In this document: positions 1-45,229 of the stretch, in pieces
Position numbering within the stretch: position 1 is the stretch's first letter
Layout of the letters: every line of letters begins with the position of its first letter
Source of the DNA: a phage
Sequence record: OZ346221.1
Length of the DNA stretch: 45,229 bases
Reading direction: 5' to 3' (one strand)
Translations under genes and position numbers: made by a program
Notes under the pieces: model-generated
What the model was told of the DNA's origin: nothing
What the model saw: the letters and a program-made list of their open reading frames with translations, nothing else
Database searches by the model: none

Positions 1-1386
1 ATGCGTAACTATGCGGCAGAACACCGCGCACTGGAACGCGCGATCGCAAAGCGCAACCGACCGCCACGCCCGACACGCGTTGCGCAGGCCGTCCGCCTTT
101 ACCAGCCTGATTGCTTGCCGCACCAGGTTGAACTACTGCGCGACACAAAGACTAAAATCCTCGGCCTGTGTTCCGGCTTCGGCGGTGGAAAGTCGTGGGT
201 CGCTGCGCGTAAGGTCATCCAGCTTTTAACCCTGAACCCCGGTCATGACGGCATCGTTACAGAACCGACGATTCCCCTCCTGGTTAAAATCATGTATCCG
301 GAACTGGAGAAGGCATTCGACGAGGCTGGATTCCGGTGGAAATTCAATAAGCAGGATAAGATCTACAACGTGCTGGTAAAAGGCAAATGGACCCGCGTGA
401 TCTGTGAATCAATGGAGAACTATACCCGCCTGATCGGGGTCAACGCCGCGTGGATTGTTGCCGACGAGTTCGACACCACGAAACAAGACGTCGCGCTGGC
501 GGCGTATCACAAATTGCTCGGTCGTCTGCGTGCTGGCTTCGTCCGCCAGTTCGTCATCGTATCGACGCCTGAAGGCTACCGGGCGATGTACCAAATTTTC
601 GAGGTGGAGAAAGACAACCAGAAACGCCTGATCCGGGCGAAGACCACGGACAACCCCCATTTACCGGCGGACTTTATCGACACGCTCCGCAGTCAGTACC
701 CAGCTAACCTGATTGATGCGTACCTGAACGGCCTGTTTGTTAACCTTACGTCGGGCGCGGTGTACAAGATGTTTAATCGCGAGGAGAACGCCAGCACCGA
801 AGAAGTGCAGCCGGACGACACGCTGATTATCGGTATGGACTTTAACGTCACGAAGATGGCGGCGGTTGTGTACGTCAGACGGCAGCGAGTCACCGAGAAC
901 AAGGAGTTCCGCGACGAGATTCACGCGGTGGATGAATTTGTGGACCTGTTTGACACCCCGGCTATGATTGAGGCGATCGAGGCGCGCTACCCCGATCATT
1001 GTGCTGCCGGTCGGGTTGTCGTTTACCCGGATAGCAGCGGCAAGTCCCGCAAGACTGTCAACGCATCGTCGTCAGATATCGCACAACTGGAAGACGCGGG
1101 CTTCGAGGTGGAGTACGACAGCGTTAACCCGCCTGTGAAAGACCGATTGATCGCGATGAATACGATGATGTGCAACTCGAAGGGCGTGCGCCAGTATTTT
1201 GTCAACCTGGATAAATGCCCTACACTAGCGAAATGTCTGGAACAGCAGGTTTACGACCTGAAGAAAGGCGAGCCGGATAAAACCGCCGGTGTGGACCACA
1301 TGAACGATGCCGCAGGCTATCCAATCGCGCACCTGTTCCCGGTGATTCGCCCTATCGCCGTTGTTCCAACTGTAGACTTCTACTAA
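1..1386 (+). CDS. terL: terminase large subunit
   Basis: 461-aa ORF with Walker-A-like GLCSGFGGGKS and Walker-B-like WIVADEFD; followed directly by portal; its ATG overlaps the terS stop (TAATG) when the window ends are joined. Confidence 0.85.
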   Translation: MRNYAAEHRALERAIAKRNRPPRPTRVAQAVRLYQPDCLPHQVELLRDTKTKILGLCSGFGGGKSWVAARKVIQLLTLNPGHDGIVTEPTIPLLVKIMYPELEKAFDEAGFRWKFNKQDKIYNVLVKGKWTRVICESMENYTRLIGVNAAWIVADEFDTTKQDVALAAYHKLLGRLRAGFVRQFVIVSTPEGYRAMYQIFEVEKDNQKRLIRAKTTDNPHLPADFIDTLRSQYPANLIDAYLNGLFVNLTSGAVYKMFNREENASTEEVQPDDTLIIGMDFNVTKMAAVVYVRRQRVTENKEFRDEIHAVDEFVDLFDTPAMIEAIEARYPDHCAAGRVVVYPDSSGKSRKTVNASSSDIAQLEDAGFEVEYDSVNPPVKDRLIAMNTMMCNSKGVRQYFVNLDKCPTLAKCLEQQVYDLKKGEPDKTAGVDHMNDAAGYPIAHLFPVIRPIAVVPTVDFY

Positions 1387-1396
1387 GGAAACGACC

Positions 1397-2917
1397 ATGA
1401 CCGTTAACGTTGACAACCAGCACCCACTTTATGCGCGCATCGCGCCCGAGTGGAAGATGATCCGCGATTGTGTGGCAGGGGAGCGCGCCGTGAAGGCGTG
1501 CGGCCCCTTGTACCTGCCTCATCCCGCCAGTGGCGACAATACTGACCCGAAAGCACGGGCGCGGTATAAGGCGTACAAGCAACGCGCTGTATTCCTGAAC
1601 GCCACCGCCCGCACACTTAACGCGCTGTTAGGAGTTGCCTTTGCTAAACCGGTAAGTCTCGACCTTTCCGGGGCGATGGCTGACCTGATTGACGACGTAG
1701 ACGGCAGCGGAATGCCGCTGCCGCAACTCCTGCGCGGTGCTATGTCTGAAGTTCTGCAATCTGGCCGCGCAGGCTTTATGGTTGACTACGACCGCCAGGC
1801 GCATTTTGACGAACTGGGTAACGTAGTGCCGCAGACAGCCGCCGAGATGGCGTCACACCGCCCGCTTATCCGCCTATATACGGCAGAACAGATCATCAAC
1901 TGGCGGCAGACCCACGGCGTCGATACGCTGATTGTTCTGAAGGAAACGGACGAAATCAGCACCGAAGACCCGGACGACTTCGCAAACCACGAAGTAACAA
2001 TCTGGACCGAGCTTCGCATGATTAACGGTGCGGCACACGCCCGCCGCTGGTTTTATAATGCGGACACGTCCGAGGTGCAAATGGACTTGCCGCGGGGGTT
2101 TACCCGTACCGATCTTGTGCCGCTGGTGGATGCAGCCGGTAAGGCGCTGACACAACTCCCGTTTTGCTGGTGTGGTGCGGTGGACAACAACGCAACGCCG
2201 GACGCCGCGCCGCTGGCTGATATTGCGTCCATCAACATTAAGCACTACAACGCCGAAGCGGACGTCGCCGAGATTGCGCACATAGTGGGCCAACCAACCC
2301 TGGTTGCGACGGGCTTGACTCAATCATGGGCGGACAAAAACCTGAAAGGCGGCATCGCGCTCGGTGCGACTAAGGGCGTTATCCTGGGTCAGAACATGGA
2401 CGCCAAACTGCTTCAGGCCGAAGAACGAAACCTATCGGTCGCACTGTGTGAACGCCGAGAGCTGCAAATGGCTAAACTTGGCGCGGCCCTGGTCGAGAAG
2501 GGGACCGCACCTAAGACGGCAACCGAAGCGGCCTACGATGCGCAGACTGATAACAGTATCCTGTCACTGATTGCCGGTAACGTCGAGAAGGCTTTCAACC
2601 GTGCGCTGCAAATCGTCAAGCTGTTCACGGGCGACACCGCAGATCAACGCGTAACGCTGAATAAGTTCTACACCGAAATCACGGTTGACGCACAGCTTAT
2701 GACCGCAATGATGGCGGGTGTGCAGACCGGTACGGTCCGGCTGGCGGACTTTATCAAGTGGATGATGGCCCAGGGCGTCATTGATGACTCGCAAACCGTC
2801 GAGCAGGTGGAAGACGAACTGCGAAATCAGAATCCATTGCCTCAAATGTCCCCTGATGCGGTAGAATCCACCGAAGAAGACCCGGACAAGGTAGCGGACA
2901 ATGGCGAAGACAATTAA
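1397..2917 (+). CDS. portal protein
   Basis: 506-aa ORF immediately after terL, acidic C-terminus, RBS AAGGAAA upstream; position and size typical of a portal. Confidence 0.7.
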   Translation: MTVNVDNQHPLYARIAPEWKMIRDCVAGERAVKACGPLYLPHPASGDNTDPKARARYKAYKQRAVFLNATARTLNALLGVAFAKPVSLDLSGAMADLIDDVDGSGMPLPQLLRGAMSEVLQSGRAGFMVDYDRQAHFDELGNVVPQTAAEMASHRPLIRLYTAEQIINWRQTHGVDTLIVLKETDEISTEDPDDFANHEVTIWTELRMINGAAHARRWFYNADTSEVQMDLPRGFTRTDLVPLVDAAGKALTQLPFCWCGAVDNNATPDAAPLADIASINIKHYNAEADVAEIAHIVGQPTLVATGLTQSWADKNLKGGIALGATKGVILGQNMDAKLLQAEERNLSVALCERRELQMAKLGAALVEKGTAPKTATEAAYDAQTDNSILSLIAGNVEKAFNRALQIVKLFTGDTADQRVTLNKFYTEITVDAQLMTAMMAGVQTGTVRLADFIKWMMAQGVIDDSQTVEQVEDELRNQNPLPQMSPDAVESTEEDPDKVADNGEDN

Positions 2918-4004
2918 TCAATATATGGCGGATCGAATGATTCGCCGTCACATCTTCACCCAGCGCCTGAGCAATGATCAGGCGCGACGGGTGCTGGCTA
3001 TGTGGGAGAAGTTCCGGCCCGCTTTACTGGGTAAGTTGACCGAGTTACTTGATGGCAAAAAGTCCATGAGCAACAAGGCACTTACCACACTGTTAACCCG
3101 AATCGACAAGACCGTCAAAACGGAACTGCGCGCCGAGTTTAAAGTGCTGGCGGAGAGCCTTCAGGAGTTCGCCGACACCGAGGCTGATTATCTCTCGGAC
3201 ACACTAACGGCAGCGATCCAGCCCGCGGTCGCCATACCCGCGGTGGAGGTGGTGAGTGTAGTGACTGGCGCGCAGATCGCAGCGACTGCAATGAGAAACC
3301 CGTTCCAGGGTAACACCATGATGCAGTGGCCTGATTCACTTTCCGAGTGGACCAGGACGCAGATCGGTAATCAGGTGCGCGCCGGATTCATCCAGGGCAA
3401 GCCAACGATGGAAATTATTGCGGATGTGAGGCGCGCGCTAGGCGGTCGTAGTGCGCAAGCAATCTCAAGCGTTGTTAAGTCCGCGGTCAACCACTACGCG
3501 GCTACCGCCCGCGAATTAATGGTAAAAGCTAATGACGATATTCTCGAAGGTCGCCAATGGTTGGCTACATTGGACACTCATACTTCCCCAATGTGCCAGC
3601 TACGCGATCGCCTGTTTTATCCTGTTGACGTCACTCCCGACACCAAAGGAAAGCGCGGCGGGAAAGTGGTGGCTGGATCACAATATGGCGCTGGTCCGGG
3701 CAAGCTACATTATTGCTGCCGTTCGACGGAGACGTGGAAAGTTAAGGGCATGGAAGATTGGCCCAGTGGTAAGCGTCCGGCACTGAAGGCTGAAGCGGGC
3801 AGATTGCTGAGTGAGCAGGTCGACGCGCAGACTGATTTCTTCTCATGGGTGCAGCGCCAGCCGCGCCATATTCTGGAGGAATTATATGGAGTGCAGCGCG
3901 CAGACCAGATTATGCGAGGCGTGAGAGTGCCGAAGATGTTCACCGATTCTGGCGAACTGATGACTATCGCACAGCTTAAAAACCGGGGGTTATGGCGTGA
4001 TTAA
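2901..4004 (+). CDS. MuF-like minor head (head morphogenesis) protein
   Basis: 367 aa, follows portal; contains WLATLDTHTSPMCQLRDRLFYPV, resembling the conserved MuF/SPP1 gp7 motif. Confidence 0.65.
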   Translation: MAKTINQYMADRMIRRHIFTQRLSNDQARRVLAMWEKFRPALLGKLTELLDGKKSMSNKALTTLLTRIDKTVKTELRAEFKVLAESLQEFADTEADYLSDTLTAAIQPAVAIPAVEVVSVVTGAQIAATAMRNPFQGNTMMQWPDSLSEWTRTQIGNQVRAGFIQGKPTMEIIADVRRALGGRSAQAISSVVKSAVNHYAATARELMVKANDDILEGRQWLATLDTHTSPMCQLRDRLFYPVDVTPDTKGKRGGKVVAGSQYGAGPGKLHYCCRSTETWKVKGMEDWPSGKRPALKAEAGRLLSEQVDAQTDFFSWVQRQPRHILEELYGVQRADQIMRGVRVPKMFTDSGELMTIAQLKNRGLWRD

Positions 4005-4305
4005 ATACGCAGCGATTGGGCTGGTAATAGGCCTGGCGGTTGGATTCTGGCAGGGGGATTCCTACCGCGCAGGCGTTGAGGCGAGAGCGGCGCAAGAAGC
4101 GCAAGCGAAAGCCCAACGGCAGCAAACTAAGGTCGTCGAGGGGGCGGTGCAAGCAGAACAGACCCGCGATGTGGAATACCGGACTATCACGAAAGAGGTT
4201 GTAAAATATGTTACGCGTCCTAACCGTCCTGATTGCAGTTTTGATGATGAGCGCGTGCGGATCAAGCAACGTGCCATCGACGCCGCTAACCGAGTCGGTC
4301 TATAG
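3997..4305 (+). CDS. Rz-like inner-membrane spanin candidate
   Basis: GTG start; N-terminal TM helix MIKYAAIGLVIGLAVGFW followed by Ala/Gln/Glu-rich coiled-coil-like region; overlapped out of frame by a lipoprotein ORF. Confidence 0.5.
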   Translation: MIKYAAIGLVIGLAVGFWQGDSYRAGVEARAAQEAQAKAQRQQTKVVEGAVQAEQTRDVEYRTITKEVVKYVTRPNRPDCSFDDERVRIKQRAIDAANRVGL

Positions 4306-4438
4306 GCCACCTTGCACCTTTGAGAATGCCTCGGCAGATCCAGACGAAGATTTGCTGGTTGATGTTAAAAATATGGAGTGCGGTGCTAAGCTGAGGGCGC
4401 AGGTCCTGGAGTTGCAGCAAATAATTAAGGGGCCGTAA
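4208..4438 (+). CDS. Rz1-like outer-membrane lipoprotein spanin candidate
   Basis: Signal peptide with lipobox-like MSAC, Pro-containing mature region with extra Cys; RBS AAAGAGG upstream; starts inside and extends beyond the Rz-like ORF. Confidence 0.5.
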   Translation: MLRVLTVLIAVLMMSACGSSNVPSTPLTESVYRPPCTFENASADPDEDLLVDVKNMECGAKLRAQVLELQQIIKGP

Positions 4439-4450
4439 TGGCCCCTTTTT
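4429..4450. terminator. bidirectional intrinsic terminator between convergent genes
   Basis: GGGGCC-GTAAT-GGCCCC hairpin followed by TTTTT on + strand and flanked by A/T on the other; sits between + gene ending 4438 and - gene ending 4453 (approximate coordinates). Confidence 0.6.
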
Positions 4451-4452
4451 CG

Positions 4453-5217
4453 TTAGCGCGGAATACCGCAAATCTCGTTGAGAGTTTTCACATCCAGCGC
4501 CACCGCCGTGGACTTCGGCTTGTCCGGGTAAGGGATGAATTGCTCAACTTCAGGCCATGCCTTAATCAGCTTCTTGTCAGTATTGTGCAGGTCCAGAACA
4601 CCGGTAACGGTTAGTTTGAACGCATCATACTTCGCGCGCAACTCGCTACGGGCCTTGTCGTTGCGGTCCAAGCGTTTACAGAAGTCATGGTCTGCCGGGT
4701 AATCTACGCGACCGCGAGGGAGATATATCGGCAGCGCATTCCCGTCCTCGTCCACTTCACACACCGACGCGAGCATAACTGTCTCGAACCCCGGAACGAT
4801 ATCGCCGAGATCAGGCGCAAGCTTATTCATATATTTCTCTTCCCAGTATCCGCGATGTACGCGGTATTGGCGACCGTCACCGCTCAATGACAAGGTGCGA
4901 ACATTGCCGCCTGCGTTGATTTCAAAGGTGGCGTTATAGACGCTGCCGATACCCTTCGGGCGGTCGGAGTTATAACTATACGTCGCCTTGTTGGTGTATA
5001 CGCTGACGCCGTACATCTGCGACTGGTCGTCGCGGATTTCCTTGATATGCTCGCGGAGCGCTGCGAATGTGCGAATGCCGTCCGGCATACAGTCCAGCGT
5101 GATTGCGTACGCCAGATCGCGAGAGTCCATCATGATTTGTTTGGCTTCGGTTGCGATTTCGTGGTCGCGCAGGATGTTAGCCAGAATCTGGTTTTTAATG
5201 TCTTTCGTCAGTCTCAT
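4453..5217 (-). CDS. hypothetical protein, reverse-oriented accessory gene inside the head module
   Basis: 254 aa from internal ATG (MRLTKDIKNQ...) with RBS GAGGA; long N-terminal extension in the ORF track judged spurious; no recognisable motif. Confidence 0.6.
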   Translation of the reverse strand: MRLTKDIKNQILANILRDHEIATEAKQIMMDSRDLAYAITLDCMPDGIRTFAALREHIKEIRDDQSQMYGVSVYTNKATYSYNSDRPKGIGSVYNATFEINAGGNVRTLSLSGDGRQYRVHRGYWEEKYMNKLAPDLGDIVPGFETVMLASVCEVDEDGNALPIYLPRGRVDYPADHDFCKRLDRNDKARSELRAKYDAFKLTVTGVLDLHNTDKKLIKAWPEVEQFIPYPDKPKSTAVALDVKTLNEICGIPR

Positions 5218-5224
5218 TAGTGTG

Positions 5225-5262
5225 TCCTCGTTGTTGGTGTGCAACCAATATATGCAACCAAT
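5225..5262 (-). promoter_or_regulatory. sigma70-like promoter for the 4453..5217 gene, with tandem TGCAACCAAT motifs
   Basis: On the - strand: TTGCAA, 17-nt spacer, TATATT, then leader ATTGGTTGCACACCAAC...GAGGA; leader nearly identical to the one upstream of 40493 (approximate coordinates). Confidence 0.45.
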
Positions 5263-5365
5263 ATGAGGATTGCAAGCGAATTTTGCGATTATTTTTATCG
5301 CTGATAATATTAGAAGCGTGAAGTCGAGCGGGTGGCCTGCTCTGCCACAATCCCAGGGGGATAGC

Positions 5366-6070
5366 ATGAAACTTACTAAAGCAGAATATGACGCGTTGCC
5401 GGAAGGTATGAAGGCGCTTTTTGTTGCCGATGGCGACGGGTATAAATCAACGTTCATGACCGCAGAAGAAGTACAGGCGGAAATCAAGGGTCTGAAAGAC
5501 AATAACGCGAAGCTGGTGAGCGAGAAGAAAGCAGAAGCTGAACGCCGCGCCGAAGCCGAGCGACTTGCGAAAGAGAAAGAGGAAGCCGCCGCGCGAAAAA
5601 ATGGTGACCTCGAAGCGATCGACAAGTCCTGGAAAGATAAGTTTGCGAAACACGAAGCAGACACATCGGGAAAAATCGAAGCCTACCGCAAGCAGATCCA
5701 CGATCTAACCATCGGCAGCGCTGCCAAAGACCTGGCCTCGAAGCTGTTCGGTAAGAATGCTGGCATCATGCAACGCCACGTTATGGACCGCCTGACGCTG
5801 GAAGACGGCGAAGACGGCAGCTTGAAGGTGCGTGTCTTGCAGGATGGCAAACCATCCGCGCTGACTATGGAAGAGCTTGAAAAAGAGTTCCGTAATAACG
5901 CCGATTTTGCATCCGTCCTGGCTGGCACGCCAGCCGGTGGTGCGCCGAGCAAACCGACGCATGTTGTCGAAGATGTGAAGTCGAAAATCTCTATGGGCCA
6001 CAGCTTCGGTATCACCGATCTCACCAAACAGGCGGGGGATATCATCGCGAAGATGGGCGACGACGAGTAA
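5366..6070 (+). CDS. scaffolding protein candidate
   Basis: 235 aa from ATG with GGGGGA RBS; Ala/Glu/Lys-rich helical sequence; located directly upstream of the major capsid gene. Confidence 0.5.
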   Translation: MKLTKAEYDALPEGMKALFVADGDGYKSTFMTAEEVQAEIKGLKDNNAKLVSEKKAEAERRAEAERLAKEKEEAAARKNGDLEAIDKSWKDKFAKHEADTSGKIEAYRKQIHDLTIGSAAKDLASKLFGKNAGIMQRHVMDRLTLEDGEDGSLKVRVLQDGKPSALTMEELEKEFRNNADFASVLAGTPAGGAPSKPTHVVEDVKSKISMGHSFGITDLTKQAGDIIAKMGDDE

Positions 6071-6072
6071 GC

Positions 6073-6101
6073 AGATCGCCCGCTTTCGCGGGCGATTTTG
6101 C
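6073..6101 (+). terminator. intrinsic terminator/attenuator
   Basis: ATCGCCCGC-TTTC-GCGGGCGAT hairpin followed by TTTTG (approximate coordinates). Confidence 0.5.
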
Positions 6102-6167
6102 TAGCGCGGAAATCTAAGGTAACATTAACGTCACTGGGCGAATGCTCACAACTCAAAGGATTTCGAT

Positions 6168-7262
6168 ATGTCTTTAACAGTGTTCCAGCGTAAACTCGTT
6201 ACCGCGGTTACGCAAATGATCCCCGATAACCTGAACGTGTTCAACGCTGCCGCTAACGGCGCTGTTGTTCTCGGCACGGGTGAAGTGCTGAAGGACGTTG
6301 TAGAAAAAATGTCCGTAGGCTTGATCGCCAACCTCGTTACCGACCGTAACGCCTACGCCCCTGTAGGTACTCCGGCTACCGCAAAAGTGCTGGCGCGTAT
6401 GCTGACCAACTCCGTTAACCTGTCCGCGAAAGTGGGTCCGGTGGCGATCACTAAGGCCATGATGGCTAAGATCGAAACCAACGTTAACAGCGTTGCGGCT
6501 GAGATTGCGGCACAGGCTACTCAAGCGATTATGCTGCATTACCTCAAAGCTGGTATCGGTGCGGGCAAAGCAGCTATTGAAAGCAACATAGAAGCAAAAT
6601 ACACCCAACCGGCGCGCGTTGACGGCGTTGGCGGTCGTACCTTCCCAACCCTGGCAGACTTCCCGCTGGCGGCTTCTAAGTTCGGCGATCAGGCGTCTTT
6701 GATTAAATCCTGGTTTATGGACGGCGTTACCTGGGCAAACTTCATTGCTTACCAGGCGCTCCCTTCCGCCGAGCAGGTATTCGCGATCGGCGATCTGCAA
6801 GTGATGGGCGACGGCCTGGGCCGCCGTTTTATTATCTCCGATGCCGCTGCCGGTGCTATGGGCGCTGGCAAAATGCTGGGCCTGGTCCCTGGCGCGGTTG
6901 CGGTTACCACCAACGGCCTCGATATGCTGGCGCAGGAGAAAGGCGGTAACGAGAACATCGAGCGCTGGTGGCAGGGCGAGTTCGACTTCAACGTGGCTGT
7001 TAAAGGTTACCGTCTGACGGCGTCCGCTCGAACCCCGATCGAAGGTGTGCGCTCGTTCAAACTGGACGATATTACCAATGTCGATAACTGGGAACTGGAC
7101 CAGGGCCAGGTAGACAACGCACCGGCAACCGTTCAGGATGTTGGCGGCGATAGCGATACTAAAGGCCGTCGTAAGACCCAGGCCGCACAGGCAGTGCCTA
7201 CCCGTCACATCAAGGAAACCGCTGGCGTACTGGTTACGCTGACTGCGACCACCGCGTCTTAA
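6168..7262 (+). CDS. major capsid protein
   Basis: 364 aa, follows scaffold candidate, strong terminator immediately downstream; Gly/Ala-rich composition typical of a major capsid protein. Confidence 0.7.
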   Translation: MSLTVFQRKLVTAVTQMIPDNLNVFNAAANGAVVLGTGEVLKDVVEKMSVGLIANLVTDRNAYAPVGTPATAKVLARMLTNSVNLSAKVGPVAITKAMMAKIETNVNSVAAEIAAQATQAIMLHYLKAGIGAGKAAIESNIEAKYTQPARVDGVGGRTFPTLADFPLAASKFGDQASLIKSWFMDGVTWANFIAYQALPSAEQVFAIGDLQVMGDGLGRRFIISDAAAGAMGAGKMLGLVPGAVAVTTNGLDMLAQEKGGNENIERWWQGEFDFNVAVKGYRLTASARTPIEGVRSFKLDDITNVDNWELDQGQVDNAPATVQDVGGDSDTKGRRKTQAAQAVPTRHIKETAGVLVTLTATTAS

Positions 7263-7280
7263 CGGGCGCACATCCCAAAT

Positions 7281-7306
7281 GGGCGGGCTTATGCCCGCCT
7301 TTTTTA
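7281..7306 (+). terminator. strong intrinsic terminator after major capsid gene
   Basis: GGGCGGGC-TTAT-GCCCGCC hairpin followed by TTTTTT (approximate coordinates). Confidence 0.7.
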
Positions 7307-7320
7307 TAGGAGTGAATCTA

Positions 7321-7821
7321 ATGTATGGCGACCCGCAAACCTTTGTCGATTATGCCGCCGCGCGAGGCGTTGAAGTCACGTTGGGCGATGCAACGCGACA
7401 CCTTACCATCGTTAATGACTTCCTTAACGGCATCAACTGGATCGGCGAACAGGCGGACCAGACAGGACTAGACGCATGGCCCCGCATCAATTACCCATCG
7501 GACGGGAAGCCGGTGCGCGACACGCTAACCGAAGTCGTGGCGGTAGTGCCTGTCGGGCAAATCGTAGACTTTGCATCAATCCCCGTCGCCGTTGAACAAG
7601 CCGTTTACCGGCTGGCGCTGTTGGTGGCAGACGAGATCGATATTTCTCCTGTCGGCGATGGTAAAGAGACTATTCGCGAAACGGTCGGCCCGATCACGAT
7701 GGAGTATGACCCGGCGTCTATTGGTAGCGGGGTGTCGTTCCCGTGGTGGGATGGCTTGTTAGGGCACTGGGTTGATTCAGGCGGCAACGCCGCAGGCAAT
7801 TTCGACGTATTCAGGGGGTAA
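7321..7821 (+). CDS. head-tail connector/adaptor protein candidate
   Basis: 166 aa from internal ATG with RBS AGGAGTG; the ORF-track start lies inside the terminator hairpin; call is by position between capsid and tail genes. Confidence 0.4.
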   Translation: MYGDPQTFVDYAAARGVEVTLGDATRHLTIVNDFLNGINWIGEQADQTGLDAWPRINYPSDGKPVRDTLTEVVAVVPVGQIVDFASIPVAVEQAVYRLALLVADEIDISPVGDGKETIRETVGPITMEYDPASIGSGVSFPWWDGLLGHWVDSGGNAAGNFDVFRG

Positions 7822-7925
7822 TATGAATCCTGCATTACTCGCGGCGATAATCGCCGCCAACGCTAAACGGCAACCAGAACAACCGGAGCCAGAACCAGTA
7901 CCACCGGCACAGGAGCGTGAAGAAG

Positions 7926-8279
7926 ATGGCGGGCTTTAATTACGCAGGATTAAAGCGGAAAGTGAATCCGCTGATTAAAAAATTCGGCATGACCGTTACG
8001 GTTACGCGTCCGGGGTCGGTTGACCGTGTAGACGGCGAAGAAGTTGTCATCCCACCGACCTCGTTTGACGTCATCGGTCTTCGCGAGGAGTACAAGCCGA
8101 GCGAGATCGACGGAACGCGTATCGTTGCCGGTGATGTGAAGTTTTTATGTCGGGCGGTTGAGCAATTGCGGGTAGGCGACCTGGTTAATCTGAACGGTGC
8201 CGACTACCGGGTCGTCAATCCAAACCCACTGCAACCGGCAGGCACGACCATGCTGTTTCAACTACAGCTAAGGGGCTGA
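7926..8279 (+). CDS. head-tail joining protein candidate
   Basis: 118 aa; small structural-module ORF; call is by position. Confidence 0.4.
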   Translation: MAGFNYAGLKRKVNPLIKKFGMTVTVTRPGSVDRVDGEEVVIPPTSFDVIGLREEYKPSEIDGTRIVAGDVKFLCRAVEQLRVGDLVNLNGADYRVVNPNPLQPAGTTMLFQLQLRG

Positions 8280-8280
8280 C

Positions 8281-8874
8281 GTGGCTGAAGTATACTCATT
8301 CGCCGCCACTATTGCTACGTGGGTGGATAAGACGAAGGAGAACAACGATAAGGCGGTGCGGGCGTACGGGATGCAAATACTCGGACGCCTTATTGAGATC
8401 TCCCCGGTTGGCGACCCTCGCCGGTGGAAGATTAACAAGGCTTATGCAATGGCCCGCCAGCACGCGAACAAGGTGAACGCCGCACAGCGCCGCAAGAATG
8501 GCGGCAAACTGAAGCGCGGGCAGAAGAAGCACGCCAGTGTGCTCGTCTCATTCAAAACTAAAAACGGCAACGTCACGTTCCGCCAGCGTGGCTGGGCCGC
8601 GAAAAATTACACCGGCGGACGCTTCCGGGGAAACTGGCAGGTTACGTTCGACCGCCCAGCTGTAGGCGCTATCGACCGCGTGGACAAGGCCGGAACGGCA
8701 ACATTAGCCGCAGGGCGTGAAGTGCTGGCACATTATGATTCTGGCGAATACGGGTCGATCTGGTTTACGAACAATGTGCCGTACGCGCAGCGGCTGGAGT
8801 ATGGCTGGAGTAAACAAGCGCCCGCGGGGATTGTTCGCGTCGTAGCGGCAGAAATCAATTCTAAGGTGAAATAA
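8281..8874 (+). CDS. tail completion protein candidate (HK97 gp10-like)
   Basis: 197 aa; C-terminal NVPYAQRLEYGWS resembles the conserved motif of HK97 gp10-family neck proteins; sits at the lambda Z position. Confidence 0.45.
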   Translation: MAEVYSFAATIATWVDKTKENNDKAVRAYGMQILGRLIEISPVGDPRRWKINKAYAMARQHANKVNAAQRRKNGGKLKRGQKKHASVLVSFKTKNGNVTFRQRGWAAKNYTGGRFRGNWQVTFDRPAVGAIDRVDKAGTATLAAGREVLAHYDSGEYGSIWFTNNVPYAQRLEYGWSKQAPAGIVRVVAAEINSKVK

Positions 8875-9296
8875 TGAGCAATACACTAATCCGCAAGGCG
8901 CTTAACAGCGTAGTTGAAGAATTAGCGGGGAGCCTGAGCACTAGCACGCGCCCGATAAAGGTTAACTGGGAGAACGTGAGCGGCGACCACGCAAACGGCA
9001 GCGGTGTCTACCTGGAACCATATCTGCTTCCGGCCCCGACCCAGTTTGTGGGCTTCCAGCAGAAGGGCCGGATCTATGCAGGTGTGTATCAGGTCGCCGT
9101 GGTATTTCCTGCGGGCACTGGCACACAGTATGCGAGCGAACTGGCGGACACCATCGCGACGTCTGACAAGTGGCGGGCCGTAAGGCTTGCAGGCGCTTCA
9201 TTCCAGCTTCAGGACGCGCCATACACCAGTTCAGTGATTGAGGATGTTGATCGCGCCCGCATCGTGGTTACAGTCCCCTACACCTGTTGCGCCTGA
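8874..9296 (+). CDS. tail terminator protein candidate
   Basis: 140 aa directly upstream of the major tail gene (lambda U position); ATGA overlap with the preceding gene. Confidence 0.4.
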   Translation: MSNTLIRKALNSVVEELAGSLSTSTRPIKVNWENVSGDHANGSGVYLEPYLLPAPTQFVGFQQKGRIYAGVYQVAVVFPAGTGTQYASELADTIATSDKWRAVRLAGASFQLQDAPYTSSVIEDVDRARIVVTVPYTCCA

Positions 9297-9356
9297 TTTG
9301 GCGCATTTCTGCGCGTGCTGTATCATTAATCCGTATATCTAAACAGGAGCTTCATT

Positions 9357-10073
9357 ATGGGTTATCAACTTCCTAACGGGTCCAGCGTCCAGATCGGGTC
9401 CGTACTGGGTAGCGGCATCGCTGTTACGGCAGCTACCAACGCCGCAGCGTCGATCTCCGACCTTACGCAAGGTTGCGTAATTACCTGTGCGGCTTCGCAT
9501 GGTCTGGTTGTTGGCGACGTTGTTATGTTCACTAAAACCCCGTGGGTCCGAGCGCTTAACCGCGCATTCATCGTGGGTAAAGTAGACACCAACGACGTTA
9601 CGCTGGCGCGCTTCGACACCAAAGACGTCACAAAATACCCGACCGGCGCTTTCAGCGCAGGCACTCCGGGCGAAGTGGTGAAGGTGTCGGGCTTTATCGA
9701 CTTCCCTTTCATTACTAACGTCGCCGTGTCTGGTGGCGACCAGCAGACTACTACCTTCCAGCCGTTGCAGGTGAACACCGCAATCAGTCTTAACACCACG
9801 AAAAACCCGTTGGTCCAGACTTACACCTTCACCCACGACGAAGAAGACCCGATCCGCCCAATCCTGGAAGACCTGGACGACACACAGAAAACCACTGTGA
9901 TTAAGTTCACGAACCCAGCGGCAGCAAGCGGCAAAGGTGAGATCCGTATTTACCCGGCTAAGGTATCTTTCCAGAAGATTCCGTCCGCTGAAGTAAACAA
10001 CGTGGAAACCGTACAAGCCACTCTGACCATGCAGTCTGACATGGTTATCTACCGTAAGGATCTGGTCGCTTAA
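9357..10073 (+). CDS. major tail protein
   Basis: 238 aa, RBS ACAGGAG, followed by a terminator and then the G/GT chaperone pair and tape measure (lambda V position). Confidence 0.65.
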   Translation: MGYQLPNGSSVQIGSVLGSGIAVTAATNAAASISDLTQGCVITCAASHGLVVGDVVMFTKTPWVRALNRAFIVGKVDTNDVTLARFDTKDVTKYPTGAFSAGTPGEVVKVSGFIDFPFITNVAVSGGDQQTTTFQPLQVNTAISLNTTKNPLVQTYTFTHDEEDPIRPILEDLDDTQKTTVIKFTNPAAASGKGEIRIYPAKVSFQKIPSAEVNNVETVQATLTMQSDMVIYRKDLVA

Positions 10074-10090
10074 ATAGCGGGTGTTAATAT

Positions 10091-10113
10091 GGGGCCAGCA
10101 CGGCCCCTTTTTT
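10091..10113 (+). terminator. intrinsic terminator after major tail gene
   Basis: GGGGCC-AGCAC-GGCCCC hairpin followed by TTTTTT (approximate coordinates). Confidence 0.65.
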
Positions 10114-10114
10114 A

Positions 10115-10492
10115 TTGGAGAATACTACAATGGCTAAAGCACCACTCTTCACACTTGACCCTAAACCGACCTTTAAGCTGCCGATTGAGATCCCGCGTCC
10201 TGGCGAGAACGAGCCGGGCAAGATGACGTTTACCGTACGCCACCGCCCGATCGACGAATTTTCGCAAACCATGCAGGACACCGAACGAAAGCTATCGGAA
10301 TATGACGACAATGACCCAGACGGCTTTAACGTTATGGTCGAGGCCATCATGCACGTCGCGGAAGGCTGGAATCTGCCAGACGAATTTAACGCGGAGAACG
10401 TCCGCCGCCTGGTGGTCAACTATCCGCGCGCGTTCGGTGTGTTTCACACGTCGTACTATCTCGAGCTGATGGGGTTGCGTGAAAAAAACTAA
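10115..10492 (+). CDS. tail assembly chaperone (lambda G-like)
   Basis: 125 aa between major tail and tape measure genes; ends ...REKN with A_AAA_AAC slippery heptamer at the last codons. Confidence 0.65.
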   Translation: MENTTMAKAPLFTLDPKPTFKLPIEIPRPGENEPGKMTFTVRHRPIDEFSQTMQDTERKLSEYDDNDPDGFNVMVEAIMHVAEGWNLPDEFNAENVRRLVVNYPRAFGVFHTSYYLELMGLREKN

Positions 10493-10806
10493 TTGAGGCG
10501 GCGCGACGCTTTTATGGCCCGCCGCCACCCTCCGAAGATTTAGCCGCAAGTTTATGGGGTGCGGCCCCCGAAGATGTTTGTCCGCCTGTTGCGCTATGGC
10601 CCGACAACGCGAAGGTAGTCGCAGTCTTCACAGATTGCTCCACGCAATGGCGCACCGGATTTGGTGGCGCATACGGCATCGACTACGGCGTGCTGGAGTG
10701 GCTATTTAAGATGCACGGTATCGAAAACGAACAGCGCGCGTTTAAAGATATCAAGCTAATGGAACGAATCGCGCTTGATGAAATGGCGCAGCAGAACCCC
10801 GCATAA
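10115..10806 (+). CDS. tail assembly chaperone GT-like fusion by programmed -1 frameshift
   Basis: The -1 frame is open from 10483 to a TAA at 10804-10806 and has no start codon of its own; slippery A_AAA_AAC at 10483-10489 matches the lambda G/GT arrangement. Confidence 0.55.
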
Positions 10807-10810
10807 TGCA

Positions 10811-10964
10811 GCGGGACAGATCGGGACGTCCCGTTTTGTCCCACCCCTGAAATGTGCATACCTATTCGAATTTATTGCATAAACTAAGCGGGACAGATCG
10901 GGACGTCCCGTTTTGTCCCACCCCTGAAATGTGCATACCTATTCGAATTTATTGCATAAACTAA
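10811..10964. repeat. 77-bp direct tandem repeat (2 units) containing the palindrome GGGACGTCCC
   Basis: Two adjacent near-identical units beginning GCGGGACAGATCGGGACGTCCCGTTTTGTCCC and ending TTATTGCATAAACTAA. Confidence 0.8.
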
Positions 10965-11121
10965 GCGGGACAAAAAGCGGGACAAACAAGGGGCGGGACA
11001 AAGCGGGACAGCACCCCGTCCCCACCAGTGCTGCCGCGGGGTTTAGCCGATCGGGACAGCGGGACAGCACCCCAGTCTTTCAGACTAGACGGGGGTCAGT
11101 GGCCCCCCTCGTCTGAGACTG
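10958..11121. repeat. iteron element copy A (six GCGGGACA-type direct repeats plus a GC-rich hairpin)
   Basis: CTAAGCGGGACAAAAAGCGGGACAAACAAGGGGCGGGACAAAGCGGGACAGCACC...CGGGACAGCGGGACAGCACCCCAG...GACGGGGGTCAGTGGCCCCCCTCGTC; flanks identical to the copy at 40113..40276. Confidence 0.75.
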
Positions 11122-11188
11122 AATAAGGATTGTTTTAAAATCGCTGATACAATGACAATCGGCAACTGCATAAAAAGGGGACTGCATA

Positions 11189-13831
11189 ATGGCAGATCAA
11201 GCGGCAGGCATCACGCTGAAGGCTGATGTTGCACAAATCAGAACGGCAAATACTGTGCTGGACTCCTTCGCACAGAAATCCGAGAACACAGAAAACAAGG
11301 TTAAGAAATTAAACGACACCCTCGGCAAATCCAAAAAGGTGACGAGTGACGCCGCGGGCGGAATGGAGAAGCTGGCGACTGAATCGCAGCGCGCCGCCGA
11401 TGGCATGACGAAACAGGAGCGACTTGCCAACAGGTTAGGCATGTCGACCAAAAACCTGGGCTTTGCCTCGCGTAACGCCGCATTCCAGTTACAGGATATC
11501 GCTGTAACGCTTGAGATGGGTATGCCGGTGCACCGCGTCATGCTTCAGCAGTTACCGCAGTTAACTGGGGCGTTCGGTGGATTGGGTAACACGCTGCGTT
11601 TTGTTGCTGGCTTCCTCGGTCCGGTAGGGACCGGCATTGCAGCACTAACGGCAACGTTAGGCGTAGGGGTGGCAATTACGTCCCGCGCGGAGAACCAGGT
11701 CGCCGCGCTTAACAAGACGCTGGCACTTTCCGGTAACATTTCCGGCCTGACGGCAAACCAGATCCTGGTGCTATCCGAGAACGCCGAGCGCATGGGCGGG
11801 TCGTTCCGCAAGACGCGTGACACAATCCAGGCGCTGGCGGCGGCGGGTGTGAAAGCGGGGGGTGACTTCGGCGCACTGGCGAAGGTAGTGAATGACTTCG
11901 CGAAGGTGTCCAGCCAGCCGATCGAGGATGTGGTCGCGGCGGTGGCGAAGCTGTCAACCGACCCCGTTGGCGGACTGCGTGCGCTGGCGGATAAGTATCA
12001 CGTCGTAAACGAAGCGCAGATCCAGCAGGTACAGTCGCTCGTTGATGCGGGTCGTGAGACAGACGCAGTTGCGTTGGCTAACAAAACAGCCGCTGCGTCG
12101 TTCACCAGCATGACCAATGAAATCAAGTCCAACATGGGTACGCTTGAGCGGTCGATGAACGTCGTCACATCGGCAGCCAAATCAATGTGGGACGCCATCC
12201 TGGATGTGGGCCGCGCGCAGTCCTCCAATGAATCCGAGATGAAAGCGCGTGAGTCATTGCAGCGACTAACCACGGCTTACTATGCCGAGATGAAAGCGGT
12301 AAACGCTGCCGGTGGGGTAATGACTGAAGCGCAGAAAGCGCGTATTAACATGCTTTACAGCGAACTGGTCGCCCAGGAGAAAGTAGTGGCGTCGCTCACC
12401 CTGCGCAACCGTGCGGAGCGGGACAACGCCAGCGCCGCGGACGAAGCAGCAAAGGCGAACGAGGAGGCCAACCGCACCGCCCGCGACCGCGCCGCGTTTG
12501 AGAAGGAGTACGCAACCAACGCGAAGAGGCGCGCCGACGAGATCGCCCGCCTCAATTTGCTGAATAAGCGCGGCGTGATTGACGAGAAAGAGCTTGCCGA
12601 GGCGGTGAAGCAGGTAAACGAGCGTTACAAAGACCCCGCCCCGAAGAAGGCCGCGGCTGTTCGCGTGGATGCCGGTATGAAAATGCTGGAAGTTGCACGG
12701 AGCGAACTGGCCCAGCTTCGAGAATCCGGCAAGCAGATCGAAGCCAACGCGTCTACGCAGACCCGCACGCAACGCGCTCAAGCGGCCCTAAACAAGCTGA
12801 TCGCGGATAATGAACAGTTAATCGCAGCAAGCAAAGAAAGAGCACTAACGGCAGCAGAAAAGCAGCAGATGGTCGAATTCGGACGCGTGAAGGAAGTACG
12901 CGAGCAGATCGTCGAAGAAGCCAAATTGCTGGACGCGAAAGAGAAGCAGGTCAAGGCGCACGCGCAGATCGACGCCTTCGTCAAGAACCAGAACGCCGAG
13001 CTAAAAGCCACCGCGGCGGGCTATGCGCTTTCCACTCGCGAAGCGGCTAACCTGCGCGAAGAATTGCAGCTAATTGACCGCCTTAAGCGGGTGGGCGCTA
13101 GCGATACCGATATTGATCTGGCGGTGTCTAAACTGCGCGAAGTGCAGGAAGCACAGACCGGTGCTAACGCCTCGCTATGGGATGGATTCAGCCGCGGGCT
13201 TAAGGATAGCGTGGATGAAATGGGTAACGGCTATACGCAGATGACGTCACTCACAAAATTCACGTTCGGCGCTATGCAGGACACGATGAACGAGTTTTTC
13301 GAGACTGGCAAGCTGAACGCAAAGGATATGGTTAAGTCCATCCTGAGCGAATTAATCAAGCTGGCTACATCGCAAGCATTCAAGTCCATCGTTAGCGCTT
13401 TCGGTGGCGACGGCGGCAAAAACGGATTGTTCGGCGCTATCTTCTCCGGCCTCACTAAGAATGCGGACGGCGGAGCGTACGCAGGAGGCAATCTCGCTGC
13501 CTATTCGGGGAAAGTGGTAAGCCAGCCTACCTTTTTCAGTTATGGCGTCCAGGCGTTCGCTAAAGGCGCTGGATTGATGGGTGAGGCCGGACCCGAGGCC
13601 ATCATGCCACTGAAGCGCGGGCCTGACGGTAAGCTGGGCGTTGCCGCTGCCGGTGTTGGGGGTGGGATGATTGTAACGACCAACGTGAACATGGGGACCG
13701 GTAAGACGGATGCCAGTGTGAGCGGGCCGGACCCACGCACCGCGCAGGCGTTCGGAAAGCAAATCACCGAGGCGGTCAAGGCCGAGATCGTGAAAGCGAC
13801 GAAACCGGGTGGTGTACTTTACAAACGATGA
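11189..13831 (+). CDS. tail tape measure protein
   Basis: 880 aa, long Ala/Gln/Glu-rich helical protein between the chaperone pair and the tail tip genes. Confidence 0.8.
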   Translation: MADQAAGITLKADVAQIRTANTVLDSFAQKSENTENKVKKLNDTLGKSKKVTSDAAGGMEKLATESQRAADGMTKQERLANRLGMSTKNLGFASRNAAFQLQDIAVTLEMGMPVHRVMLQQLPQLTGAFGGLGNTLRFVAGFLGPVGTGIAALTATLGVGVAITSRAENQVAALNKTLALSGNISGLTANQILVLSENAERMGGSFRKTRDTIQALAAAGVKAGGDFGALAKVVNDFAKVSSQPIEDVVAAVAKLSTDPVGGLRALADKYHVVNEAQIQQVQSLVDAGRETDAVALANKTAAASFTSMTNEIKSNMGTLERSMNVVTSAAKSMWDAILDVGRAQSSNESEMKARESLQRLTTAYYAEMKAVNAAGGVMTEAQKARINMLYSELVAQEKVVASLTLRNRAERDNASAADEAAKANEEANRTARDRAAFEKEYATNAKRRADEIARLNLLNKRGVIDEKELAEAVKQVNERYKDPAPKKAAAVRVDAGMKMLEVARSELAQLRESGKQIEANASTQTRTQRAQAALNKLIADNEQLIAASKERALTAAEKQQMVEFGRVKEVREQIVEEAKLLDAKEKQVKAHAQIDAFVKNQNAELKATAAGYALSTREAANLREELQLIDRLKRVGASDTDIDLAVSKLREVQEAQTGANASLWDGFSRGLKDSVDEMGNGYTQMTSLTKFTFGAMQDTMNEFFETGKLNAKDMVKSILSELIKLATSQAFKSIVSAFGGDGGKNGLFGAIFSGLTKNADGGAYAGGNLAAYSGKVVSQPTFFSYGVQAFAKGAGLMGEAGPEAIMPLKRGPDGKLGVAAAGVGGGMIVTTNVNMGTGKTDASVSGPDPRTAQAFGKQITEAVKAEIVKATKPGGVLYKR

Positions 13832-13837
13832 TAAAAT

Positions 13838-13866
13838 GGCCCTCACTACAACGTGGGGGCTTTTTT
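13838..13866 (+). terminator. weak hairpin plus T-run (possible attenuator) between tape measure and tail tip genes
   Basis: CCCTCAC-TACAAC-GTGGGGG imperfect hairpin followed by CTTTTTT; the G-run may double as the SD for the next gene (approximate coordinates). Confidence 0.3.
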
Positions 13867-14466
13867 ATGGCGCAAGGTACAATCACACTAACGAAAGGAA
13901 GTAAGACCGTAACGGGCGCGGGAACGGCGTTCTTGAGCGAGATCGGGAAGGTCCGCGTATTTACCCGCATCGACGGCAACGACTACACCGGAAAAATTGC
14001 GGCATTCAACTCTAACACCGTCATCACCCTGGCGGATAACTGGGCAGGACCGACAAAAGCCGGTGTGGTTTATGAGCTAATCGAAGCGCACGACCCGCGG
14101 TCAAACGAATGGCCCTATTACTGGCATATGCAATTGCAAGGCGGCGGAGACGTGCAGTTGTCTTTCCGGTCCGAGGAATTGCAATTCGGTAACGGTTACG
14201 GTCAGAACATCGCGGACGGCCCGAACGCCGAAACGAAACAGTTCCCCGTGCAATTCATCGGACTGACTACTGACAAGTGGTGCGACCCCAAACTGGTTTA
14301 CAACTTCCTTCGCGGGCACTTCGTCAAGCCGTTTGTCGTCACCGCGCCGGATGGCGAAACAGGTTTATTCGTGGTCGAGCGTTCGAGCTTGTCGTACACT
14401 GACAACGGGCATAACACGGCAACGGTGTCCGTCACCCTTAAGACAGCTATCGGATTCGTAAGATGA
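13867..14466 (+). CDS. minor tail protein (lambda M position)
   Basis: 199 aa from internal ATG (MAQGTITL...); first tail-tip gene after the tape measure. Confidence 0.55.
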   Translation: MAQGTITLTKGSKTVTGAGTAFLSEIGKVRVFTRIDGNDYTGKIAAFNSNTVITLADNWAGPTKAGVVYELIEAHDPRSNEWPYYWHMQLQGGGDVQLSFRSEELQFGNGYGQNIADGPNAETKQFPVQFIGLTTDKWCDPKLVYNFLRGHFVKPFVVTAPDGETGLFVVERSSLSYTDNGHNTATVSVTLKTAIGFVR

Positions 14467-15251
14467 ATAAACTATATCGCGAGGCGACGCGCTTTGACCC
14501 ATCGGGACGCGTTCGCCTGATTCACATTGACGCGCAGGACGTGGAGCCGGGCGACGGCGCGATCGGCGCGGGTCATCACTATTTTCACTATTGCTTTATT
14601 CCGCACACTGCCGAGGATATTGCTGCCGCTGGTGGTGACGAGGACAAGCTAAAACCTAAATCCATATTCTTCGGTGGGCAGGAGTTCGAATTTTGGCCCT
14701 TTGATTTGTCCGGCCTTAACTTCTCCACATCGACGGCGGCAGAACCGCAACTAACAATCGTCGATATTGGCGGCATAATAACCCGGCTGTCGCTGAACCA
14801 CGACCAACTACTTGGCGCGAAGGTTGAGATCATTGATACGTTCGCGAAGTTCCTGGATAACGGGACAGATCCAGACCCGACGCAGAAACGAGTTCAGGAG
14901 TATTACATCGACTCGCAGGTCGGGCGCAATCCGGGCAAGCAAATTACCTTCGCACTATCCTCGCCTGCGGATATGGAAGGGCAGGTCGTTCCACGTCGCC
15001 AAATCATGAATATGTGCGAGTGGGCGCTCAACGGGAAGTACGCCAGCGGGGACGGGTGCACCTGGAACCTTGCGAAGCCTGGTATCAAGTATTACGACGA
15101 GCGAGGTAATGAAGTCATCGCGATGAACATGGACCGATGCGGCGGCTGTTTGTCCGACTGTTATCTTCGATTTGGGCAAGGGCTTGCGGACCCTAAAGCG
15201 GCGGTGCTGGACTTCGGCGGCTTTCCAGGGTCCAGATTAATTAAGGGGTAG
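14463..15251 (+). CDS. minor tail protein L-like
   Basis: 262 aa; C-terminal Cys cluster DRCGGCLSDC consistent with the iron-sulfur-binding C-terminus of lambda gpL; ATGA overlap with the upstream gene. Confidence 0.7.
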   Translation: MNKLYREATRFDPSGRVRLIHIDAQDVEPGDGAIGAGHHYFHYCFIPHTAEDIAAAGGDEDKLKPKSIFFGGQEFEFWPFDLSGLNFSTSTAAEPQLTIVDIGGIITRLSLNHDQLLGAKVEIIDTFAKFLDNGTDPDPTQKRVQEYYIDSQVGRNPGKQITFALSSPADMEGQVVPRRQIMNMCEWALNGKYASGDGCTWNLAKPGIKYYDERGNEVIAMNMDRCGGCLSDCYLRFGQGLADPKAAVLDFGGFPGSRLIKG

Positions 15252-15253
15252 TC

Positions 15254-15994
15254 ATGTTAACGAAGAAGGTTAAAAGCGATATCGCCGCACACGTCGCGGC
15301 ATGTCTGCCGGAAGAAGCCTGCGGCCTGGTTGTCATGGTGGGCCGTAAGCAAGTATTCGTCCCGTGCCTTAACGTGTTTGAAGACCCGACCGGCGTGCGC
15401 TCACGCAAAGACGCTTTCACGATTAGTGATATGGCCTGGATGGATGCCGAGGATATGGGCGACGTCGTGCGTGTAGTCCACTCGCACCCAGGTCAGCGAG
15501 AGCTAACCCCGTCGTTGGGCGACGTTAACGGATGCAACGGCAGCGGCGTCGTCTGGACCATCACTAACGAATATGGCGACTTTATCGAGATCGACCCAGA
15601 AGACCCGCCGCTGGTGGGTCGCCGATTTGTTCTCGGAATTACGGATTGTTATGGCCTCGTTATGGACTGGCACAAAAAGCAGGGAGTAAACCTTCCAGAC
15701 TTCCGCGTGCCGTATAACTGGTGGGAGACAGGCGAAAACCTGTATATGGACAATTGGTATGGCGCGGGCTTCCGGGAGTGTGAGGAGAATACGCCGGGGG
15801 CGATGGTCATCATGCAGATTAGCGCGCCAGTGCCTAACCACGCCGGGATATTCCTTCCGGGCAACCAACTACTCCACCATATCTACGGCAGCCTGTCGAG
15901 CGTGATACCCTTCCGGTCAGGATTTTTCCGGGACAATGTGGTTAAATGGGTACGTCATAAAGACCTACCGGGGAATATAACAGAATGGCAATGA
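15254..15994 (+). CDS. tail assembly protein K-like (JAB/MPN plus NlpC/P60-like domains)
   Basis: 246 aa; HSHP motif of JAMM/MPN metalloproteases in the N-terminal half and a Cys/His-containing C-terminal half, as in lambda gpK. Confidence 0.7.
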   Translation: MLTKKVKSDIAAHVAACLPEEACGLVVMVGRKQVFVPCLNVFEDPTGVRSRKDAFTISDMAWMDAEDMGDVVRVVHSHPGQRELTPSLGDVNGCNGSGVVWTITNEYGDFIEIDPEDPPLVGRRFVLGITDCYGLVMDWHKKQGVNLPDFRVPYNWWETGENLYMDNWYGAGFRECEENTPGAMVIMQISAPVPNHAGIFLPGNQLLHHIYGSLSSVIPFRSGFFRDNVVKWVRHKDLPGNITEWQ

Positions 15995-16602
15995 CCACAT
16001 TTAAATTATACGGCGTTTTAGGACGTCGATTCGGTAAAGTGCATAAGCTGGACTGCTTCACTCCGGGAGAGGGTATCACCGGCCTGTGCGTGAAGTTACC
16101 CGGCTTACAGGACTTTCTAATGTCGGCCCACCTGGACAATATGATGTTCAAGGTGCGCAAAGGCGACCACACGATGACCGGCTATGATGAGCTGGGCGAG
16201 TTCCACGGCAACCGCGTAGTTACCATCGCGCCGGTTATGACGGGCGCAAAAAGAGGGTTGGGACAATTGCTGGCGGGTGTCGCGATCGTTGTGGCGTCGT
16301 TCTATACGGGCGGATTTGCTACTGCCGCTTTCGGGGCTTCGGCTTCAACCGCTGCCGCTATCGGAACGGCGACGTTTTCGTTCGGGATGTCGATGGCGCT
16401 GGGTGGCGTTATGCAATTGCTGTCGCCACAACCGAAAGGATTGCAGACAAGGCAGGACGTGGATAACAAAGCGTCGTACGCGTTCGGCGGGCCAGTGAAC
16501 ACAACCGCGCAAGGCACGGCACTTGGTGTATTATGGGGCGAGCGTGAGATCGGCGGCGCTATTATTTCAGCCGGAATCGTAACCGAGGACTTGAACGAAT
16601 GA
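15985..16602 (+). CDS. tail assembly protein I-like
   Basis: 205 aa; Gly/Ala-rich hydrophobic C-terminal half; lies between K-like and J-like genes. Confidence 0.6.
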   Translation: MAMTTFKLYGVLGRRFGKVHKLDCFTPGEGITGLCVKLPGLQDFLMSAHLDNMMFKVRKGDHTMTGYDELGEFHGNRVVTIAPVMTGAKRGLGQLLAGVAIVVASFYTGGFATAAFGASASTAAAIGTATFSFGMSMALGGVMQLLSPQPKGLQTRQDVDNKASYAFGGPVNTTAQGTALGVLWGEREIGGAIISAGIVTEDLNE

Positions 16603-19600
16603 CGATTATCTACGACGTCACAGGGCATAAAGGCGGCGGCGGCAAACAGCACACCCCGCAGGAAACGCCGGATAGCCTGCATTCCCTGGCTAAAATCCGC
16701 ATCTTGCTCGCACTGGGAGAAGGTGAGTTCGAAAGTATTACCAGCGCCAGCGAATTGCGGCAGCGTGTATATCTGGACGGAACACCGATCCAGAACGCCG
16801 ATCTGTCTGAAAACTTCCCTGGCGCTCGTGTGGAGTTCCGCCCAGGAACACAGCACCAGGATGTGATCCACGGGTTTTCAGCGGTGGAAAGTGAGCAATC
16901 CGTAGGCGTAAAACTGGAAAACGGCACGCCGTGGGTGCGCCTGATTAACGACACCAGTCTTGACGCCGTGCGCATTCGAATCGGCATTCCGGCCCTGTAC
17001 ACAAACGAAGATAATGGCGACCTGGTGGGCGGGCGCATCGACTATAAGATCGTTGTGTATACGGATAACGCAGACCCGCGTGAGTTCAGATTCGCCGCCG
17101 TTGGTAAAACAATGTCGCTATATGAGCGCGACCACCGCATCGAATTACCGCCGAACGTGAATACTGGCTGGCGAGTGGAGGTGCACCGCATAACGGCAGA
17201 CTCCACATCGGCGAAAGTGGTTAATGATATCCGGGTGCAATCCATCACTGAGATTATCGACGCCCGCCTGCGATACCCGCTAACTGCGCTGTTGTTCGTG
17301 GAGTTCGACGCCAAAGCGTTCCAGAACATTCCGCGCGTGTCCATCAAGTGCAAAGGCCGCAAAGTGCTGGTCCCGAACAACTACGACCCGATTAATCATA
17401 CATATTCGGGCGACTGGGACGGCACGTTTAAACGCGCATGGACGGATAATCCTGCGTGGCACTGGTACGATATTTGTATTACTGAACGCTTCGGCCTAGG
17501 TCGCCGGATCAAACCGCAAATGCTGAACCGGTACGCGCTCTACCAGATTGCGCAGCGATGCGATCAGCTGGTTAGTGATGGCAACGGCGGGCGGGAAATC
17601 CGATTTAAGAATGATATGTACATTCAGTCGCAGACCGACGCCTGGACCGTGCTTAAGGATTTAGCCGCTATCTTTGCTGGTATGACCTGGTGGGGCAACC
17701 AGATGTTGAATATCGTAAGCGATCAGCCGGTCGCAGCGGTATCGCACACCATCACCAACGCCTCGGTAATTGATGGCCGATTCGACTACGCGTCCGGCAG
17801 CCAGAAAACTCGGTATTCCACATTCGCGGTAGCATACGGCAACCCGAAGAACCACTATGAAGACGCCATCGCAACGGGACAGCGTGTCGAACTGGTACGC
17901 CGCCATAAGATTAATCGTCTGGATATTACGGCGATCGGATGTACGCGTGAATCAGAAGCGCAACGACGTGGGCACTGGGCGCTAATCTCCAACCAGCTTG
18001 ACCAGCAAGTTAGCTTTAAGGTTGGCATGGAGGGACTTTTCTTTATTCCGGGTAGCGTAGTCGCGATCGCCGATACAAACATTTCTGGCGGCTTCGAGAC
18101 ACGCGGCGGTCGCCTGTTGTCAGATCCGGGCACTCGCACCGTGCTGAACACGGACTGCGAAATCACGTTCCGCCCTGGCGATAAGTTCCTTGTACGCACC
18201 GATAGCGGTAATGTGGAGACTCGCGAGATCGCCAGCGTCAACGGCAACAAGGTTACGCTAAAAACCGCACTGGACGCCGACCCTATTCCAGACCAGCCGT
18301 TTTGCGTTGATGGCAACGATATCCAGTTGCAGAAGTTCCGCATTACCGACCTGGAATATGACGACTCTACCAGCACTTTTTCAGTGCGCGGGATCGAGTA
18401 CAACGATAGCAAATATGATGCCGTCGATAATGGCGCTCGCCTTGACCCAGGCATCTTTACGCAAGTTCCTGACGGCGTAATGAAGGGGCCGGAGTCCGTG
18501 ACCATCACCCAGTCGCAGATTTCATCGCAAGGCCAGCTAATCACCAACGTGGATATTGTATTCCCGCCGGTGAAGGATGCCGTGGTGTATGAAATCCAGT
18601 GGCGACGTACCAGCTTACAGAATATGGAAATCCAGTGGGGTAACGACTGGGTGAACATTCCCCGCACGGCATCGAATGGCGCGCATATCCCAAACGTGTT
18701 TTCCGGTAACTATCAGGCACGCGTTCGCGCGATCGGTATGGGCGAGATTTCATCACCGTGGGTGTCGTCTGCCATCACGCCGATCGAAGGTCGTCTCGGC
18801 GGTCTTAACGCGCCTATCATTACGGCAGCAGTTTCCGGCCTTCACCAGATTTTGTGGAAGTGGAACCACAACAACGCCGCGACGGATATTTCGTACACCG
18901 AGCTTGAAGTGCGCAAGACCGGTGAAACGGAATGGAAGTTCTTAACCAACGTCCCATATCCTGGGTCGGAGTATGCGCAAACGTCGCTGGAGTTCGGCAT
19001 CTATCAGCAGTTGCGCGCCCGTGTAGCGGATAAAATCGGCAACCTGTCTGACTGGTCTGCCCCGTTTGAAGGGCAGGTGAGTGACAATGTTGACGAGTAT
19101 ATGAAGGGGCTTGATGACGAGTTCCTGACTTCCAAAGATGGTAAACGCTTCCAGGAAGCGATCGACACCATGCCGCAAGGCATTTATGAGGCGATGCTCA
19201 CCGACGCGCAGCAATTGTTCAACGCCCGCGCCGAGTACAAGGGCATTTATGCGGAAATCAAGGTGGCGTATAACGTGGCGGCGGACGCCCACAAGGCGGT
19301 AGCTCAACTGGAAACGTTGATCGGCACGCGACTTGACGATGCGGAAGCGGCGATCCACACGTTGCAGACAGCGCAAAGCACGCACGAGCAAGCCTTCGCC
19401 CAGTACCAGCAAACTGTTGCCGCTAAGTTTTCGGAACAGGAAGCTGCCATCCAGCAGGTACAAACAGCAACGGCAGACGTAGCGGGCGCGCTGGCGGAGT
19501 ACAAGACCCAGGTCGCGGCACAGTTCGGTCAGCAGTCCGCCGCTATCGAGCAGAAGATGACGTCCACGTTTAACCATGCCGGTGGCAACGCCACATACAG

Positions 19601-20018
19601 CCTTAAGGCGGGCGTGACGTATAACGGGACTTACTACGATGCCGGTATGCAGCTTTCAGTTGTTGCGGAAGGTGGCGCGGTTAAATCCCGCATCGCGTTC
19701 AAGGCGGACCAGTTCTACATCATGCACCCGTCTAATGGGTCGCTTTCGTCCGCGTTTATCGTTGACGGTGGTCAGGTGTACATCGACACCGCCCGCATCA
19801 AGAACGCGTCCATCAACTTCGCGCAGATCACAGACACGCTGCAATCGAATAACTACGACGGCAGCACGCGCGGATGGCGCTTAGGCAAAGACGGGACGTT
19901 TATCAACCTGGGTACTGGAAGCGGTGGTGGTACAAAGCAGACCAACACCAACTACAGCGTTAAAGACGCGAACGGTGTTTTACGCGTGCAAATTGGCGAG
20001 CTTACTGGTCGCTGGTAG
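16599..20018 (+). CDS. host specificity / central tail fibre protein (lambda J-like)
   Basis: 1139 aa, largest tail-tip ORF, follows the M/L/K/I-like genes, terminator downstream. Confidence 0.85.
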   Translation: MTIIYDVTGHKGGGGKQHTPQETPDSLHSLAKIRILLALGEGEFESITSASELRQRVYLDGTPIQNADLSENFPGARVEFRPGTQHQDVIHGFSAVESEQSVGVKLENGTPWVRLINDTSLDAVRIRIGIPALYTNEDNGDLVGGRIDYKIVVYTDNADPREFRFAAVGKTMSLYERDHRIELPPNVNTGWRVEVHRITADSTSAKVVNDIRVQSITEIIDARLRYPLTALLFVEFDAKAFQNIPRVSIKCKGRKVLVPNNYDPINHTYSGDWDGTFKRAWTDNPAWHWYDICITERFGLGRRIKPQMLNRYALYQIAQRCDQLVSDGNGGREIRFKNDMYIQSQTDAWTVLKDLAAIFAGMTWWGNQMLNIVSDQPVAAVSHTITNASVIDGRFDYASGSQKTRYSTFAVAYGNPKNHYEDAIATGQRVELVRRHKINRLDITAIGCTRESEAQRRGHWALISNQLDQQVSFKVGMEGLFFIPGSVVAIADTNISGGFETRGGRLLSDPGTRTVLNTDCEITFRPGDKFLVRTDSGNVETREIASVNGNKVTLKTALDADPIPDQPFCVDGNDIQLQKFRITDLEYDDSTSTFSVRGIEYNDSKYDAVDNGARLDPGIFTQVPDGVMKGPESVTITQSQISSQGQLITNVDIVFPPVKDAVVYEIQWRRTSLQNMEIQWGNDWVNIPRTASNGAHIPNVFSGNYQARVRAIGMGEISSPWVSSAITPIEGRLGGLNAPIITAAVSGLHQILWKWNHNNAATDISYTELEVRKTGETEWKFLTNVPYPGSEYAQTSLEFGIYQQLRARVADKIGNLSDWSAPFEGQVSDNVDEYMKGLDDEFLTSKDGKRFQEAIDTMPQGIYEAMLTDAQQLFNARAEYKGIYAEIKVAYNVAADAHKAVAQLETLIGTRLDDAEAAIHTLQTAQSTHEQAFAQYQQTVAAKFSEQEAAIQQVQTATADVAGALAEYKTQVAAQFGQQSAAIEQKMTSTFNHAGGNATYSLKAGVTYNGTYYDAGMQLSVVAEGGAVKSRIAFKADQFYIMHPSNGSLSSAFIVDGGQVYIDTARIKNASINFAQITDTLQSNNYDGSTRGWRLGKDGTFINLGTGSGGGTKQTNTNYSVKDANGVLRVQIGELTGRW

Positions 20019-20021
20019 TAT

Positions 20022-20041
20022 AGGGGCTTTGGCCCCTTTTT
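20022..20041 (+). terminator. intrinsic terminator after J-like gene
   Basis: GGGGC-TTTG-GCCCC hairpin followed by TTTTT (approximate coordinates). Confidence 0.6.
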
Positions 20042-20054
20042 AACGAGGTTATTT

Positions 20055-20357
20055 ATGGCATTCGGTATCGCAACGTGGGACGCGCAAGGACGCCCAAACA
20101 ACTACGGCATTAAACCGGTAAGCGTGATCGGAAGGATTCATCTTGCGGAAGGACAAAAATCAGGCGCGTGGTCGTTCCCAGTACCGGCGGGGATGAGGGT
20201 CGGATACGTGGTCGCACTGGATAAAGGCGCGGTCGGGCCAGGACGCAGAATAACCGCCAGCGGGAACACTATCACGGTTTCCGCGGCAAGTGCGGTAGGT
20301 GGCGGGGTTTACTCCGCATCTGAATGTGACGTTATTGTTTTTGTGGAGCGAGCTTAA
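20055..20357 (+). CDS. hypothetical protein downstream of J-like gene
   Basis: 100 aa ORF; ATGA overlap with the next gene. Confidence 0.45.
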   Translation: MAFGIATWDAQGRPNNYGIKPVSVIGRIHLAEGQKSGAWSFPVPAGMRVGYVVALDKGAVGPGRRITASGNTITVSAASAVGGGVYSASECDVIVFVERA

Positions 20358-21031
20358 TGGCTAATTACGGCGCGTTGATTGACTTACCAAACGGCAACCC
20401 GTTTATCACGCCAGAATCGACGCCGTTTTGTCTATTCCGCCGTGTGGTTGTTGGGTCTTCGGCTAACGGCACTGCGCAGTCGGCGGCTGCCGATATTAAT
20501 TTGGGCGGTGACTACCCTGCAATAGCGTTTGTGAAAACTACGCACACCGCCCAGCCGACCGTCGTAGGGTCTTCTCGCGTTGGTAATGTGGTGAAGGTGA
20601 GCGCCAGCAATCCATTCGGGCAAGGCTTCACTATGACGGCTTACATCTTTGCCATATTCCCACAGACCCTTCCGCGGTGGGGCTTCGCTATTTGGGGTAA
20701 GACGGGGAAGCTAGTGCTTACTAATGAGAGTCGCGTATTAAGCGATTTAGTTACCGTCGGATCTCCTGGCGCTAACGGGGGGATTAACATTGACCAGACG
20801 CTAAACGGCAGCTACGCCGTCGCACCGGGCATATTGGGGTCAACGCTGATCCGGTTTTTTGTGCAGGGCCAGCCGCAGGTAGTATCGGTAACGGCGTACA
20901 CGGGGGCCAGATTTGATGGGTCGCGAACGCGTATATCGGCAGCGTCGTCAGGGAACGCCACGGGGGATGTGGTGGGGTATACGAATAACGGCAACGCAAT
21001 CATGGCGATTAACACTGCCAACTACGACTGA
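20357..21031 (+). CDS. hypothetical protein, tail-fibre associated by position
   Basis: 224 aa, Gly/Ser/Thr/Asn-rich, between J-like and tail-fibre genes. Confidence 0.45.
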   Translation: MANYGALIDLPNGNPFITPESTPFCLFRRVVVGSSANGTAQSAAADINLGGDYPAIAFVKTTHTAQPTVVGSSRVGNVVKVSASNPFGQGFTMTAYIFAIFPQTLPRWGFAIWGKTGKLVLTNESRVLSDLVTVGSPGANGGINIDQTLNGSYAVAPGILGSTLIRFFVQGQPQVVSVTAYTGARFDGSRTRISAASSGNATGDVVGYTNNGNAIMAINTANYD

Positions 21032-21051
21032 GGAAAATCCCCTTTCGGGGA

Positions 21052-21270
21052 TTATTCGCAGGTGGTGTTTTTGAAATGGTCTACCGACACGTACTGGAAG
21101 CTAAACGGATAACCCGCCCTTAGCATTTTATGCCCGGAGAAGTCTGCGACACCATACACAGGGACCGCATAATCAATGCCGCTATTCTGGTATGTGGCGT
21201 CGCAGACTTTAGCGGGCATGTTGGCACAACCGGACAAAAGAACCGCACAAATCATAATTAAAGTTTTCAT
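21052..21270 (-). CDS. small reverse-strand lipoprotein, candidate receptor-blocking superinfection-exclusion protein (Cor/Llp-like by context)
   Basis: 72 aa from internal ATG; signal peptide MKTLIMICAVLLSGC with lipobox LSGC; RBS AGGGGA; only - strand gene in the tail module, divergent from the tail-fibre gene. Confidence 0.55.
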   Translation of the reverse strand: MKTLIMICAVLLSGCANMPAKVCDATYQNSGIDYAVPVYGVADFSGHKMLRAGYPFSFQYVSVDHFKNTTCE

Positions 21271-21350
21271 GGTATCATCCCCTATATTTGGTTGAGTTTT
21301 AGTATTACACCGCTCAACCTGGATTGCAACCAATTTACGAGGATTTAGCT

Positions 21351-22919
21351 ATGGCAGCGGGTACGCTATCCGTAACGAACAATAGCAAGGCGGTAGTAGG
21401 GGTCGGCACAACGTTTACCGCGTTTAAAGCTGGCGACTTCTTAACGCTGGTGGTAGGGCAAGTTCCTTACACCGTGGCGATCGCATCAATCAAAAGTAAC
21501 ACGGCGCTTACGCTGGTGCTGCCGTTCGACGGCCCGACGGCAACCGGCCTAGCCTGGGACGGCATCAAACGTGACACCATGTCATTGACTACGATGGGCG
21601 TTACCGTCCAGGCACAGAAAGCATTTCGTTTGATGATCGCCGATGAAAACAACTGGCGTGCAATCTTCGGCGACGCTGAAGAAATCACCGTAACGCTGCC
21701 GAACGGGCAAGTCATGCAGGGTATGTCATGGGGCTATCTGTCGCAGTTGATGAAACAGATCGACCCAGTGGAAATGCGCGACCTGCAACAACAAGCCGCC
21801 GCATCGGAAGCAGCCGCGCAAGGATTTCGCAATGAGGCAGAAGGCTTCAAGACCGAGACGGCGGGTATTCGCGACGCCACCAATACCATCAAGACGCAGA
21901 CGAACCAGATCAAAACTGATACGCAGGCCATCAAGACGCAGACGAACCAGATCAAGACGGATACGCAGGCCATCAAGACGCAGACGAACCAGATCAAGAC
22001 GGATACGCAGGCCATCAAGACGCAGACGAACCAGATCAAGACTGACACCGGCGTTATTCGAGATCAGGCCAATACAGCGAAGAGGGACGCGCAAGCCGCC
22101 CGCGATGCCGCGCAGGGGTATCGGGACGAAGCCGAAGACTTCAAAAACGCGATCGACCCTACGCAATTCATGAAGAAGTCGCAGAACCTGGCAGACGTCG
22201 CAGATAAATCGGCGGCACGCGCTAATCTTGGCGTTGGTGATGATAGTATCGTTAAACACGCAACATTACGTCTGAACGGAGGCGAATCGCTAACCTTCAA
22301 TGATGTCGAAAGAAACGGTTTGATTATATCAAACGCGTCTTTCGGGATGGATAGCTGGGTCGGGCAGACGATGCATAAGTGGTACACGGATTGGACACGA
22401 TCTGGCTTGGTCAGGGGCGGCGATGCCCACTTATCGGACTACCGTGTCCACGTGTGGAAGGATGGTTATACGGAGGCTTTATTCCGCTTCCTACCGGACG
22501 GCAGGCTGATTAGTGGTAACAGCAGCAACCCTTCGGTTAACGAGTTCCAGAAAGCGGCGCTATCGGACCGCGACCTTAAAAAAGAAATCCAATACACTGA
22601 CGGCGAGGAAAGCTACAACCGCGTTCGTCAATGGCTTCCGGCAATGTTCAAGTATAAGGAGTCTGACGTACAGCGATACGGCCTTATCGCACAGGATCTG
22701 GCAAGGATTGACCCAGAATATGTGCACTTGCTGCCGGGTTATGCCATTTATGAGGATATCAAGGGGGTGGACGAGGAAGGCAACGAAGTTGTAGTCGACC
22801 GAAAGGAAATCGGGTATACGGACGATGTGCTGTCACTAGATAGTAACGTGCTGTTGATGGATCTGTGTGCCGCCTTCGTTCACCTGTTGCGGAAAGTGGA
22901 AAAGCTGGAAGGTAAATAA
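21351..22919 (+). CDS. tail fibre protein with C-terminal S74-type intramolecular chaperone domain
   Basis: 522 aa from internal ATG with GAGGA RBS; C-terminal SDRDLKKEI...YGLIAQDL signature; 14-aa tandem repeats AIKTQTNQIKTDTQ in the shaft. Confidence 0.75.
   Translation: MAAGTLSVTNNSKAVVGVGTTFTAFKAGDFLTLVVGQVPYTVAIASIKSNTALTLVLPFDGPTATGLAWDGIKRDTMSLTTMGVTVQAQKAFRLMIADENNWRAIFGDAEEITVTLPNGQVMQGMSWGYLSQLMKQIDPVEMRDLQQQAAASEAAAQGFRNEAEGFKTETAGIRDATNTIKTQTNQIKTDTQAIKTQTNQIKTDTQAIKTQTNQIKTDTQAIKTQTNQIKTDTGVIRDQANTAKRDAQAARDAAQGYRDEAEDFKNAIDPTQFMKKSQNLADVADKSAARANLGVGDDSIVKHATLRLNGGESLTFNDVERNGLIISNASFGMDSWVGQTMHKWYTDWTRSGLVRGGDAHLSDYRVHVWKDGYTEALFRFLPDGRLISGNSSNPSVNEFQKAALSDRDLKKEIQYTDGEESYNRVRQWLPAMFKYKESDVQRYGLIAQDLARIDPEYVHLLPGYAIYEDIKGVDEEGNEVVVDRKEIGYTDDVLSLDSNVLLMDLCAAFVHLLRKVEKLEGK
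21885..22049 (+). repeat. 42-bp in-frame tandem repeat (about 3.9 units) inside the tail-fibre gene
   Basis: GCCATCAAGACGCAGACGAACCAGATCAAGACGGATACGCAG repeated; units 2 and 3 identical, units 1 and 4 slightly different. Confidence 0.8.
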
Positions 22920-22925
22920 GGAGAA

Positions 22926-22948
22926 GGGGCTGCGTGGCCCCCTTTTTA
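22926..22948. terminator. bidirectional intrinsic terminator between tail-fibre gene and the end of the leftward operon
   Basis: GGGGC-TGCGT-GGCCCC hairpin followed by CTTTTT (approximate coordinates). Confidence 0.6.
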
Positions 22949-23521
22949 GTTTGAGTTTTCCCAGTCCATTTTACGCCGTACCAACGGGCTTTCGTAATAT
23001 TCCTTTCCTTCCACTTCCACCAGGGGCCAGTCGTTCACAATCACGTATGGCTCCGCAATATCCTCAATAACGCCGCTGGCGCTATGCTGCCCGAACGACA
23101 CTCCCACCAGAATAACACCGGCAACTCGACGAGTGAGATACTCACGAGCGCAACGCGCCTCCACCAACCCCCGACGGATGCCGCTGGTGGCCTTAACCTC
23201 GTAGGTCCAGACGGCATCAATCATATGTTCGCGGAAGTCGGGACCGGATTTTACCTTGCGCTTGCCGACCATGATAATATCGCCGCGGTCGATAGTGTTA
23301 GCGCTAAACAGGCCGGTACGCATTAGCAAACCTTGCGGGATACAGCTACGCCCGCCCGCCTGCCCTTCGAGGTACATGCCTGCAAACATTTCGCCCAGCA
23401 CACCGACGAGTCTGCTTTGCTTGCACGCGTCAGACTTGTATCGCCACTGTTCAAACTCGATGCTTGCAATCATTGCCGCCAAGTGGAATTGTTTACCGGT
23501 TATTTCATATTCGCCGTACAT
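22946..23521 (-). CDS. hypothetical protein, possible PD-(D/E)xK-like nuclease fold
   Basis: 191 aa; D...EVK arrangement (DIIMVG...DAVWTYEVKAT) compatible with a PD-(D/E)xK core; weak call. Confidence 0.35.
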   Translation of the reverse strand: MYGEYEITGKQFHLAAMIASIEFEQWRYKSDACKQSRLVGVLGEMFAGMYLEGQAGGRSCIPQGLLMRTGLFSANTIDRGDIIMVGKRKVKSGPDFREHMIDAVWTYEVKATSGIRRGLVEARCAREYLTRRVAGVILVGVSFGQHSASGVIEDIAEPYVIVNDWPLVEVEGKEYYESPLVRRKMDWENSN

Positions 23522-23563
23522 TGTGAATCCCTCATTGATGCGGGCCGAAGCCCGCGATTAGAA

Positions 23564-24022
23564 TTATTTCAGTGCGCTACGTACCAGTGTTTTTTCCATG
23601 TTGCGGAAGTCTTCCGGCGTCATGAGGATTTTGGACCCATCCTCGCCAGTGAGCACGACCATAGGCTGGACGTCCTGGTCTACGACGCCGAAATTGGTGG
23701 CCTTGAGGCTGTCGTATTGCGCTGCCGTTGTATCAACCTGAATCTCATCATGAACGGTCATGTGGGATTCGCCAAGCAAGGCCGCATACGCTACCAGGTC
23801 GACGATATTGTCTTCCCGGTGCTTGCGGTGCTGGCGTACCAGCTTCAGGCAAATCAAGAAAGTCCAGGCTTCTTGCTCGGTCAGGTCGCGACCGGTAAGC
23901 GCGTTAAACACGGCAGCTATTTGTTTAGCGATGCGTTCTTCTTTCGCGTTGCCATAGCCGTTTTCTTTTCCGCGCTGTTCCATAGTGGTGGCGGCGTTTT
24001 TGCAGTATTCGTATGCTTTCAT
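23564..24022 (-). CDS. hypothetical protein
   Basis: 152 aa; preceded on the - strand by the palindromic TGCAACCAA-N4-TTGGTTGCA element. Confidence 0.45.
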   Translation of the reverse strand: MKAYEYCKNAATTMEQRGKENGYGNAKEERIAKQIAAVFNALTGRDLTEQEAWTFLICLKLVRQHRKHREDNIVDLVAYAALLGESHMTVHDEIQVDTTAAQYDSLKATNFGVVDQDVQPMVVLTGEDGSKILMTPEDFRNMEKTLVRSALK

Positions 24023-24085
24023 TATGTGGTCCTTTTTATGGGAGGCCGTATTGCCCCCCGACGCGTTAACTATAATGCAACCAAC

Positions 24086-24556
24086 CTATTGGTTGCAAGT
24101 GAATTTTGCAACGTTTATTGCGTAAATTTTCGGGACCAAATCGCCGCACGCCCGACGAATTGCCGCGATGTTCTTCTCGCAGTCCTCAATGATGACAAGT
24201 TCAGACACGTCTGCATAGCAGACCATTTTGAACACAGCGCACGCCTTAAACTCTGGCGGCGGGGTGTCGTCCAGCATGTGGCGCATAAACAACCGGCCTG
24301 CCGGGAATACCTCCAGTTGCTCGGCGGTAGTCTCCCAGCATTCTAGCTGCCGGTTGGTCAGATACGCGATCTCGAAGCCTTGCTCTTTGTACATGCGCAA
24401 CAGCGGCAGCATATCCATGTTCAGGTCTTCGCGTACATGCGCTTTGTGCCACTTTGCCCAAAAGGTTGATTTCGTTTTTATCCCCGGCACCAGGTCGGCA
24501 CGCGCATCGCTTGAACCATTAATAACGCCATCCAAATCGCAAATCAGTAATTTCAT
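24086..24556 (-). CDS. HAD-superfamily hydrolase-like protein
   Basis: 156 aa beginning MKLLICDLDGVI, matching HAD motif I (DxDGV). Confidence 0.55.
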   Translation of the reverse strand: MKLLICDLDGVINGSSDARADLVPGIKTKSTFWAKWHKAHVREDLNMDMLPLLRMYKEQGFEIAYLTNRQLECWETTAEQLEVFPAGRLFMRHMLDDTPPPEFKACAVFKMVCYADVSELVIIEDCEKNIAAIRRACGDLVPKIYAINVAKFTCNQ

Positions 24557-24777
24557 TTTAAGCTCTCAATAAGGGTGTATCGGGCGCTGCGCGCGGTGAA
24601 GGAGTTACACACGAAATGGCAACGCTGAGTCATGACAAGCCAGCCGGTAAGGTCCAGGCCCAGAAGGTATTCAGGCCGCGACACGCGACGCACACGATCG
24701 CGGCGTGGGTCGATGCAGAAGTCTTTTTGCATTTGGTCTACTACCGCGGGGTCGCGGTCAACGATTAAGATATTCAA
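24553..24777 (-). CDS. hypothetical small protein
   Basis: 74 aa ORF with ATGA overlap onto the HAD-like gene. Confidence 0.35.
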   Translation of the reverse strand: MNILIVDRDPAVVDQMQKDFCIDPRRDRVRRVSRPEYLLGLDLTGWLVMTQRCHFVCNSFTARSARYTLIESLK

Positions 24778-25243
24778 GGAGTTCTCCTTCGCTCATTATT
24801 TCAATTTGTGCGCTGCCGATTGGTGGCGCTTCGTCAAAGATTATCAATTGCTGGCACTTGTTATTGCTCGGACCGACTTCGCCGGTGACGGCGTGAATGA
24901 ATCTAATACGCCAGTCCAGAAGAATTATCAGGTTTGCAGTCTTCCGGGCCAACTTCGCCCACTTCGTCGACGTGTCCTGATTCAGCAGCATGACAGTACG
25001 TCGTCCGTGCGCTGCGCATTCCACCCACGGCAACGGATCGGAATACGGCGGATTGCACCACTTCCACCCTTTCAACTCTGCCCAGTCCACATCAAGCGCG
25101 CTGTGCTCTGCCGTGAAGTAACGCGGTAGCAGATGATTGGCGTCGCTCGCCGCCATATCGTAACGGAATCGGAACTTACGGCGCAGCGGTTTAAATAAAG
25201 CTGGCGGCGTGCGCCAGCTATCTTTTTGCTCACTCTTCTGCAT
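24758..25243 (-). CDS. phage-type DNA N6-adenine methyltransferase (Dam family)
   Basis: 161 aa with WRTPPALF near the N-terminus and catalytic NPPY (WCNPPYS), as in small phage Dam methyltransferases. Confidence 0.75.
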   Translation of the reverse strand: MQKSEQKDSWRTPPALFKPLRRKFRFRYDMAASDANHLLPRYFTAEHSALDVDWAELKGWKWCNPPYSDPLPWVECAAHGRRTVMLLNQDTSTKWAKLARKTANLIILLDWRIRFIHAVTGEVGPSNNKCQQLIIFDEAPPIGSAQIEIMSEGELLEYLNR

Positions 25244-25685
25244 GGTCGGTGTCTATCGCATAAAGTGGAGTCTTACCACCTTTATTGATGACGCGCTTTG
25301 CTTCTTCGACACTAAGCGGGCGCGCGTTCGGGTAGATGCTGCCGTTTGTAGGGTTGCACCACGCCATGAGCACAAGGTCTTTCCGGGCGATCGAAGACTG
25401 GCGGCCCTTCGAGCGCACGTATTCCTCGGCCCGTTTGCAATGCTCGCGCAACGCATCAGCCGTGACGCGGTTTAGCGCAACGCTGGTTGTGTACCCGGTG
25501 CGCTGCATAATCCCCATCAATTCGAAAAGCAGTTCGAAGCGTTCCTCTAACTCCCGGCGCACTTTCTTCTCTCCTTCATATAGCGCCTGGTTGGTGTCCG
25601 CCACCGAGTTAGCCCGTTCGGCCTGTTCGCGGGCTTCGAGGCATTGCGCGGCCCAGTAATCTTTTTCTTCTTGTAAAATTTTCAT
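25230..25685 (-). CDS. hypothetical protein
   Basis: 151 aa; coiled-coil-like N-terminal half. Confidence 0.45.
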   Translation of the reverse strand: MKILQEEKDYWAAQCLEAREQAERANSVADTNQALYEGEKKVRRELEERFELLFELMGIMQRTGYTTSVALNRVTADALREHCKRAEEYVRSKGRQSSIARKDLVLMAWCNPTNGSIYPNARPLSVEEAKRVINKGGKTPLYAIDTDHAEE

Positions 25686-25937
25686 CTATTTAGTCTCCGT
25701 AGTGCGGATTTCATCGCGTGGAATAAATTTGCCGTCCATCTCTACCCAGCAGACACCATAGCGCCATTGGGTGTTGCGACCTGTTTGCTCTGCGTACACA
25801 GTCCGGCATTCGTAGCGTTCCGAGTAGTAGACACCCGCGACACCCGCGGCAGGTACGCAAACACAAACGGCAATCATGAGGGTGAGGAGCACCCAAAATC
25901 GAAGGTCGCCGTCGTAGTCGAAAAATAATGATTTCAT
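25686..25937 (-). CDS. small membrane protein
   Basis: 83 aa from internal ATG (MKSLFFDY...) with one predicted TM helix WVLLTLMIAVCVCVPAAGVAGVYY; start placed by codon arithmetic from the ORF track. Confidence 0.4.
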   Translation of the reverse strand: MKSLFFDYDGDLRFWVLLTLMIAVCVCVPAAGVAGVYYSERYECRTVYAEQTGRNTQWRYGVCWVEMDGKFIPRDEIRTTETK

Positions 25938-25974
25938 CGCACTGTCTCCAGTTATTAAAAAGGGCGTCCAACCG

Positions 25975-26012
25975 GACACCCTCAATATAATGCAACCAAT
26001 ATGGTTATGCAA
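25975..26012 (-). promoter_or_regulatory. sigma70-like promoter with TGCAACCAAT motifs, for the 25686..25937 gene
   Basis: On the - strand: TTGCAT, 17-nt spacer, TATATT, followed by a hairpin plus T-run in the leader (approximate coordinates). Confidence 0.35.
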
Positions 26013-26017
26013 CCAAT

Positions 26018-26341
26018 TTACGAATAAAAATTCGGATCGCGTGCAACGTCTACCAGATACAGATTGCTGATTCGGTTGCCGTAGTGCCCTGGTGTGCGCT
26101 GGCGACACACTACGGCGAAGCCCGGGGGGATTGTATTGCCCGTCTCAATAATCCACGCCACGCGCGCGCCCGACAGCGTCTTACCATTGCATTCGATACG
26201 GGTGCCTCCATCGGCAGTATTGATGTTGCCAATTTTGCAGCCGGTGGACTTCAGACGAATGACGCCGGTTTTGCTGTCGTAGGAGAATAACTGGTTAGTC
26301 ATTGCAACCGAAAAATCGATGGCTTCGAATGTAGTGTTCAT
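26018..26341 (-). CDS. HNH_3/NUMOD4-like protein with degenerate catalytic motif
   Basis: 107 aa; NUMOD4-like N-terminus (FSYDSKTGVIRLKS) and HNH_3-like layout (ARVAWIIETG...IPPGF...GNRISNLYLV), but with CR in place of the expected DH catalytic pair. Confidence 0.4.
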   Translation of the reverse strand: MNTTFEAIDFSVAMTNQLFSYDSKTGVIRLKSTGCKIGNINTADGGTRIECNGKTLSGARVAWIIETGNTIPPGFAVVCRQRTPGHYGNRISNLYLVDVARDPNFYS

Positions 26342-26977
26342 TCTAAATTTTCCTCATTGACTGCTATCGCGAAGCCGCGCGGGGTGAGCGACCGGATTAA
26401 TTTTGTGCGGGCTGATTTGCCTCCGAGGCGACTATACTGCTTCGAGTACCCTTTTTCAACGAATACAGGCTTTTTCTCAGGCATACGGAAGCCGTTGCCG
26501 GTCCATAAGCAGGTCAGCTTCGGATATGAATCGCGGGCGTTGATGTATTCCGGGAAGAGCGGGTGTACGTCATCCTCCGGCAGATATCCCCCATACTCCC
26601 ACGGATCAAACGAGTGGTCCGGCTTACGCCACTGGGTGGAAAGCACACTGCGCGGATTCTCAATCATATATGGCACTTCGAAGAAGTCACCCAGGTAAGC
26701 TGCGATCTTCGCGGTGCGCACCGCTCACAGCTAGATCCGTGCACGGAGGGAATGCATAGATGATATCTGGCGTACCGAAATCGCCATTCATCGCGCGGTC
26801 CACGAAGTCCAGATCGATAAACTCATTGCGATACCGGATTCCGCGACCATAAATACGGTAGTCAAGGTACGACCCGTGATCGGCTTCGGAGTAGTTGAAG
26901 CAATAACACTTATGCCCCATCTCGGCAGCACGCTCAATCATCAAGCCGCTGCCGTCAAACAATGACCAGATTATCAT
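26338..26977 (-). pseudogene. cytosine-5 methyltransferase-like gene interrupted by a +1 frame change (covers ORFs 26687..26977 and 26338..26721)
   Basis: N-terminal ORF has motif I (SLFDGSG) and motif IV (FPPCTDLAVSGA); reading on in the +1 frame from its stop gives DFFEVPYMIENPRSVL (ENV-like motif VI) and a C-terminal RSLTPRGFAIAV; 640 nt is not a multiple of 3; GGG run (plus-strand CCC 26690-26692) abuts the stop. Confidence 0.45.
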
Positions 26978-28398
26978 TTGCGCGCCTTTTTAGCTTTCAT
27001 GTATTCCATTAAATCGTCCTGGATATCGCGCTTACTGTCGCGACGCTCGGCGACAAGTTCATCCAGTGTTCCGCGCGCCTGGATAATGTATACGAATACC
27101 GGTCTAGGGTGTCCGGCCTGCATCTGTCGAACCGGCCCGATACGCTCCACGATCTGCGAAAAGTGCTCAAAGTTCCAGGTATCGGAGAAGATTGCCAGGT
27201 GGTGTCCGCCGTCCTGCAAGTTAAGGCCGTGGCCTGCGGATGCCGGGTGTGCAAACATGATGGGGATCTCGCCCCTGTTCCACGCTTCCATATCCTTATT
27301 CCCCTGCTTACCCTTACCCAGCGCTACGCCGTGCGGAAATTTCTTCTTGAGACGCGCCAGATCATGCTTGTACTGATACGCAACGAGCAACGGCGCGCCG
27401 TTCAACTCCTCCACGATACTTTCCAGCGCGTCCAGTTTGGCGTCGTGAATCTTCACCCACTCGTCGGTCCGTTCGCCGTCTTCGTCCACCTTATACACAG
27501 CGCCGGAAGCAAGCTGAAGGCACTTAATTGTCTTCGATGCCGCGTTCGCCGCTTCCACTGTTCCGCTTTCCAGTTCGGCAAATAGCTCGCTTTCAAACTG
27601 GTCGTAAATCTTGCGGGCTTTCTTCGGCAGGTCCACAACAACCGGCGTATAGATTGGCTTGTCGCACCCGAAGTATTCAGCAGCGTCAACGGTTAGTGAT
27701 ACGTCAGACAGGCGTTGTTGTATTTCTTTCTCGGAGTTCTTTAGCGGAGCGTGCTGCATCGTGAAGCTGCCAGGCTTAACAGGCTTGCTAATGAACCAGC
27801 GATCGGTAAATGCCTTATAACTACTGCCGAGTCGTTCGCCACCGTCGACAAACCACGTCTGACCCCATAAGTCTTTCAAGCCGTTTGGCGCTGGTGTGCC
27901 GGTCAGATTAATCCAGCGCTTGACGTGTTTATGTGCAATCGCTGCCAGTGCGCGTGCGCGCTTACTGCCTTGCTTGCTACGATAGCCTTTCAGCTTAGTC
28001 GATTCATCGGCAACAACGACCGTAAAGGGCCACGCATCGCCGTAATAGTCAACCAGCCACTCAACCACATCGTAGTTAACACAAACCACGTTAGCGTCGC
28101 TCTCAAGCGCGGCAATACGGTCCTTCTCCGGTCCGGTGCCGTCTACGACCAGCAGGGATGAGAACCGCCATTTCTCCTGTTCCGGGGGCCATGTACCTGA
28201 CGCAACACGCAGCGGGGCCAGCACCAGTACGCGGTCCTCATGATGGGACAGGACGCCAGTCTGGAACATTTTATTCAGCGCCCACATTGTCGCGCCGGTT
28301 TTCCCGGATCCCATTGTCGCCCAGATATTACATCGCTTATGCTTGAGGATGAACGCGGTAATCAACTTCTGATATTCGCGACGTCGGAATCGTGCCAT
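26974..28398 (-). CDS. SNF2-family helicase-like protein
   Basis: 474 aa from internal ATG (MARFRRREYQ...); Walker A MGSGKTGAT, DEAH-like VVADEST, and LTGTPAPNGLKDLW typical of SNF2 helicases. Confidence 0.75.
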   Translation of the reverse strand: MARFRRREYQKLITAFILKHKRCNIWATMGSGKTGATMWALNKMFQTGVLSHHEDRVLVLAPLRVASGTWPPEQEKWRFSSLLVVDGTGPEKDRIAALESDANVVCVNYDVVEWLVDYYGDAWPFTVVVADESTKLKGYRSKQGSKRARALAAIAHKHVKRWINLTGTPAPNGLKDLWGQTWFVDGGERLGSSYKAFTDRWFISKPVKPGSFTMQHAPLKNSEKEIQQRLSDVSLTVDAAEYFGCDKPIYTPVVVDLPKKARKIYDQFESELFAELESGTVEAANAASKTIKCLQLASGAVYKVDEDGERTDEWVKIHDAKLDALESIVEELNGAPLLVAYQYKHDLARLKKKFPHGVALGKGKQGNKDMEAWNRGEIPIMFAHPASAGHGLNLQDGGHHLAIFSDTWNFEHFSQIVERIGPVRQMQAGHPRPVFVYIIQARGTLDELVAERRDSKRDIQDDLMEYMKAKKARK

Positions 28399-28402
28399 CT
28401 CT

Positions 28403-28621
28403 TTATTCCGCCTTTTTCCAGACTTCAGTTTCACTATCCAAGTTCCTCTTTGTGGCGTCGTAGTTGGTGGCGTGTCCGATGTGGACACCGGTAGCCCGGA
28501 AGCTCTTAAACTTCTGCCAGCACACCGTCAACGGCAGCGGGTAATTCAGGCCAGCAATAAACCACACGCGATCGCCCGGTTTACATTCGCCCAGCTTGGT
28601 GAGTCGGTAATGTTCTTTCAT
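28403..28621 (-). CDS. hypothetical protein
   Basis: 72 aa from internal ATG (MKEHYRL...) with GGGAGA RBS; a hairpin plus T-run lies just upstream. Confidence 0.4.
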   Translation of the reverse strand: MKEHYRLTKLGECKPGDRVWFIAGLNYPLPLTVCWQKFKSFRATGVHIGHATNYDATKRNLDSETEVWKKAE

Positions 28622-28664
28622 CGTCATGTCTCCCAAAAATGGCGGGACAAGCCCGCCGTATTAA

Positions 28665-28838
28665 TTATTTTTGCTCTGCGCGGTAGCGGCGCTGCCGTTC
28701 GCGCTCTTTTTTATTGCGGCACGATTTGCACTCTGCCCGATACCCGTCCGGGCTTCGCGCAGTCTTACCGGTGTATTTATGGAACTGGGATAGCGGTTTA
28801 ACGCAGCCGCAATTACTGCAACGTTTTTCTTCAATCAT
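28665..28838 (-). CDS. zinc-ribbon protein
   Basis: 57 aa from internal ATG; CSNCGC...CKSCRN paired CxxC motifs and basic C-terminal tail. Confidence 0.4.
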   Translation of the reverse strand: MIEEKRCSNCGCVKPLSQFHKYTGKTARSPDGYRAECKSCRNKKERERQRRYRAEQK

Positions 28839-28878
28839 CTCTAAAATCCTCGATATGGCTAACCGGCACACTATACCG

Positions 28879-29157
28879 CTATGCGACCAATTCAGCAACC
28901 AACAAATCACAGTCGGCGATGTTGTCTATAACGCGAACGTCCGCGCCGCGGCGGGCCATCCTCTCATGTTCACGTACCTGGTGCGGCTTCGGTTTTCCGC
29001 CTGGGCGCTTCACTTCGACGAATACTATGCGGCCGTTGATGATGATAATCAGGTCGGGCGCGCCTGCGCGCCCCTCCCATGCCACTTTGCGGCAGAATCC
29101 ACCAACTGCTTTAACCAGCTTCATCAGGTGACTTTGAACCTTGCCTTCTGGTGTCAT
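28879..29157 (-). CDS. VRR-NUC domain nuclease
   Basis: 92 aa with GAPDLIIIINGRIVFVEVKRPGGKPKPHQ, matching the VRR-NUC PD-(D/E)xK core. Confidence 0.65.
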   Translation of the reverse strand: MTPEGKVQSHLMKLVKAVGGFCRKVAWEGRAGAPDLIIIINGRIVFVEVKRPGGKPKPHQVREHERMARRGADVRVIDNIADCDLLVAELVA

Positions 29158-29519
29158 TACTGGCTATCCTCCGTCGAGTTCCAGCGGCGGTCCCATAGCG
29201 CTTTCCCCCGCGCGATTTTACGTCTCAATTCGTCAAGTGCGTCTTGCAGTCTGCGCTCCTCGCGCTCCCACTCCGCCATATTCACGAAATCCTCGGTATG
29301 GTCGTTCCCACTGTCAATAAACCCAGGCCCGTCGCTATCCGTGTACCCACACCGGCAGCACGTATGCAAAAACACGGTTGACGGCCTCACGCGCGTGTCC
29401 CAGTAGTACTCAGTACGCATGGAGTGAGGCTTGTGGTTGTTGCTCACCGTGCCACAGTTGGGGCACATAAGCCGCACCCTCGCTGGGAAGTGTAATATTT
29501 TGCTAATCGGTGCTTTCAT
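29157..29519 (-). CDS. zinc-ribbon hypothetical protein
   Basis: 120 aa with CPNCG...CCRCG cysteine pairs; acidic/basic C-terminal helix. Confidence 0.45.
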   Translation of the reverse strand: MKAPISKILHFPARVRLMCPNCGTVSNNHKPHSMRTEYYWDTRVRPSTVFLHTCCRCGYTDSDGPGFIDSGNDHTEDFVNMAEWEREERRLQDALDELRRKIARGKALWDRRWNSTEDSQ

Positions 29520-29520
29520 A

Positions 29521-29548
29521 ATCTTATTTCCGTTATTTCCGTTATTTG
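29521..29548. repeat. three tandem 9-bp units (TTATTTCCG x2, TTATTTGCG) at the 3' end of the polymerase gene
   Basis: Direct reading of the short intergenic region between 29519 and 29542; last unit overlaps the polymerase stop codon. Confidence 0.5.
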
Positions 29549-31833
29549 CGGTAGCGCATCATAATGTCGCCTTCGGCGGCAAGTGGGAAGCCTTTCGCCC
29601 AAACAGGCAGGTCGCACATCAGCGCGCATAGCTCCTCGGTCGTGTAGTCGTCAGTATCCGGCACTTCGGTTATCAATTCATCGTGCACTGACAGTACGAT
29701 CTCATAGCCCGCGGCTTCAACGCCAGGCATGGACCACGCGAGAATATCGCGGCACAACGCTTGCACGATGTTCTCTGTAAGTTTGCCGCCGTAGGTGTAC
29801 TGGAACCCCCATTGGCGCGTCGTCTGATTCTCGCCCTGATATTTGATGCGGGTACTGGTGCGCTTCTTGCCGGTGTCTTCGTCGATCTCGGTCGTGACCG
29901 ACAGTGCGATGCCTGGGTAGCTCATGATGCGCCCGGACGGCAACTCAATTTTCAACCACCACCCCGCGGCGTTCGGGTCGTCGCGCTCCTCGTCGAAGGT
30001 TGGGTCGTGCTTCGCCTTCGTGCGCACAATCTTGAGCGCTTTCCTACCGTCCGGGCGAACGTTCGCGCCAGCCCAGTATGCTTTGCCCGGATTGCGGATT
30101 GCACACAACACCGCGTCCTCAAGCTCGGCCCAAAAGGCTACCGTCTTCGGGTGAGCCTCACGCCACATACGTTTGATCGCGTCACAGGTAAGCCATACGT
30201 TTTTCGGCAGTATGTATGTTGGGCGCTCGTCTTTCTTACCGGGCTTCGGCGGGCGCTTCGCTTCGTTAATGCGGGCGTACTCATAACCACGTTTCGCCGC
30301 CGCCCAAATGTGATCCGGGAACGTGCCTTTCATCACGTCCGCCATAGTGTAAAGGTCGAGGCCCAGGTTTTTAGCGAACTGCAAGAACGCCGCGACGCCG
30401 CCACCATAGCCCAGTCCCAATTCGCACGCCTTACCAATCTGGCGTAAGTCCTTGCGGTTGGCTTTAATGTAATCCGGGTCAAGGCCGAACATCTTACCGG
30501 CAGTCTCGCAATAGATATCGCGTCCGGCCTTAAACACCATTAGCGCGGTTTTCTCGCCCGCGATCCAGGCAAGGCCACGCCCTTCCACGTTGGAGTAGTC
30601 CGCGACGACAAACTTCTTGCCCTTCGCCGGAATGATGCACCCGCGAACGGTCGAGGCGGTCAGCTTAGATATGTCATACGCCCAGTGTGCGGTCCCGCGT
30701 AACAGGGAGTTTATGCCGTTGGTGAGCATATGCGACCGGACCCAGAAAGCGACGTCGCTCTCGCCTTCGCGGCGCTTAATCTTCCCTTCGTGATCGTCGC
30801 TATACTCGCCGCGTGCCAGGTTTTGAGGCTGGAAGCCTTTACCCGCCCAGCGCAGCGTGCGCTTTGCACCACCATACTGAAGACACCCACGGCGGCGACC
30901 ATCGGCCGACAGGCCATTAACTAGCGGATTGTACTTAGTCGATGCCGTTGATGACGCTCCGAGGCGCATTTCGATAAGCGCTTTGCCTTCGTCGGGGAAG
31001 TCCGGGTCTTCAAGCAGGTCGTTAAGTGTGGATTTCTGCGCGTTGTGGATTGTAAACGCCGGTGCGATATCACGCAGGATTGGCAGAAAGTCATTGCCTG
31101 TCAGTTTACCGCCAAATCGCTCCCAGGCTTCTTCCTTCAATTCTTCCTTATGCGCCTGCACCGCTTTGATCGCGGCGTTCGCCAGGTCAACGTCCACATA
31201 GAAGCCGCGGTCGTTGATCAACTGGTCGATGAGCAGGATTTCATCTTCCTTCGGTGAGTTGCCCCAGTCCGGTATGCGCCAGTAGACTTCACGCATGGCA
31301 ACAATATCCAGCGCGGCATAGCGCAGAAACTTGGCCCACTCTTCTGGGTGAGTCTCGCGAGTGTAGCGGCGTATTTTGTAGGTCTTAGGGGTAGGCTTAC
31401 AGAATCGTTTGATCAGCGCCTTGCCTGCCTTATCCTTCGCGTGCTCTGCGTCAACGCCCAACACCTGGCACTGCATATCGAGGCTACCGGGCAGCGCGTG
31501 GCGAAAGGCCATAATCATGGTGTCTTCGATCTGGCTTACGGGCAGGTCAATACCCCACTTCTCACGGATAACCAGGCGGTCAAACAGGAGGCCGTTAGCC
31601 ATCACGATTTTTGCTTTCTTGCGGGTTACCCGGCGGAGCGCCTTGCGCAGTTCACGCGGCATTGTGGGGGATTCAGTGGCGTCCCATGTCTGCACGCGAC
31701 CCTCGTCGATGGCGTATGTGCAAATCATAATCTCGGTGGTTGGGTGCTCTGCGTAGGCGTACGCCCCTACTTTCTTCAGGTCCACCCCGCTAAATGTCTC
31801 GGTATCGAGAAACAGGCGTTCGAAGTCTTTCAT
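29542..31833 (-). CDS. family A DNA polymerase with 3'-5' exonuclease domain
   Basis: 763 aa; N-terminal FLDTETFSG (Exo I DxE motif); large C-terminal polymerase-type domain. Confidence 0.9.
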   Translation of the reverse strand: MKDFERLFLDTETFSGVDLKKVGAYAYAEHPTTEIMICTYAIDEGRVQTWDATESPTMPRELRKALRRVTRKKAKIVMANGLLFDRLVIREKWGIDLPVSQIEDTMIMAFRHALPGSLDMQCQVLGVDAEHAKDKAGKALIKRFCKPTPKTYKIRRYTRETHPEEWAKFLRYAALDIVAMREVYWRIPDWGNSPKEDEILLIDQLINDRGFYVDVDLANAAIKAVQAHKEELKEEAWERFGGKLTGNDFLPILRDIAPAFTIHNAQKSTLNDLLEDPDFPDEGKALIEMRLGASSTASTKYNPLVNGLSADGRRRGCLQYGGAKRTLRWAGKGFQPQNLARGEYSDDHEGKIKRREGESDVAFWVRSHMLTNGINSLLRGTAHWAYDISKLTASTVRGCIIPAKGKKFVVADYSNVEGRGLAWIAGEKTALMVFKAGRDIYCETAGKMFGLDPDYIKANRKDLRQIGKACELGLGYGGGVAAFLQFAKNLGLDLYTMADVMKGTFPDHIWAAAKRGYEYARINEAKRPPKPGKKDERPTYILPKNVWLTCDAIKRMWREAHPKTVAFWAELEDAVLCAIRNPGKAYWAGANVRPDGRKALKIVRTKAKHDPTFDEERDDPNAAGWWLKIELPSGRIMSYPGIALSVTTEIDEDTGKKRTSTRIKYQGENQTTRQWGFQYTYGGKLTENIVQALCRDILAWSMPGVEAAGYEIVLSVHDELITEVPDTDDYTTEELCALMCDLPVWAKGFPLAAEGDIMMRYRK

Positions 31834-32000
31834 TGCTTAATCCTCACTACGGCGTCAGCGCTGCCGATCATGGAGAAGATGCCGTCGGACAGGGCGATCT
31901 CTTCACCGTTGTTACGAATCTCGGCAACTGTGAAATACTCGCCCAGCAATTTGGACCATACCTGCATTCCGACTTTCACTTCGCTGGCTTTAATACGCAT
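31830..32000 (-). CDS. small hypothetical protein
   Basis: 56-aa ORF (MRIKASEVKVGMQVW...) read by hand; not in the ORF track; its TGA overlaps the polymerase ATG. Confidence 0.3.
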   Translation of the reverse strand: MRIKASEVKVGMQVWSKLLGEYFTVAEIRNNGEEIALSDGIFSMIGSADAVVRIKQ

Positions 32001-32015
32001 TTTTCATTGTCCTAT

Positions 32016-32039
32016 TAAAAAGCCCGCATTAAGCGGGCT
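32016..32039 (-). terminator. intrinsic terminator/attenuator on the - strand downstream of the SSB gene
   Basis: AGCCCGC-ATTA-AGCGGGCT hairpin followed by T5 on the - strand (approximate coordinates). Confidence 0.45.
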
Positions 32040-32058
32040 TGAATAGTGGGCTTTGCCC

Positions 32059-32787
32059 TTAACGGCGGCGACGTTTGCGTGGTGCTTCGTCTTCGTCGTC
32101 TTCGTCCTCATCTTCGTCATCGCGGGACTTGCGGCGTTTGCGAGGTTTTTCATCTTCCTCATCGTCGTCATCGCGGCGCTTGGATTTCTTGGACTTGCGC
32201 GGTGCTTCGTCTTCGTCGTCGTTGTCCAGGTCTTCATCGGAGCAAGAAGACCCGCCACCGCCGAAGGCTTCACCGTCATCACGGAAGCGTAAACCCAGCA
32301 AGCCAGCACCGAGTCCCTTGCCGTTGGTGTTGTTCCACGCCCAGATATCAAGGGACACGTTGCAATAACAACCGGAGTAGATCTCCTGGCCTTCGATCTC
32401 GTCGCCTTCTACGGTCAGACCCTGTTCGGTCTGCTTCTCGCCGAGTGACGTTTGAATGTTTGGCTGTTTGAACGATTTAGCGTTGATGTACAACATGCCT
32501 TCGAATTCTTCGGATACTTCGTCGCGCTCGTCACCGTCACGAACTGCGCATTCCTTCGAATCCTGGGCGTAGTGGCGGTCCATCCACTTATCGGCATTCT
32601 TCTCGGATTTCAGCTTGTCGGTGAGCACTGCGCGCGCTGCCGCTTCCACTTTGTCCACCTGCGGATCTTCTTTATCCAGAAGAATCACGGCACGGTATGC
32701 CGGTTTTTGTCCATCCTGTTTAGGGGTGTCACGTTCCCAAATTTTCAGGAAGCATACGCGCACATTTTTCAGGTTGACTTTAGCCAT
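32059..32787 (-). CDS. T7 gp2.5-like single-stranded DNA-binding protein with mixed-charge C-terminal tail
   Basis: 242 aa from internal ATG (MAKVNLKNVRVCF...) with GAGGAA RBS; YCNVSLDIWAWNNTNGKGLGAGLLGLRF...FGGGG parallels the gp2.5 C-terminal core; tail alternates Asp/Glu and Lys/Arg clusters. Confidence 0.7.
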   Translation of the reverse strand: MAKVNLKNVRVCFLKIWERDTPKQDGQKPAYRAVILLDKEDPQVDKVEAAARAVLTDKLKSEKNADKWMDRHYAQDSKECAVRDGDERDEVSEEFEGMLYINAKSFKQPNIQTSLGEKQTEQGLTVEGDEIEGQEIYSGCYCNVSLDIWAWNNTNGKGLGAGLLGLRFRDDGEAFGGGGSSCSDEDLDNDDEDEAPRKSKKSKRRDDDDEEDEKPRKRRKSRDDEDEDEDDEDEAPRKRRRR

Positions 32788-32876
32788 TTTCCAATTCCTC
32801 ATTTCACATGTATCGGGGTTATTGGAAGCCACCCCGTCCGGCTTGGTTGCTAATCTACTTGGTTGTGCCTAAGCGG

Positions 32877-33119
32877 TCAAGCATTTTCATTAAAAAGATT
32901 TCTGGTAACGTAGTTGGTCGCGTTCTCGATCCAGCTTAACGGCGGGCGGTTAATGTTCTTCGCCACCCAATCGACGGCAGCTTCGCTATAGCCGTCATCA
33001 AGCCATTGGGTTGGATGGCGAATCATCCAGGCCACCATTAACACGCCTTGCACGCAATGCAGGAGAAAGCCCAGCGCGCCGAGCAAAAACATCAATAAGA
33101 TTGCGAATACTTTATTCAT
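32877..33119 (-). CDS. small membrane protein
   Basis: 80 aa with N-terminal hydrophobic helix VFAILLMFLLGALGFLL. Confidence 0.45.
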   Translation of the reverse strand: MNKVFAILLMFLLGALGFLLHCVQGVLMVAWMIRHPTQWLDDGYSEAAVDWVAKNINRPPLSWIENATNYVTRNLFNENA

Positions 33120-34542
33120 TGCTTAAGTCCTCGTCAGTAGCTTCCGACCACGCAGGGCGCGGATCGTCGATTGGTGCTAATACCGGTTTTGCCGGTGCGC
33201 GCGTGATTTTATCACACAGCTTCGCCCATACTTTCGGTTTCTCGTCCTTCAGTACCTTCTCGGCATCAGTAGGGCTGAGCAATGTTTCTTTGTACATCAC
33301 ATCGCGCTTGATCCGGGCCTTCGTGAAGATTTCAATCACTTCGCTCTCGTCCGCCCACTTGCGGATCCCTTCCTTACCGGCAACCATCTTGAGGCCAAGC
33401 GATTCGCCATCACCCGCCATCACAGCCTTAAATACCGCGGACTCGATTGCTTTGATGTGCTGGCGCATTGCGTCCAGACCTTCATAAGCCTTGCGCAGTT
33501 CAGCCGCGCTCATAGCGCCGGGGGCCGCTTCTTTCTTGCCTCGCTTCGCACGTCGTGCCGCCTTCCGGGCTTCGCGGGCCATATTGCGATCGTGGTTGGC
33601 GCATTCCTCCTCTGTAGCGATACTCACGTCGTCGCCCAGGTCTTCGTCGGTTGCCGTTGGTGGTGTCATCGTGTCGATTGCGGCCTTCGCCCGGGCACTA
33701 CATTGGTCCGCAAATCGGCACCACTGGCACGCATCAACGCTGGGTCGGAAGTCGGCGCGGGTTAGTCCCTTCTTGCCGCGGGTGTACGCTTCCAGGGCGG
33801 CGATTGCACGCTTGGACGCAAACTTCGCGAATATCTCCAGCGCTTCCACTGTAATATCCCACTCCGACGCCCCGCCACAATATGGCTGGAAGATAACCAG
33901 ACGCACGGTCGTAATGTCGTACATGTATTGCAGCTTGCGCAGCAGGCCGAGCGCGTACAACATAAGCTGTTTGTTTTCTTTCGCCTCGACCTTATGCCGC
34001 CCCGTCTTCAGGTCGCCAACAATCAGCATGTACGTGCCGTCGGTCTTCTTCATGACCATGACCATATCGGCAGTGCCGAACGTTTTAATCCTGTTGCCGT
34101 CGATCTCGAAGCCTGAATGAAGGACGCGGGTCAGATCGGCGCGCATCTCAAGCTGAACAAACTCCGCCACTTCGAGGAGCGGGCGCCAGTGGTCGATGTA
34201 TGCATCGCACTGTTTCACCATGTCGTCATTGACCAGTACGCCGCCTTTCGGCGCTTTCGGGTGCGCCTTTACTGGCCCCTTGCCTTCATTCTCGACGTAA
34301 CATCCTTTATACGTCTTTGCTGTTATCCGCTTTTCACCGGCGATAATGCGGTTTAGCACGACTTCAGATACGGTGTGCATACTCGTACCGTTAATCGCCG
34401 CCTGCCCGGATTCGTTCGGGATATCTTTTTCCACCACCAGGGCGGCAGGGCAACCCATCCATTTTTTAGCACCGGACGGGCCGAGTAATGAGTGTTCCGT
34501 ATTGCTACCGGATTGCGTTTTACGTTTTGGTTTAATCGCCAT
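33112..34542 (-). CDS. Cas4/RecB-like PD-(D/E)xK exonuclease (DUF2800-like) with Cys cluster
   Basis: 476 aa; N-terminal SLLGPSGAKKWMGCPA; core IVGDLKTGRHK...QLMLYALG; C-terminal CQWCRFADQC consistent with a Cas4-type iron-sulfur cluster. Confidence 0.65.
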   Translation of the reverse strand: MAIKPKRKTQSGSNTEHSLLGPSGAKKWMGCPAALVVEKDIPNESGQAAINGTSMHTVSEVVLNRIIAGEKRITAKTYKGCYVENEGKGPVKAHPKAPKGGVLVNDDMVKQCDAYIDHWRPLLEVAEFVQLEMRADLTRVLHSGFEIDGNRIKTFGTADMVMVMKKTDGTYMLIVGDLKTGRHKVEAKENKQLMLYALGLLRKLQYMYDITTVRLVIFQPYCGGASEWDITVEALEIFAKFASKRAIAALEAYTRGKKGLTRADFRPSVDACQWCRFADQCSARAKAAIDTMTPPTATDEDLGDDVSIATEEECANHDRNMAREARKAARRAKRGKKEAAPGAMSAAELRKAYEGLDAMRQHIKAIESAVFKAVMAGDGESLGLKMVAGKEGIRKWADESEVIEIFTKARIKRDVMYKETLLSPTDAEKVLKDEKPKVWAKLCDKITRAPAKPVLAPIDDPRPAWSEATDEDLSNE

Positions 34543-34721
34543 TATTCCACCCGTGTAAACTGGACAATTACATATTTCACATTCGCCAGGCCCGCTTTTT
34601 CGACTCGGCGCTTAACTTCATTTTGCGCGTCCACAAAGCAATTGCTTGCGTTGGTGTTTTCAACAATAAAAGAAGTGTGATCGTCTAATTCGTGGCATGT
34701 TGCCAGCACGAAGAATTTCAT
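34542..34721 (-). CDS. small hypothetical protein
   Basis: 59-aa ORF read by hand with TAATG overlaps at both ends; not in the ORF track. Confidence 0.35.
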   Translation of the reverse strand: MKFFVLATCHELDDHTSFIVENTNASNCFVDAQNEVKRRVEKAGLANVKYVIVQFTRVE

Positions 34722-34972
34722 TATTTCGTCTCCCAGCGGTCAATCGTTCTTGCTTCGGATGCAACTGCAAAGCGAACATATTCCAGATTGGAGTCTGCCC
34801 AAATATAAAAGTCGGGATTAATAAAGGTGGTGCGCTTAATTTGCGCGGGAGTATTGCGGCGTTTATCTATTACGGCAACGCGTGACTGAAAATTGCCGAT
34901 GCGTTCGAATAGCCAATAATACGGGCGCTGGTCGCGGGAGTCCACCGCCTCGATTAGCGTGAAGCGTGCCAT
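34721..34972 (-). CDS. hypothetical protein
   Basis: 83 aa with GAGGA RBS. Confidence 0.45.
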   Translation of the reverse strand: MARFTLIEAVDSRDQRPYYWLFERIGNFQSRVAVIDKRRNTPAQIKRTTFINPDFYIWADSNLEYVRFAVASEARTIDRWETK

Positions 34973-34985
34973 TGTCTCGTCCTCT

Positions 34986-35012
34986 AAAAAGAGGCCCGCA
35001 GATTAGCGGGCC
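34986..35012 (-). terminator. intrinsic terminator/attenuator on the - strand after the first early gene
   Basis: GGCCCGC-TAATCT-GCGGGCC hairpin followed by a T-rich run on the - strand (approximate coordinates). Confidence 0.4.
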
Positions 35013-35020
35013 GGAATATA

Positions 35021-35527
35021 TTAATCTTCCAGTTCGAAATAGGTTTCGACGATTTCTTTTAACTCTGTGTGGAAGTCTTCGACGTCGTCATCTTCCAGCT
35101 TGGCGATTGATTTGATCTCGAACGACTCCAGCAGGTCGTCGAATTCGTCGTTCGCATCGTCGTCATCACCACCGGCGATAATCGCGGCATACTGTTTGAT
35201 TTCGTCGCGCATCTCCGCCAGCGGATCAGCATCTTTCTTACCTTTGCCGTTCGCCGGTGCTTTTTTAGCCTTAGCCGGTTTTTCGTCTTCGGCGTCTTCG
35301 TCGTCATCTTCTACGACTTCTTTTTTGGCCTTACCTTTCGCCGGTGCTTTTTTAGCTTTAGCCGGTTTTTCGTCTTCGGCGGCATCGTCGTCATCTTCTT
35401 TTTTGGCCTTAGACGGCTTCTTGTCTTCCTGCTTACCAACGGCAGCGCCAACAGTTTCATAATGCTTTGCGATGGTTTCCAGTGCTACTACGCCGCGAGT
35501 GATCAGGTTTACGATTTGCTCAAACAT
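35021..35527 (-). CDS. acidic low-complexity protein, first gene of the leftward early operon
   Basis: 168 aa from internal ATG (MFEQIVNL...) with GGAGAT RBS; two KPAKAKKAPA-type units and a strongly acidic C-terminal third. Confidence 0.5.
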   Translation of the reverse strand: MFEQIVNLITRGVVALETIAKHYETVGAAVGKQEDKKPSKAKKEDDDDAAEDEKPAKAKKAPAKGKAKKEVVEDDDEDAEDEKPAKAKKAPANGKGKKDADPLAEMRDEIKQYAAIIAGGDDDDANDEFDDLLESFEIKSIAKLEDDDVEDFHTELKEIVETYFELED

Positions 35528-35723
35528 GGTATATCTCCGATTGGTTAAGTTTAGGTGTCGGCAGTTAACTTCGTCGGTGGCCTTAACATATTGCCCGGTT
35601 GCGCGTTCTCCCGTTCGGGTAGTGGACCGGGTTATATAATCACGGTTGGGAATCCTGACACTTCGATCCGGCCCCTGCGTTGCCCCTCTCCAGTTTGCGT
35701 CCTGCATCCTGTCGACGGGGGGA

Positions 35724-35753
35724 ATAATAGATTGGTTGCAGGATAGGTGTCAA
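35724..35753 (-). promoter_or_regulatory. leftward early promoter candidate
   Basis: On the - strand: TTGACA, 18-nt spacer containing TGCAACCAAT, TATTAT; about 190-nt leader to the 35527 start (approximate coordinates). Confidence 0.45.
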
Positions 35754-35761
35754 CAACTAAT

Positions 35762-35820
35762 TTAAAAAAAAAGCGCCGAGGCAAAATGCAACGGCGCTAA
35801 CCAATAAGAGACAATGAGAC
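35762..35820 (-). ncRNA. candidate ~58-nt small RNA
   Basis: Bounded by a promoter-like element (35827-35855) and a 7-bp GC stem plus U9 terminator; no ORF; predicted RNA GUCUCAUUGUCUCUUAUUGGUUAGCGCCGUUGCAUUUUGCCUCGGCGCUUUUUUUUU. Confidence 0.3.
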
Positions 35821-35826
35821 GGGAGT

Positions 35827-35855
35827 ATTATTACACGCGTGCGCGCCCGTTTCAA
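35827..35855 (-). promoter_or_regulatory. promoter candidate for the small RNA
   Basis: On the - strand: TTGAAA, 17-nt spacer, extended -10 TGTAATAAT (approximate coordinates). Confidence 0.35.
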
Positions 35856-35868
35856 TATTCCAAAGGAG

Positions 35869-35897
35869 TTGACACCCCGCGGTTTTAGGTGTAGTTT
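35869..35897 (+). promoter_or_regulatory. rightward early promoter candidate
   Basis: TTGACA, 17-nt spacer, TAGTTT, then GGAG RBS before the 35929 ATG; inverted GGTGTCAAC / GTTGACACC copies flank the hub (approximate coordinates). Confidence 0.45.
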
Positions 35898-35928
35898 CGT
35901 TGGTCATTAACCAACCGGAGACAGAAAA

Positions 35929-36258
35929 ATGAATATTGACGACGCAATCGAAATGTTAACTAAGACTGTTTGCAGTGAGACAAGCCGGTCCTGGGCATAT
36001 ACCGATGCCGTGGGTGCGGTGCTATTTGAGATCGAACGTCTGCGACTTACCGAAAAAGAATTGCGCGCGAAGCTGGAATTACTCAACGGTACGGCAGCAA
36101 GCAAGCTGCAAAAGCACAATGAGGAAATGGAAGAATACAAAAAACAGGTTATCCGTTTGCGCGATGAGGGGAAGTCATGGGCAATGATCGCGGAGTTGAC
36201 AGGAATTAACCAAAGCACCGTGCGCTCTTGGGTACGCAATAACAAAACTTCGAAGTAA
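35929..36258 (+). CDS. HTH DNA-binding protein, putative early regulator
   Basis: 109 aa; coiled-coil middle and C-terminal helix-turn-helix-like GKSWAMIAELTGINQSTVRSWV. Confidence 0.5.
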   Translation: MNIDDAIEMLTKTVCSETSRSWAYTDAVGAVLFEIERLRLTEKELRAKLELLNGTAASKLQKHNEEMEEYKKQVIRLRDEGKSWAMIAELTGINQSTVRSWVRNNKTSK

Positions 36259-36268
36259 GGCAACGGCA

Positions 36269-38533
36269 ATGAGCTTAATTAAATTCGCTGTAACAAGACC
36301 CGCTAAAAAAGGCGAAAAAGCCAGGGCGGAAAACTTCCAGATGACAACTGATGAATTTTTCGAATTTATCAATGATGCGAAAGAAATATCATCAGTGCAT
36401 ATCAACAAGACCGAGGATAAAGCCGAGTATGCGCGCCGCAAGCGCAAGGCCGATGGCATCGTGGCATATACCAGTGACGGCCTACGCCGTAAGACCAGCG
36501 CGGTGGACCGCTCGATCCTGTTCTTTGATATCGACCGTACCGACACTCGCACCTTGCGCCGCTGCCGTAAGGCTTTCATCGATGCGGGGCTGGAGCACGT
36601 ATTCCATACAACAACCGGCGACCGCCACCCGCTGAAAGGCGGCACGCGTTGCGCACGTTTCCTTGTGCTCACAGACAAGCCCGTACCGGCGGAAGACCTG
36701 GGCCGCGTCCAGTACGCGCTGTTAGACCAACTGGGCCTGTCTGATGTGGACTTCGACGATTGCACCAAAGACACAAACCGCCTGATGTACCTACCACACC
36801 AGCAGTCTGTCATTAAGTGCCACTACGGAAAGCGCGCCAGTGTGCGTCGTCTGCTTCGCCGGGCTGACAGGCTGGGAGTGGAGAAAGAGGAAGTACGCCG
36901 CGAGCTTACCCAGGGCGACGACGCAGTGGCTGACGGCATTCTGGACTGGTGCTTCCAAGCAGGATTCGAGGAGTTATCCTCCGGTCGCGGTTATGAAGTG
37001 CCGTGCCCGAACGAACATCTGCACAGCGGCGAAGGGTCGACGGCTATTATAGTCAAGGATGGCGAGATCCGTTTCAAGTGTATGCACACCGGCAACGAGT
37101 GTTGCTCTGAGCTGAACAGACACCAGCACCTGGCGCTACGTCTTATCGGGATACCGGACCACCTGAACGTCGAGCCGCACAACATGTCACGTAAGCAAAT
37201 CGCCGCCATCCTCCCAGGGCTGGACGACGAGGAAGTCGAATCCTTATATGAACATATTGTTGATGCGGTTGGCGACGGCGAAGAATACGGCGTGTGCACC
37301 GATGCGGATCTGGATAACGAGCCGGTTGCGCTGTTCAGTAAGCACGACCCGATTATCGAGGGGTTGATTAACTTTAAATCGACCTGGTACATGGCGGGTG
37401 AGTCGAATATCGGTAAGTCTTTCTACGTGCTGGGCCAGATGGGCGCGGTTGCCGCGGGTATTCCGTTTGGTGGCGCGAAGGTCGTCCAGTCTCATTGCTT
37501 CTATTTCGACGCGGAAGGTGGCGAAGCCTCCAACCAGCGTAAAGAAGCATTGCAGATTAAATATGAGCACGACCTGGACAAGCTGCACATTATCGATCTG
37601 CAGTCACGCGGCTGGGATATCACCAGCAAATCGGGCTTGCGCGAAGTTATCAGCTTTATCAACCGCACCGCTAACGGCGAACCGGTTGGCCTGGTGGCGT
37701 TCGACTCACTAAACCAGACTGTTGCGTTGCGGTCCGCCGAGGCTAAACCGTTCGACGAGAACAACGCCAGCGATATGGGTGAAGTGGTCAAAGCGCTGAA
37801 GGCCATCGCGGAAAATACAGGTGGCAGTGCGGGCGTCATCCACCACCCGGCTAAAGGTGCAAACGGCAGCAGAACGCCACGCGGGTCCGGCGCGCTGCAT
37901 GGTGCTGTCGATTCTGCGTTCTTCCTGGAACAGCCGGACGACAACCAGCCCGGACAATTGAACCTGTATCACGAAAAGTCACGTAACGGCATCAAGCAAG
38001 CGCCGCGCGGCTTCGTCCTGCTCAAGTGCAAGGTGAAGGTGGATCTCCGCAAGTCAGAAGCGTTCGAGGCGCACCAGTCCACCAGCACCGGGCCAGACTT
38101 CGGCGACGTGGTTGCCGGATGGGACGTCAAGCCGATTGCCTCCACGCCACGCGACGAGACTCTCTACCTCGTACCGGTTGCCCTGGCACCGTTCGCTATT
38201 GAACAGGCGAAGGCGGCGGGCAAGGCCGCGGTTAAGGAAGAGAACACCGCCGGACCGCGCAACGAAAAAGAGAAAGTGCTTTATGCGGCACTGGAAAAAC
38301 TGATGGAAGATAACCCGTACCATACTGGATTCAGTAAATCGGCAATTGTCCGCCAGGCGGGACTCGCAAAAGGTGGCACTTCGACGAAGGCAATCGACGA
38401 TATGGTGGAGCGCGGGGTAATAGGTTTTTATACAGATCCGCACACCGGGGCCATCTATGGGTCTTCTAATTTGGTCATCAAATCGGATATCCCTATCACG
38501 CTTTCCGCGACCGATGACGATTTAAAAGATTAA
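36269..38533 (+). CDS. primase-helicase (zinc-binding primase-type N-terminal region, RecA-like ATPase, C-terminal winged-helix-like domain)
   Basis: 754 aa; Cys/His cluster CPNEHLHSGEG...CMHTGNECC; Walker A MAGESNIGKS; VAFDSLNQ; C-terminal GFSKSAIVRQAGL...AIDDMVERGVIGF. Confidence 0.75.
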   Translation: MSLIKFAVTRPAKKGEKARAENFQMTTDEFFEFINDAKEISSVHINKTEDKAEYARRKRKADGIVAYTSDGLRRKTSAVDRSILFFDIDRTDTRTLRRCRKAFIDAGLEHVFHTTTGDRHPLKGGTRCARFLVLTDKPVPAEDLGRVQYALLDQLGLSDVDFDDCTKDTNRLMYLPHQQSVIKCHYGKRASVRRLLRRADRLGVEKEEVRRELTQGDDAVADGILDWCFQAGFEELSSGRGYEVPCPNEHLHSGEGSTAIIVKDGEIRFKCMHTGNECCSELNRHQHLALRLIGIPDHLNVEPHNMSRKQIAAILPGLDDEEVESLYEHIVDAVGDGEEYGVCTDADLDNEPVALFSKHDPIIEGLINFKSTWYMAGESNIGKSFYVLGQMGAVAAGIPFGGAKVVQSHCFYFDAEGGEASNQRKEALQIKYEHDLDKLHIIDLQSRGWDITSKSGLREVISFINRTANGEPVGLVAFDSLNQTVALRSAEAKPFDENNASDMGEVVKALKAIAENTGGSAGVIHHPAKGANGSRTPRGSGALHGAVDSAFFLEQPDDNQPGQLNLYHEKSRNGIKQAPRGFVLLKCKVKVDLRKSEAFEAHQSTSTGPDFGDVVAGWDVKPIASTPRDETLYLVPVALAPFAIEQAKAAGKAAVKEENTAGPRNEKEKVLYAALEKLMEDNPYHTGFSKSAIVRQAGLAKGGTSTKAIDDMVERGVIGFYTDPHTGAIYGSSNLVIKSDIPITLSATDDDLKD

Positions 38534-38708
38534 ATTCTGCGCGCATTGGTTGCCGATATGGTAATTCCCATATCGGTGAATGATTAAATTTTGCGCGCAT
38601 TGGTTGCCATTTTGAGTGTTTTTACCTGGTCGTATTGGTTGCCGTGTAGTGTAAATATAGTGAATAGTTATGCAATAAAACTGCATAAAGTAAGCGGACA
38701 GAAAGCAC
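37229..38708 (+). repeat. tandem duplication unit, copy 1 (3' half of primase-helicase gene plus downstream non-coding DNA)
   Basis: Near-identical to 38709..40188 with scattered substitutions; unit about 1480 bp; junction next to GTAAGCGGACAGAAAGC (approximate coordinates). Confidence 0.8.
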
Positions 38709-40188
38709 GAGGAAGTCGAATCCTTATATGAACATATTGTTGATGCGGTTGGCGACGGCGAAGAATACGGCGTGTGCACCGATGCGGATCTGGATAACGA
38801 GCCGGTTGCGCTGTTCAGTAAGCACGACCCGATCATCGAGGGGTTGATTAACTTTAAATCGACCTGGTACATGGCGGGTGAGTCGAACATCGGTAAATCG
38901 TTCTACGTGCTGGGGCAGATGGGTGCGGTTGCCGCGGGTATCCCGTTTGGCGGTGCGAAGGTCGTCCAGTCCCATTGCTTCTATTTCGACGCGGAAGGTG
39001 GCGAAGCCTCCAACCAGCGTAAGGAAGCATTGCAGATCAAATACGAGCACGACCTGGACAAGCTGCACATTATTGACCTGCAATCACGCGGCTGGGATAT
39101 CACCAGCAAGTCGGGCTTGCGCGAAGTTATCAGCTTTATCAACCGCACCGCTAACGGCGAACCGGTTGGCCTGGTGGCGTTCGACTCACTCAACCAGACT
39201 GTTGCGCTGCGGTCCGCCGATGCTAAACCGTTCGACGAGAACAACGCCAGCGATATGGGCGAAGTGGTCAAGGCGCTGAAGGCCATTGCGGAAAATACAG
39301 GCGGCAGTGCGGGCGTCATCCACCACCCGGCTAAAGGTGCAAACGGCAGCAGAACGCCTCGCGGGTCCGGCGCGCTTCATGGTGCTGTCGATTCCGCGTT
39401 CTTCCTGGAACAACCGGACGACAACCAGCCCGGACAATTGAACCTGTATCACGAAAAGGCGCGTAACGGCATCAAGCAAGCGCCGCGCGGATTCGTCCTG
39501 CTTAAGTGCAAAGTTAAGGTAGATCTCCGCAAGTCCGAAGCGTTCGAAGCCCACCAGTCCACCAGCGCCGGGCCAGACTTCGGCGATGTGGTTGCCGGTT
39601 GGGACGTCAAGCCGATCGCATCCACGCCACGCGACGAGACTCTTTACCTCGTACCGGTCGCCCTGGCACCGTTCGCCATCGAACAGGCGAAGGCCGCTGG
39701 CAAAGCCGCAGTTAAGGAAGAAAACGCCGCCGTACCGCGCAACGAAAAAGAGAAAGTGCTTTATGCGGCACTGGAAAAACTGATGGAAGATAACCCGGAC
39801 CATACCGGATTCAGTAAATCGGCAATTGTCCGCCAGGCTGGGCTTGCGAAAGGTGGCACATCGACGAAGGCAATCGACGATATGGTCGAGCGCGGCGTGC
39901 TCGGTTTTTATACCGATCCGCACACCGGGGCCATCTACGGGTCGTCGAATATTGTCATTAAAACGAGTATACCCATCACGCTTTCTGCGACCGATGATGA
40001 TTTAAAAGATTAAATGTTGCGCGCATTGGTTGCCATTTCGAGTGTTTTTAGCTGGTCGCATTGGTTGCCGTGTAGTGTAAATATATTGAATAGTTATGCA
40101 ATAAAACTGCATAAACTAAGCGGGACAAAAAGCGGGACAAACAAGGGGCGGGACAAAGCGGGACAGCACCCCGTCCCGCCCCCGGATG
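38709..40188 (+). repeat. tandem duplication unit, copy 2
   Basis: Second copy of the 3' half of the primase-helicase gene, followed by the complete iteron element (approximate coordinates). Confidence 0.8.
38772..40013 (+). CDS. stand-alone paralogue of the primase-helicase C-terminal half (ATPase plus winged-helix-like domain)
   Basis: 413-aa ORF with GTG start and no obvious RBS; about ten amino-acid differences from the parent, most nucleotide differences synonymous; may be an untranslated remnant. Confidence 0.45.
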   Translation: MCTDADLDNEPVALFSKHDPIIEGLINFKSTWYMAGESNIGKSFYVLGQMGAVAAGIPFGGAKVVQSHCFYFDAEGGEASNQRKEALQIKYEHDLDKLHIIDLQSRGWDITSKSGLREVISFINRTANGEPVGLVAFDSLNQTVALRSADAKPFDENNASDMGEVVKALKAIAENTGGSAGVIHHPAKGANGSRTPRGSGALHGAVDSAFFLEQPDDNQPGQLNLYHEKARNGIKQAPRGFVLLKCKVKVDLRKSEAFEAHQSTSAGPDFGDVVAGWDVKPIASTPRDETLYLVPVALAPFAIEQAKAAGKAAVKEENAAVPRNEKEKVLYAALEKLMEDNPDHTGFSKSAIVRQAGLAKGGTSTKAIDDMVERGVLGFYTDPHTGAIYGSSNIVIKTSIPITLSATDDDLKD

Positions 40189-40276
40189 ACGCGGCCTGGC
40201 GGGGAGCGGGACAGCGGGACAGCACCCCAGTCTTTCAGACTAGACGGGGGTCAGTGGCCCCCCTCGTCTGAGACTG
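40113..40276. repeat. iteron element copy B (candidate replication origin)
   Basis: Six GCGGGACA-type repeats plus the same GC-rich hairpin as copy A; directly downstream of the primase-helicase region; followed by an AT-rich stretch with TGCGGNTTG repeats. Confidence 0.75.
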
Positions 40277-40435
40277 CATAAAATCCTGGATTGCAAAATA
40301 CACGGCAGCATGTTGCGGATTGCGGTCGTCGCGGAACTAGGCAACCAATGCGGGTTGTATTATGTTGAGTGAAAAATGCGGTTTGCAGTCTCAGCAGATA
40401 GCGATCAACTTTTTCATGCGCGTGATTAATATTGG

Positions 40436-40464
40436 TTGCATCCGGCCTGGCACCTTGCTATATT
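40436..40464 (+). promoter_or_regulatory. sigma70-like promoter with ATTGGTTGCA motifs, for the 40493 gene
   Basis: TTGCAT, 17-nt spacer, TATATT, then leader GGTTGCACACCAACATGAGGA before the ATG (approximate coordinates). Confidence 0.45.
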
Positions 40465-40492
40465 GGTTGCACACCAACATGAGGACTGAACA

Positions 40493-40798
40493 ATGAAAGC
40501 AATTATCTGGAATTACACCCTGGCCGTGGCAAAGCTGGAAGAAGCGAAAGCACTGAACGGCAACGTAGACCAGGCGCTGCAGATTGCGGTACTGGCGCAC
40601 CAATCAATTCGTGACGCGCTCTACCGCATGGACGCCAGCCTGGATGACCTGAAGCCGTTGCGTATGGCAATTCACGAATATGCCAAGGCATTTGCCCGTG
40701 AGCGCCTGGCGTATCGCTTCGGGATCGGTGAGACGGCAGTGACAAACGTCGCCCGGATTAAAGCCCAGCGCGAACTATTCGCCCAGCTTGCGAAATAA
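40493..40798 (+). CDS. hypothetical protein
   Basis: 101 aa with GAGGA RBS and the conserved promoter/leader element upstream. Confidence 0.5.
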   Translation: MKAIIWNYTLAVAKLEEAKALNGNVDQALQIAVLAHQSIRDALYRMDASLDDLKPLRMAIHEYAKAFARERLAYRFGIGETAVTNVARIKAQRELFAQLAK

Positions 40799-40807
40799 GG
40801 GGCCAAA

Positions 40808-41077
40808 ATGAGCCGTAGGCGCGCCAAACAGCTTTCGTGGCATATTCCCCTGCATTGCATACGAATATGGGCTGAGAATGCGGTTGAGGGTGAATCTGTA
40901 TTCTGGTGCTATCGCGACGACGTAAAGCCGTTGACGCAGACTCGCTACTTGCACCAGTTCGCAGCACAACACGATTTCAGGGTGCGGACCTCCTTGCAAC
41001 CAATGGGGATCCGTATTACATTACGCCGGAAGCCCGCCGTTGAGCGGGTAGGCAAACACTGGAGACTGAGCAAATGA
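40808..41077 (+). CDS. hypothetical protein
   Basis: 89 aa ORF closely following the previous gene. Confidence 0.45.
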   Translation: MSRRRAKQLSWHIPLHCIRIWAENAVEGESVFWCYRDDVKPLTQTRYLHQFAAQHDFRVRTSLQPMGIRITLRRKPAVERVGKHWRLSK

Positions 41078-41265
41078 AATTACTATTCCGCCGTAAAGCA
41101 GATGGCAAAATCCTGAGGCCAATACAGACCCTTGCGGCACACGTCCGCTTGCACCACGCCGCAAGCGATCGTGTCTGGTGGGCGAGTAAGGCAAAGCTGC
41201 CGGAGAAATACGATATTGTCACGCATGAGATAGTCAATCGCTTTGATGCCGTGACGGCAGCATGA
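41074..41265 (+). CDS. hypothetical protein
   Basis: 63 aa ORF with ATGA overlap onto the upstream gene. Confidence 0.4.
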   Translation: MKLLFRRKADGKILRPIQTLAAHVRLHHAASDRVWWASKAKLPEKYDIVTHEIVNRFDAVTAA

Positions 41266-41296
41266 ACGCCATTGACCCGCGCTCGGTGATTCTGAA

Positions 41297-41422
41297 ATGA
41301 GTGTGGCTATCCGTGATATGCTGATGCACAACCGCTTTGAGATAGGCGGTAGGGGCAATTCGATGCTATACGTCTTCGCGGTAGTCTGGCTAAATACCTA
41401 TGGGGCAGATTATGATTCATGA
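41297..41422 (+). CDS. small ORF (41 aa) in a chain of overlapping micro-ORFs
   Basis: Read by hand (MSVAIRDMLMHNRF...); joined to its neighbours by ATGA-type overlaps; too short for the ORF track. Confidence 0.2.
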   Translation: MSVAIRDMLMHNRFEIGGRGNSMLYVFAVVWLNTYGADYDS

Positions 41423-41513
41423 TGTGATTTATTGGTTTGGTTTGATCTGCGGGCTGTGCCTGCTTACCGCGGTGCTGTTTGGCATCCTGATGTTCGTCGT
41501 ATGGCCCGCATGA
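41412..41513 (+). CDS. 33-aa hydrophobic micropeptide candidate
   Basis: MIHDVIYWFGLICGLCLLTAVLFGILMFVVWPA read by hand, a single predicted TM helix; overlaps both neighbours. Confidence 0.25.
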   Translation: MIHDVIYWFGLICGLCLLTAVLFGILMFVVWPA

Positions 41514-41674
41514 CGTTCGAGGTATACAAGCGCCGTGGTATCACGGAGCACCCTACCAGGTTGCGCATGTGGTGGCTATGGTATCGGGATATGATAGGGG
41601 GCAGGATGTTCGAGGCCGTCCGATCGGAAGGGTGGGAATGGAAAGGCGTCGGTAAGTGGTCCATTTTCGATTAA
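41510..41674 (+). CDS. small hypothetical protein
   Basis: C-terminal part of the 41432..41674 ORF from ATG (MTFEVYKRRG...); ATGA overlap with the micropeptide ORF. Confidence 0.3.
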   Translation: MTFEVYKRRGITEHPTRLRMWWLWYRDMIGGRMFEAVRSEGWEWKGVGKWSIFD

Positions 41675-41690
41675 TTACGCAAGCGTGATA

Positions 41691-41726
41691 TAGTCCCAGT
41701 GAGCTAAAACTTACTGGGACTTTTTT
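41691..41726 (+). terminator. intrinsic terminator immediately upstream of the holin gene
   Basis: GTCCCAGT-(12-nt loop)-ACTGGGAC hairpin followed by TTTTTT, ending at the holin ATG (approximate coordinates). Confidence 0.55.
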
Positions 41727-42017
41727 ATGGATAAGCTAAACGAGTGGTTATTCGCCCTTGCGTGTCTTGCTGGTGGCTTCGTGGGCGCACGCATTCACGG
41801 CGAGGCAACGAAAGGGCCGTTGAACTTCGTTTTATATGTCGTAGTTGGCTTCCTGTGTGCCATATTTGGTGCGCCAGCTATTGCCGAGTGGTCTGGTTTG
41901 TCTGGCGAGCGCACTGTCGCCGGTTTGGGCTTCGTAACTGCCATCTTCTGGATGCCAATCGCCGACCGGATCCGGGAGACAATTGCGACGCTACACCTTC
42001 CGGGGGGCGCAAAATGA
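41727..42017 (+). CDS. holin candidate
   Basis: 96 aa with three predicted TM helices; first gene of the holin/antiholin/endolysin cluster. Confidence 0.55.
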   Translation: MDKLNEWLFALACLAGGFVGARIHGEATKGPLNFVLYVVVGFLCAIFGAPAIAEWSGLSGERTVAGLGFVTAIFWMPIADRIRETIATLHLPGGAK

Positions 42018-42259
42018 TTATCTCCGTCCTGTTGTTTGTTATCATAGGGGCTTCGTCCCTGTTTAACGTGTATGCGCCGTCCGTTCAGGATGGCTTCTTC
42101 GGTCGGGTGTTATATCTGCTAACAGCAATGACCTGTATTGTCGGGCTGTTGCAAACGGGAGACGTATCAGATACCACCTGGACCGCGTTAATCTGGCTGT
42201 TTGCATTGCGCACGCTGCGTAATGCTGTTTTGAATGGGGTAAAACATGCGATTCAGTGA
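42014..42259 (+). CDS. second holin/antiholin-like membrane protein
   Basis: 81 aa from internal ATG with GGGGG RBS and ATGA overlap; two to three predicted TM helices. Confidence 0.5.
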   Translation: MIISVLLFVIIGASSLFNVYAPSVQDGFFGRVLYLLTAMTCIVGLLQTGDVSDTTWTALIWLFALRTLRNAVLNGVKHAIQ

Positions 42260-42737
42260 TAACGGTCTACGATTTACGGCAGCATGGGAGGCTTTCAGCC
42301 CGGTGCCGTATTTCGCGACCAAGAAAGAGCAGGCCCGCGGCCTGTACACCTGGGGTTATGGGCACACTGGCACTACTCCGCCACGAAGCATTACCCGTGC
42401 GGAAGCACTGGAGCTACTCAAGCGCGATGTGGCATATGCCGAGAACTGGGTGAACAAGTACGCACACCCGAGCATCAATCAGGCGCAATTCGACGCGCTG
42501 GTGGACCTGGTAATCAATGCCGGTCCTGGTCCGATCATGCCGGACGACGTAGCCGGTGATTTCGACGATGCGATCCGCCGGGGCGACTGGGCAAAGGTGC
42601 GGGCTATACTGCCACAATTCCGCAAGCAAGGTGGGGAAGTGCTGAAGGGGTTAGTCCGTCGAGCAATCGGCAGGCAGGCGCTATTCGATGGTAAGCAGTG
42701 GGACGTTGCCGAGAAGATCGGACGTAACGCAGCATAA
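42246..42737 (+). CDS. endolysin (phage lysozyme-like)
   Basis: 163 aa; GLYTWGYGHTG and QAQFDALVDLVINAG resemble the T4/lambda-type lysozyme core; overlaps the preceding membrane-protein gene. Confidence 0.65.
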   Translation: MRFSDNGLRFTAAWEAFSPVPYFATKKEQARGLYTWGYGHTGTTPPRSITRAEALELLKRDVAYAENWVNKYAHPSINQAQFDALVDLVINAGPGPIMPDDVAGDFDDAIRRGDWAKVRAILPQFRKQGGEVLKGLVRRAIGRQALFDGKQWDVAEKIGRNAA

Positions 42738-42753
42738 TACGGGGTAACACAGT

Positions 42754-43167
42754 ATGTTAAAAAGTATTCTTGATCATAACGCCGACGCGCTCGCCGCGCT
42801 GGCTAAAACCGAAGACCCAGGCGCACGCGCTATTGTAGCGGATACGATCAGCCATGCGGGGGTATTCGACGCGAAGTTACCCAGCCCGCCGGAAAGTAAG
42901 CCGGTGACAAGTGCCACCGTAACTATCACACCGAAATCCGCCGCAGTTGGTGCAAAGGCCGCCGCTTCGGTTGCGGTACAGCCATCCGACGCAACTAACA
43001 AGGCAGGGAAGTGGGTGTCGTCGAATCCTGCCTGTGCGGAAATCGATCAGACTACCGGCAAAATCACACCCCAAACGGCAGGTAGCGCTCACATCTTTTG
43101 GGTGGCATCTGATGGAGGCGGGGCGATGGCGTCCGCCATCTTCACCGTAACGGGAGCAGAAGAATAA
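42754..43167 (+). CDS. Ig-like (Big_2-type) domain protein
   Basis: 137 aa; C-terminal beta-rich VTSATVTITPKSAAVG...GSAHIFWVASDGGGAMASAIFTVTG typical of bacterial Ig-like domains. Confidence 0.45.
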   Translation: MLKSILDHNADALAALAKTEDPGARAIVADTISHAGVFDAKLPSPPESKPVTSATVTITPKSAAVGAKAAASVAVQPSDATNKAGKWVSSNPACAEIDQTTGKITPQTAGSAHIFWVASDGGGAMASAIFTVTGAEE

Positions 43168-43175
43168 AACCACAA

Positions 43176-43200
43176 GCCCGGTTAATTCCGGGCTTTTTAT
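43176..43200 (+). terminator. intrinsic terminator after the lysis cluster
   Basis: AGCCCGG-TTAATT-CCGGGCT hairpin followed by TTTTAT (approximate coordinates). Confidence 0.6.
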
Positions 43201-43203
43201 TGC

Positions 43204-43233
43204 TTGACTTGCAACCAACATAGACGCCATACT
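43204..43233 (+). promoter_or_regulatory. promoter candidate with TGCAACCAA motif in the spacer
   Basis: TTGACT, 18-nt spacer beginning TGCAACCAAC, CATACT, then AAGAGGAG RBS (approximate coordinates). Confidence 0.4.
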
Positions 43234-43263
43234 GCGACCAATCAACAAGAGGAGTATTACACT

Positions 43264-43344
43264 ATGGCACGTAATGATATTTGGGTATTGGCAATCTGGT
43301 CCGCCGCAGCGTTTATCGGTATGGTTATTTGCGAATTGCTATAA
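43264..43344 (+). CDS. 26-aa hydrophobic microprotein candidate
   Basis: MARNDIWVLAIWSAAAFIGMVICELL read by hand; strong RBS AAGAGGAG at optimal spacing. Confidence 0.3.
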   Translation: MARNDIWVLAIWSAAAFIGMVICELL

Positions 43345-43405
43345 CCCGCCACAATATGGGCCGTGGTATATTGTCCTCGGTCCCATAATCTGGAAGTGAA
43401 TTAAT

Positions 43406-44548
43406 ATGCACCCGCAAACTAAAATCACCGACGAGCAATTGATTGCTGAATTACAATCCGGCGCTACATCGAAAGAGATTTCTAAGAAGTACGGCCTTTC
43501 CCTCCGAAATGTCTACATGCGCAAAGCCCGCCTGTCGAAGAAAGGTATTGGTCATGGTAACGATGATGTAATCCGTAAGCGCGTTGCCGATGGCTTTGGT
43601 GTTAAGCGCGTATCCGCCCTGGTACGCGGCAATGGCGAAGAGGTCATGTCGTGGGTTATCACTGAGCAGGACAAGGAGCGCCAGCTTGAAGCAATGCGCG
43701 CCGTTGTCGAGGGTATGAACAGCGAGATCACACCGGCAGCACCAGTAAGCGCCCCACCAGTCCCGATCCAGGCACTTGACCTACTCAACCTGTACACCGT
43801 GTCCGACTTCCACCTGGGCATGTTGGCCTGGGGCGAGGAGACTGGCGAGGACTGGGATATGGCGATCGCCGAAGACCTGTTTTACCGCTGGTTTGTCGAA
43901 GCCTTCGCACGCGCACCGGACGCAGGCACTGCCGTGATTAATATCCTCGGTGATATGGCGCACTTTGATAGCCTCGATGCCGTCACTCCTGCCAGTGGTC
44001 ACATACTGGACGCAGATACCCGATACCAGAAGTTGGTCCGCTACATGATTCGCATGGTGCGTAACGTGGTAGACCTGGCGCTGCAAAAACACCACAAAGT
44101 CAAACTGCTAATCGTCCAGGGGAATCATGACGAGTCGGGTATGATTTGGCTGGCTGAGATGTTCAATACTCTGTACGAGAACGAGCCGCGCGTCGATGTG
44201 GATACGTCCCCTGACGTCTACAAAATGGTGCAGCACGGCAAGACCACGCTATTCTTCCACCACGGGCACAAAGCGCGATTCGATGCGATCGAGCAGGTTA
44301 TGATTTCTAAATTCAGACAGGCTTTCGGGTCCAGTGAGTACAGCTACGCGCACGTAGGCCACTTGCACCACCAGAAGATTGTAGAATCCCGCAACATGAT
44401 TGTTGAACAGCACCGGACACTCGCAGCGAAAGACGCATACGCAAGCCGCGGCGGTTGGATGTCCGGCCGCAGTGCCAACGTCATCACCTACAGCGCCAAT
44501 TACGGCGAAGTAGCGCGCTTAACCATTAGCCCGGAAATGTTGAAGTAA
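43406..44548 (+). CDS. metallophosphoesterase with N-terminal HTH-like domain
   Basis: 380 aa; calcineurin-like motifs DFHLG, GDMAHFD, GNHDE, HHGH, GHLHH; N-terminal ATSKEISKKYGLSLRNVYMRKARL resembles an HTH. Confidence 0.6.
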   Translation: MHPQTKITDEQLIAELQSGATSKEISKKYGLSLRNVYMRKARLSKKGIGHGNDDVIRKRVADGFGVKRVSALVRGNGEEVMSWVITEQDKERQLEAMRAVVEGMNSEITPAAPVSAPPVPIQALDLLNLYTVSDFHLGMLAWGEETGEDWDMAIAEDLFYRWFVEAFARAPDAGTAVINILGDMAHFDSLDAVTPASGHILDADTRYQKLVRYMIRMVRNVVDLALQKHHKVKLLIVQGNHDESGMIWLAEMFNTLYENEPRVDVDTSPDVYKMVQHGKTTLFFHHGHKARFDAIEQVMISKFRQAFGSSEYSYAHVGHLHHQKIVESRNMIVEQHRTLAAKDAYASRGGWMSGRSANVITYSANYGEVARLTISPEMLK

Positions 44549-44564
44549 CGGCAACCCGTACCCC

Positions 44565-44594
44565 TCCCAGCCTGCCGATTTGGTGGGCTTTTTT
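44565..44594 (+). terminator. weak hairpin plus T-run upstream of terS
   Basis: Imperfect GC-rich stem around GCCTGCCGATTTGGTGGGC followed by TTTTTTG (approximate coordinates). Confidence 0.3.
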
Positions 44595-44678
44595 GTGCCT
44601 GTTATAATCCCCGTTAGATGGCAGGGCCGTCTCCTATGTTGCCGATGGTCGGCGCATATGAACAAAAGGGCTTATATC

Positions 44679-45229
44679 ATGGCAGAAATCAAAGTTAAGG
44701 GCCGACGCGCCAAACTGGACGGACGAGTGGCGGTAACCCCGCGCCGTAAACCAGGCGAGCAAACCGAGCATACTAATCTCGGACCGGAGATCGAGTACGG
44801 AAAGCGTCGTAAAGGCGGCAAATGTGGACGCCCTACTGACTACCGATCCGTTTACTGCGACCAGCTTCGTCGCTATTTCGCCGACGCCGACGCCTGGCAG
44901 GTCAACTACTCCGCTAAAGGCGCTGCGCAAGTAATCCCCCGCAACAAAATGCCAACCTTCGGTCGATTTGCCGCGGAAATCGGCGTGGGCGTAGCTTGCC
45001 TGTATCGCTGGGCGCGTGCGCATGAGGAGTTCGCTGAGGCGATGGCGGACGCAATGGAGTTACAAAAAACCTTCCTGATGGAAGCTGGCGGCGTGACCAT
45101 CGCGGCGGGCTTCGCAACATTCCTGCTTAAAGCAAACCACGGCGTCCGCGACGATGTGCCGCTGGATGACGACGAAGATGATAACGGCGACGTCGTAGTG
45201 GAACCTTCCGGCAAAGGCCAGGGTGAATA
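44679..45229 (+). CDS. terS: terminase small subunit (frame runs off the window end; stop completed by position 1)
   Basis: RBS AAAGGG then ATG at 44679; HTH-like PTFGRFAAEIGVGVACLYRWARAH; acidic C-terminus; no in-frame stop in the window, the last TA plus A of position 1 gives TAA overlapping the terL ATG. Confidence 0.7.
   Translation, partial: MAEIKVKGRRAKLDGRVAVTPRRKPGEQTEHTNLGPEIEYGKRRKGGKCGRPTDYRSVYCDQLRRYFADADAWQVNYSAKGAAQVIPRNKMPTFGRFAAEIGVGVACLYRWARAHEEFAEAMADAMELQKTFLMEAGGVTIAAGFATFLLKANHGVRDDVPLDDDEDDNGDVVVEPSGKGQGE

Follow-up and report, generated by a model that had tools for sequence, protein, structure and literature searches.

The closest described systems are the spanins of phages EP23, HK578, JL1, SSL-2009a and SO-1, which Kongari et al. 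(2018; PMC6139136) placed in the overlapped 'Jersey' spanin family. In that census, the five phages form a shorter subfamily, with two helices in the i-spanin and two constant cysteines in the o-spanin. Spanin genes that lie apart from the other lysis genes have also been described. PseT.3/PseT.2 of T4 are a precedent for spanins that are unlinked to the holin (t) and the endolysin (e) (PMC6139136); for phage Schulenberg, the separation of the spanins from the other lysis genes has been stated in print (PMC6763661); and in the Jerseyvirus SeF1 the spanins are Gp_009/010, with the holins and endolysin at Gp_063-065 (PMC9409062). In our literature searches, no experimental study of a Jersey-family spanin came up, and the assignment made below therefore rests on architecture, homology and context.

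We analysed sequence record OZ346221.1, whose 45,229 nt (the window) make up the entire genome of an E. coli siphophage of the Dhillonvirus type. Over the whole window, its nucleotide identity to SECphi18, Oekolampad and SM_S22 is 92-95%. Two overlapping genes immediately downstream of the head morphogenesis gene very probably encode the two-component spanin of this phage, which would break the outer membrane as the final step of lysis. The pair and the family to which it belongs are already documented, as is the location of the pair apart from the holin-endolysin cluster, and we show here how this locus compares with its relatives.

Architecture, coding and family of the gene pair

The region comprises the following features:

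2901..4004, + strand: head morphogenesis gene (Mu F / SPP1 gp7-like; phrog_241, E 2.7e-115)
3997..4305, + strand: putative i-spanin gene (102 aa, GTG start; N-terminal TMD at about residues 2-18, predicted helical periplasmic domain)
4208..4438, + strand: putative o-spanin gene (76 aa, ATG start; lipoprotein signal, lipobox M-S-A-C17)
4427..4447, scoring on both strands: terminator-like GC-rich hairpin (overlaps the o-spanin stop; consensus match)

A preliminary description of this DNA had placed the pair at 3997-4438, and both open reading frames are present there. We compared their products with the criteria for the two-component spanin class given by Summer (2007) and Kongari (2018), using alignments of 11 homologs per protein that extend down to 19-45% identity. 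The i-spanin, annotated as gp05 in Oekolampad, is small and has one TMD, at the N-terminus, ahead of a periplasmic domain predicted to be predominantly helical. Its hydrophobic N-terminus (MIKYAAIGLVIGLAVGFW) has a moderate hydropathy (Kyte-Doolittle 1.52 over 19 residues), and the hydrophobic character of this segment is kept across the family alignment. In the stretch that follows, residues 27-60 are 74% Ala/Gln/Glu/Lys/Arg. The sole cysteine, C80, lies within the motif TITKEVVKYVTRPNRPDCSFDD, which corresponds to the family motif TITKEVVKYVxxPNRxxCxFD and is followed by a short C-terminal segment. The protein as a whole is short, and only about 77 aa of it would lie in the periplasm. A single-sequence AlphaFold2 model of low confidence (pLDDT 61.7) is all-helical, with helices at residues 5-72 and 82-99 and a break that coincides with the PNRPDC motif. 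This helix-break-helix arrangement fits the published two-helix description, and it hints at helicity of the i-spanin.

The o-spanin, annotated as gp06 in Oekolampad, is likewise small and has the lipobox cysteine of a lipoprotein processed by signal peptidase II; Asp is absent from +2, as expected of a protein sorted to the outer membrane. Its predicted signal peptide (MLRVLTVLIAVLMMSA) would be cleaved before C17, with Gly at +2, to leave a mature protein of 60 aa that contains six Pro and two further cysteines (C36 and C58) and ends in the segment AKLRAQVLELQQII. The lipobox has Met at -3, vs the usual Leu/Val/Ile; most relatives have Leu. A Shine-Dalgarno-like AAAGAGG lies 9 nt 5' of the ATG. 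The o-spanin frame is +1 relative to that of the i-spanin and the two genes overlap by 98 nt, so that the pair consists of adjacent genes in different frames with the 'overlapped' spanin architecture. In the alignments of 11 diverse homologs, C80 of the i-spanin and C17, C36 and C58 of the o-spanin are all invariant; the periplasmic cysteines among these (C80, C36 and C58) are predicted to form intermolecular disulfides.

Short overlapping ORFs are frequent in GC-rich DNA, with many in this window, and many GenBank records annotate one gene of the two or call both hypothetical. It could be argued from this that the TMD protein alone is real and that the 76-aa lipoprotein ORF is a chance out-of-frame reading. 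We applied a codon-position test to ten copies at the Dhillonvirus level, namely those of the window, Oekolampad, TheodorHerzl and seven contigs from IMG/VR; the IMG/VR scan with the i-spanin returned these seven close loci, which are usable for this test and not as a measure of breadth. Across the ten copies, the 442-nt pair has zero indels. Upstream of the overlap, variable sites at i-frame position 3 numbered 43/70, vs 23/71 and 10/70 at the other two positions. Downstream of the i-spanin stop, it is position 3 of the o-frame at which variable sites predominate (30/44, vs 13/43 and 6/43). Because the codon position of the variable sites switches from the i-frame to the o-frame, both frames are translated and under purifying selection, with the frame switch at the overlap.

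Conservation over greater distances points the same way. By tblastn, the i-spanin matched 677 phage records and the o-spanin 642, with the pair found in about 158-161 records at the Dhillonvirus level; in 581 of the 642 records the o-spanin ORF is full-length, down to 30-45% identity. A chance ORF would also have to account for the move of the codon-position signal to the o-frame past the i-spanin stop, three invariant cysteines, the Shine-Dalgarno-like sequence upstream of the ATG and PHROG families of the o-spanin's own. The comparative data refute it as an explanation of the lipoprotein gene, and we regard its probability as practically negligible.

At its 5' end, the pair is linked to the head morphogenesis gene, the stop of which overlaps the i-spanin GTG start by 8 nt (GTGATTAA). 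The overlap is kept in ten Dhillonvirus copies and suggests that the two genes are co-transcribed, and possibly translationally coupled. At the 3' end, the hairpin at 4427-4447 combines a stem of 9 bp and a T-run when read on the + strand, and has 8 bp on the - strand. It is predicted to close both the terminase/portal/head-morphogenesis/spanin unit and the convergent Nmad5 gene.

Both proteins belong by homology to recognised spanin groups. The i-spanin matches phrog_2536 (E 9.9e-36), and the o-spanin matches phrog_5672 (E 2.6e-25) and phrog_1267 (8.1e-12), all 'Rz-like spanin'. Both subunits are significantly similar to members of the Jersey family and of phrog_2536 and phrog_5672: blastp of the window pair against the Jersey pair gave 1e-13 and 9e-14, and the region is 91% identical in nucleotide sequence to the listed Jersey-family members EP23 and SSL-2009a. 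At 91-95% nucleotide identity, the pair is labelled i-spanin/o-spanin in Oekolampad (gp05/gp06), TheodorHerzl (gp05/gp06) and others, the Oekolampad and TheodorHerzl annotations being the product of the SpaninDataBase tool. In Pfam, neither protein matched any family at E <= 1, including those of lambda Rz (PF03245) and Rz1 (PF06085); an NCBIfam scan of both proteins matched no family; and PDB profile searches with the family alignments gave chance-level matches only (E > 0.1). No sequence relationship of the pair to lambda Rz/Rz1 was detectable. Since Pfam, NCBIfam and PDB matches are absent, the pair is assigned to the spanin functional class and to the Jersey family, outside the lambda Rz/Rz1 sequence families.

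The preliminary description had read the pair as spanin-like from an MSAC lipobox, Pro content, an extra cysteine and an out-of-frame overlap. All of these features are confirmed in the sequence, and the reading itself is borne out by the architecture, the PHROG matches, the annotation of relatives and the Kongari 2018 census. It had also allowed that homology might place the proteins in a different family; the homology found is to spanin PHROGs.

Position relative to the lysis cluster

The other lysis genes of the genome lie towards the end of the window:

41727..42017, + strand: holin-class membrane protein 1 (phrog_2359 holin, E 9.6e-31; K1ind1 homolog 46% identity)
42014..42259, + strand: holin-class membrane protein 2, holin or antiholin (phrog_2508 holin, 7.8e-28; K1ind1 homolog 51% identity)
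42246..42737, + strand: endolysin, lysozyme family (PF00959, 6.3e-21; phrog_7, 1.3e-37)
42754..43167, + strand: Big_2 Ig-like ORF, follows the endolysin

As described beforehand, a holin/holin/endolysin cluster at 41727-42737 is followed by an Ig-like ORF at 42754-43167, with no spanin after the endolysin. The endolysin is without an N-terminal signal-anchor. The Big_2 ORF has neither a TMD nor a lipobox and was rejected as a spanin or u-spanin. As a separate observation on this ORF, its N-terminal ~45-60 residues are kept in all Dhillonviruses, whereas only about 42 of 168 records have the Big_2 domain.

The pair had been described as displaced by about 38 kb from the holin and endolysin. This distance depends on where the map begins. 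The window begins with the A of the TerL start codon, a base that also completes the TAA stop of TerS; the TerS gene runs off the window end, and the overlap of TerS stop and TerL start is restored across the end/start junction. Because the TerS stop spans this junction, the window is a circular assembly, opened arbitrarily at the TerL start codon. Among GenBank relatives, the record coordinates of the homologous region run from about 0.4 kb up to 38 kb, and for the BASEL phage genomes linearisation at the small terminase gene was deliberate (PMC8594841).

Read through the junction, the order on the + strand is holin, second holin-class gene, endolysin, Big_2 ORF, a metallophosphatase/exonuclease-like gene, TerS, TerL, portal, head morphogenesis, i-spanin and o-spanin. 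The apparent 38-kb gap is a product of cutting the circle at the TerL start codon, and it shrinks to about 6.5 kb across this arbitrary linearisation point. More exactly, the i-spanin lies 6,488 nt from the endolysin, with the spanins downstream and on the same strand. Linkage of spanins to the holin and endolysin, which is usual and not defining, is thus absent here.

A window-wide lipobox scan picked out two ORFs only; the o-spanin and a Cor-like exclusion lipoprotein at 21052-21270(-). Neither has a C-terminal TMD, and a u-spanin of the T1 gp11 type was rejected. The genome-wide scan returned no spanin candidate besides the 3997-4438 pair. Spanin-less phages and disruptins exist (Kongari 2018, PMC6139136), and the i-spanin is unusually short; the pair might on this account be a decaying relic, with an unrecognised single-protein disruptin or u-spanin elsewhere disrupting the outer membrane. 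We consider this most improbable, given that both frames are under purifying selection with not one indel in ten genomes, that the pair is present in the Dhillonvirus-level records counted above and that no ORF in the window joins a lipobox to the C-terminal TMD expected of the u-spanin type.

Relatives and proposed role

The same slot, after head morphogenesis and before the scaffold/major capsid genes, holds the pair in five further phages: Salmonella phage Jersey, E. coli phage K1ind1 (Kagunavirus), FSL SP-031 (Cornellvirus), Serratia phage Smarc3 and Hafnia phage TS33. In K1ind1, the holin-class homologs (46% and 51% identity) and the endolysin (49%) are upstream of the terminase, as in the window. 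ORFs 31-33 of the Dhillonvirus P78 encode its holins and endolysin, and ORF 40 its spanin. The SeF1 holins fall in PHROGs 2359 and 2508, as do those of the window, and its endolysin in a lysozyme-type PHROG (PMC9409062). Schulenberg is a tblastn match of the window i-spanin. With homologous holins, endolysin and spanins, Kagunavirus thus shares the split layout by orthology, and Jerseyvirus also shows it. The position of the pair, which had been described as displaced, is one conserved in K1ind1, Jersey, FSL SP-031 and the Serratia and Hafnia phages, and the split layout is in print for Schulenberg and visible in the gene numbering of SeF1.

A different arrangement is found in Yersinia phage vB_YenS_P400 and Klebsiella phage VLCpiS13d, where homologous pairs directly follow the endolysin and holin. 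Their i-spanins match phrog_2536 (7e-30 and 3.6e-33), and blastp gave 1e-16 and 7e-14; the overlapping lipobox ORFs that would be their o-spanins are unannotated or mis-annotated in GenBank. These canonical cassettes favour a lysis role for the homologous pair in the window.

They also bear on the possibility that the pair has no lysis role and is instead an envelope-modifying or superinfection-exclusion module, in which an inner-membrane protein and a lipoprotein would block incoming phage DNA or a receptor in the manner of T4 Imm/Sp or Cor/Llp. Exclusion factors are common among the small lipoproteins of phages, the pair is not next to the holin and endolysin, and the P400 o-spanin homolog weakly matches the Cor family phrog_1119, although through the signal peptide only (E 3.3e-4). 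The window o-spanin, however, has no phrog_1119 match and is not located by the tail-tip/RBP genes, as would be expected of a Cor/Llp protein, whereas a true Cor homolog is already present beside the tail-tip genes at 21052-21270(-) (phrog_1119, 7e-26). Furthermore, the pair lies in the late structural operon and not in an early or moron position, and without it the phage would have no spanin. An exclusion module is therefore very improbable: the Cor homolog fills the exclusion niche and the genome has no other spanin, both of which favour a role in lysis. The preliminary description had left a choice between displaced spanins and another envelope role; the lack of adjacency to the holin and endolysin stands, whilst another role is disfavoured by the P400 and VLCpiS13d cassettes.

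For a spanin, the lambda Rz/Rz1 paradigm, together with the Kongari census, suggests the following steps. The 102-aa i-spanin would insert its N-terminal helix into the inner membrane in type II orientation, with the helical domain in the periplasm, and the 76-aa o-spanin would be lipidated at C17 and sorted by the Lol system to the outer membrane, where it would sit in the inner leaflet. Heterotypic contacts between their C-terminal regions may join the two proteins, with homotypic disulfides through C80 and C36/C58. The disulfide-linked complexes would thread through the peptidoglycan mesh, where intact murein restrains them, and would accumulate without harm while the late genes are expressed. 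Degradation of the wall by the two holin-class proteins and the endolysin would then let them collapse and fuse the inner and outer membranes, so releasing the progeny. From the overlap and the terminator-like hairpin, the pair is predicted to be expressed as the tail end of the terminase/portal/head-morphogenesis unit. Presumably, since spanins do not set lysis timing, late expression is enough and linkage to the holin is unneeded; the pair is one more case of the known fact that spanins need late expression, not holin linkage.

The head-module position is conserved in Dhillonvirus and Guernseyvirinae and is probably the ancestral one. A more speculative and, in our view, doubtful extension is that the entire lysis cassette of this siphovirus supergroup originally lay in the slot after head morphogenesis. 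This state would have been retained by P400 and VLCpiS13d, whilst in Dhillonvirus and Guernseyvirinae the holin and endolysin were relocated or replaced at the lambda-like position upstream of the terminase, and the spanins were left behind and then captured into the head operon. If this were true, the Dhillonvirus coupling to the head morphogenesis gene might tune spanin dose to capsid production.

If these genes were consistently labelled as spanins, the set of lysis genes would be complete in about 160 genomes of Dhillonvirus and several hundred of Guernseyvirinae. The value for annotation follows from the many GenBank records that call these genes 'hypothetical' or miss the o-spanin. For therapeutic engineering or 'lysis cassette' cloning, the holin-endolysin cluster alone would be without the outer-membrane step.

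Comparison with known spanin systems

Among Dhillonvirus copies, the window pair is an allelic variant (88-96% protein identity) distinguished by Met at lipobox -3, and its i-spanin has a short C-terminus (102 aa, vs 109 aa in some relatives). With the short subfamily of the Jersey family (EP23/HK578/JL1/SSL-2009a/SO-1; PHROGs 2536 + 5672/1267), it shares the overlap, the two-helix i-spanin, the two o-spanin cysteines and the position, and it has no substantial difference from them. The Guernseyvirinae spanins (Jersey gp09/10, K1ind1 gp06/07 and Schulenberg) are homologous, at 33-45% identity, and occupy the same slot. Their i-spanins are longer than that of the window, at about 117-128 aa, and, unlike in the window, a decoration-protein gene and a gap separate the head morphogenesis gene from the spanins. 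In FSL SP-031, the i-/o-spanin overlap is 8 nt only, vs 98 nt in the window.

P400 and VLCpiS13d resemble the window in having the spanins after the head morphogenesis gene, but differ in that the endolysin and holin are immediately upstream in a contiguous cassette. T4 also has a small i-spanin (117 aa) and a larger o-spanin (83 aa) with a C-terminal helix. Its spanin genes, however, are separated and non-overlapping, and all of the T4 lysis genes are scattered, whereas the holin and endolysin of the window are clustered.

Compared with lambda, the window has an i-spanin shorter by one third and a longer o-spanin, in which Pro is less abundant and the C-terminal segment is helix-like. The lambda Rz/Rz1 genes are fully embedded, whereas those of the window are overlapped and not adjacent to the endolysin, and there is no sequence homology between the two pairs. 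Nonetheless, the functional class and the predicted topology are the same: both pair a type II inner-membrane protein with a +1-frame outer-membrane lipoprotein. Both also carry periplasmic cysteines, and in both phages the terminase genes come shortly after the lysis cluster.

Genes neighbouring the spanin pair

The spanin pair is met head-on by a reverse-strand gene, and the reverse-strand genes near the pair differ between the window and the relatives L018 (TheodorHerzl), L014 (the Cornellvirus FSL SP-031) and L015 (Yersinia phage P400):

Window 4453-5217, reverse strand: Nmad5-domain gene, convergent on the spanins (PF18757, 8.4e-44)
L018 1749-2267, reverse strand: DNA polymerase III beta-like gene
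L014 2726-3580, reverse strand: PAPS reductase gene
L015 4305-5012, reverse strand: thymidylate synthase gene

Nmad5 is the nucleotide modification associated domain 5; the 403-aa, GTG-start ORF called at 4453-5664 probably over-extends this gene of ~254 aa. The surroundings of the spanin pair look like a variable cargo slot. In the window, the spanin-side limit of the slot is a terminator-like hairpin (4427-4447).

Spanin reading frames and their annotation

Within the genus, the i-spanin C-terminus occurs in two lengths, 102 aa (...RVGL) and 109 aa (...GVGTATAVQVR). We compared the 3' ends in TheodorHerzl and three further Dhillonvirus-level copies of the region (L008, L009 and L011) with window 4297-4305. 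There was no indel in the nucleotide alignment, and the change in length therefore results from substitution of the stop codon. This substitution falls within the overlap with the coding region for the o-spanin signal peptide/linker.

Many Dhillonvirus records have one or both spanins as "hypothetical protein" or mislabelled; in UDS3lw, for example, "I-spanin" is placed over the o-spanin. In the GenBank records of three other phages, the o-spanin ORF is either unannotated or replaced by a shorter call:

L015 4041-4280: o-spanin ORF, Yersinia phage P400
L016 4092-4337: o-spanin ORF, Klebsiella phage VLCpiS13d
L017 4001-4243: o-spanin ORF, Hafnia phage TS33

The lysis cluster on a circular map

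Base 1 of the window is both the A of the TerL ATG and the last base of the small terminase TAA stop (45229/1 junction). The window represents a circular assembly, cut open where TerL begins, and every long-range distance on the linear map is thus arbitrary. Strong terminator-like hairpins, each a consensus match only, flank the unit of holin, holin, endolysin and Big_2 ORF, with another after an exonuclease-like gene:

41692-41721: hairpin
43174-43195: hairpin
44569-44589: hairpin

These matches suggest that the lysis cluster is a transcription unit of its own, distinct from that running from terminase to spanins.

Post-endolysin ORF and Cor-like lipoprotein

42754-43167, forward strand: two-module fusion ORF after the endolysin (phrog_11068 and PF02368)
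21052-21270, reverse strand: Cor-like lipoprotein, 72 aa (lipobox; match to the superinfection-exclusion protein Cor, phrog_1119, 7e-26)

The N-terminal module of the fusion (~48 aa; phrog_11068, 2e-33) is kept in all Dhillonviruses; the C-terminal Big_2 Ig-like domain (PF02368, 1.6e-10) occurs in only ~42 of 168 related records. The ORF goes under the label "major tail protein" in some records. In Oekolampad, a close relative, it consists of the N-terminal part alone (55 aa).

Across the whole genome, the Cor-like gene is the only lipobox ORF besides the o-spanin, with the signal peptide MKTLIMICAVLLSG/C.... On the Oekolampad map, the Cor-equivalent site is a small reverse-strand cluster with a J-like tail-tip gene on one side and a lateral tail-fibre gene on the other.

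What the first reader, a model, noticed from the sequence alone, without database searches (positions are those of the whole stretch)
4453..5217. Independently transcribed reverse-strand gene of unknown function inside the head module
A 254-aa ORF lies on the opposite strand between the head morphogenesis/spanin genes and the scaffold gene. It has its own promoter (TTGCAA, 17 nt, TATATT) and shares an intrinsic terminator with the convergent gene. Its promoter and leader are nearly identical to those of the unrelated gene at 40493, implying co-regulation. I recognise no catalytic or structural motif. Its position and autonomous expression are typical of morons (host-interaction, exclusion or anti-defence cargo).
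Basis: partly seen in the sequence, partly recalled or inferred. Interest (0 to 1): 0.55.

Follow-up and report, generated by a model that had tools for sequence, protein, structure and literature searches.

The report
Known phage gene nmad5, early-type unit
The reverse-strand gene inside the head genes is the Dhillonvirus copy of nmad5, a widespread phage gene of still unknown biochemistry. It is a dispensable, self-promoted accessory gene that sits in different early operons in related phages, and it is not a head protein.

Summary
A 254-aa ORF lies at 4453-5217 (-), with a TTGCAA-17-TATATT promoter, a GAGGA ribosome-binding site and a hairpin terminator shared with the convergent o-spanin gene. 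It also shares an exact 21-nt promoter/leader block with the gene at 40493.

The gene is not unrecognisable. It is a full-length member of Pfam Nmad5 (E 2e-61), and the window is a complete Dhillonvirus genome (94% nt identity to SECphi18, whose gp24 is annotated the same way). Published work shows that Dhillonvirus nmad5 can be deleted and appears toxic when cloned. A K216E change, at a residue this window keeps, lets the phage escape the Tmn defence, whereas deletion does not.

New here:
- In related phages with the same backbone, nmad5 sits in the replication operon or after the primase-helicase. In eiAU the two head genes are adjacent, so the gene has moved.
- Its promoter carries a motif (ATTGGTTGCA) found at 20 sites, mostly between non-structural genes.
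- A confident AlphaFold model matches no solved fold.
- The family lacks an obvious catalytic residue set.
- The gene evolves several times faster than its neighbours but under purifying selection.

"Moron" is partly right: it is an autonomous, dispensable, inserted unit, but it is near-universal in the genus and not compositionally foreign. Function remains unknown. A binding, host-interaction role is my favoured inference.

The parts
4453..5217 (-). nmad5 coding sequence (254 aa plus stop), Pfam Nmad5 family
   Evidence: ORF. Pfam PF18757 E 2.1e-61, full length. phrog_1965 E 5.7e-63. 93.7% identical to SECphi18 gp24, annotated 'Nucleotide modification associated protein'.
5225..5229 (-). Ribosome-binding site GAGGA, 7 nt before the ATG
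   Evidence: Read directly from the sequence. The context AACAACGAGGA is also present before nmad5 in EP23, YD-2008.s, LM40P1 and eiAU gp32.
5247..5275 (-). Sigma-70-type promoter: TTGCAA, 17-nt spacer, TATATT
   Evidence: Conserved in SECphi18, EP23, YD-2008.s and LM40P1. Not tested experimentally.
5232..5252 (-). 21-nt block from the -10 element into the leader (TATATTGGTTGCACACCAACA), identical to 40459-40479 (+)
   Evidence: Exact repeat found. 20 of the 21 nt are invariant in 7 aligned promoters from 5 phages.
5240..5262 (-). Two direct copies of the motif ATTGGTTGCA (5253-5262 in the spacer, 5240-5249 across the -10 element and start site)
   Evidence: 20 sites with at most 1 mismatch, 3.5 expected, 0 of 100 shuffles reach 20. 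Site contexts.
4427..4447 (.). Bidirectional hairpin terminator shared by o-spanin (+) and nmad5 (-)
   Evidence: terminator-like on both strands.: -17.3 and -15.9 kcal/mol, z -2.6 and -2.8.
40436..40479 (+). Paralogous promoter (TTGCAT, 17-nt spacer, TATATT) plus the same 21-nt block, upstream of the unrelated 101-aa gene at 40493-40798
   Evidence: No Pfam family for the 101-aa product. In eiAU-183 the nmad5 homolog gp32, with its own promoter-like site, sits in a similar position downstream of the helicase-primase.
34973..35023 (-). 'Empty site' in the replication operon, where C130_2-like relatives (L002, L005) carry nmad5
   Evidence: tblastn: the genes flanking nmad5 in L002/L005 match window 35024-35134 and 34724-34972. 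DUF2800, SSB, PolA and SNF2 follow in the same order.
3997..4438 (+). i-spanin and o-spanin genes. Together with nmad5 they fill the gap between head-morphogenesis and scaffold genes, which are adjacent in eiAU-183

Best explanation
The ORF is the Dhillonvirus ortholog of nmad5 (Pfam PF18757). It is a dispensable accessory gene that belongs functionally with the early and DNA-metabolism genes, not with the head genes.

Shown:
- It is a full-length Nmad5 family member.
- It forms its own transcription unit by sequence criteria: a conserved sigma-70-type promoter, a ribosome-binding site and a shared hairpin terminator.
- Its promoter carries the ATTGGTTGCA motif, which occurs mainly in the gaps between non-structural genes. 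It also shares an exact 21-nt block (-10 element plus leader) with the promoter of the gene at 40493.
- In phages with the same backbone, nmad5 lies elsewhere. In L002/L005 it is in the replication operon. In eiAU it lies after the helicase-primase, a position similar to that of gene 40493. eiAU has nothing between its head-morphogenesis and scaffold genes.

Inferred:
- The promoter-leader-nmad5 cassette moved into the head module in the Dhillonvirus lineage, possibly by recombination at the repeated promoter motif.
- It is transcribed by host RNA polymerase together with the early/middle genes, against the direction of late transcription. The hairpin stops both convergent transcripts.

Inferred mechanism (weakest step): Nmad5 acts by binding a partner rather than by catalysis.
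- The partner would be a host factor, or a phage DNA-metabolism factor that host immunity monitors.
- The family-conserved residues are the N-terminal RLTxxI...NA segment and the C-terminal T213-xx-K216-L-xxx-W-P-E motif. They may lie close together in the model: residues 2 and 213 are its two isolated beta-bridge residues, though that they pair with each other is my guess.
- The strictly conserved but less confidently modelled C-terminal tail (TLNxxCGxP) may also contribute.
- K216 lies inside the C-terminal conserved motif. The published K216E substitution gives Tmn escape while deletion does not. This fits an altered-specificity or gain-of-function binding change rather than loss of an enzyme.
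For: Identity: Pfam E 2e-61; 94% nt identity to SECphi18 and the same annotation there.

Transcription unit.

Motif regulon: 20 sites against 3.5 expected. By my reading, most sites fall in the gaps between mapped genes, and the structural modules hold sites only at the nmad5 and cor promoters. A palindromic pair lies at 24076-24097.

Relocation:
- In L002/L005, nmad5 lies between homologs of window 35024-35527 and 34724-34972, with DUF2800, SSB, PolA and SNF2 in the same order.
- eiAU-183 gp32 is Nmad5 (Pfam E 2e-68) and lies after the helicase-primase with its own TTGCAC-17-TATAGT site.
- eiAU head-morphogenesis and scaffold genes are adjacent.

Other family contexts:
- Lambdoid phages mEp235 and SH2026Stx1: the left early operon, directly after N/Nun and before cIII-kil-recombination genes.
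- Thymidine-hypermodification clusters in SN1, MW2 and L016.

Non-enzymatic reading:
- Across 143 diverse members, the conserved polar positions are R2, T4, K8, N212, T213, E223, T237 and N247. None is His, Cys or Asp.
- AlphaFold model: pLDDT 89.6, pTM 0.82.
- BFVD returns only other Nmad5 proteins.
- No PDB, PADLOC or NCBIfam sequence hit.

Host-interplay reading:
- Literature: deletion is viable and still Tmn-sensitive, K216E/K296E escapes Tmn, cloning is apparently toxic (PMC11846954).
- K216 is present in this window and invariant in 34 genus representatives. Family-wide the position is K, Q or R.
- dN is 5-8 times that of the scaffold gene, with dN/dS 0.07-0.17.
- Protein identity is 63% against 89-96% for flanking head proteins in LM40P1, and 22-27% against 46-66% for the replication proteins in L002/L005.
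- Within the genus, variation concentrates in residues 51-90 and 115-125, while both termini are almost invariant.
Against: - No transcript data exist. Promoter timing and any factor binding the motif are inferred, and the promoter scan alone is at chance level.
- In motif-bearing promoters the TTGCA of the motif often is the -35 hexamer. The motif may therefore reflect promoter ancestry rather than a shared regulator.
- The conserved polar residues (R2, T4, K8, T213, K216, E223, N247) could equally form a small catalytic or nucleotide-binding site. An orphan fold does not exclude an enzyme.
- In many phages the gene is tightly syntenic with 5-hmU kinase and thymidylate-synthase-like genes, which is the origin of its name.
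- The direction of relocation is not rooted by a phylogeny.
- The toxicity reported on cloning used a construct whose extent I cannot check.
- Tmn escape by K216E could be indirect.
Confidence: 0.55

Rival explanations
1. Nmad5 is an accessory factor of the phage's own DNA replication, recombination or nucleotide metabolism (for example a replisome or annealing-protein partner). It would have no direct host target, and Tmn would sense a downstream consequence of its action.
For: In every context examined it sits beside DUF2800 nuclease, Gp2.5/Enc34-type SSB, PolA, Bet/Rad52 recombination genes or thymidylate-synthase-like genes. EP23 carries a weakly beta-clamp-like gene directly upstream (Pfam E 7e-4, below the cutoff). 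The C-terminal third of the protein is basic (pI 9.0).
Against: It is dispensable for plaque formation (PMC11846954). It evolves much faster than the replication proteins beside it. Its position varies while the replication genes stay fixed. No DNA-binding or known replisome fold was detected.
Confidence: 0.25
2. Nmad5 is a DNA or nucleotide modification enzyme, or an essential cofactor of one, as the family name and the published paper assume. Tmn would sense the modified DNA.
For: The family was named for its position inside thymidine-hypermodification clusters, between 5-hmU DNA kinase and a thymidylate-synthase-like gene. The window also encodes Dam-like and C5 methyltransferases, a HAD phosphatase and DUF6378. 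A small set of polar residues is conserved across the family.
Against: - No hypermodification genes flank it in Dhillonvirus, eiAU, C130_2-like or lambdoid phages.
- The in-vitro work on the M6 pathway used gp51-gp55, and the paper's text does not mention gp56/ORF056, the M6 Nmad5 homolog found (PMC8989533).
- There is no similarity to any solved transferase, kinase or other enzyme fold.
- Dhillonviruses are described as more restriction-sensitive than the 7-deazaguanine-modified Queuovirinae (PMC8594841).
- Deletion of nmad5 does not change Tmn sensitivity, which is hard to reconcile with Tmn sensing an Nmad5-made modification.
Confidence: 0.12
3. It is a classical moron: recently acquired foreign cargo, variably present, that benefits the host or excludes other phages.
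For: It has its own promoter and terminator and is inserted between genes that are adjacent in eiAU. It is dispensable. The locus is an insertion hotspot in relatives. The same genome has a similarly organised reverse-strand cor gene.
Against: It is present in about 150 of roughly 159 genus-level records. Its G+C matches the flanks. Homologs exist in the sister genus and in more distant syntenic relatives, so it is old backbone-associated content that moved within the genome. I saw no integrase among the SECphi18 annotations mapped onto the window, so prophage expression looks unlikely.
Confidence: 0.06
4. It is a head assembly or structural protein, encoded on the other strand by accident of genome history.
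For: Only its location between the head-morphogenesis and scaffold genes.
Against: It has opposite orientation with its own promoter. Homologs lie in early or replication modules elsewhere, and eiAU has nothing at this position. The deletion mutant is viable. No fold similarity to capsid, scaffold or protease proteins was found.
Confidence: 0.02

Closest known systems
Dhillonvirus nmad5 (PhiSMA8 CDS7, PhiSMS22 CDS6; SECphi18 gp24, YP_010844185)
   Same: Orthologous gene at the same locus and in the same orientation, 254 aa, 84-98% identical. The window keeps wild-type K216, the residue whose K-to-E change gives Tmn escape.
   Different: Nothing substantive. The published 'K296' of PhiSMS22 equals K216. 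The 80-residue offset matches an in-frame ATG 80 codons upstream in this window (5457), so I infer that the PhiSMS22 annotation starts there, across the promoter and antisense to the scaffold start. The conserved family N-terminus supports the 254-aa form.
Nmad5 proteins of thymidine-hypermodifying phages (Pseudomonas M6 ORF056, Sphaerotilus SN1_019, Bordetella MW2 gp16)
   Same: Same Pfam family (E 1e-51 to 1e-72 for the homologs tested). They share the N-terminal RLT...NA and C-terminal TxxKLxxxWPE...LNxxxGLP motifs.
   Different: They are about 190-210 aa and lack most of the central segment of the 254-aa Dhillonvirus form. They are embedded in 5-hmU kinase / aGPT-Pplase / thymidylate-synthase clusters, which are absent from the window. 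Only about 35-40% identical over the last 85 residues.
Nmad5 homolog of lambdoid phages (mEp235_037; Stx-phage gene after N)
   Same: Same family (Pfam E 3.7e-72). An early gene in a region known for accessory and anti-restriction functions, next to recombination genes.
   Different: It is part of the N-antiterminated left early operon rather than a stand-alone promoter-terminator unit. These are temperate phages.
Classical phage morons (lambda bor/lom, HK97-type morons); cor in this same genome
   Same: A promoter-gene-terminator unit inserted between genes that are adjacent in a relative, dispensable, and transcribed independently of the surrounding late operon.
   Different: It is near-universal in the genus, has no compositional anomaly, and is an old gene of the same phage lineage that changed position. 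The phage appears to be non-temperate.

Membership tests
Pfam PF18757 Nmad5 | Full-length match to the family HMM above the gathering score (27 bits) | tested here: met
   208.1 bits, E 2.1e-61, residues 1-253 on profile positions 1-206 of 206.
Pfam PF18757 Nmad5 | Family signature residues: N-terminal R-L-T..I...I..N-A; G104; C-terminal T-xx-[KQR]-L-xxx-W-P-E, P229, L-N247, G-L/I-P | tested here: met
   All are present in the window protein. Conservation measured over 143 diverse members.
Pfam PF18757 Nmad5 | Association with nucleotide or base modification genes (the basis of the name) | tested here: not met
   No 5-hmU kinase, aGPT-Pplase or thymidylate-synthase-like gene is in the window. 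Neighbours are spanin and scaffold genes. This is a contextual trait, not a sequence criterion, so family membership stands.
Moron (independent transcription unit inserted into a phage operon) | Own promoter and own terminator | tested here: met
   Met at the sequence level only: a conserved sigma-70-type promoter and a hairpin terminator. No transcript data.
Moron (independent transcription unit inserted into a phage operon) | Lies between two genes that are adjacent in a related phage | tested here: met
   In eiAU-183, head morphogenesis (35465-36592) and scaffold (36679-37347) are adjacent. Homology to the window genes is 57% and 51%.
Moron (independent transcription unit inserted into a phage operon) | Presence/absence polymorphism among close relatives | tested here: not met
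   nmad5 is in about 150 records at 60% protein identity or more, against about 159 with the adjacent scaffold/capsid genes.
Moron (independent transcription unit inserted into a phage operon) | Nucleotide composition distinct from the flanks | tested here: not met
   G+C is 0.52-0.555 across the gene and 0.53-0.58 in the flanks. Only the promoter gap is AT-rich.
Moron (independent transcription unit inserted into a phage operon) | Dispensable for lytic growth | not testable with these tools
   Literature: PhiSMS22 delta-nmad5 was rebooted and plated (PMC11846954).
DNA base-modification enzyme | Recognisable catalytic fold or conserved catalytic residue set | tested here: not met
DNA base-modification enzyme | Modified base in virion DNA that depends on the gene | not testable with these tools
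   Indirect evidence only. Dhillonviruses are described as more RM-sensitive than Queuovirinae (PMC8594841). Work on the M6 pathway used gp51-55.
Head structural / assembly protein | Co-oriented and co-transcribed with the head genes; homologs in head modules of relatives | tested here: not met
   It has opposite strand and its own promoter. Homologs lie in early or replication modules.
Phage anti-defence protein | Direct inhibition of a defence system by the protein | not testable with these tools
   Only circumstantial: K216E gives Tmn escape while deletion does not; fast evolution; no PADLOC hit, as expected for a phage protein.

The most novel reading that the evidence does not exclude
Nmad5 is misnamed. 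It would not be a nucleotide-modification protein but a widespread family (531 clusters at 50% identity) of early phage binding proteins that neutralise or decoy host immune or DNA-surveillance factors. Specificity could be retargeted by a single substitution in the conserved TxxKLxxxWPE motif, as K216E creates anti-Tmn activity. The gene would travel as a promoter-leader-gene cassette between early operons by recombination at a shared promoter/operator motif (ATTGGTTGCA).
Probability: 0.25. Interest if true: 0.6.

Novelty: already known. Interest (0 to 1): 0.3.

Why it matters
Nmad5 is a large phage protein family with no known biochemistry, and it is routinely annotated as a DNA-modification protein. 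The one functional study, on Tmn escape, interpreted its results through that annotation.

The comparative evidence here argues for caution about that label:
- The gene changes position among backbone-syntenic phages.
- It occurs in phages without hypermodification genes.
- Its fold matches no solved structure.
- No obvious catalytic residue set is conserved.
- Variation is concentrated away from the conserved terminal motifs that contain K216.

This points experiments towards binding partners rather than DNA chemistry. For phage-therapy engineering, this phage carries wild-type K216. If it lacks an effective anti-Tmn gene, which I did not check, it should be Tmn-sensitive.

For genome annotation, the case shows that a reverse-strand gene in a head module can be a displaced early gene that kept its early-type promoter.

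Tried and rejected
- Profile searches of PDB sequences: only noise, best E 0.037 to a designed protein.
- PADLOC and NCBIfam: no hits.
- Foldseek against AFDB50 was unavailable. BFVD returned only other Nmad5 proteins.
- Rfam over 4000-5600: only a chance-level hit (E 0.77).
- I checked whether this gene is a known SECphi18 defence trigger. It is not. Ksap1 (the KpAvs2 trigger) is the 74-aa gene at window 24556-24777, RAZR senses the portal, and Retron-Eco8 and Borvo escapers map to SSB and the polymerase.
- The longer 403-aa and 334-aa reading frames were rejected as over-extensions across the promoter.
- The third word-indexed protein search added almost no new homologs.
- Literature searches for Dhillonvirus transcription data and for the original Nmad definitions found nothing usable.
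- The weak beta-clamp similarity of the EP23 cargo gene is below the Pfam cutoff and carries no weight.
Full report
**What the window is.** The 45,229-nt window is a complete genome of an Escherichia siphophage of the genus Dhillonvirus. The region 4000-5700 is 94% identical to phage SECphi18 and matches 155 phage records. SECphi18 proteins map collinearly onto the whole window, from the large terminase at position 1 to the small terminase at the end.

**Checking the observation.**
- The ORF is at 4453-5217 on the minus strand (ATG 5217, TAA 4455-4453, 254 aa).
- The mechanical ORF runs on to 403 aa. The 254-aa start has GAGGA 7 nt upstream. The N-terminus MRLTKDIK is conserved even in homologs of 25-30% identity.
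- The promoter TTGCAA-17-TATATT lies at 5275-5247. One such site in 1.8 kb is what shuffles give (1.4 expected), so the scan alone proves nothing.
- The promoter core is nevertheless invariant in SECphi18, EP23, YD-2008.s and LM40P1. LM40P1's Nmad5 protein is only 63% identical.
- The hairpin at 4427-4447 overlaps the o-spanin stop and lies 5 nt past the nmad5 stop. It folds at -17.3 kcal/mol (+) and -15.9 kcal/mol (-), z about -2.6 to -2.8. The U-tract is weaker on the nmad5 side.
- The block TATATTGGTTGCACACCAACA occurs exactly twice, at 5252-5232 (-) and 40459-40479 (+). The second copy lies upstream of the unrelated 101-aa gene at 40493, and similar ribosome-binding sites follow both. It is the only repeat of 20 nt or more involving this locus.

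**Identity.**
- The protein is not featureless. It matches Pfam PF18757 (Nmad5, 'nucleotide modification associated domain 5') over its full length at E 2.1e-61, and phrog_1965 at E 5.7e-63.
- The SECphi18 ortholog gp24 is annotated 'Nucleotide modification associated protein' in RefSeq.
- An exhaustive profile search finds 531 family clusters at 50% identity. The 150 listed hits are all short proteins of at most about 250 aa, most of them 170-250 aa.

**What is published.** Yamashita et al. 2025 (PMC11846954) isolated Dhillonvirus mutants that escape the Tmn defence system.
- The causal change is a single substitution in nmad5: K216E in PhiSMA8 and K296E in PhiSMS22, at the equivalent position.
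- Reverting the mutation restores sensitivity, and introducing it confers escape.
- Deleting nmad5 gives viable phage that is still blocked by Tmn.
- Attempts to clone nmad5 failed, apparently because of toxicity.
- The authors read Nmad5 as a DNA modification enzyme on the strength of the family name.
- The window protein keeps K216. The residue is invariant in 34 genus representatives and is K, Q or R across the family.
- The 80-residue offset between the two published numberings equals the distance to an in-frame ATG 80 codons upstream in this window (5457). That start would lie across the promoter and antisense to the scaffold start. I infer an annotation difference rather than a real N-terminal truncation.
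- Other SECphi18 defence triggers in the literature are different genes.

**Where the gene lives in relatives.** This is the main new result.
- Two metagenomic phage contigs (L002, L005) have a replication module collinear with the window: DUF2800 nuclease, Enc34/Gp2.5-type SSB, PolA and SNF2, at 46-66% protein identity.
- In them, nmad5 lies at the head of that operon, between homologs of window genes 35024-35527 and 34724-34972. In the window these two genes are separated by only 51 bp.
- The syntenic Eiauvirus eiAU-183 carries its Nmad5 (gp32, Pfam E 2.2e-68) downstream of the helicase-primase. It has its own TTGCAC-17-TATAGT site and an AACAACGAGGA ribosome-binding context like the window's.
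- That position resembles the position of the window's 40493 gene, the one that shares the 21-nt promoter/leader block.
- In eiAU-183 the head-morphogenesis and scaffold genes are adjacent, with an 86-bp gap.
- The backbone is therefore fixed and nmad5 moves. In Dhillonvirus it landed in the head module and kept, or brought along, an early-type promoter.
- Further afield, the family sits directly after N/Nun in the left early operon of lambdoid phages. It forms a small divergently oriented unit in Vibrio phage VchM-138. It lies between 5-hmU DNA kinase and a thymidylate-synthase-like gene in hypermodifying phages.
- Only this last context justifies the family name.

**The promoter motif.**
- ATTGGTTGCA occurs 20 times with at most one mismatch, against 3.5 expected; no shuffle reaches 20.
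- By my reading, most sites lie in the gaps between genes of the replication and early operons, upstream of cor, and at the nmad5 promoter. The long structural operons hold sites only at the two reverse-strand units.
- Its TTGCA often supplies the -35 hexamer. Copies also overlap the -10 element and start site (at nmad5 and at 40493). One pair forms a palindrome at 24076-24097, and one pair is inverted relative to the downstream gene (43210-43242).
- This looks more like an operator than a mere -35 element. A variant of the motif is also abundant in eiAU-183, including at its head-morphogenesis/scaffold junction.
- An early HTH protein with sigma-70 region-4 similarity (35929-36255) is a candidate binder. 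That is speculation.

**The locus as an insertion hotspot.**
- EP23 and YD-2008.s carry unrelated extra genes (170 aa and 109 aa). They are inserted exactly between the conserved promoter/leader and the nmad5 ribosome-binding site.
- These genes, not nmad5, are the variable cargo. nmad5 itself is present in about 150 of roughly 159 genus-level records.
- Its G+C content is like that of its flanks.

**Evolutionary rate.**
- Pairwise dN/dS is 0.07-0.17, so this is a functional protein under purifying selection. The scaffold gene gives 0.01-0.05, and nmad5 dN is 5-8 times higher.
- In LM40P1, Nmad5 is 63% identical while scaffold, capsid and head-morphogenesis proteins are 89-96%.
- Within the genus, variation concentrates in residues 51-90 and 115-125. 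Residues 1-20 and 180-254 are almost invariant.

**Structure.**
- With a 143-sequence alignment, AlphaFold2 gives pLDDT 89.6 and pTM 0.82.
- The model has three N-terminal helices, a central beta-sheet region that includes a poorly modelled loop (residues 119-121 below pLDDT 50), a long helix (178-209) and two short helices carrying the TxxKLxxxWPE motif. The strongly conserved C-terminal tail is less confidently placed.
- Residues 2 and 213 are the model's two isolated beta-bridge residues. They may pair with each other, which would bring the conserved termini together, but I could not check this in the coordinates.
- Conserved polar positions across the family are R2, T4, K8, N212, T213, E223, T237 and N247. 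This is not a recognisable catalytic set, although a small active or ligand-binding site cannot be excluded.

**Interpretation.**
- Firmly established: this is the known Dhillonvirus nmad5 gene. It is an autonomous, dispensable accessory unit displaced from the early/DNA-metabolism part of the genome into the head module. It is not a head protein.
- Favoured mechanism (inference, about 0.35-0.4 on its own): Nmad5 is a binding protein acting at the interface between phage DNA metabolism and host surveillance. The conserved terminal motifs form its working surface.
- K216E would then be an altered-specificity allele, which explains why the substitution escapes Tmn while deletion does not.
- Rivals are a purely phage-internal replication/recombination accessory role, a modification enzyme or cofactor, a classical recently acquired moron, and a head protein. 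They are weighed in the rival section.
- Evidence against the modification reading:
  - Modification genes are absent next to it in four phage groups.
  - The M6 pathway work used gp51-55 only.
  - Dhillonviruses are relatively restriction-sensitive.
  - The deletion phenotype does not fit.

**Verdict.** The gene is already known and annotated, and its biochemical function is still open. Interest is modest. The useful additions are the relocation history, the motif-bearing promoter family, and structural and conservation evidence that the 'DNA modification enzyme' label rests on context found in only one group of phages.

Noticed in passing
window 37226-38553 and 38706-40033 (ORF 38772-40013): A diverged tandem duplication: 1328 bp at 93.8% identity with no gaps. 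It copies the 3' part of the primase-helicase gene and its downstream motif-rich promoter region, and creates a second 413-aa ORF. The best-matching relatives map this 2-kb stretch onto about 1.65 kb, so they lack the duplication. It could be a real partial duplication or a chimeric assembly of two strains.
   Followed up: partly
window, 20 sites, e.g. 21325, 24076-24097, 25991-26017, 35731, 38545-38643, 40025-40069, 40431-40471, 43210-43242: The motif ATTGGTTGCA is about 6-fold over-represented and appears mostly confined to intergenic or promoter regions of non-structural genes. One pair is palindromic. A variant (GTTGGTTGCA) is equally abundant in Eiauvirus eiAU-183. This looks like a genus-spanning promoter/operator element whose binding factor is unknown.
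   Followed up: partly
L009 (EP23) 1599-2111 and L011 (YD-2008.s) 1558-1887: Relatives carry unrelated extra genes (170 aa and 109 aa) inserted precisely between the conserved promoter/leader and nmad5. The 170-aa gene has weak, sub-threshold beta-clamp similarity. The reverse-strand islet is therefore a cargo insertion hotspot.
   Followed up: partly
window 24556-24777 (-): Homolog (85% identity) of SECphi18 gp51, the 74-aa gene between methyltransferase and phosphatase genes that I take to be Ksap1. Ksap1 directly binds and activates the Klebsiella Avs2 immune sensor (PMC11564622).
   Followed up: no
window 1397-2917 (+): Portal protein, 99% identical to SECphi18 gp21, the published trigger of the RAZR ring-activated RNase defence (PMC13017515). 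RefSeq labels gp21 'minor tail protein'.
   Followed up: no
window 21055-21270 (-), promoter near 21325: A second reverse-strand unit inside the structural region: a Cor-like superinfection-exclusion gene with its own ATTGGTTGCA-containing promoter. It is organised like the nmad5 unit.
   Followed up: no
window 10954-11121 and 40109-40276; also 10810-10972: Two exact repeat stretches, together about 140 nt, link a small gene in the tail module (gp37-like) with the gp06-like ORF downstream of the primase-helicase. There is also a short tandem repeat at 10810-10972.
   Followed up: no
window 5457 (in-frame ATG 80 codons upstream of the nmad5 start): The 80-residue offset between the published K296 (PhiSMS22) and K216 (PhiSMA8) equals the distance to this upstream ATG. 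The PhiSMS22 annotation probably starts there, which would run across the promoter and antisense to the scaffold start. The 'N-terminal truncation' of PhiSMA8 Nmad5 described in PMC11846954 is then most likely an annotation difference.
   Followed up: yes
window 40362-40496 (+): The 44-aa ORF annotated as gp07 in SECphi18 spans the promoter and motif copies of the 40493 gene. It is probably not a real gene.
   Followed up: no

What the first reader, a model, noticed from the sequence alone, without database searches (positions are those of the whole stretch)
10483..10489. Programmed -1 frameshift at A_AAA_AAC producing a G-T-like chaperone fusion
The G-like chaperone ORF ends with codons GAA AAA AAC TAA. 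The -1 frame is open from 10483 for another ~105 codons to a TAA at 10804-10806 and has no start codon of its own. The slippery heptamer sits at the last sense codons, the same architecture as lambda G/GT, so the fusion would be missed by ORF callers.
Basis: partly seen in the sequence, partly recalled or inferred. Interest (0 to 1): 0.5.

Follow-up and report, generated by a model that had tools for sequence, protein, structure and literature searches.

The report
Tail chaperone G-T frameshift site
This phage makes a long and a short version of its tail-assembly helper protein by letting a few ribosomes slip back one base at AAAAAAC, the well-known lambda G/GT trick; gene callers missed it in all eight related phage records inspected.

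Summary
The window is a Dhillonvirus (HK578-like coliphage). A 120-aa chaperone ORF (10130-10492, Pfam Phage_TAC_4) ends GAA AAA AAC TAA. The -1 frame is closed by TGA at 10480-82 and open from 10483 to TAA at 10804-06. It encodes a full DUF1799 domain and has no start codon for its first 67 codons. The two frames overlap by only 10 nt, so A_AAA_AAC is the only possible shift site.

In 127 of 127 related loci the chaperone ORF ends in A_AAA_AAC or G_GGA_AAC followed directly by a stop. Among 24 Dhillonvirus sequences the frame under purifying selection switches by -1 at the heptamer.

A hairpin 7 nt downstream (10497-10526) has invariant arms and shows covariation across clades. It is a probable stimulator.

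The T1-like phage LL5 has the same two Pfam families and the same heptamer plus stop, and its record annotates a frameshift product. None of eight Dhillonvirus records does.

This is a new member of a known kind: biologically ordinary and useful for annotation. It differs from lambda in three ways: a heptamer class measured as weak in E. coli (about 0.2-0.9%), a stop that always abuts it, and unrelated protein families.

The parts
9357..10073 (+). Major tail (tube) protein gene. By analogy with lambda, its product is the presumed binding partner of the T domain.
   Evidence: Pfam Phage_tail_3, E = 1.1e-32. Related records annotate it as major tail or tail tube protein.
10117..10120 (+). GGAG Shine-Dalgarno-like sequence, 9 nt upstream of the G start codon.
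   Evidence: Read directly from the sequence.
10130..10492 (+). G-like tail assembly chaperone ORF (120 aa, 14.0 kDa). It is the product of standard decoding and ends ...REKN-TAA.
   Evidence: Pfam Phage_TAC_4, E = 1.4e-23, covering the full length of the profile. phrog_569, E = 9.8e-41. Variable sites by codon position are 10/6/84 in this frame.
10480..10482 (+). TGA stop in the -1 frame, immediately 5' of the heptamer. It restricts the frame overlap to the heptamer plus the G stop.
10483..10489 (+). Slippery heptamer A_AAA_AAC (X_XXY_YYZ). tRNA-Lys on AAA and tRNA-Asn on AAC re-pair to AAA AAA in the -1 frame.
   Evidence: Conserved as AAAAAAC (110 loci) or GGGAAAC (17 loci) in 127 of 127 related loci. 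No variable site between 10481 and 10503 among 24 Dhillonvirus sequences.
10490..10492 (+). Zero-frame TAA stop of G, directly abutting the heptamer (stop context TAAT).
   Evidence: A stop is adjacent in all 127 loci.
10497..10526 (+). Candidate 3' stimulatory hairpin: GGCGGCG (10497-10503) pairs with CGCCGCC (10520-10526). The spacer after the heptamer is 7 nt and the predicted energy is about -15.6 kcal/mol.
   Evidence: The stem arms are invariant and the loop varies among 24 Dhillonvirus sequences. The four basal pairs covary across clades; pair 18-41 is CG in 17, UA in 12, GC in 7 and unpaired in 1. The covariation score is 0.310, against 0.128 for shuffles (0 of 500 reach it) and at most 0.174 for slid controls. 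Its function is inferred.
10489..10806 (+). T-like extension read in the -1 frame (105 aa from CTA 10489 to TAA 10804-06). The fusion product is join(10130..10489,10489..10806): 225 aa, 25.6 kDa, junction ...LREKN|LIEAARR...
   Evidence: Pfam DUF1799, E = 2.7e-21, profile positions 1-80 of 80, matching residues 23-99 of the extension, which lie upstream of any start codon. phrog_680 and phrog_17368. Variable sites by codon position are 23/9/71 in the -1 frame.
11189..13831 (+). Tape measure protein gene. Its product is the presumed client of the G moiety.
   Evidence: Pfam TMP_2, E = 6.7e-42, and Tape_meas_lam_C, E = 7.6e-14.

Best explanation

Most ribosomes translating from ATG 10130 terminate at TAA 10490-92. 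They release a 120-aa G-like chaperone of the Phage_TAC_4 family. A small fraction slip back one base on A_AAA_AAC (10483-89). tRNA-Lys re-pairs from AAA to AAA and tRNA-Asn re-pairs from AAC to AAA. These ribosomes then read CUA at 10489-91 and 104 further codons. They finish at TAA 10804-06 with a 225-aa fusion whose C-terminal part is a DUF1799 'T' domain.

A GC-rich hairpin that starts 7 nt after the heptamer (10497-10526) probably raises the shift rate.

By analogy with lambda gpG/gpGT, the G part of both products would coat the tape measure protein (gene 11189-13831). The rare T domain would recruit the tail tube protein (gene 9357-10073) to start tube polymerisation. Neither product would be expected in the virion.

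What is shown here: the sequence anatomy, the domain identities, the conservation, the frame switch in selection, and the covariation of the stem base. What is inferred: that the fusion is actually made, its abundance, the role of the hairpin, and the binding partners.
For: - Anatomy: the frames overlap by 10 nt, which consist of the heptamer plus the stop.
- Domains and gene order: tube gene, TAC_4, DUF1799, tape measure gene. The conserved DUF1799 domain starts at residue 23 of the extension, 45 codons before the first possible start codon.
- Conservation: 127 of 127 loci carrying this gene pair end G with AAAAAAC or GGGAAAC followed by a stop. They span T-domain identities from 100% down to about 36%. 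Rtp, Pseudomonas phage phiPMW and Vibrio phage Vaitephage do the same. The change between two different canonical X_XXY_YYZ heptamers at the same position points to tandem tRNA slippage.
- Selection: among 24 Dhillonvirus sequences, variable sites fall 10/6/84 by codon position in the zero frame upstream of the heptamer and 23/9/71 in the -1 frame downstream.
- RNA element: there are no variable sites at 10481-10503 or 10519-10526, while the loop and flanks vary. The stem base covaries across clades. LL5 has GGCGGUUU/AAACCGCC at the same 7-nt spacing.
- Precedent within the same protein families: LL5 has a joined CDS labelled 'tapemeasure chaperone frameshift product'. The conserved frameshift was asserted for eiAU ORF22/23 (PMC3025963). 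phrog_17368 matches the G part at profile positions 1-107 and the T part at 150-212.
- The heptamer works in E. coli: A_AAA_AAC is the proven IS1 site (PMC4066793).
- Functional model for lambda: PMC5009743.
Against: - There is no experimental evidence for this phage.
- In E. coli reporters AAAAAAC is a weak motif. It gave 0.163% with no stimulator, 0.189% with the IS911 stimulators and 0.739% with the IS3 pseudoknot. Background was 0.04-0.07%, and GGGAAAG (lambda's heptamer) gave 3.8-43% (PMC4066793 supplement). The fusion may therefore be made at well under 1%.
- A stop codon directly after a heptamer lowered -1 shifting in an E. coli test system (PMC4373837).
- Support for the hairpin is moderate. 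RNAalifold finds no consensus structure. The 98-nt downstream region does not fold better than shuffles, z = +0.39. The hairpin itself has z = -1.9. Only 17 of 37 diverse sequences have the basal stem in their minimum-energy fold. Some clades lack it in this register.
- None of the 150 listed DUF1799 homologues (of 1113 hits) is a natural in-frame G-T fusion. This is neutral evidence.
Confidence: 0.88

Rival explanations
1. Transcriptional slippage. RNA polymerase stutters on the A7 run (10482-10488) and adds one A. A minority of mRNAs then encode the fusion in one continuous frame (...REKKLIEAAR...).
For: The window has a run of seven A. One added A would put the downstream sequence in the same frame as a -1 ribosomal shift (direct reading). 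Transcriptional slippage is an established route to such products (PMC5009743).
Against: The conserved feature is the heptamer in register, not the length of the run. LL5, Rtp and L085 have A6. Seventeen loci plus phiPMW and Vaitephage have GGGAAAC, with only three A, at the same position. From my own knowledge, efficient slippage by bacterial RNA polymerase usually needs runs of about 9 or more. A minor contribution in the A7 phages is not excluded.
Confidence: 0.04
2. The DUF1799 ORF is translated on its own. This could happen by re-initiation at ATT 10492-94, which overlaps the TAA (as gp16 is annotated in Sodalis phage SO-1), or from the internal GTG 10690 (as the 38-aa 'DUF1799' fragments are annotated in several records). 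Either would give a free T protein and no fusion.
For: SO-1 gp16 is annotated from the ATT. JLBYU37, CS16 and EE09 annotate a 117-nt ORF that starts at the GTG. Most DUF1799 homologues in protein databases are called as stand-alone ORFs of 60-150 aa.
Against: There is no ATG/GTG/TTG in the first 67 codons, and the Pfam domain spans residues 23-99. A GTG start would therefore lose more than half of the domain. The ATT is not conserved: other clades have ATA, AGA, AGG or AAA at that codon, whereas the heptamer is conserved in 127 of 127. No Shine-Dalgarno sequence lies at a suitable distance. Stand-alone calls in databases are what gene finders produce for any -1 extension.
Confidence: 0.04
3. 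A variant of the ribosomal mechanism. Slippage occurs after translocation, with the heptamer tRNAs in the E and P sites and the UAA stop in the A site. Release factor then competes directly with shifting and sets the G:GT ratio. The protein product is the same as in the classical P/A-site tandem slip.
For: A stop abuts the heptamer in all 127 loci and in Rtp, phiPMW and Vaitephage. Slip sites in other phage chaperone genes lie on average 26-36 nt from the stop (PMC10274946). In E. coli a stop placed after the HIV-1 heptamer made shifting sensitive to RF2 (PMC4373837).
Against: In that test system the stop lowered shifting rather than raising it. Stop contexts here are not weak: TAAT, TGAG and TGAT occur and no TGAC (the ranking of context strength is from my own knowledge). 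The adjacency could simply be an inherited feature that fixes the C-terminus of G. It cannot be told apart from the classical model by sequence.
Confidence: 0.2
4. The -1 ORF is a decaying remnant or a chance open frame, and no T-containing protein is made.
For: None beyond the absence of annotation in related records.
Against: The extension is a full-length Pfam domain at E = 2.7e-21. tblastn finds homologues in 789 phage records. The substitution pattern is strongly enriched at third positions in the -1 frame. The frame is open in every relative examined.
Confidence: 0.01

Closest known systems
Phage lambda gpG / gpGT (Levin et al. 1993; Xu, Hendrix and Duda 2004, 2013, 2014; as summarised in PMC5009743)
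   Same: Two overlapping ORFs lie between the major tail protein gene and the tape measure gene. [quoted passage not shown] The inferred roles are also the same: G binds the tape measure protein and T recruits the tube protein.
   Different: The protein families are unrelated. Lambda has Phage_TAC_2 and Phage_tail_T; this window has Phage_TAC_4 and DUF1799. No similarity is detectable by BLASTP or hhalign. Lambda's heptamer is G_GGA_AAG with five sense codons before the stop. Here it is A_AAA_AAC with the stop adjacent. Lambda's motif is about 20-50 times stronger than AAAAAAC in E. coli reporters when a stimulator is present. Lambda T overlaps the start of H by 8 nt; here a 382-nt repeat-rich non-coding gap separates T from the tape measure gene.
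T1-like phage LL5 (Drexlerviridae, Tlsvirus), 'tapemeasure chaperone protein frameshift product', MH491968
   Same: It has the same two Pfam families. The heptamer A_AAA_AAC is directly followed by TAA. A hairpin starts 7 nt after the heptamer, with pair changes that are compensatory relative to the window. The fusion is annotated as a joined CDS.
   Different: The T domain is only 35% identical to the window's. The phage belongs to a different family. The run is A6 rather than A7. In LL5 the -1 frame is open for 76 nt upstream of the G stop, against 10 nt here.
Edwardsiella phage eiAU (Eiauvirus) ORF22/23, for which the conserved tail-gene frameshift was asserted (PMC3025963)
   Same: The T domain is 45.5% identical to the window's. 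It has the same heptamer plus TAA and a strong hairpin at the same spacing. The paper links its ORF23 to gp15 of the Dhillonvirus SO-1.
   Different: The paper names no slip site, and the GenBank record keeps two separate CDSs.
IS1 insA-insB' frameshift
   Same: The heptamer A_AAA_AAC is identical and works in E. coli. It is described as a proven case with no established stimulator (PMC4066793).
   Different: It makes a transposase fusion, the genetic context is different, and the proteins are unrelated.
E. coli dnaX A_AAA_AAG site
   Same: It is an A-rich heptamer with a downstream hairpin in the same host (from my own knowledge; the motif efficiencies are).
   Different: Its last base is G, which gives cognate re-pairing and a high shift rate. 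The shift there leads to early termination rather than to a C-terminal extension. It also has an upstream Shine-Dalgarno-like stimulator, which I did not establish here.

Membership tests
Conserved tail assembly chaperone -1 frameshift (G/GT class of Xu et al. 2004) | Two ORFs located between the major tail protein gene and the tape measure protein gene | tested here: met
   The order is Phage_tail_3 (9357-10073), then TAC_4 (10130-10492), then DUF1799 (10489-10806), then TMP_2 (11189-13831).
Conserved tail assembly chaperone -1 frameshift (G/GT class of Xu et al. 2004) | The second ORF is in the -1 frame, overlaps the 3' end of the first, and lacks a usable start of its own | tested here: met
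   The overlap is 10 nt. The first ATG/GTG/TTG is at codon 68, inside the conserved domain.
Conserved tail assembly chaperone -1 frameshift (G/GT class of Xu et al. 2004) | A slippery X_XXY_YYZ heptamer, in the zero-frame register, inside the overlap | tested here: met
   A_AAA_AAC at 10483-89. It is the only ORF end of this kind among 92 long open stretches on the + strand.
Conserved tail assembly chaperone -1 frameshift (G/GT class of Xu et al. 2004) | The arrangement and slip site are conserved in diverged relatives | tested here: met
   127 of 127 loci, plus Rtp, phiPMW and Vaitephage. The frame under selection switches at the heptamer.
Conserved tail assembly chaperone -1 frameshift (G/GT class of Xu et al. 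2004) | The fusion protein is made at a low fixed ratio to the short product | not testable with these tools
   This needs a western blot, mass spectrometry or a reporter assay. Reporter data for the bare motif in E. coli give 0.16-0.74%.
Conserved tail assembly chaperone -1 frameshift (G/GT class of Xu et al. 2004) | Both products are required for tail assembly and absent from virions; G binds the tape measure protein and T binds the tube protein | not testable with these tools
   Inferred from work on lambda as summarised in PMC5009743.
Phage_TAC_4 + DUF1799 chaperone pair (T1-like / LL5 type) | The first ORF matches Pfam PF08748 above its gathering score | tested here: met
   83.9 bits against a cut-off of 21.1, profile positions 1-124 of 124. 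LL5 G scores 128.5 bits.
Phage_TAC_4 + DUF1799 chaperone pair (T1-like / LL5 type) | The -1 extension matches Pfam PF08809 above its gathering score | tested here: met
   76 bits against a cut-off of 26, profile positions 1-80 of 80. LL5 T scores 48.3 bits.
Phage_TAC_4 + DUF1799 chaperone pair (T1-like / LL5 type) | X_XXA_AAC heptamer as the last two sense codons, with the stop adjacent | tested here: met
   One distant member, Klebsiella phage HSE3, instead has CAA_AAG_CCT_TAA.
Lambda gpG / gpT sequence families (Phage_TAC_2, Phage_tail_T) | Sequence or profile similarity to lambda G and T | tested here: not met
   There is no Pfam hit to PF06894 or PF06223. BLASTP of G against lambda G gives E = 4.4. 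hhalign of the T alignment against lambda T gives a probability of 0.85%. Fold-level similarity could not be tested because the AlphaFold2 model has pLDDT 48.
Transcriptional slippage sites | A long homopolymeric A/T run is the conserved feature | tested here: not met
   The run is A7 here, A6 in LL5, Rtp and L085, and A3 in the GGGAAAC clades at the same position.
Stimulated -1 frameshift signals (heptamer + spacer + 3' structure) | A stable structure 5-9 nt downstream of the heptamer, supported by covariation | tested here: inconclusive
   The window has a hairpin of -15.6 kcal/mol at a 7-nt spacing. The four basal pairs covary and exceed both the shuffled and the slid controls. The arms are invariant within the genus. 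Against this, RNAalifold gives no consensus, only 17 of 37 sequences have the stem in their minimum-energy fold, and the stem is absent in some clades.

The most novel reading that the evidence does not exclude
The Phage_TAC_4/DUF1799 chaperone family may use a distinct, family-wide recoding signal. Its parts are a heptamer of the class that is weak in bacteria (X_XXA_AAC), a zero-frame stop that always abuts it, and a hairpin 7 nt downstream. In this reading, shifting competes directly with release factor at the A site (post-translocation slippage). The GT:G ratio would then be set by, and respond to, host termination capacity rather than by the heptamer alone.
Probability: 0.15. Interest if true: 0.5.

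Novelty: new member of a known kind. Interest (0 to 1): 0.25.

Why it matters
The main value is for annotation. All eight Dhillonvirus GenBank records I inspected lack the 225-aa fusion. In its place they carry short wrong-frame or truncated 'hypothetical protein' or 'DUF1799' ORFs. PHROG labels also lead to the chaperone being named 'tail length tape measure protein'. Adding join(10130..10489,10489..10806) would correct the tail module for a phage genus that is widely used in E. coli phage collections and defence-system studies.

For recoding specialists there is a modest point of interest. A large phage chaperone family, spanning Escherichia, Edwardsiella, Pseudomonas and Vibrio phages, has kept a heptamer class measured as weak in E. 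coli. The heptamer always abuts the stop codon, and there is a partly covarying hairpin 7 nt downstream. This makes the family a natural test bed for how low frameshift ratios are set.

Tried and rejected
- The search for homologous proteins with the 225-aa fusion returned only three short hits and no fusion proteins. It was uninformative.
Run with the T part alone, it gave 1113 hits. The 150 listed are all 38-150 aa, so no natural in-frame fusion was found.
- AlphaFold2 on the T part as a single sequence gave pLDDT 48. I did not use the model for fold search, so a fold-level link to lambda gpT is untested.
- PDB sequence searches with G and with T found nothing relevant.
- Folding the 98 nt after the heptamer as a whole gave no better energy than shuffles, z = +0.39. 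RNAalifold on 37 diverse sequences gave no consensus structure. Only the targeted pair count on the hairpin I proposed gave a signal.
- I considered an upstream Shine-Dalgarno-like stimulator (GGGG at 10472-75). I did not pursue it because that sequence encodes the conserved Met-Gly and is absent in the GGGAAAC clade.
- The A9 run at 35764-72 was checked as a possible second slippage site. It is the T-tail of a minus-strand terminator in an intergenic region.
- Literature searches for a described Dhillonvirus frameshift found none.

Full report
**Identity of the window.** A megablast of 9300-11250 finds 159 phage records, nearly all Escherichia phages of the genus Dhillonvirus (HK578-like siphophages). 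The best matches are about 95% identical (SECphi18, ZCEC10-12, mckay).

**The observation.**
- The sequence reads ...TTG CGT GAA AAA AAC TAA TTG..., with GAA at 10481-83, AAA at 10484-86, AAC at 10487-89 and TAA at 10490-92.
- The zero-frame ORF begins at ATG 10130, which has a GGAG 9 nt upstream, and encodes 120 aa.
- The -1 frame carries a TGA at 10480-82. It is then open from 10483 to TAA at 10804-06. That is 107 codons, of which 105 (starting at CTA 10489) would be added after a shift.
- The first ATG/GTG/TTG in that frame is GTG 10690, which is codon 68.
- The two frames overlap by only 10 nt, which are the heptamer plus the G stop. A_AAA_AAC is thus the only place where a -1 shift can join them.
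- Chance is an unlikely explanation. Of 92 open stretches of at least 80 codons on the + strand, only this one ends with an in-register XXXYYYZ. A 105-codon open -1 frame has a probability of about 0.01 at the observed 4.3% stop frequency.

**What the two ORFs encode.**
- The 120-aa product matches Pfam Phage_TAC_4 over the whole profile (E = 1.4e-23).
- The extension matches DUF1799 over the whole profile (E = 2.7e-21, residues 23-99).
- The upstream gene is a tail tube protein (Phage_tail_3). The next large gene downstream is the tape measure protein (TMP_2 plus Tape_meas_lam_C). This is the canonical gene order for a tail assembly chaperone pair.
- PHROGs agree on the families but label them 'tail length tape measure protein'. 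phrog_17368 (213 positions) matches the G part at positions 1-107 and the T part at 150-212, so that family contains joined products.
- The conserved DUF1799 domain begins 45 codons upstream of the first possible start codon. Independent initiation therefore cannot produce it.

**Comparative evidence for the shift site.** Two scans of IMG/VR with the T part, and then with an alignment of five T parts, gave 125 loci.
- In 127 of the 127 sequences analysed (44 loci, 80, LL5, eiAU and the window itself, duplicates counted; the weakest hit, L048, was left out), the chaperone ORF ends with AAAAAAC (110) or GGGAAAC (17) followed immediately by a stop. The T frame is -1 and open across the junction.
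- These loci fall into clades whose T parts are 91-100%, 43-47% and 36-41% identical to the window.
- More distant GenBank phages show the same pattern: Rtp (A_AAA_AAC TAA), Pseudomonas phage phiPMW (G_GGA_AAC TAA) and Vibrio phage Vaitephage (G_GGA_AAC TAG).
- Klebsiella phage HSE3 has CAA AAG CCT TAA instead, an A_AAG tetramer one codon before the stop.
- Two different canonical X_XXY_YYZ heptamers at the same position fit tandem tRNA slippage. The run of A varies (A7 here, A6 in LL5, Rtp and L085, A3 in the GGGAAAC clades). This argues against RNA-polymerase stuttering as the conserved mechanism.

**Evidence from selection.** I compared 24 Dhillonvirus G-T sequences (23 distinct).
- Variable sites fall 10/6/84 by codon position in the zero frame upstream of the heptamer. 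They fall 23/9/71 in the -1 frame downstream, which read in the zero frame is 9/71/23. The frame under purifying selection therefore changes by -1 at the heptamer.
- The short ORFs that some records annotate in other frames or on the other strand of this stretch are not supported by this pattern.

**A downstream RNA element.**
- The window has GGCGGCG (10497-10503) and CGCCGCC (10520-10526). They form a hairpin of about -15.6 kcal/mol that starts 7 nt after the heptamer.
- Within the genus there is no variable site from 10481 to 10503 or from 10519 to 10526. The loop (10504, 10506, 10512, 10518) and the flank from 10527 onward do vary.
- About 68% of third positions in the T region are variable. 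The run of invariant third positions inside the spacer and the stem arms is therefore unlikely to arise by chance.
- LL5 has GGCGGUUU/AAACCGCC at the same spacing and at homologous codons.
- On an ungapped alignment of 37 diverse sequences, the four basal pairs covary. Pair 18-41 is CG in 17, UA in 12, GC in 7 and unpaired in 1. Pair 17-42 is UA in 13, UG in 9, CG in 7 and unpaired in 8. The covariation score is 0.310, against 0.128 for shuffles (0 of 500 reach it) and at most 0.174 when the partner columns are slid.
- The caveats are substantial. The structure was derived from two of these sequences. The sequences are related and protein-coding. RNAalifold gives no consensus. Only 17 of 37 sequences have the basal stem in their minimum-energy fold. 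Some clades lack it.
- I rate the hairpin as a probable stimulator (about 0.55), not an established one.

**Expected efficiency.**
- The systematic E. coli study of all heptamers (PMC4066793) measured AAAAAAC at 0.163% with no stimulator, 0.189% with the IS911 stimulators and 0.739% with the IS3 pseudoknot.
- GGGAAAC gave 0.164%, 0.222% and 0.888%. Background was 0.04-0.07%. Lambda's GGGAAAG gave 0.277%, 3.80% and 43.0%.
- The authors note that bacterial ribosomes tolerate the AAC-to-AAA re-pairing poorly. They list A_AAA_AAC of IS1 as a proven case without a known stimulator.
- The family has therefore conserved a weak motif class. This predicts a GT:G ratio lower than lambda's roughly 1:30, unless the context raises it.

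**The adjacent stop.** Slip sites in other phage chaperone genes lie on average 26-36 nt from the zero-frame stop (PMC10274946). In lambda, five sense codons follow the heptamer. In this family the distance is zero in every locus. Work from the Tate laboratory, summarised in PMC4373837, found that a stop placed directly after the HIV-1 heptamer lowered shifting in E. coli and made it sensitive to RF2. That implies some slippage occurs with the next codon in the A site. [quoted passage not shown] Whether the stop here tunes the ratio or is only an inherited feature cannot be decided from sequence. The stop contexts are TAAT, TGAG, TGAT, TAAG, TAAA and TGAA.

**Comparison with what is known.**
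- The mechanism and gene order match lambda gpG/gpGT, whose function is described in PMC5009743.
- The proteins are not sequence relatives of the lambda proteins. Lambda G is Phage_TAC_2 and lambda T is Phage_tail_T. BLASTP and hhalign find nothing.
- The closest characterised annotation is the T1-like phage LL5. Its record has a joined CDS, 'tapemeasure chaperone protein frameshift product', with the same two Pfam families and the same heptamer plus TAA.
- A paper on Edwardsiella phage eiAU states that the conserved tail-gene frameshift is present in ORF22/23 and links ORF23 to gp15 of the Dhillonvirus SO-1. It names no slip site, and the record keeps two CDSs.
- None of the eight Dhillonvirus records I inspected has a joined CDS: SECphi18, UDS3lw, CS16, SO-1, Haito_Bas83, Ioannina, JLBYU37 and EE09. 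The T region is left empty, split into short ORFs, or, in SO-1, started at an ATT that overlaps the TAA. That ATT is not conserved in other clades.
- A literature search for a described Dhillonvirus frameshift found nothing.

**Verdict.** It is a new, unannotated member of a very well known kind of recoding event. Its value is mainly for annotation. A secondary point for specialists is the family-wide combination of a weak heptamer, an adjacent stop and a hairpin at 7-nt spacing. Synthesis of the fusion, its ratio to the short product and the roles of the hairpin and the stop remain to be shown by experiment. The predicted products are 14.0 kDa and 25.6 kDa, with junction ...LREKN|LIEAARR.... 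The tryptic peptide NLIEAAR would distinguish ribosomal slippage from transcriptional slippage.

Noticed in passing
window 10091-10113: An intrinsic terminator (GGGGCC-AGCAC-GGCCCC followed by T6) lies between the tail tube gene and the chaperone gene. It would lower transcription of the chaperone and tape measure genes relative to the tube gene. The same spot is annotated as a terminator in phage CS16. A terminator also sits at the equivalent place in Pseudomonas phage phiPMW.
   Followed up: partly
window 10807-11188 and 40120-40221: A 382-nt non-coding gap lies between the T stop and the tape measure start. It holds a perfect 77-bp tandem repeat (2.1 copies, 10810-10972), the palindrome GGGACGTCCC, and seven copies of GCGGGACA. 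Six more copies cluster at 40120-40221, where about 45 nt are identical to 10955-11000. The motif occurs 15 times in the window against 2.3 expected. The SO-1 record calls these 'region A' and 'region B'. Their function is unknown; they may be binding sites for a regulator or replication protein.
   Followed up: partly
window 10512-10859, both strands: Short ORFs in other frames or on the minus strand (for example 10554-10709 on the + strand, and 10512-10679 and 10683-10859 on the - strand) correspond to 'hypothetical proteins' annotated in several related records. The codon-position pattern of substitutions supports only the -1 (T) frame here, so these ORFs are probably spurious.
   Followed up: partly
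PHROG families phrog_569 and phrog_680; locus L134 (Haito_Bas83) 142-504: PHROG annotation labels the chaperone and T families 'tail length tape measure protein'. The label has spread into GenBank records, where the 120-aa chaperone carries that name.
   Followed up: partly
window 35764-35797: An A9 run, the only other long homopolymer in the window, is intergenic. On the minus strand it is the T9 tail of a terminator hairpin (GCGCCG...CGGCGC). It is not a slippage site.
   Followed up: yes
locus L141 (Klebsiella phage vB_KleS-HSE3) 490-504: This distant DUF1799 phage lacks the heptamer and ends its chaperone ORF with CAA AAG CCT TAA. That suggests a different slip signal, an A_AAG tetramer one codon before the stop, within the same protein family.
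   Followed up: no
window 22578, 36139, 36305, 45064: Other AAAAAAG or AAAAAAC heptamers occur on the + strand. I did not check their reading-frame register or coding context.
   Followed up: no

Follow-up and report, generated by a model that had tools for sequence, protein, structure and literature searches.

Why should a phage genome hold a second, complete copy of an iteron-bearing element at its tail operon, some 29 kb from the copy that lies beyond its primase-helicase gene? The question is posed by sequence record OZ346221.1, a stretch of 45,229 nucleotides that was analysed at its full length and is referred to here as the window. The window (54.7% G+C, or around 45% AT) is a Dhillonvirus, an HK578/SO-1-like coliphage of E. 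coli. Dhillonviruses are common model and therapy-candidate coliphages and include HK578, SECphi18 and several of the BASEL phages. The two loci, region A and region B, may together form a bipartite, iteron-type replication origin that resembles the ori/crr pair of P4, or the origin of pRN1, while lying outside those families. This reading is drawn from sequence comparison, and we place it midway between belief and doubt.

Anatomy of regions A and B

Region A occupies the gap between the tail assembly chaperone genes (10115..10807) and the gene for the tape measure protein (11189..13831), all of which lie on the plus strand. The chaperone genes comprise a Phage_TAC_4 ORF at 10115-10492 (Pfam PF08748, E=1.7e-23) and a DUF1799 part, annotated or called in relatives, that ends at the TAA codon at 10805-10807; homologues of the tape measure protein carry PF06791/PF09718. 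The region opens with two tandem 77-bp units on the plus strand, at 10810..10886 and 10887..10963, which are 100% identical (Tandem Repeats Finder gives 10810-10972, period 77, 2.1 copies, 100% matches). The first unit consists of a nested palindromic cluster of GGGAC words, GCGGGAC-N3-CGGGAC|GTCCCG-N4-GTCCC at 10811-10842, followed by an AT-rich spacer (10849-10886, 71% AT) that contains two TGCATA words. The sequence GCGGGACAGATCGGGACGTCCCG is present in each unit, and GGGACGTCCC is found in the window only at 10823 and 10900.

The second unit runs into the core of the element, copy A (10953..11126, plus strand), a segment of 174 bp that is common to copy B at 40108..40281 on the same strand, which lies beyond the primase-helicase gene at an offset of 29,155 bp. 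A repeat search pairs the slightly longer segments 10932-11126 and 40087-40281 at this same offset. Three parts make up both copies: AT-rich DNA, an array in which a word of 5-8 bp (GGGAC in the window) is repeated both directly and inverted, and a 49-nt hairpin module that has been conserved. In copy A, the left iteron array (10965..11022) has direct copies of GCGGGACA at 10965, 10977, 10993 and 11003 and an inverted GTCCC at 11018; the centre (11023..11051) is unlike that of copy B and is of the A type (CCAGTGCTGCCGCGG...) in all relatives; and a right-hand direct pair of iterons, CGGGACAGCGGGACAGCACCC (11052..11072), leads into the hairpin module (11073..11121), which reads CAGTCTTTCAGACTAGACGGGGG-loop-CCCCCCTCGTCTGAGACTG. 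All of these parts are given on the plus strand, as are those of copy B, where an AT-rich stretch (40066..40119, 72% AT) immediately precedes iterons at 40120, 40132, 40148, 40158, 40206 and 40214. An inverted GTCCCG lies at 40173, and the hairpin module (40228-40276) is located 215 nt past the stop codon of the nearest helicase ORF. The DNA directly 5' of the arrays is thus 71-72% AT at both sites, and the counts of GGGAC and GTCCC are 11 and 5 in region A and 6 and 1 in region B.

Pairwise alignment of the two copies gives 70 identical bases on the left (10953-11022 = 40108-40177), a differing centre of 29 bp (11023-11051) and a further 70 identical bases (11052-11121), beyond which a single mismatch is followed by ATAA. 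The first-pass annotation of this DNA had described a second copy about 29 kb away with identical flanks, lying between the chaperone and tape measure genes and preceded by two tandem 77-bp units with a palindrome, and gene positions, repeat searches and alignment uphold this description. Its estimates of size require adjustment, from about 164 bp to 169-174 bp for the element and from about 35 bp to 29 bp for the divergent centre.

The length of the element varies little. It is 178 nt in 34 of the 42 distinct copies and 177-179 nt over all of them, with 1-nt indels that offset one another. In some records a hypothetical protein is called across each region, corresponding to ORFs 10931-11116 and 40014-40271 of the window. 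A coding reading of these ORFs was considered and rejected, since most copies of the element contain no stop-free frame, 1-nt indels separate one copy from another and the centres of A and B differ. The ORFs were accordingly taken as non-coding; should the origin reading hold, it would warn annotators that such calls are probably not genes.

Distribution and history of the element

Both copies are present in all 159 deposited relatives (329 places in total, around two per record), and the element is also found in independent metagenome assemblies, so the two-copy feature is not an artefact of assembly. The gap between chaperone and tape measure genes and repeats of this kind are both lacking from three phages of remoter groups, Cornellvirus PhiSTP1, Pectobacterium phage Sabo and Klebsiella phage NewHawk, and the element is therefore confined to Dhillonvirus and its close sister lineages. 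A search of 185,579 bacterial and archaeal genomes for the exact 23-mer of the hairpin found no occurrence.

The GenBank record of Sodalis phage SO-1 (NC_013600 / GQ502199) already annotates the same element, under the names "region A" and "region B". There, region A (11214-11597) fills the gap between gp16 and the tape measure gene and is 92% identical to the window element, and region B (40178-40657) follows the helicase-primase gene and is 88% identical. In the portion available, the note in the SO-1 record is descriptive, referring to direct, inverted and palindromic repeats with mutual similarity and assigning no function to them. SO-1 differs from the window in that its upstream units have diverged and in that its regions A and B have different right-hand iteron pairs. 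Our literature searches returned no paper that discusses these SO-1 repeats, nothing relevant on Dhillonvirus repeats, origins or transcriptomes, and no paper that maps or proposes a replication origin for a Dhillonvirus.

Both 77-bp units are found as diverged paralogues in every relative and are identical in the window genome only, where the pair matches nothing in the database at more than 87-88%. Region A is 381 bp long in the window and 384 bp in SO-1. Judged by these comparisons, the 77-bp tandem is an old feature of the genus that has been homogenised in the window, not newly added to it; the units that the first-pass annotation took for an extension of the element are real, but they are not an extension specific to this genome. 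The close likeness of the two flanks has a similar history. Identity between the left flanks of A and B is 100% in the window, the highest among 19 genomes compared (83-98% in the others), and this is attributed to gene conversion between the sites on the grounds of a chimeric copy with a recombinant A/B centre in L078 and a permutation test for exchange of sequence between A and B (p ~0.001-0.002). The earlier argument from identical flanks and a diverged centre to function is consequently weaker than was claimed, because the identity in the window reflects gene conversion.

Selection on the words and their switches between lineages

The iteron word is strongly clustered. GCGGGACA occurs 15 times in the window, always on the plus strand, against an expectation of 2.27 +/- 1.32 (none of 100 shuffles reaches 15), and 13 of the 15 occurrences fall in the two loci. 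Among relatives, mean pairwise identity is 0.92-0.95 in the word columns (0.945 for the left array of A) and 0.948 in the hairpin module, whereas third codon positions give 0.73-0.79 and the AT-rich spacers 0.77. As read from these alignments, the words and the hairpin are under purifying selection. No DnaA boxes or IHF sites were found, and the extremes of GC and AT skew, at 22.9 kb, track gene orientation and say nothing about an origin.

The word itself changes between lineages. In sister lineages with helicases around 68% identical, GGGAC is replaced by either GTGGCA or GTGCCA, and the replacement is the same at both sites. The GGGAC class contains the window together with L098 and L102 (region B) and L108 and L110 (region A). 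The GTGGCA class contains L099 and L100 (region B) and L106 and L107 (region A), the pairing of A with B being based on a contig shared by L106 and L099 and a sample shared by L107 and L100; the GTGCCA class contains L101 (region B) and, from the same sample, L109 (region A). None of these classes holds the word of another, and a fourth word, GGTGCC, is used in region B of L104 and L105. In terms of sequence, then, three specificity classes show matched switches of the word at A and B. Conversion of one site by the other could alone keep the words alike, but it cannot explain the switch of a whole array from one word to another. The orientation of words also flips between lineages, the second word being inverted in L107, L108 and L110, which fits independent protein-binding sites and which a conserved RNA fold could not tolerate. 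The suggestion in the first-pass annotation that region A is a functional second cis-acting site fits this comparative evidence, in that A and B carry the same word, whereas its role in replication is something that we infer.

A candidate reader for the word

The primase-helicase is a protein of 754 amino acids (36269..38533, plus strand) whose N-terminal part is a putative primase, followed by a RepA-like helicase of the RecA fold and, at the C-terminus, a winged helix. It matches Pfam AAA_25 and PHROG 3228, "replicative helicase-primase". For the helicase (residues 357-531), Foldseek finds RepA of RSF1010 (1g8y, 1nlf, 1olo) at a TM score of 0.64-0.65, and a phmmer search of the PDB returns RSF1010 RepA as its only match, at E=0.46, with no P4 alpha chain matched. 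The N-terminal domain has PHROG "DNA primase" matches (E ~1e-6) and no match in Pfam; DxD and HxxxGDRH-like motifs can be picked out in it by eye. The winged helix spans residues ~666-737 (nt ~38264-38479) and is modelled by AF2 with a pLDDT of 80-89, for which Foldseek gives no significant match, only generic MarR, Rio2 and H1-type folds at E >= 0.006. Homologues had to be sought with the full-length protein as query, as the C-terminal 174 aa alone gave nothing.

Between word classes, the winged helix is 46-67% identical (52 columns) against 67-79% in the remaining protein, a co-variation with the word that is based on nine proteins in four classes and is confounded by phylogeny. P0009 and P0013, which both belong with GGTGCC iterons, are 71% identical to each other in the winged helix and 50-67% identical to the other classes, with no excess similarity outside that domain. 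Likewise, two GGGAC lineages group with the window in the winged helix, whereas the remainder of their protein is closer to that of a GTGGCA lineage. A simple rule by which the residues FSKS go with GGGAC was tried and rejected; it was right for P0012 and failed for P0009, in which FSKS is found with GGTGCC iterons. The winged helix is the best candidate for the reader of the word, a role that another DNA-binding protein of the phage could also fill. The 109-aa helix-turn-helix (HTH) protein encoded upstream of the primase-helicase (35929..36258, plus strand) is excluded as a reader of the iterons because its DNA-binding part is invariant across all the word classes.

The window also contains a second helicase and winged-helix ORF of 413 aa (38772..40013, plus strand), which derives from duplication and matches residues 342-754 of the full-length protein at 97% identity. 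Upstream of this ORF lies a third, truncated copy of the start of the element, TGCATAAAGTAAGCGG-ACAGAAAGC (38682..38706, plus strand), which stops where the two halves of a 1.48-kb tandem duplication join. None of the 50,697 phage records contains this junction.

The hairpin module

Of the six non-GGGAC sites read, five keep the hairpin module, and in L101 it is reshaped yet still foldable. Variation among relatives is found mostly in the loop, and the stem shows compensatory changes, from AGACG:CGTCT to GGACG:CGTCC in L108/L110 and from GGGGG:CCCCC to GGGAG:CTCCC in L101. Folding was assessed for each sequence separately; a column-wise count of pairs was dropped since length variation shifts the 3' arm. 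The DNA-fold z-score of the hairpin is -3.5, with a range of -2.7 to -4.3 over eight variants.

No T-run directly follows its stem, so the module does not qualify as a standard intrinsic terminator: in A the closest T-run begins 10 nt past the stem, B is without one, and the module is absent from the list returned by the terminator scan. That scan has minus-strand terminator-like matches at 10910-10889 and 40183-40144, which are by-products of the inverted words. At the level of RNA, Rfam gives no match at the gathering score anywhere in the window, and ARAGORN found nothing. Whole-element RNA-fold z-scores are -1.7 and -2.2 for the plus strand and -0.6 for the minus strand, and these modest values lend little weight to a structured-RNA reading.

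Promoter-like sites downstream of the arrays

Both regions are followed by promoter-like sites on the plus strand. After region A, the alignments suggest an extended -10 site, TGATACAAT (11145..11153), situated 35 nt before the ATG of the tape measure gene; L106/L107 share the GCTGATACAAT word, and in L109 the sequence is GCTACAAT. This site is not listed by the consensus promoter scan, since it has no -35 element. After region B, a putative promoter, TTGCAT-17-TATATT (40436..40464), precedes the gene at 40493 and is bracketed by copies of ATTGGTTGC, of which there are 16 against 0.54 expected. ATTGGTTGC is a regulatory motif separate from the iterons.

A model for initiation and its rivals

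If regions A and B do form a bipartite origin, the winged helix of the primase-helicase would, as its co-variation with the word suggests, recognise the iterons. By analogy with other systems, several protomers would load on an array, beside AT-rich DNA that is easily melted, and would there assemble a RepA-like hexameric helicase. The hairpin would be extruded, or exposed as single-stranded DNA, and would then act as an assembly or priming signal for the primase domain, much as in the stem-loop origin of pRN1 and at the ssi sites of IncQ plasmids. Of the two sites, region B, which immediately follows the primase-helicase gene, is the one nearest to where the protein is made. Region A, placed at a transcription-unit boundary within the tail operon, would serve as either a second origin or a crr-like partner that this protein bridges to B. 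A more elaborate version, in which A and B are an obligate pair bridged by the primase-helicase, with initiation physically coupled, in one protein-DNA complex, to the switching on of the two late transcription units and with a specificity that can be re-targeted through word and winged helix, is speculative, and we judge it unlikely to be correct in full. It would imply that word and winged helix were re-targeted together at least four times in this phage group.

The positions of the arrays would suit a role in transcription equally well, for both copies lie upstream of conserved promoter-like sites of late operons that point along the direction of transcription, and the words of the main arrays are all on the coding strand. 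In divergent lineages, moreover, a canonical intrinsic terminator precedes region A, at times along with a moron gene on the minus strand, which marks the region as an operon boundary. The words might then bind a lineage-specific regulator, whether an activator, a loader of anti-terminators or an insulator, governing two late units, namely the tape measure and tail genes from A and the small genes, lysis, terminase and head genes from B, with the hairpin as a transcript boundary or processing site. However, the promoters at region B carry a different and invariant motif, ATTGGTTGC, that pairs naturally with the invariant small HTH protein, and so a regulator is already available for them. Array and promoter are not equally far apart at the two sites (~85-190 bp in A, ~215-315 bp in B), the hairpin is no intrinsic terminator, and no variable transcription factor was found to match the word classes, which are tracked only by the domain of the primase-helicase. 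We hold transcriptional control to be improbable, while giving it real weight. The two copies, each at the 5' end of a late transcription unit and both on the same strand, could also encode a structured RNA, a transcribed 178-nt element that acts in put-like antitermination or as a protein sponge through its GGA-containing words. The stable hairpin, with a stem kept by compensatory changes and a better z-score on the plus strand than on the minus, would be in keeping with this. Against it, no fold of the array is conserved, as the orientation and spacing of words differ among lineages; the upstream words also form perfect DNA palindromes (GGGACGTCCC) and occur in both orientations, as is typical of duplex binding sites; and a promoter scan found none upstream of the arrays. 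A sponge of the CsrA type requires a GGA core, which the switch from GGGAC to GTGGCA to GTGCCA removes. With no Rfam match and modest folding scores besides, an RNA function appears very unlikely.

Other roles for the DNA, as a hotspot for recombination or gene conversion, an accessory in concatemer resolution or packaging, or a decoy for host defence or restriction, seem just as remote. A and B do exchange sequence, as the L078 chimera and the permutation test (p ~0.001) indicate, and the 1.48-kb tandem duplication ends inside a truncated iteron copy, but any dispersed repeat can be expected to recombine as a side effect, and this leaves the selection on words and hairpin unexplained. Packaging sites would be expected near terS; the reported cos sequence of one Dhillonvirus, ATCTTAAGGG (PMC10673088), is absent from the window, and another Dhillonvirus has been reported as headful. 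A decoy for a host factor would not change its word between lineages that infect similar hosts, and nothing supports this alternative, which the first-pass annotation had listed. It is also conceivable, though distinctly improbable, that some of what the window shows is an artefact of assembly or polishing, in which merged reads of two co-occurring variants produced the identical 77-bp units and the 1.48-kb duplication. Among 50,697 phage records, neither feature is found outside the window genome, and assemblers do break at this repeat, with contigs starting or ending in the repeat in L077, L080, L084, L090, L093, L099 and L106. Nevertheless, the length of region A equals that of relatives, so that nothing has been gained or lost, conversion of one unit by the other would look identical, and the two-site architecture itself is present in every relative.

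Implications

The bipartite-origin reading turns an annotated but unexplained repeat into a hypothesis that names its cis sites, the probable domain of its reader and a set of natural variants, GGGAC, GTGGCA, GTGCCA and GGTGCC. Were it true, it would provide a minimal origin for Dhillonvirus-based replicons and a natural series for the study of co-evolution between initiator and iteron, and it would explain why assemblies of Dhillonvirus genomes break at two fixed places.

Comparison with known systems

The P4 crr structure is built of two 120-bp repeats, and the P4 repeat word is TGTTCACC. The window resembles P4 in that a single short repeat, both direct and inverted, recurs at two cis sites that lie apart, one of them beside the gene of a multifunctional primase-helicase with a C-terminal DNA-binding domain and one of them, like crr, containing two long direct repeats (2x77 bp). 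However, the helicase of the window has a RecA-fold, RepA-like domain (AAA_25), whereas that of P4 alpha belongs to SF3; the word is different, and the window element adds a conserved hairpin module. The setting also differs, as the window is a 45-kb virulent siphophage whose second site is inside the tail operon. The likeness to P4 ori/crr proposed by the first-pass annotation hence extends to form, that is to two sites with a shared repeat, but not to family.

Replication of pRN1 requires a stem-loop that lies 3' of the gene for its primase/helicase/winged-helix protein (ORF904), and similar stem-loops have been reported in phages such as BIP-1 (PMC4234260). The window shares with pRN1 a conserved stem-loop 3' of a replication protein gene, with the integrity of the stem maintained, and would share the model of a protein that binds downstream of its own gene. 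Here, too, the helicase is of the RecA/RepA fold instead of SF3, and an AEP identity of the putative N-terminal primase would be conjectural, that domain having no match in Pfam. The hairpin is 49 nt long compared with ~100 nt, an iteron array comes before it, and a second full copy lies 29 kb away.

The remaining parallel is with the IncQ plasmids. The oriV of RSF1010 contains iterons, an AT-rich segment and the ssiA and ssiB hairpins, and is served by the RepA helicase, the RepB' primase and the RepC initiator. RepA provides the closest helicase fold to that of the window, and the layout is also alike, with iterons, AT-rich DNA and a hairpin that may be a signal for initiation on single-stranded DNA. 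Pfam and PHROG scans of neighbouring ORFs identified no separate RepC-like initiator. In contrast to RSF1010, which has two hairpins on opposite strands, the phage has one hairpin per site, both on the plus strand, and its functions are fused in a single polypeptide with two sites per genome.

Anatomy and position of the element

The genome is a complete one of the Dhillonvirus type, resembling the E. coli siphophages HK578, SO-1 and SSL-2009a, and it begins at the large terminase gene. It harbors an intergenic repeat element at two sites: region A lies between a tail assembly chaperone gene (Pfam Phage_TAC_4; its DUF1799 part ends at 10807) and the tape measure gene (start 11189), and region B follows the primase-helicase gene (36269-38533). 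Repeat searches, alignment and gene calls confirm the two-site repeat, and its chaperone-tape measure location, as first recognized in the first-pass annotation, although the element measures 169-174 bp, not about 164, and its variable centre 29 bp, not about 35. The dispersed repeat pairs 10932-11126 with 40087-40281 at an offset of 29,155 bp, and pairwise alignment of the two copies gives 70 identical bases (10953-11022), a differing centre of 29 bp (11023-11051) and 70 further identical bases (11052-11121).

Each copy starts with about 40-55 bp of AT-rich DNA (71-72% AT; the genome has 54.7% G+C), the 3' end of which reads TGCATAAA.TAAGC. This is followed by four direct GCGGGACA words and one inverted GTCCC, the 29-bp centre, two further direct words, and a 49-nt module of the form CAGTCT-TTC-AGACT-AGACG-GGGGG-loop-CCCCC-C-T-CGTCT-G-AGACTG. 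The word GCGGGACA occurs 15 times in the window, always on the + strand, against an expectation of 2.27 +/- 1.32, and 13 of these copies fall within the two loci. Only region A has two additional upstream units of 77 bp, identical to each other (10810-10886 and 10887-10963; Tandem Repeats Finder gives a 77-bp period over 10810-10972, 2.1 copies, 100% matches). In each unit a nested palindromic cluster of words (GCGGGAC-N3-CGGGAC|GTCCCG-N4-GTCCC) precedes an AT-rich spacer.

The feature is already annotated in one GenBank record. The RefSeq/GenBank entries for Sodalis phage SO-1 mark both sites as repeat_region features: 'region A' (11214-11597) separates gp16 from the tape measure gene, and 'region B' (40178-40657) follows the helicase-primase. 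The two are described as similar to one another and as containing direct, inverted and palindromic repeats. Full-text literature searches found no paper discussing these regions, nor one giving an origin, transcript map or repeats for the genus Dhillonvirus.

A separate direct repeat, ACTGCATAA, is present in two copies 16 nt apart at 11165-11189, either side of the Shine-Dalgarno sequence, with the second copy overlapping the tape measure start codon ATG. The Dhillonvirus relatives aligned all retain this repeat, one of them with ACTGAATAA as the first copy, and TGCATAA(A) is also the start of each copy of the element. This repeat could be a translational or transcriptional operator.

Distribution and constraint

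A 1-kb query around the element matches 159 phage records at 80-96% identity, nearly all of them Escherichia/Shigella Dhillonviruses, and every one contains the element (329 places overall). Among metagenome contigs, those with the exact hairpin 23-mer all measure 43.7-45.0 kb, 11 of 12 with two or three matched stretches and one with a single stretch, some of the extras lying at contig ends. The 23-mer is absent from all 185,579 bacterial and archaeal genomes searched, and the more distant Cornellvirus PhiSTP1, Pectobacterium phage Sabo and Klebsiella phage NewHawk have neither the chaperone/tape-measure gap nor such repeats; the element is therefore restricted to Dhillonvirus and its close sister lineages. 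Metagenome and Logan contigs often start or stop within it (L077, L080, L084, L090, L093, and L099 with L106), and one 27.6-kb contig, with L099 and L106 at its two ends, spans exactly region A to region B. The repeat breaks assemblies, and such breaks can mimic genome ends.

Constraint was measured as mean pairwise identity over 13 region-A sequences. This amounts to 0.73-0.79 at third codon positions of the flanking genes, 0.77 in the AT-rich spacers of the 77-bp units, 0.83 in the non-word columns of the element, 0.89 in the GGGAC/GTCCC columns of the units, 0.945 in those of the element, and 0.948 in the hairpin module. Of 42 distinct copies of the element, 34 measure 178 nt and all fall within 177-179 nt; this fixed length, with one-base indels that offset one another, suggests a constraint on spacing. 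The element is real, old within these phages and under selection.

Concerted changes of the repeated word

Contigs of sister lineages, reached through primase-helicase homologues at 66-70% identity, have the gene order and both intergenic regions of the window, with a different repeated word. Region B represents the GGGAC class in contigs L098 and L102, GTGGCA in L099 and L100, GTGCCA in L101, and GGTGCC in L104 and L105. The corresponding region A was found for GGGAC (L108, L110), GTGGCA (L106, the other end of the L099 contig, and L107, from the sample of L100) and GTGCCA (L109, from the sample of L101), and was not recovered for GGTGCC. The three classes with both sites carry their own word at A and B and essentially no other, the exceptions being one stray GTGGCA in L098 and single chance complements in region B of the window. 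L104 and L105 also hold GTGCCA and GTGGCA strings, because GTGCCA is part of GGTGCCA.

A switch involves 5-16 words per site, changed in concert at sites 16 or 29 kb apart. This is what a co-evolving, phage-encoded, sequence-specific binding protein would produce. By itself, gene conversion could spread a variant, and leaves tolerance of the new word unaccounted for. Around the words every class keeps one layout, in which an AT-rich leader, words in direct and inverted orientation and a centre precede two direct words, the hairpin and then GAATAGAAATTCGCATATTCAT.

The sister lineages have one upstream unit only, so the arrangement of two 77-bp units belongs to Dhillonvirus proper. Their centres share a TGATTTATAAGGAG-like word (L100 6705-6730, L101 2881-2906, L104 5033-5050, L105 2806-2822, L108 1340-1362) that is absent from Dhillonvirus proper and may represent a site for a host factor or a -10/SD-like sequence. 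They also have one or two small minus-strand genes and a bidirectional terminator between the chaperone gene and region A (L107 967-1140, L108 670-1050, L109 671-844, L110 57-805), and this gap is a hotspot for moron-like insertions.

Sequence exchange and a possible rearrangement in this genome

Relatives all carry the two upstream units as diverged paralogues, each with its own sequence; in the window, unit 1 has been overwritten by unit-2-type sequence, and the best database match to the resulting pair reaches only 87-88%. The 77-bp tandem extension reported earlier is hence a genus-wide pair that is merely homogenised here. The flanks described as identical are so in the window, partly through a recent event: the left flank is 100% identical between A and B, compared with 83-98% in 18 other genomes. 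Similarity of A to B is slightly greater within genomes than between them (permutation p = 0.0012 and 0.0022), and in the metagenome phage L078 the region-B copy has a centre whose left half is A-type; A and B therefore swap sequence by gene conversion.

The window also contains a 1.48-kb tandem duplication (37227-40186, junction 38706/38707), yielding a second copy (38772-40013), 97% identical, of the part of the primase-helicase that comprises the helicase and the winged helix. The junction falls within a truncated third iteron copy (38682-38706) and recurs in none of the 50,697 phage records; either a genuine rearrangement at the repeat or the joining of two variants during assembly could have produced it. 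Two in-frame tandem repeats lie in coding regions elsewhere, one at 21886-22042 (42 bp, 3.7 copies, ORF 21324-22919) and one of 81/87 bp at 35232-35399, within an acidic minus-strand ORF (35021-35707).

Candidate readers of the word

Two candidate DNA-binding proteins adjoin region B. The 109-aa helix-turn-helix protein (35929-36258) cannot account for the switches, since its helix-turn-helix is invariant in all eight lineages compared, and it was ruled out as the reader. The motif ATTGGTTGC has 16 exact copies where 0.54 are expected, and they lie in intergenic or promoter DNA (5241-5262, 21326, 24088, 25992-26017, 35731, 38545-38642, 40025-40068, 40341, 40431-40470 and 40996). As both motif and helix-turn-helix are invariant in all the sister lineages, they are suggested to form a regulator/operator pair.

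The other candidate, the primase-helicase, has a RepA-like RecA-fold helicase core (Pfam AAA_25, E = 2e-19; Foldseek target-normalised TM 0.64-0.65 to RSF1010 RepA). Its N-terminal domain matches only 'DNA primase' families in PHROG and nothing in Pfam. A C-terminal winged helix of about 75 residues is predicted (pLDDT 80-89 in a model of the domain and about 67-83 in one of the full-length protein), for which Foldseek returned generic winged-helix proteins alone, none significant. Between word classes this domain is 46-67% identical, against 67-79% for the remaining protein. The winged helices of the two GGTGCC proteins are 71% identical to each other and 50-67% to those of other classes, whereas outside this domain the two are no closer than average. 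In P0011 and P0012, proteins of a divergent GGGAC lineage, the winged helix is 62-67% identical to that of the window and 52-62% to the GTGGCA lineage, while the rest is closer to the GTGGCA lineage (73-77%) than to the window (69%). The winged helix groups by word class, which is suggestive rather than conclusive evidence for it as the reader, over nine sequences and four classes with shared phylogeny included. A simple residue rule for word class held for P0012 and broke on P0009.

The hairpin module

The module is present in all word classes, varies mostly in its loop, and is reshaped at region B of L101. The stem changes from AGACG:CGTCT to GGACG:CGTCC in L108 and L110, and from GGGGG:CCCCC to GGGAG:CTCCC in L101, where the small loop of the first hairpin also changes from TTC to AAG. 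All eight variants fold to a long hairpin under DNA parameters (z-scores -2.7 to -4.3). A terminator scan found no T-run directly after it, and a standard terminator was rejected on that ground. CAGTCT, the first arm, has two possible partners, the adjacent AGACT and the distal AGACTG; since L101 keeps such a choice, moved to its middle segment, the two alternative pairings are a conserved property. In this GTGCCA lineage the remodelled hairpin (L101 2928-2990) has a different loop, the GGGAG/CTCCC stem and an inverted third arm, and region A from the same sample (L109 1068-1120) has a consensus-type module; the words agree and the hairpins differ, and the two may come from one genome or two.

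Rfam gives no match, whole-element RNA folds are modest (z-scores -1.7 and -2.2 on the + strand, -0.6 on the - strand), word orientation varies by lineage (L107, L108 and L110 have the second word inverted), and the words also form perfect duplex palindromes. Together these favour arrays that act as duplex protein-binding sites rather than as RNA. The hairpin itself could work as RNA or as DNA, in extruded or single-stranded form.

Function and comparison with known systems

The arrays are probably binding sites for a lineage-specific phage protein. The most economical model, about as likely as not, is a two-copy iteron-type origin read by the primase-helicase. The enzyme would bind the words via its winged helix and then assemble beside the AT-rich DNA, with the hairpin serving as an assembly or priming structure. 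Searches for DnaA and IHF sites found none, GC skew tracks gene orientation, and the window lacks the reported Dhillonvirus cos sequence. The main rival reading, rather unlikely and compatible with an origin role, is control of the two late transcription units that start immediately downstream of A and B. In every lineage region A forms an operon boundary, and in sister lineages a canonical terminator precedes it. It is followed by a conserved promoter-like site, TGATACAAT, a putative extended -10 located 35 nt before the tape measure ATG and retained in the Dhillonvirus relatives aligned and in L106 and L107. About 150 bp beyond copy B, a promoter-like TTGCAT-17-TATATT, flanked on both sides by ATTGGTTGC, precedes the gene at 40493.

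The origin model finds likenesses in three replication systems. The oriV of IncQ plasmids such as RSF1010 combines iterons, AT-rich DNA, ssi hairpins and a RepA helicase, and the phage element shares with it the iterons, AT-rich DNA, hairpin and RepA-like helicase. P4 ori/crr consists of two separated sites with the same repeat, as here; the analogy drawn in the first-pass annotation holds in that comparison best supports this mechanism, with the origin role a predicted one, and fails as to membership of the P4 family. Replication of the pRN1 plasmid requires a stem-loop on the 3' side of the gene encoding its primase/helicase/winged-helix protein, and similar stem-loops have been noted in phages (PMC4234260); the likeness lies in the placement of a stem-loop behind the replication protein gene. 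The differences are spread over helicase class, words, hairpin number and strand, and the order of the fused domains, and for these reasons the element belongs to none of the three families.

Follow-up and report, generated by a model that had tools for sequence, protein, structure and literature searches.

A Cor-family superinfection-exclusion lipoprotein gene, probably directed against FhuA, in the tail module of a virulent Dhillonvirus

The window analysed here, a whole stretch of 45,229 nucleotides of phage DNA (sequence record OZ346221.1), carries on its minus strand, at 21052-21270, a gene that very likely encodes the Cor-family superinfection-exclusion lipoprotein of a virulent Dhillonvirus, a protein that would block the receptor FhuA. 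The feature itself is already known: Cor is a named family, it is annotated in RefSeq Dhillonvirus genomes, and the cassette to which it belongs has been described in the literature. An earlier note on this DNA, made from its letters, had proposed that the gene specifies a receptor-masking superinfection-exclusion lipoprotein of the cor/llp kind, and this proposal is supported by homology to Cor, by a shared cassette, and by a model fold that resembles that of Llp.

The cor gene and its product

Re-reading of the minus strand finds the 72-codon reading frame at the coordinates given in the earlier note, with its ATG at 21270 and its stop codon at 21052-21054. The product consists of a signal peptide, MKTLIMICAVLLSGC, and a mature part, ANMPAKVCDATYQNSGIDYAVPVYGVADFSGHKMLRAGYPFSFQYVSVDHFKNTTCE (full-length sequence, MKTLIMICAVLLSGCANMPAKVCDATYQNSGIDYAVPVYGVADFSGHKMLRAGYPFSFQYVSVDHFKNTTCE), the latter having 58 residues and a mass of ~6.4 kDa. 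The ATG at 21270 is taken as the right start because a Shine-Dalgarno sequence, AGGGGA (21278..21283, minus strand, by direct reading), lies 7 nt upstream of it and because the homologues of T1, phi80, N15, and HK022 begin at the equivalent Met. (A 93-aa version that starts at TTG 21333 in a mechanical ORF list was rejected; its extra part is conserved intergenic DNA, and the homologues all begin at the Met of MK....) The Shine-Dalgarno of the relatives is AGGAGA, a single substitution at 21280, where the plus strand has C in the window and T in Envy and JLBYU60. The gene is considered real, and not a chance ORF, because its differences from relatives concentrate at third codon positions (1/1/7 at codon positions 1/2/3 in comparison with phage Envy and 7/3/14 with JLBYU60) and because 245 phage records contain the protein by tblastn. 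Its description as the sole minus-strand gene of the tail module is true against the annotation of JLBYU60 and Envy; the head module of JLBYU60 has two other minus-strand genes, gp07 and gp08.

The sequence had first been thought, by eye, not to be recognisably similar to Cor, and this is refuted by profile and pairwise searches. PHROG 1119, "Cor superinfection exclusion protein", matches the 72-aa protein end to end (E 7e-26), and the NCBIfam equivalog NF047972, "phage exclusion lipoprotein Cor", covers residues 2-72 with 55.7 bits (E 3.7e-15), where the curated (trusted) cutoff is 31 bits. By tblastn the protein has 45.2% identity to T1 Cor (9e-14), 41.6% to phi80 cor (1e-8), 40.5% to N15 gene 24 (4e-8), and 39.7% to HK022 cor (5e-7), each of these matches spanning 97-100% of the query. 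Closer relatives are numerous: 77 tblastn records have at least 60% identity, all but two of them at least 80%, and many are annotated as Cor or as a superinfection-exclusion protein. RefSeq Envy gp20 is among the relatives' genes annotated as Cor, and the relatives' copies are 80-96% identical. Pfam gives no match for the protein or for its two upstream neighbours. A single-sequence homologue search yielded just 6 near-identical proteins, a low number that is due to the word index; a profile search built with the Cor proteins of T1, phi80, N15, and HK022 gave 266 matches, many of them named "phage exclusion lipoprotein Cor".

The product has the marks of a lipoprotein. A signal peptide (residues 1-14) followed by a predicted lipid-modified Cys15 is encoded at 21226..21270 (minus strand), and the lipobox L-S-G-C lies within this region at 21226-21237 (minus strand). 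Direct reading of the N-terminus, MKTLIMICAVLLSG followed by Cys, against PROSITE PS51257 finds K2, uncharged hydrophobic residues at 5-10, L-L-S-G at 11-14, and Cys15, in agreement with the rule. The LSGC lipobox and two further cysteines in the mature part had been noticed before, and the reading gives exactly that: Cys15, then C23 and C71 (C9 and C57 in mature numbering). The mature protein starts Cys-Ala; residue +2 is thus Ala and not Asp, and by the E. coli +2 rule sorting to the outer membrane is therefore predicted. In an alignment of the window's protein with those of Envy, T1, phi80, N15, and HK022 and with six database homologues that are 75-90% identical to it, L12, G14, C15, C23, the stretch R51-A-G-Y-P-F56, and C71 are invariant. 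Across 64 diverse homologues, the three Cys (lipid Cys included) together with G39 and P41 (mature numbering) are invariant.

Small size, an outer-membrane location, and periplasmic Cys are likewise properties of o-spanins, the outer-membrane lipoprotein subunits that act in lysis, and the gene might on that account be read as a lysis gene with no exclusion role. The probability of this we regard as negligible. The lysis cassette is distant (in JLBYU60 the holins and lysozyme are about 20 kb away, and a spanin, gp06, is annotated elsewhere), no i-spanin partner is adjacent to or embedded in cor, and homology is strong to Cor, with none to a spanin family. The model fold, moreover, matches Llp.

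That model, an AlphaFold2 prediction for the mature part from the 64-sequence alignment, is all-beta with a mean pLDDT of 86. In the structure comparison with Llp that the earlier note had recommended, Llp has the best two-sided TM-scores by Foldseek (0.61, 0.58), but with a non-significant E of 0.076, and small barrels of the Tudor/chromo type rank alongside it; a small barrel of this kind is a common fold. The model nonetheless agrees with the description of the Llp fold, since it is a small beta-barrel and its Cys9 and Cys57 match the disulphide pair that ties the termini of Llp (Cys11-Cys58; PMC9586334). By analogy, a C23-C71 disulphide probably clamps the mature Cor domain. In BFVD, the top match is a Dhillonvirus Cor (TM 0.95), and the next come from DT571/2, slur09, PSTCR5, and Stubb (lipoproteins or small proteins); these phages we take to be T5-like. 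When the Cor profile is compared with the PDB, the best match is again Llp (8a60_B, E 0.01), over residues 1-43, mostly signal peptide. That Cor and Llp share a fold has already been concluded from predicted models (10.64898/2026.03.26.714494; PMC13164509).

Transcription signals and a repeated intergenic motif

A putative σ70 promoter of cor can be read at 21301..21329 (minus strand). It has a -35 sequence, TTGCAA (21329-21324), a 17-nt spacer that ends in TGT, and a -10 sequence, AATACT (21306-21301). This is our own reading and lies below the threshold of the scan tool, which called no acceptable promoter on the minus strand upstream of cor. (The scan's sole minus-strand call, at 21278-21251, was rejected, as it overlaps the cor start codon.) The stretch is kept in Envy and JLBYU60 save one or two spacer positions, and the counterpart upstream of T1 cor is TTGCAA-17-TACAAT.

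At the other end of the gene, a G+C-rich hairpin, AATCCCC-TTTC-GGGGATT (21036..21053), lies between cor and the convergent gene for a 224-aa protein. Its fold energy is -14.8 kcal/mol (z -2.27). The hairpin of Envy and JLBYU60 reads AAGCCCC...GGGGCTT; the change is compensatory and leaves the stem intact, and T1 has an equivalent hairpin at the junction of its cor and its 224-aa-like gene. A terminator scan did not call the hairpin at 21036-21053, because its T-run is short; it is retained as a terminator because of the folding energy and the compensatory change. It is likely the terminator of cor, and it possibly terminates in both directions. With its own putative promoter and a likely hairpin terminator, cor may form a transcription unit of its own, served by host polymerase; because it runs against the late tail operon, it might be expressed independently of late transcription.

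These signals bear on the possibility that the gene is a non-functional remnant of Cor, a moron from temperate ancestors that excludes nothing. Cor has been characterised mainly in prophages, a literature search found no exclusion test of any Dhillonvirus Cor, and the putative promoter is a weak match to the consensus. Against this, the frame is intact, and conservation extends to the Shine-Dalgarno (with one substitution), the putative promoter hexamers, and the stem of the terminator; the substitutions are biased to third codon positions, and all of the family-invariant residues are kept. Furthermore, cor is retained in dozens of Dhillonvirus and T1-like genomes, and for T1 Cor an early action in the lytic cycle has been reported (PMC13164509). 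We therefore consider a remnant most improbable, and a working exclusion gene remains the preferred reading.

The lateral tail-fibre gene (ATG 21351) is divergent from cor across an 80-bp spacer, and a repeated motif lies between the two, as the earlier note had it. This motif, the 10-mer TGCAACCAAT, is found by motif search at 21325..21334 on the plus strand, where it overlaps the putative cor -35 and lies 6 nt upstream of the fibre Shine-Dalgarno. In the window there are 12 exact sites, and 20 sites when up to one mismatch is allowed, versus 3.1 expected; none of 100 shuffles reached 20. Sites are located at 5240-5262, 21325-21334, 24076-24097, 25991-26017, 35731-35740, 40431-40471, 40995-41004, and 43210-43242. 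Those that were compared with the gene map are intergenic, and the motif is often paired. One perfect palindrome, TGCAACCAAC-CT-ATTGGTTGCA, is present at 24076-24097, a variant, GGCAACCAAT, is found at 38545-38643 and 40025-40069, and the minus-strand copy at 35740 sits between TTGACA and TATTAT. Conservation of the motif extends to Envy and to JLBYU60, the latter with 9 exact copies. Searching the literature for it returned unrelated primer sequences alone.

Judged from its sequence and placement, TGCAACCAAT looks like the operator of a phage regulator or a promoter element. (A fixed promoter element was not established, as the position and orientation of the motif relative to gene starts vary between sites.) One may speculate that in virulent FhuA-dependent siphoviruses (Dhillonvirus, T1-like) the inverted cor is read early by host RNA polymerase, and that in Dhillonvirus, where the -35 region of cor overlaps a copy of TGCAACCAAT, a phage regulator that binds this motif turns receptor masking on or off in time, together with the other divergent promoters; we put this forward tentatively, as an idea that is rather doubtful.

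The FhuA-type cassette and a proposed mode of exclusion

By megablast of positions 20000-23000, the window belongs to the genus Dhillonvirus, with SM_S22 as the best match (91.7% over the full length). Members of this genus are virulent siphoviruses that infect E. coli and measure about 44-46 kb. The gene order of the window is colinear with that of JLBYU60. Upstream of cor, all on the plus strand, are a gene for a lambda J-like tail-tip protein of 1139 aa (16599..20018; Pfam FNIII-A_GpJ, Phage_Tail_Tip, and Phage-tail_3) and the two genes of the FhuA-type cassette downstream of J: one for a 100-aa homologue of phi80/N15 gp22 (20055..20357; PHROG 557 and synteny) and one for the 224-aa homologue of phi80/N15 gp23 (20357..21031; PHROG 425). 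Beyond cor lies the plus-strand gene for the lateral tail fibre (21351..22919), a 522-aa protein with a C-terminal Peptidase_S74 chaperone domain, whose start agrees with the JLBYU60 annotation. The window, Envy, JLBYU60, T1, phi80, N15, and HK022 all have J, the 100-aa gene, the 224-aa gene, cor, and the side fibre in this order.

Several features of this region are recorded as observations in their own right. In the tail-fibre protein, a 14-residue unit, TQTNQIKTDTQAIK, occurs four times in tandem within what is predicted to be a coiled coil (roughly 21900-22070). The protein is far shorter than that of Envy (522 vs 805 aa), and its gene departs from those of relatives after about the first 770 nt (about 22117 in the window; ~2118 of the 20000-23000 query). 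Some records with the Dhillonvirus/T1-like region carry Campylobacter, Acinetobacter, or Sodalis phage labels; these are probably E. coli phages that are mislabelled or present as contaminants.

Elsewhere in the window there is a tandem duplication of about 1.48 kb (37227-38706 and 38707-40133). The duplicated segment comprises the last 1.33 kb of a primase/helicase gene (36269-38533) and the downstream spacer, and the two copies are 93-94% identical. A second ORF that arises from it, 38772-40013, corresponds to the C-terminal 413 aa of the 754-aa primase/helicase protein. The segment is single-copy in ten distinct Dhillonvirus genomes among the matches listed (e.g. SECphi18, PTXU06, StarDew, and PaulFeyerabend). 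Because the copies have diverged by 6%, the duplication points to recombination between two relatives or to mis-assembly of a mixed population, rather than to a fresh duplication.

The link between the cassette and a receptor comes from work on related phages. A requirement for FhuA has been shown experimentally for JLBYU37, JLBYU60, and Teewinot (PMC10373560). In small siphoviruses, including Dhillonvirus, receptor-specific loci are found downstream of gpJ together with cognate exclusion genes, and the allele present is reported to agree with the receptor used in every case (PMC8594841, the BASEL study). A Cor cassette, consisting of Cor and the two upstream genes, has been described in Drexlerviridae and Dhillonvirus phages, all of them FhuA users (PMC13164509, 2026). 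The two upstream genes have been taken as receptor-binding proteins in one study (PMC8594841) and as possibly exclusion-related in another (PMC13164509); by eye, neither the 100-aa nor the 224-aa protein has a signal peptide or hydrophobic segment. The 224-aa protein of the window is 99.1% identical to that of JLBYU37 and JLBYU60, 96.9% to that of Teewinot, 56.7% to phi80 gp23, and 51.7% to its T1 counterpart. Because of this cassette identity with the FhuA-dependent JLBYU37 and JLBYU60, we infer that FhuA is probably the receptor of the window's phage. As a separate observation, the 224-aa protein occurs within Dhillonvirus as two alleles (at least 96.9% vs about 52% identity), while Cor remains at least 80% identical.

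It could be argued that a lipoprotein of the Cor/Llp type at this locus is directed not at FhuA but at another outer-membrane receptor, for instance BtuB, LptD, LamB, or YncD. Cor-like proteins are found in BtuB-using phages (PMC13164509), Rtp45 blocks LptDE (PMC12685063), and Dhillonviruses use FhuA, LptD, or LamB according to the cassette that they carry (PMC8594841). The window's protein, however, groups with the FhuA-associated Cor of T1, phi80, N15, and HK022 and passes the Cor equivalog, the adjoining 224-aa gene has 99% identity to its counterpart in phages with a proven need for FhuA, and the reported agreement between locus alleles and receptor use allows for no exceptions. A target other than FhuA is thus unlikely.

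With FhuA as the target, exclusion could proceed as follows. After export, the precursor would receive its lipid on Cys15 and be cut by signal peptidase II, and the lipidated Cor would, by analogy with Llp, be anchored in the inner leaflet of the outer membrane. Its 58-residue mature domain, predicted to be a small SH3-like beta-barrel with a probable C23-C71 disulphide, would bind the phage's own terminal receptor, FhuA, the TonB-dependent ferrichrome transporter. Situated on the periplasmic face of FhuA, Cor may shift the plug and the extracellular loops, in analogy with T5 Llp (PMC9586334), and FhuA-dependent phages (the window's phage, T1, T5, and phi80) would then be unable to adsorb irreversibly or to inject their DNA. 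A virulent phage might benefit in two ways: superinfection would be blocked during the latent period, and progeny would not be wasted on receptors in the debris of lysed cells. This twofold benefit is proposed because of established knowledge for Llp and the discussion in PMC13164509.

In this scheme, we infer the FhuA target, periplasmic binding, the allosteric mechanism, the disulphide, and the promoter and timing in the window's phage. Cor proteins are said, in work cited within 10.64898/2026.03.26.714494, to inactivate FhuA functionally; the same source states that the molecular mechanism of Cor is unresolved. An AlphaFold3 model of T1-like Cor in a complex of this kind has been reported (PMC13164509). 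In practical terms, the gene predicts FhuA as the terminal receptor of the phage, and from it one would also expect cross-exclusion with phages of the T1, T5, and phi80 types, a point of relevance to the design of phage cocktails.

Relation to known exclusion lipoproteins

Among known systems, Rtp45 of the small siphovirus Rtp (PDB 9RPS) is likewise a small lipoprotein whose gene occupies this locus downstream of J, and it blocks its own phage's receptor from the periplasmic side, as is proposed here for Cor. Its target, LptDE, differs from that of Cor, and it has no meaningful sequence match to Cor (9rps_D, E 8.2). T5 Llp (PDB 8A60, 7QJF) is about 22% identical to the window's Cor in the structural alignment with the model, with a marginal sequence-profile similarity (E 0.01). 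The neighbour of Llp is the gene for the receptor-binding protein pb5, whereas cor is next to the J/gp22/gp23 set; that Cor occupies the same periplasmic site on FhuA as Llp is a prediction in the literature.

The closest likeness is to the Cor proteins of T1, phi80, N15, HK022, and mEp167 (NF047972, PHROG 1119), to which the window's protein has full-length homology with 40-45% identity. They share with it the lipobox, the two mature Cys, and the RAGYPF motif, and their genes have the same place after J/gp22/gp23 and before the side tail fibre, as well as an association with FhuA-dependent phages. The lambdoid Cor proteins are about 5 residues longer, a difference that is due to a deletion after the lipobox in the window's protein. 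The orientation of the gene also differs: in the temperate phages phi80, N15, and HK022, cor is co-oriented with the tail genes, whereas the window and T1 have it on the other strand. Because its phage is virulent, the window's Cor would act in lytic growth and not from a prophage. The gene arrangement resembles that of T1, whose cor is likewise inverted and convergent on a gp23-like gene across a shared hairpin.
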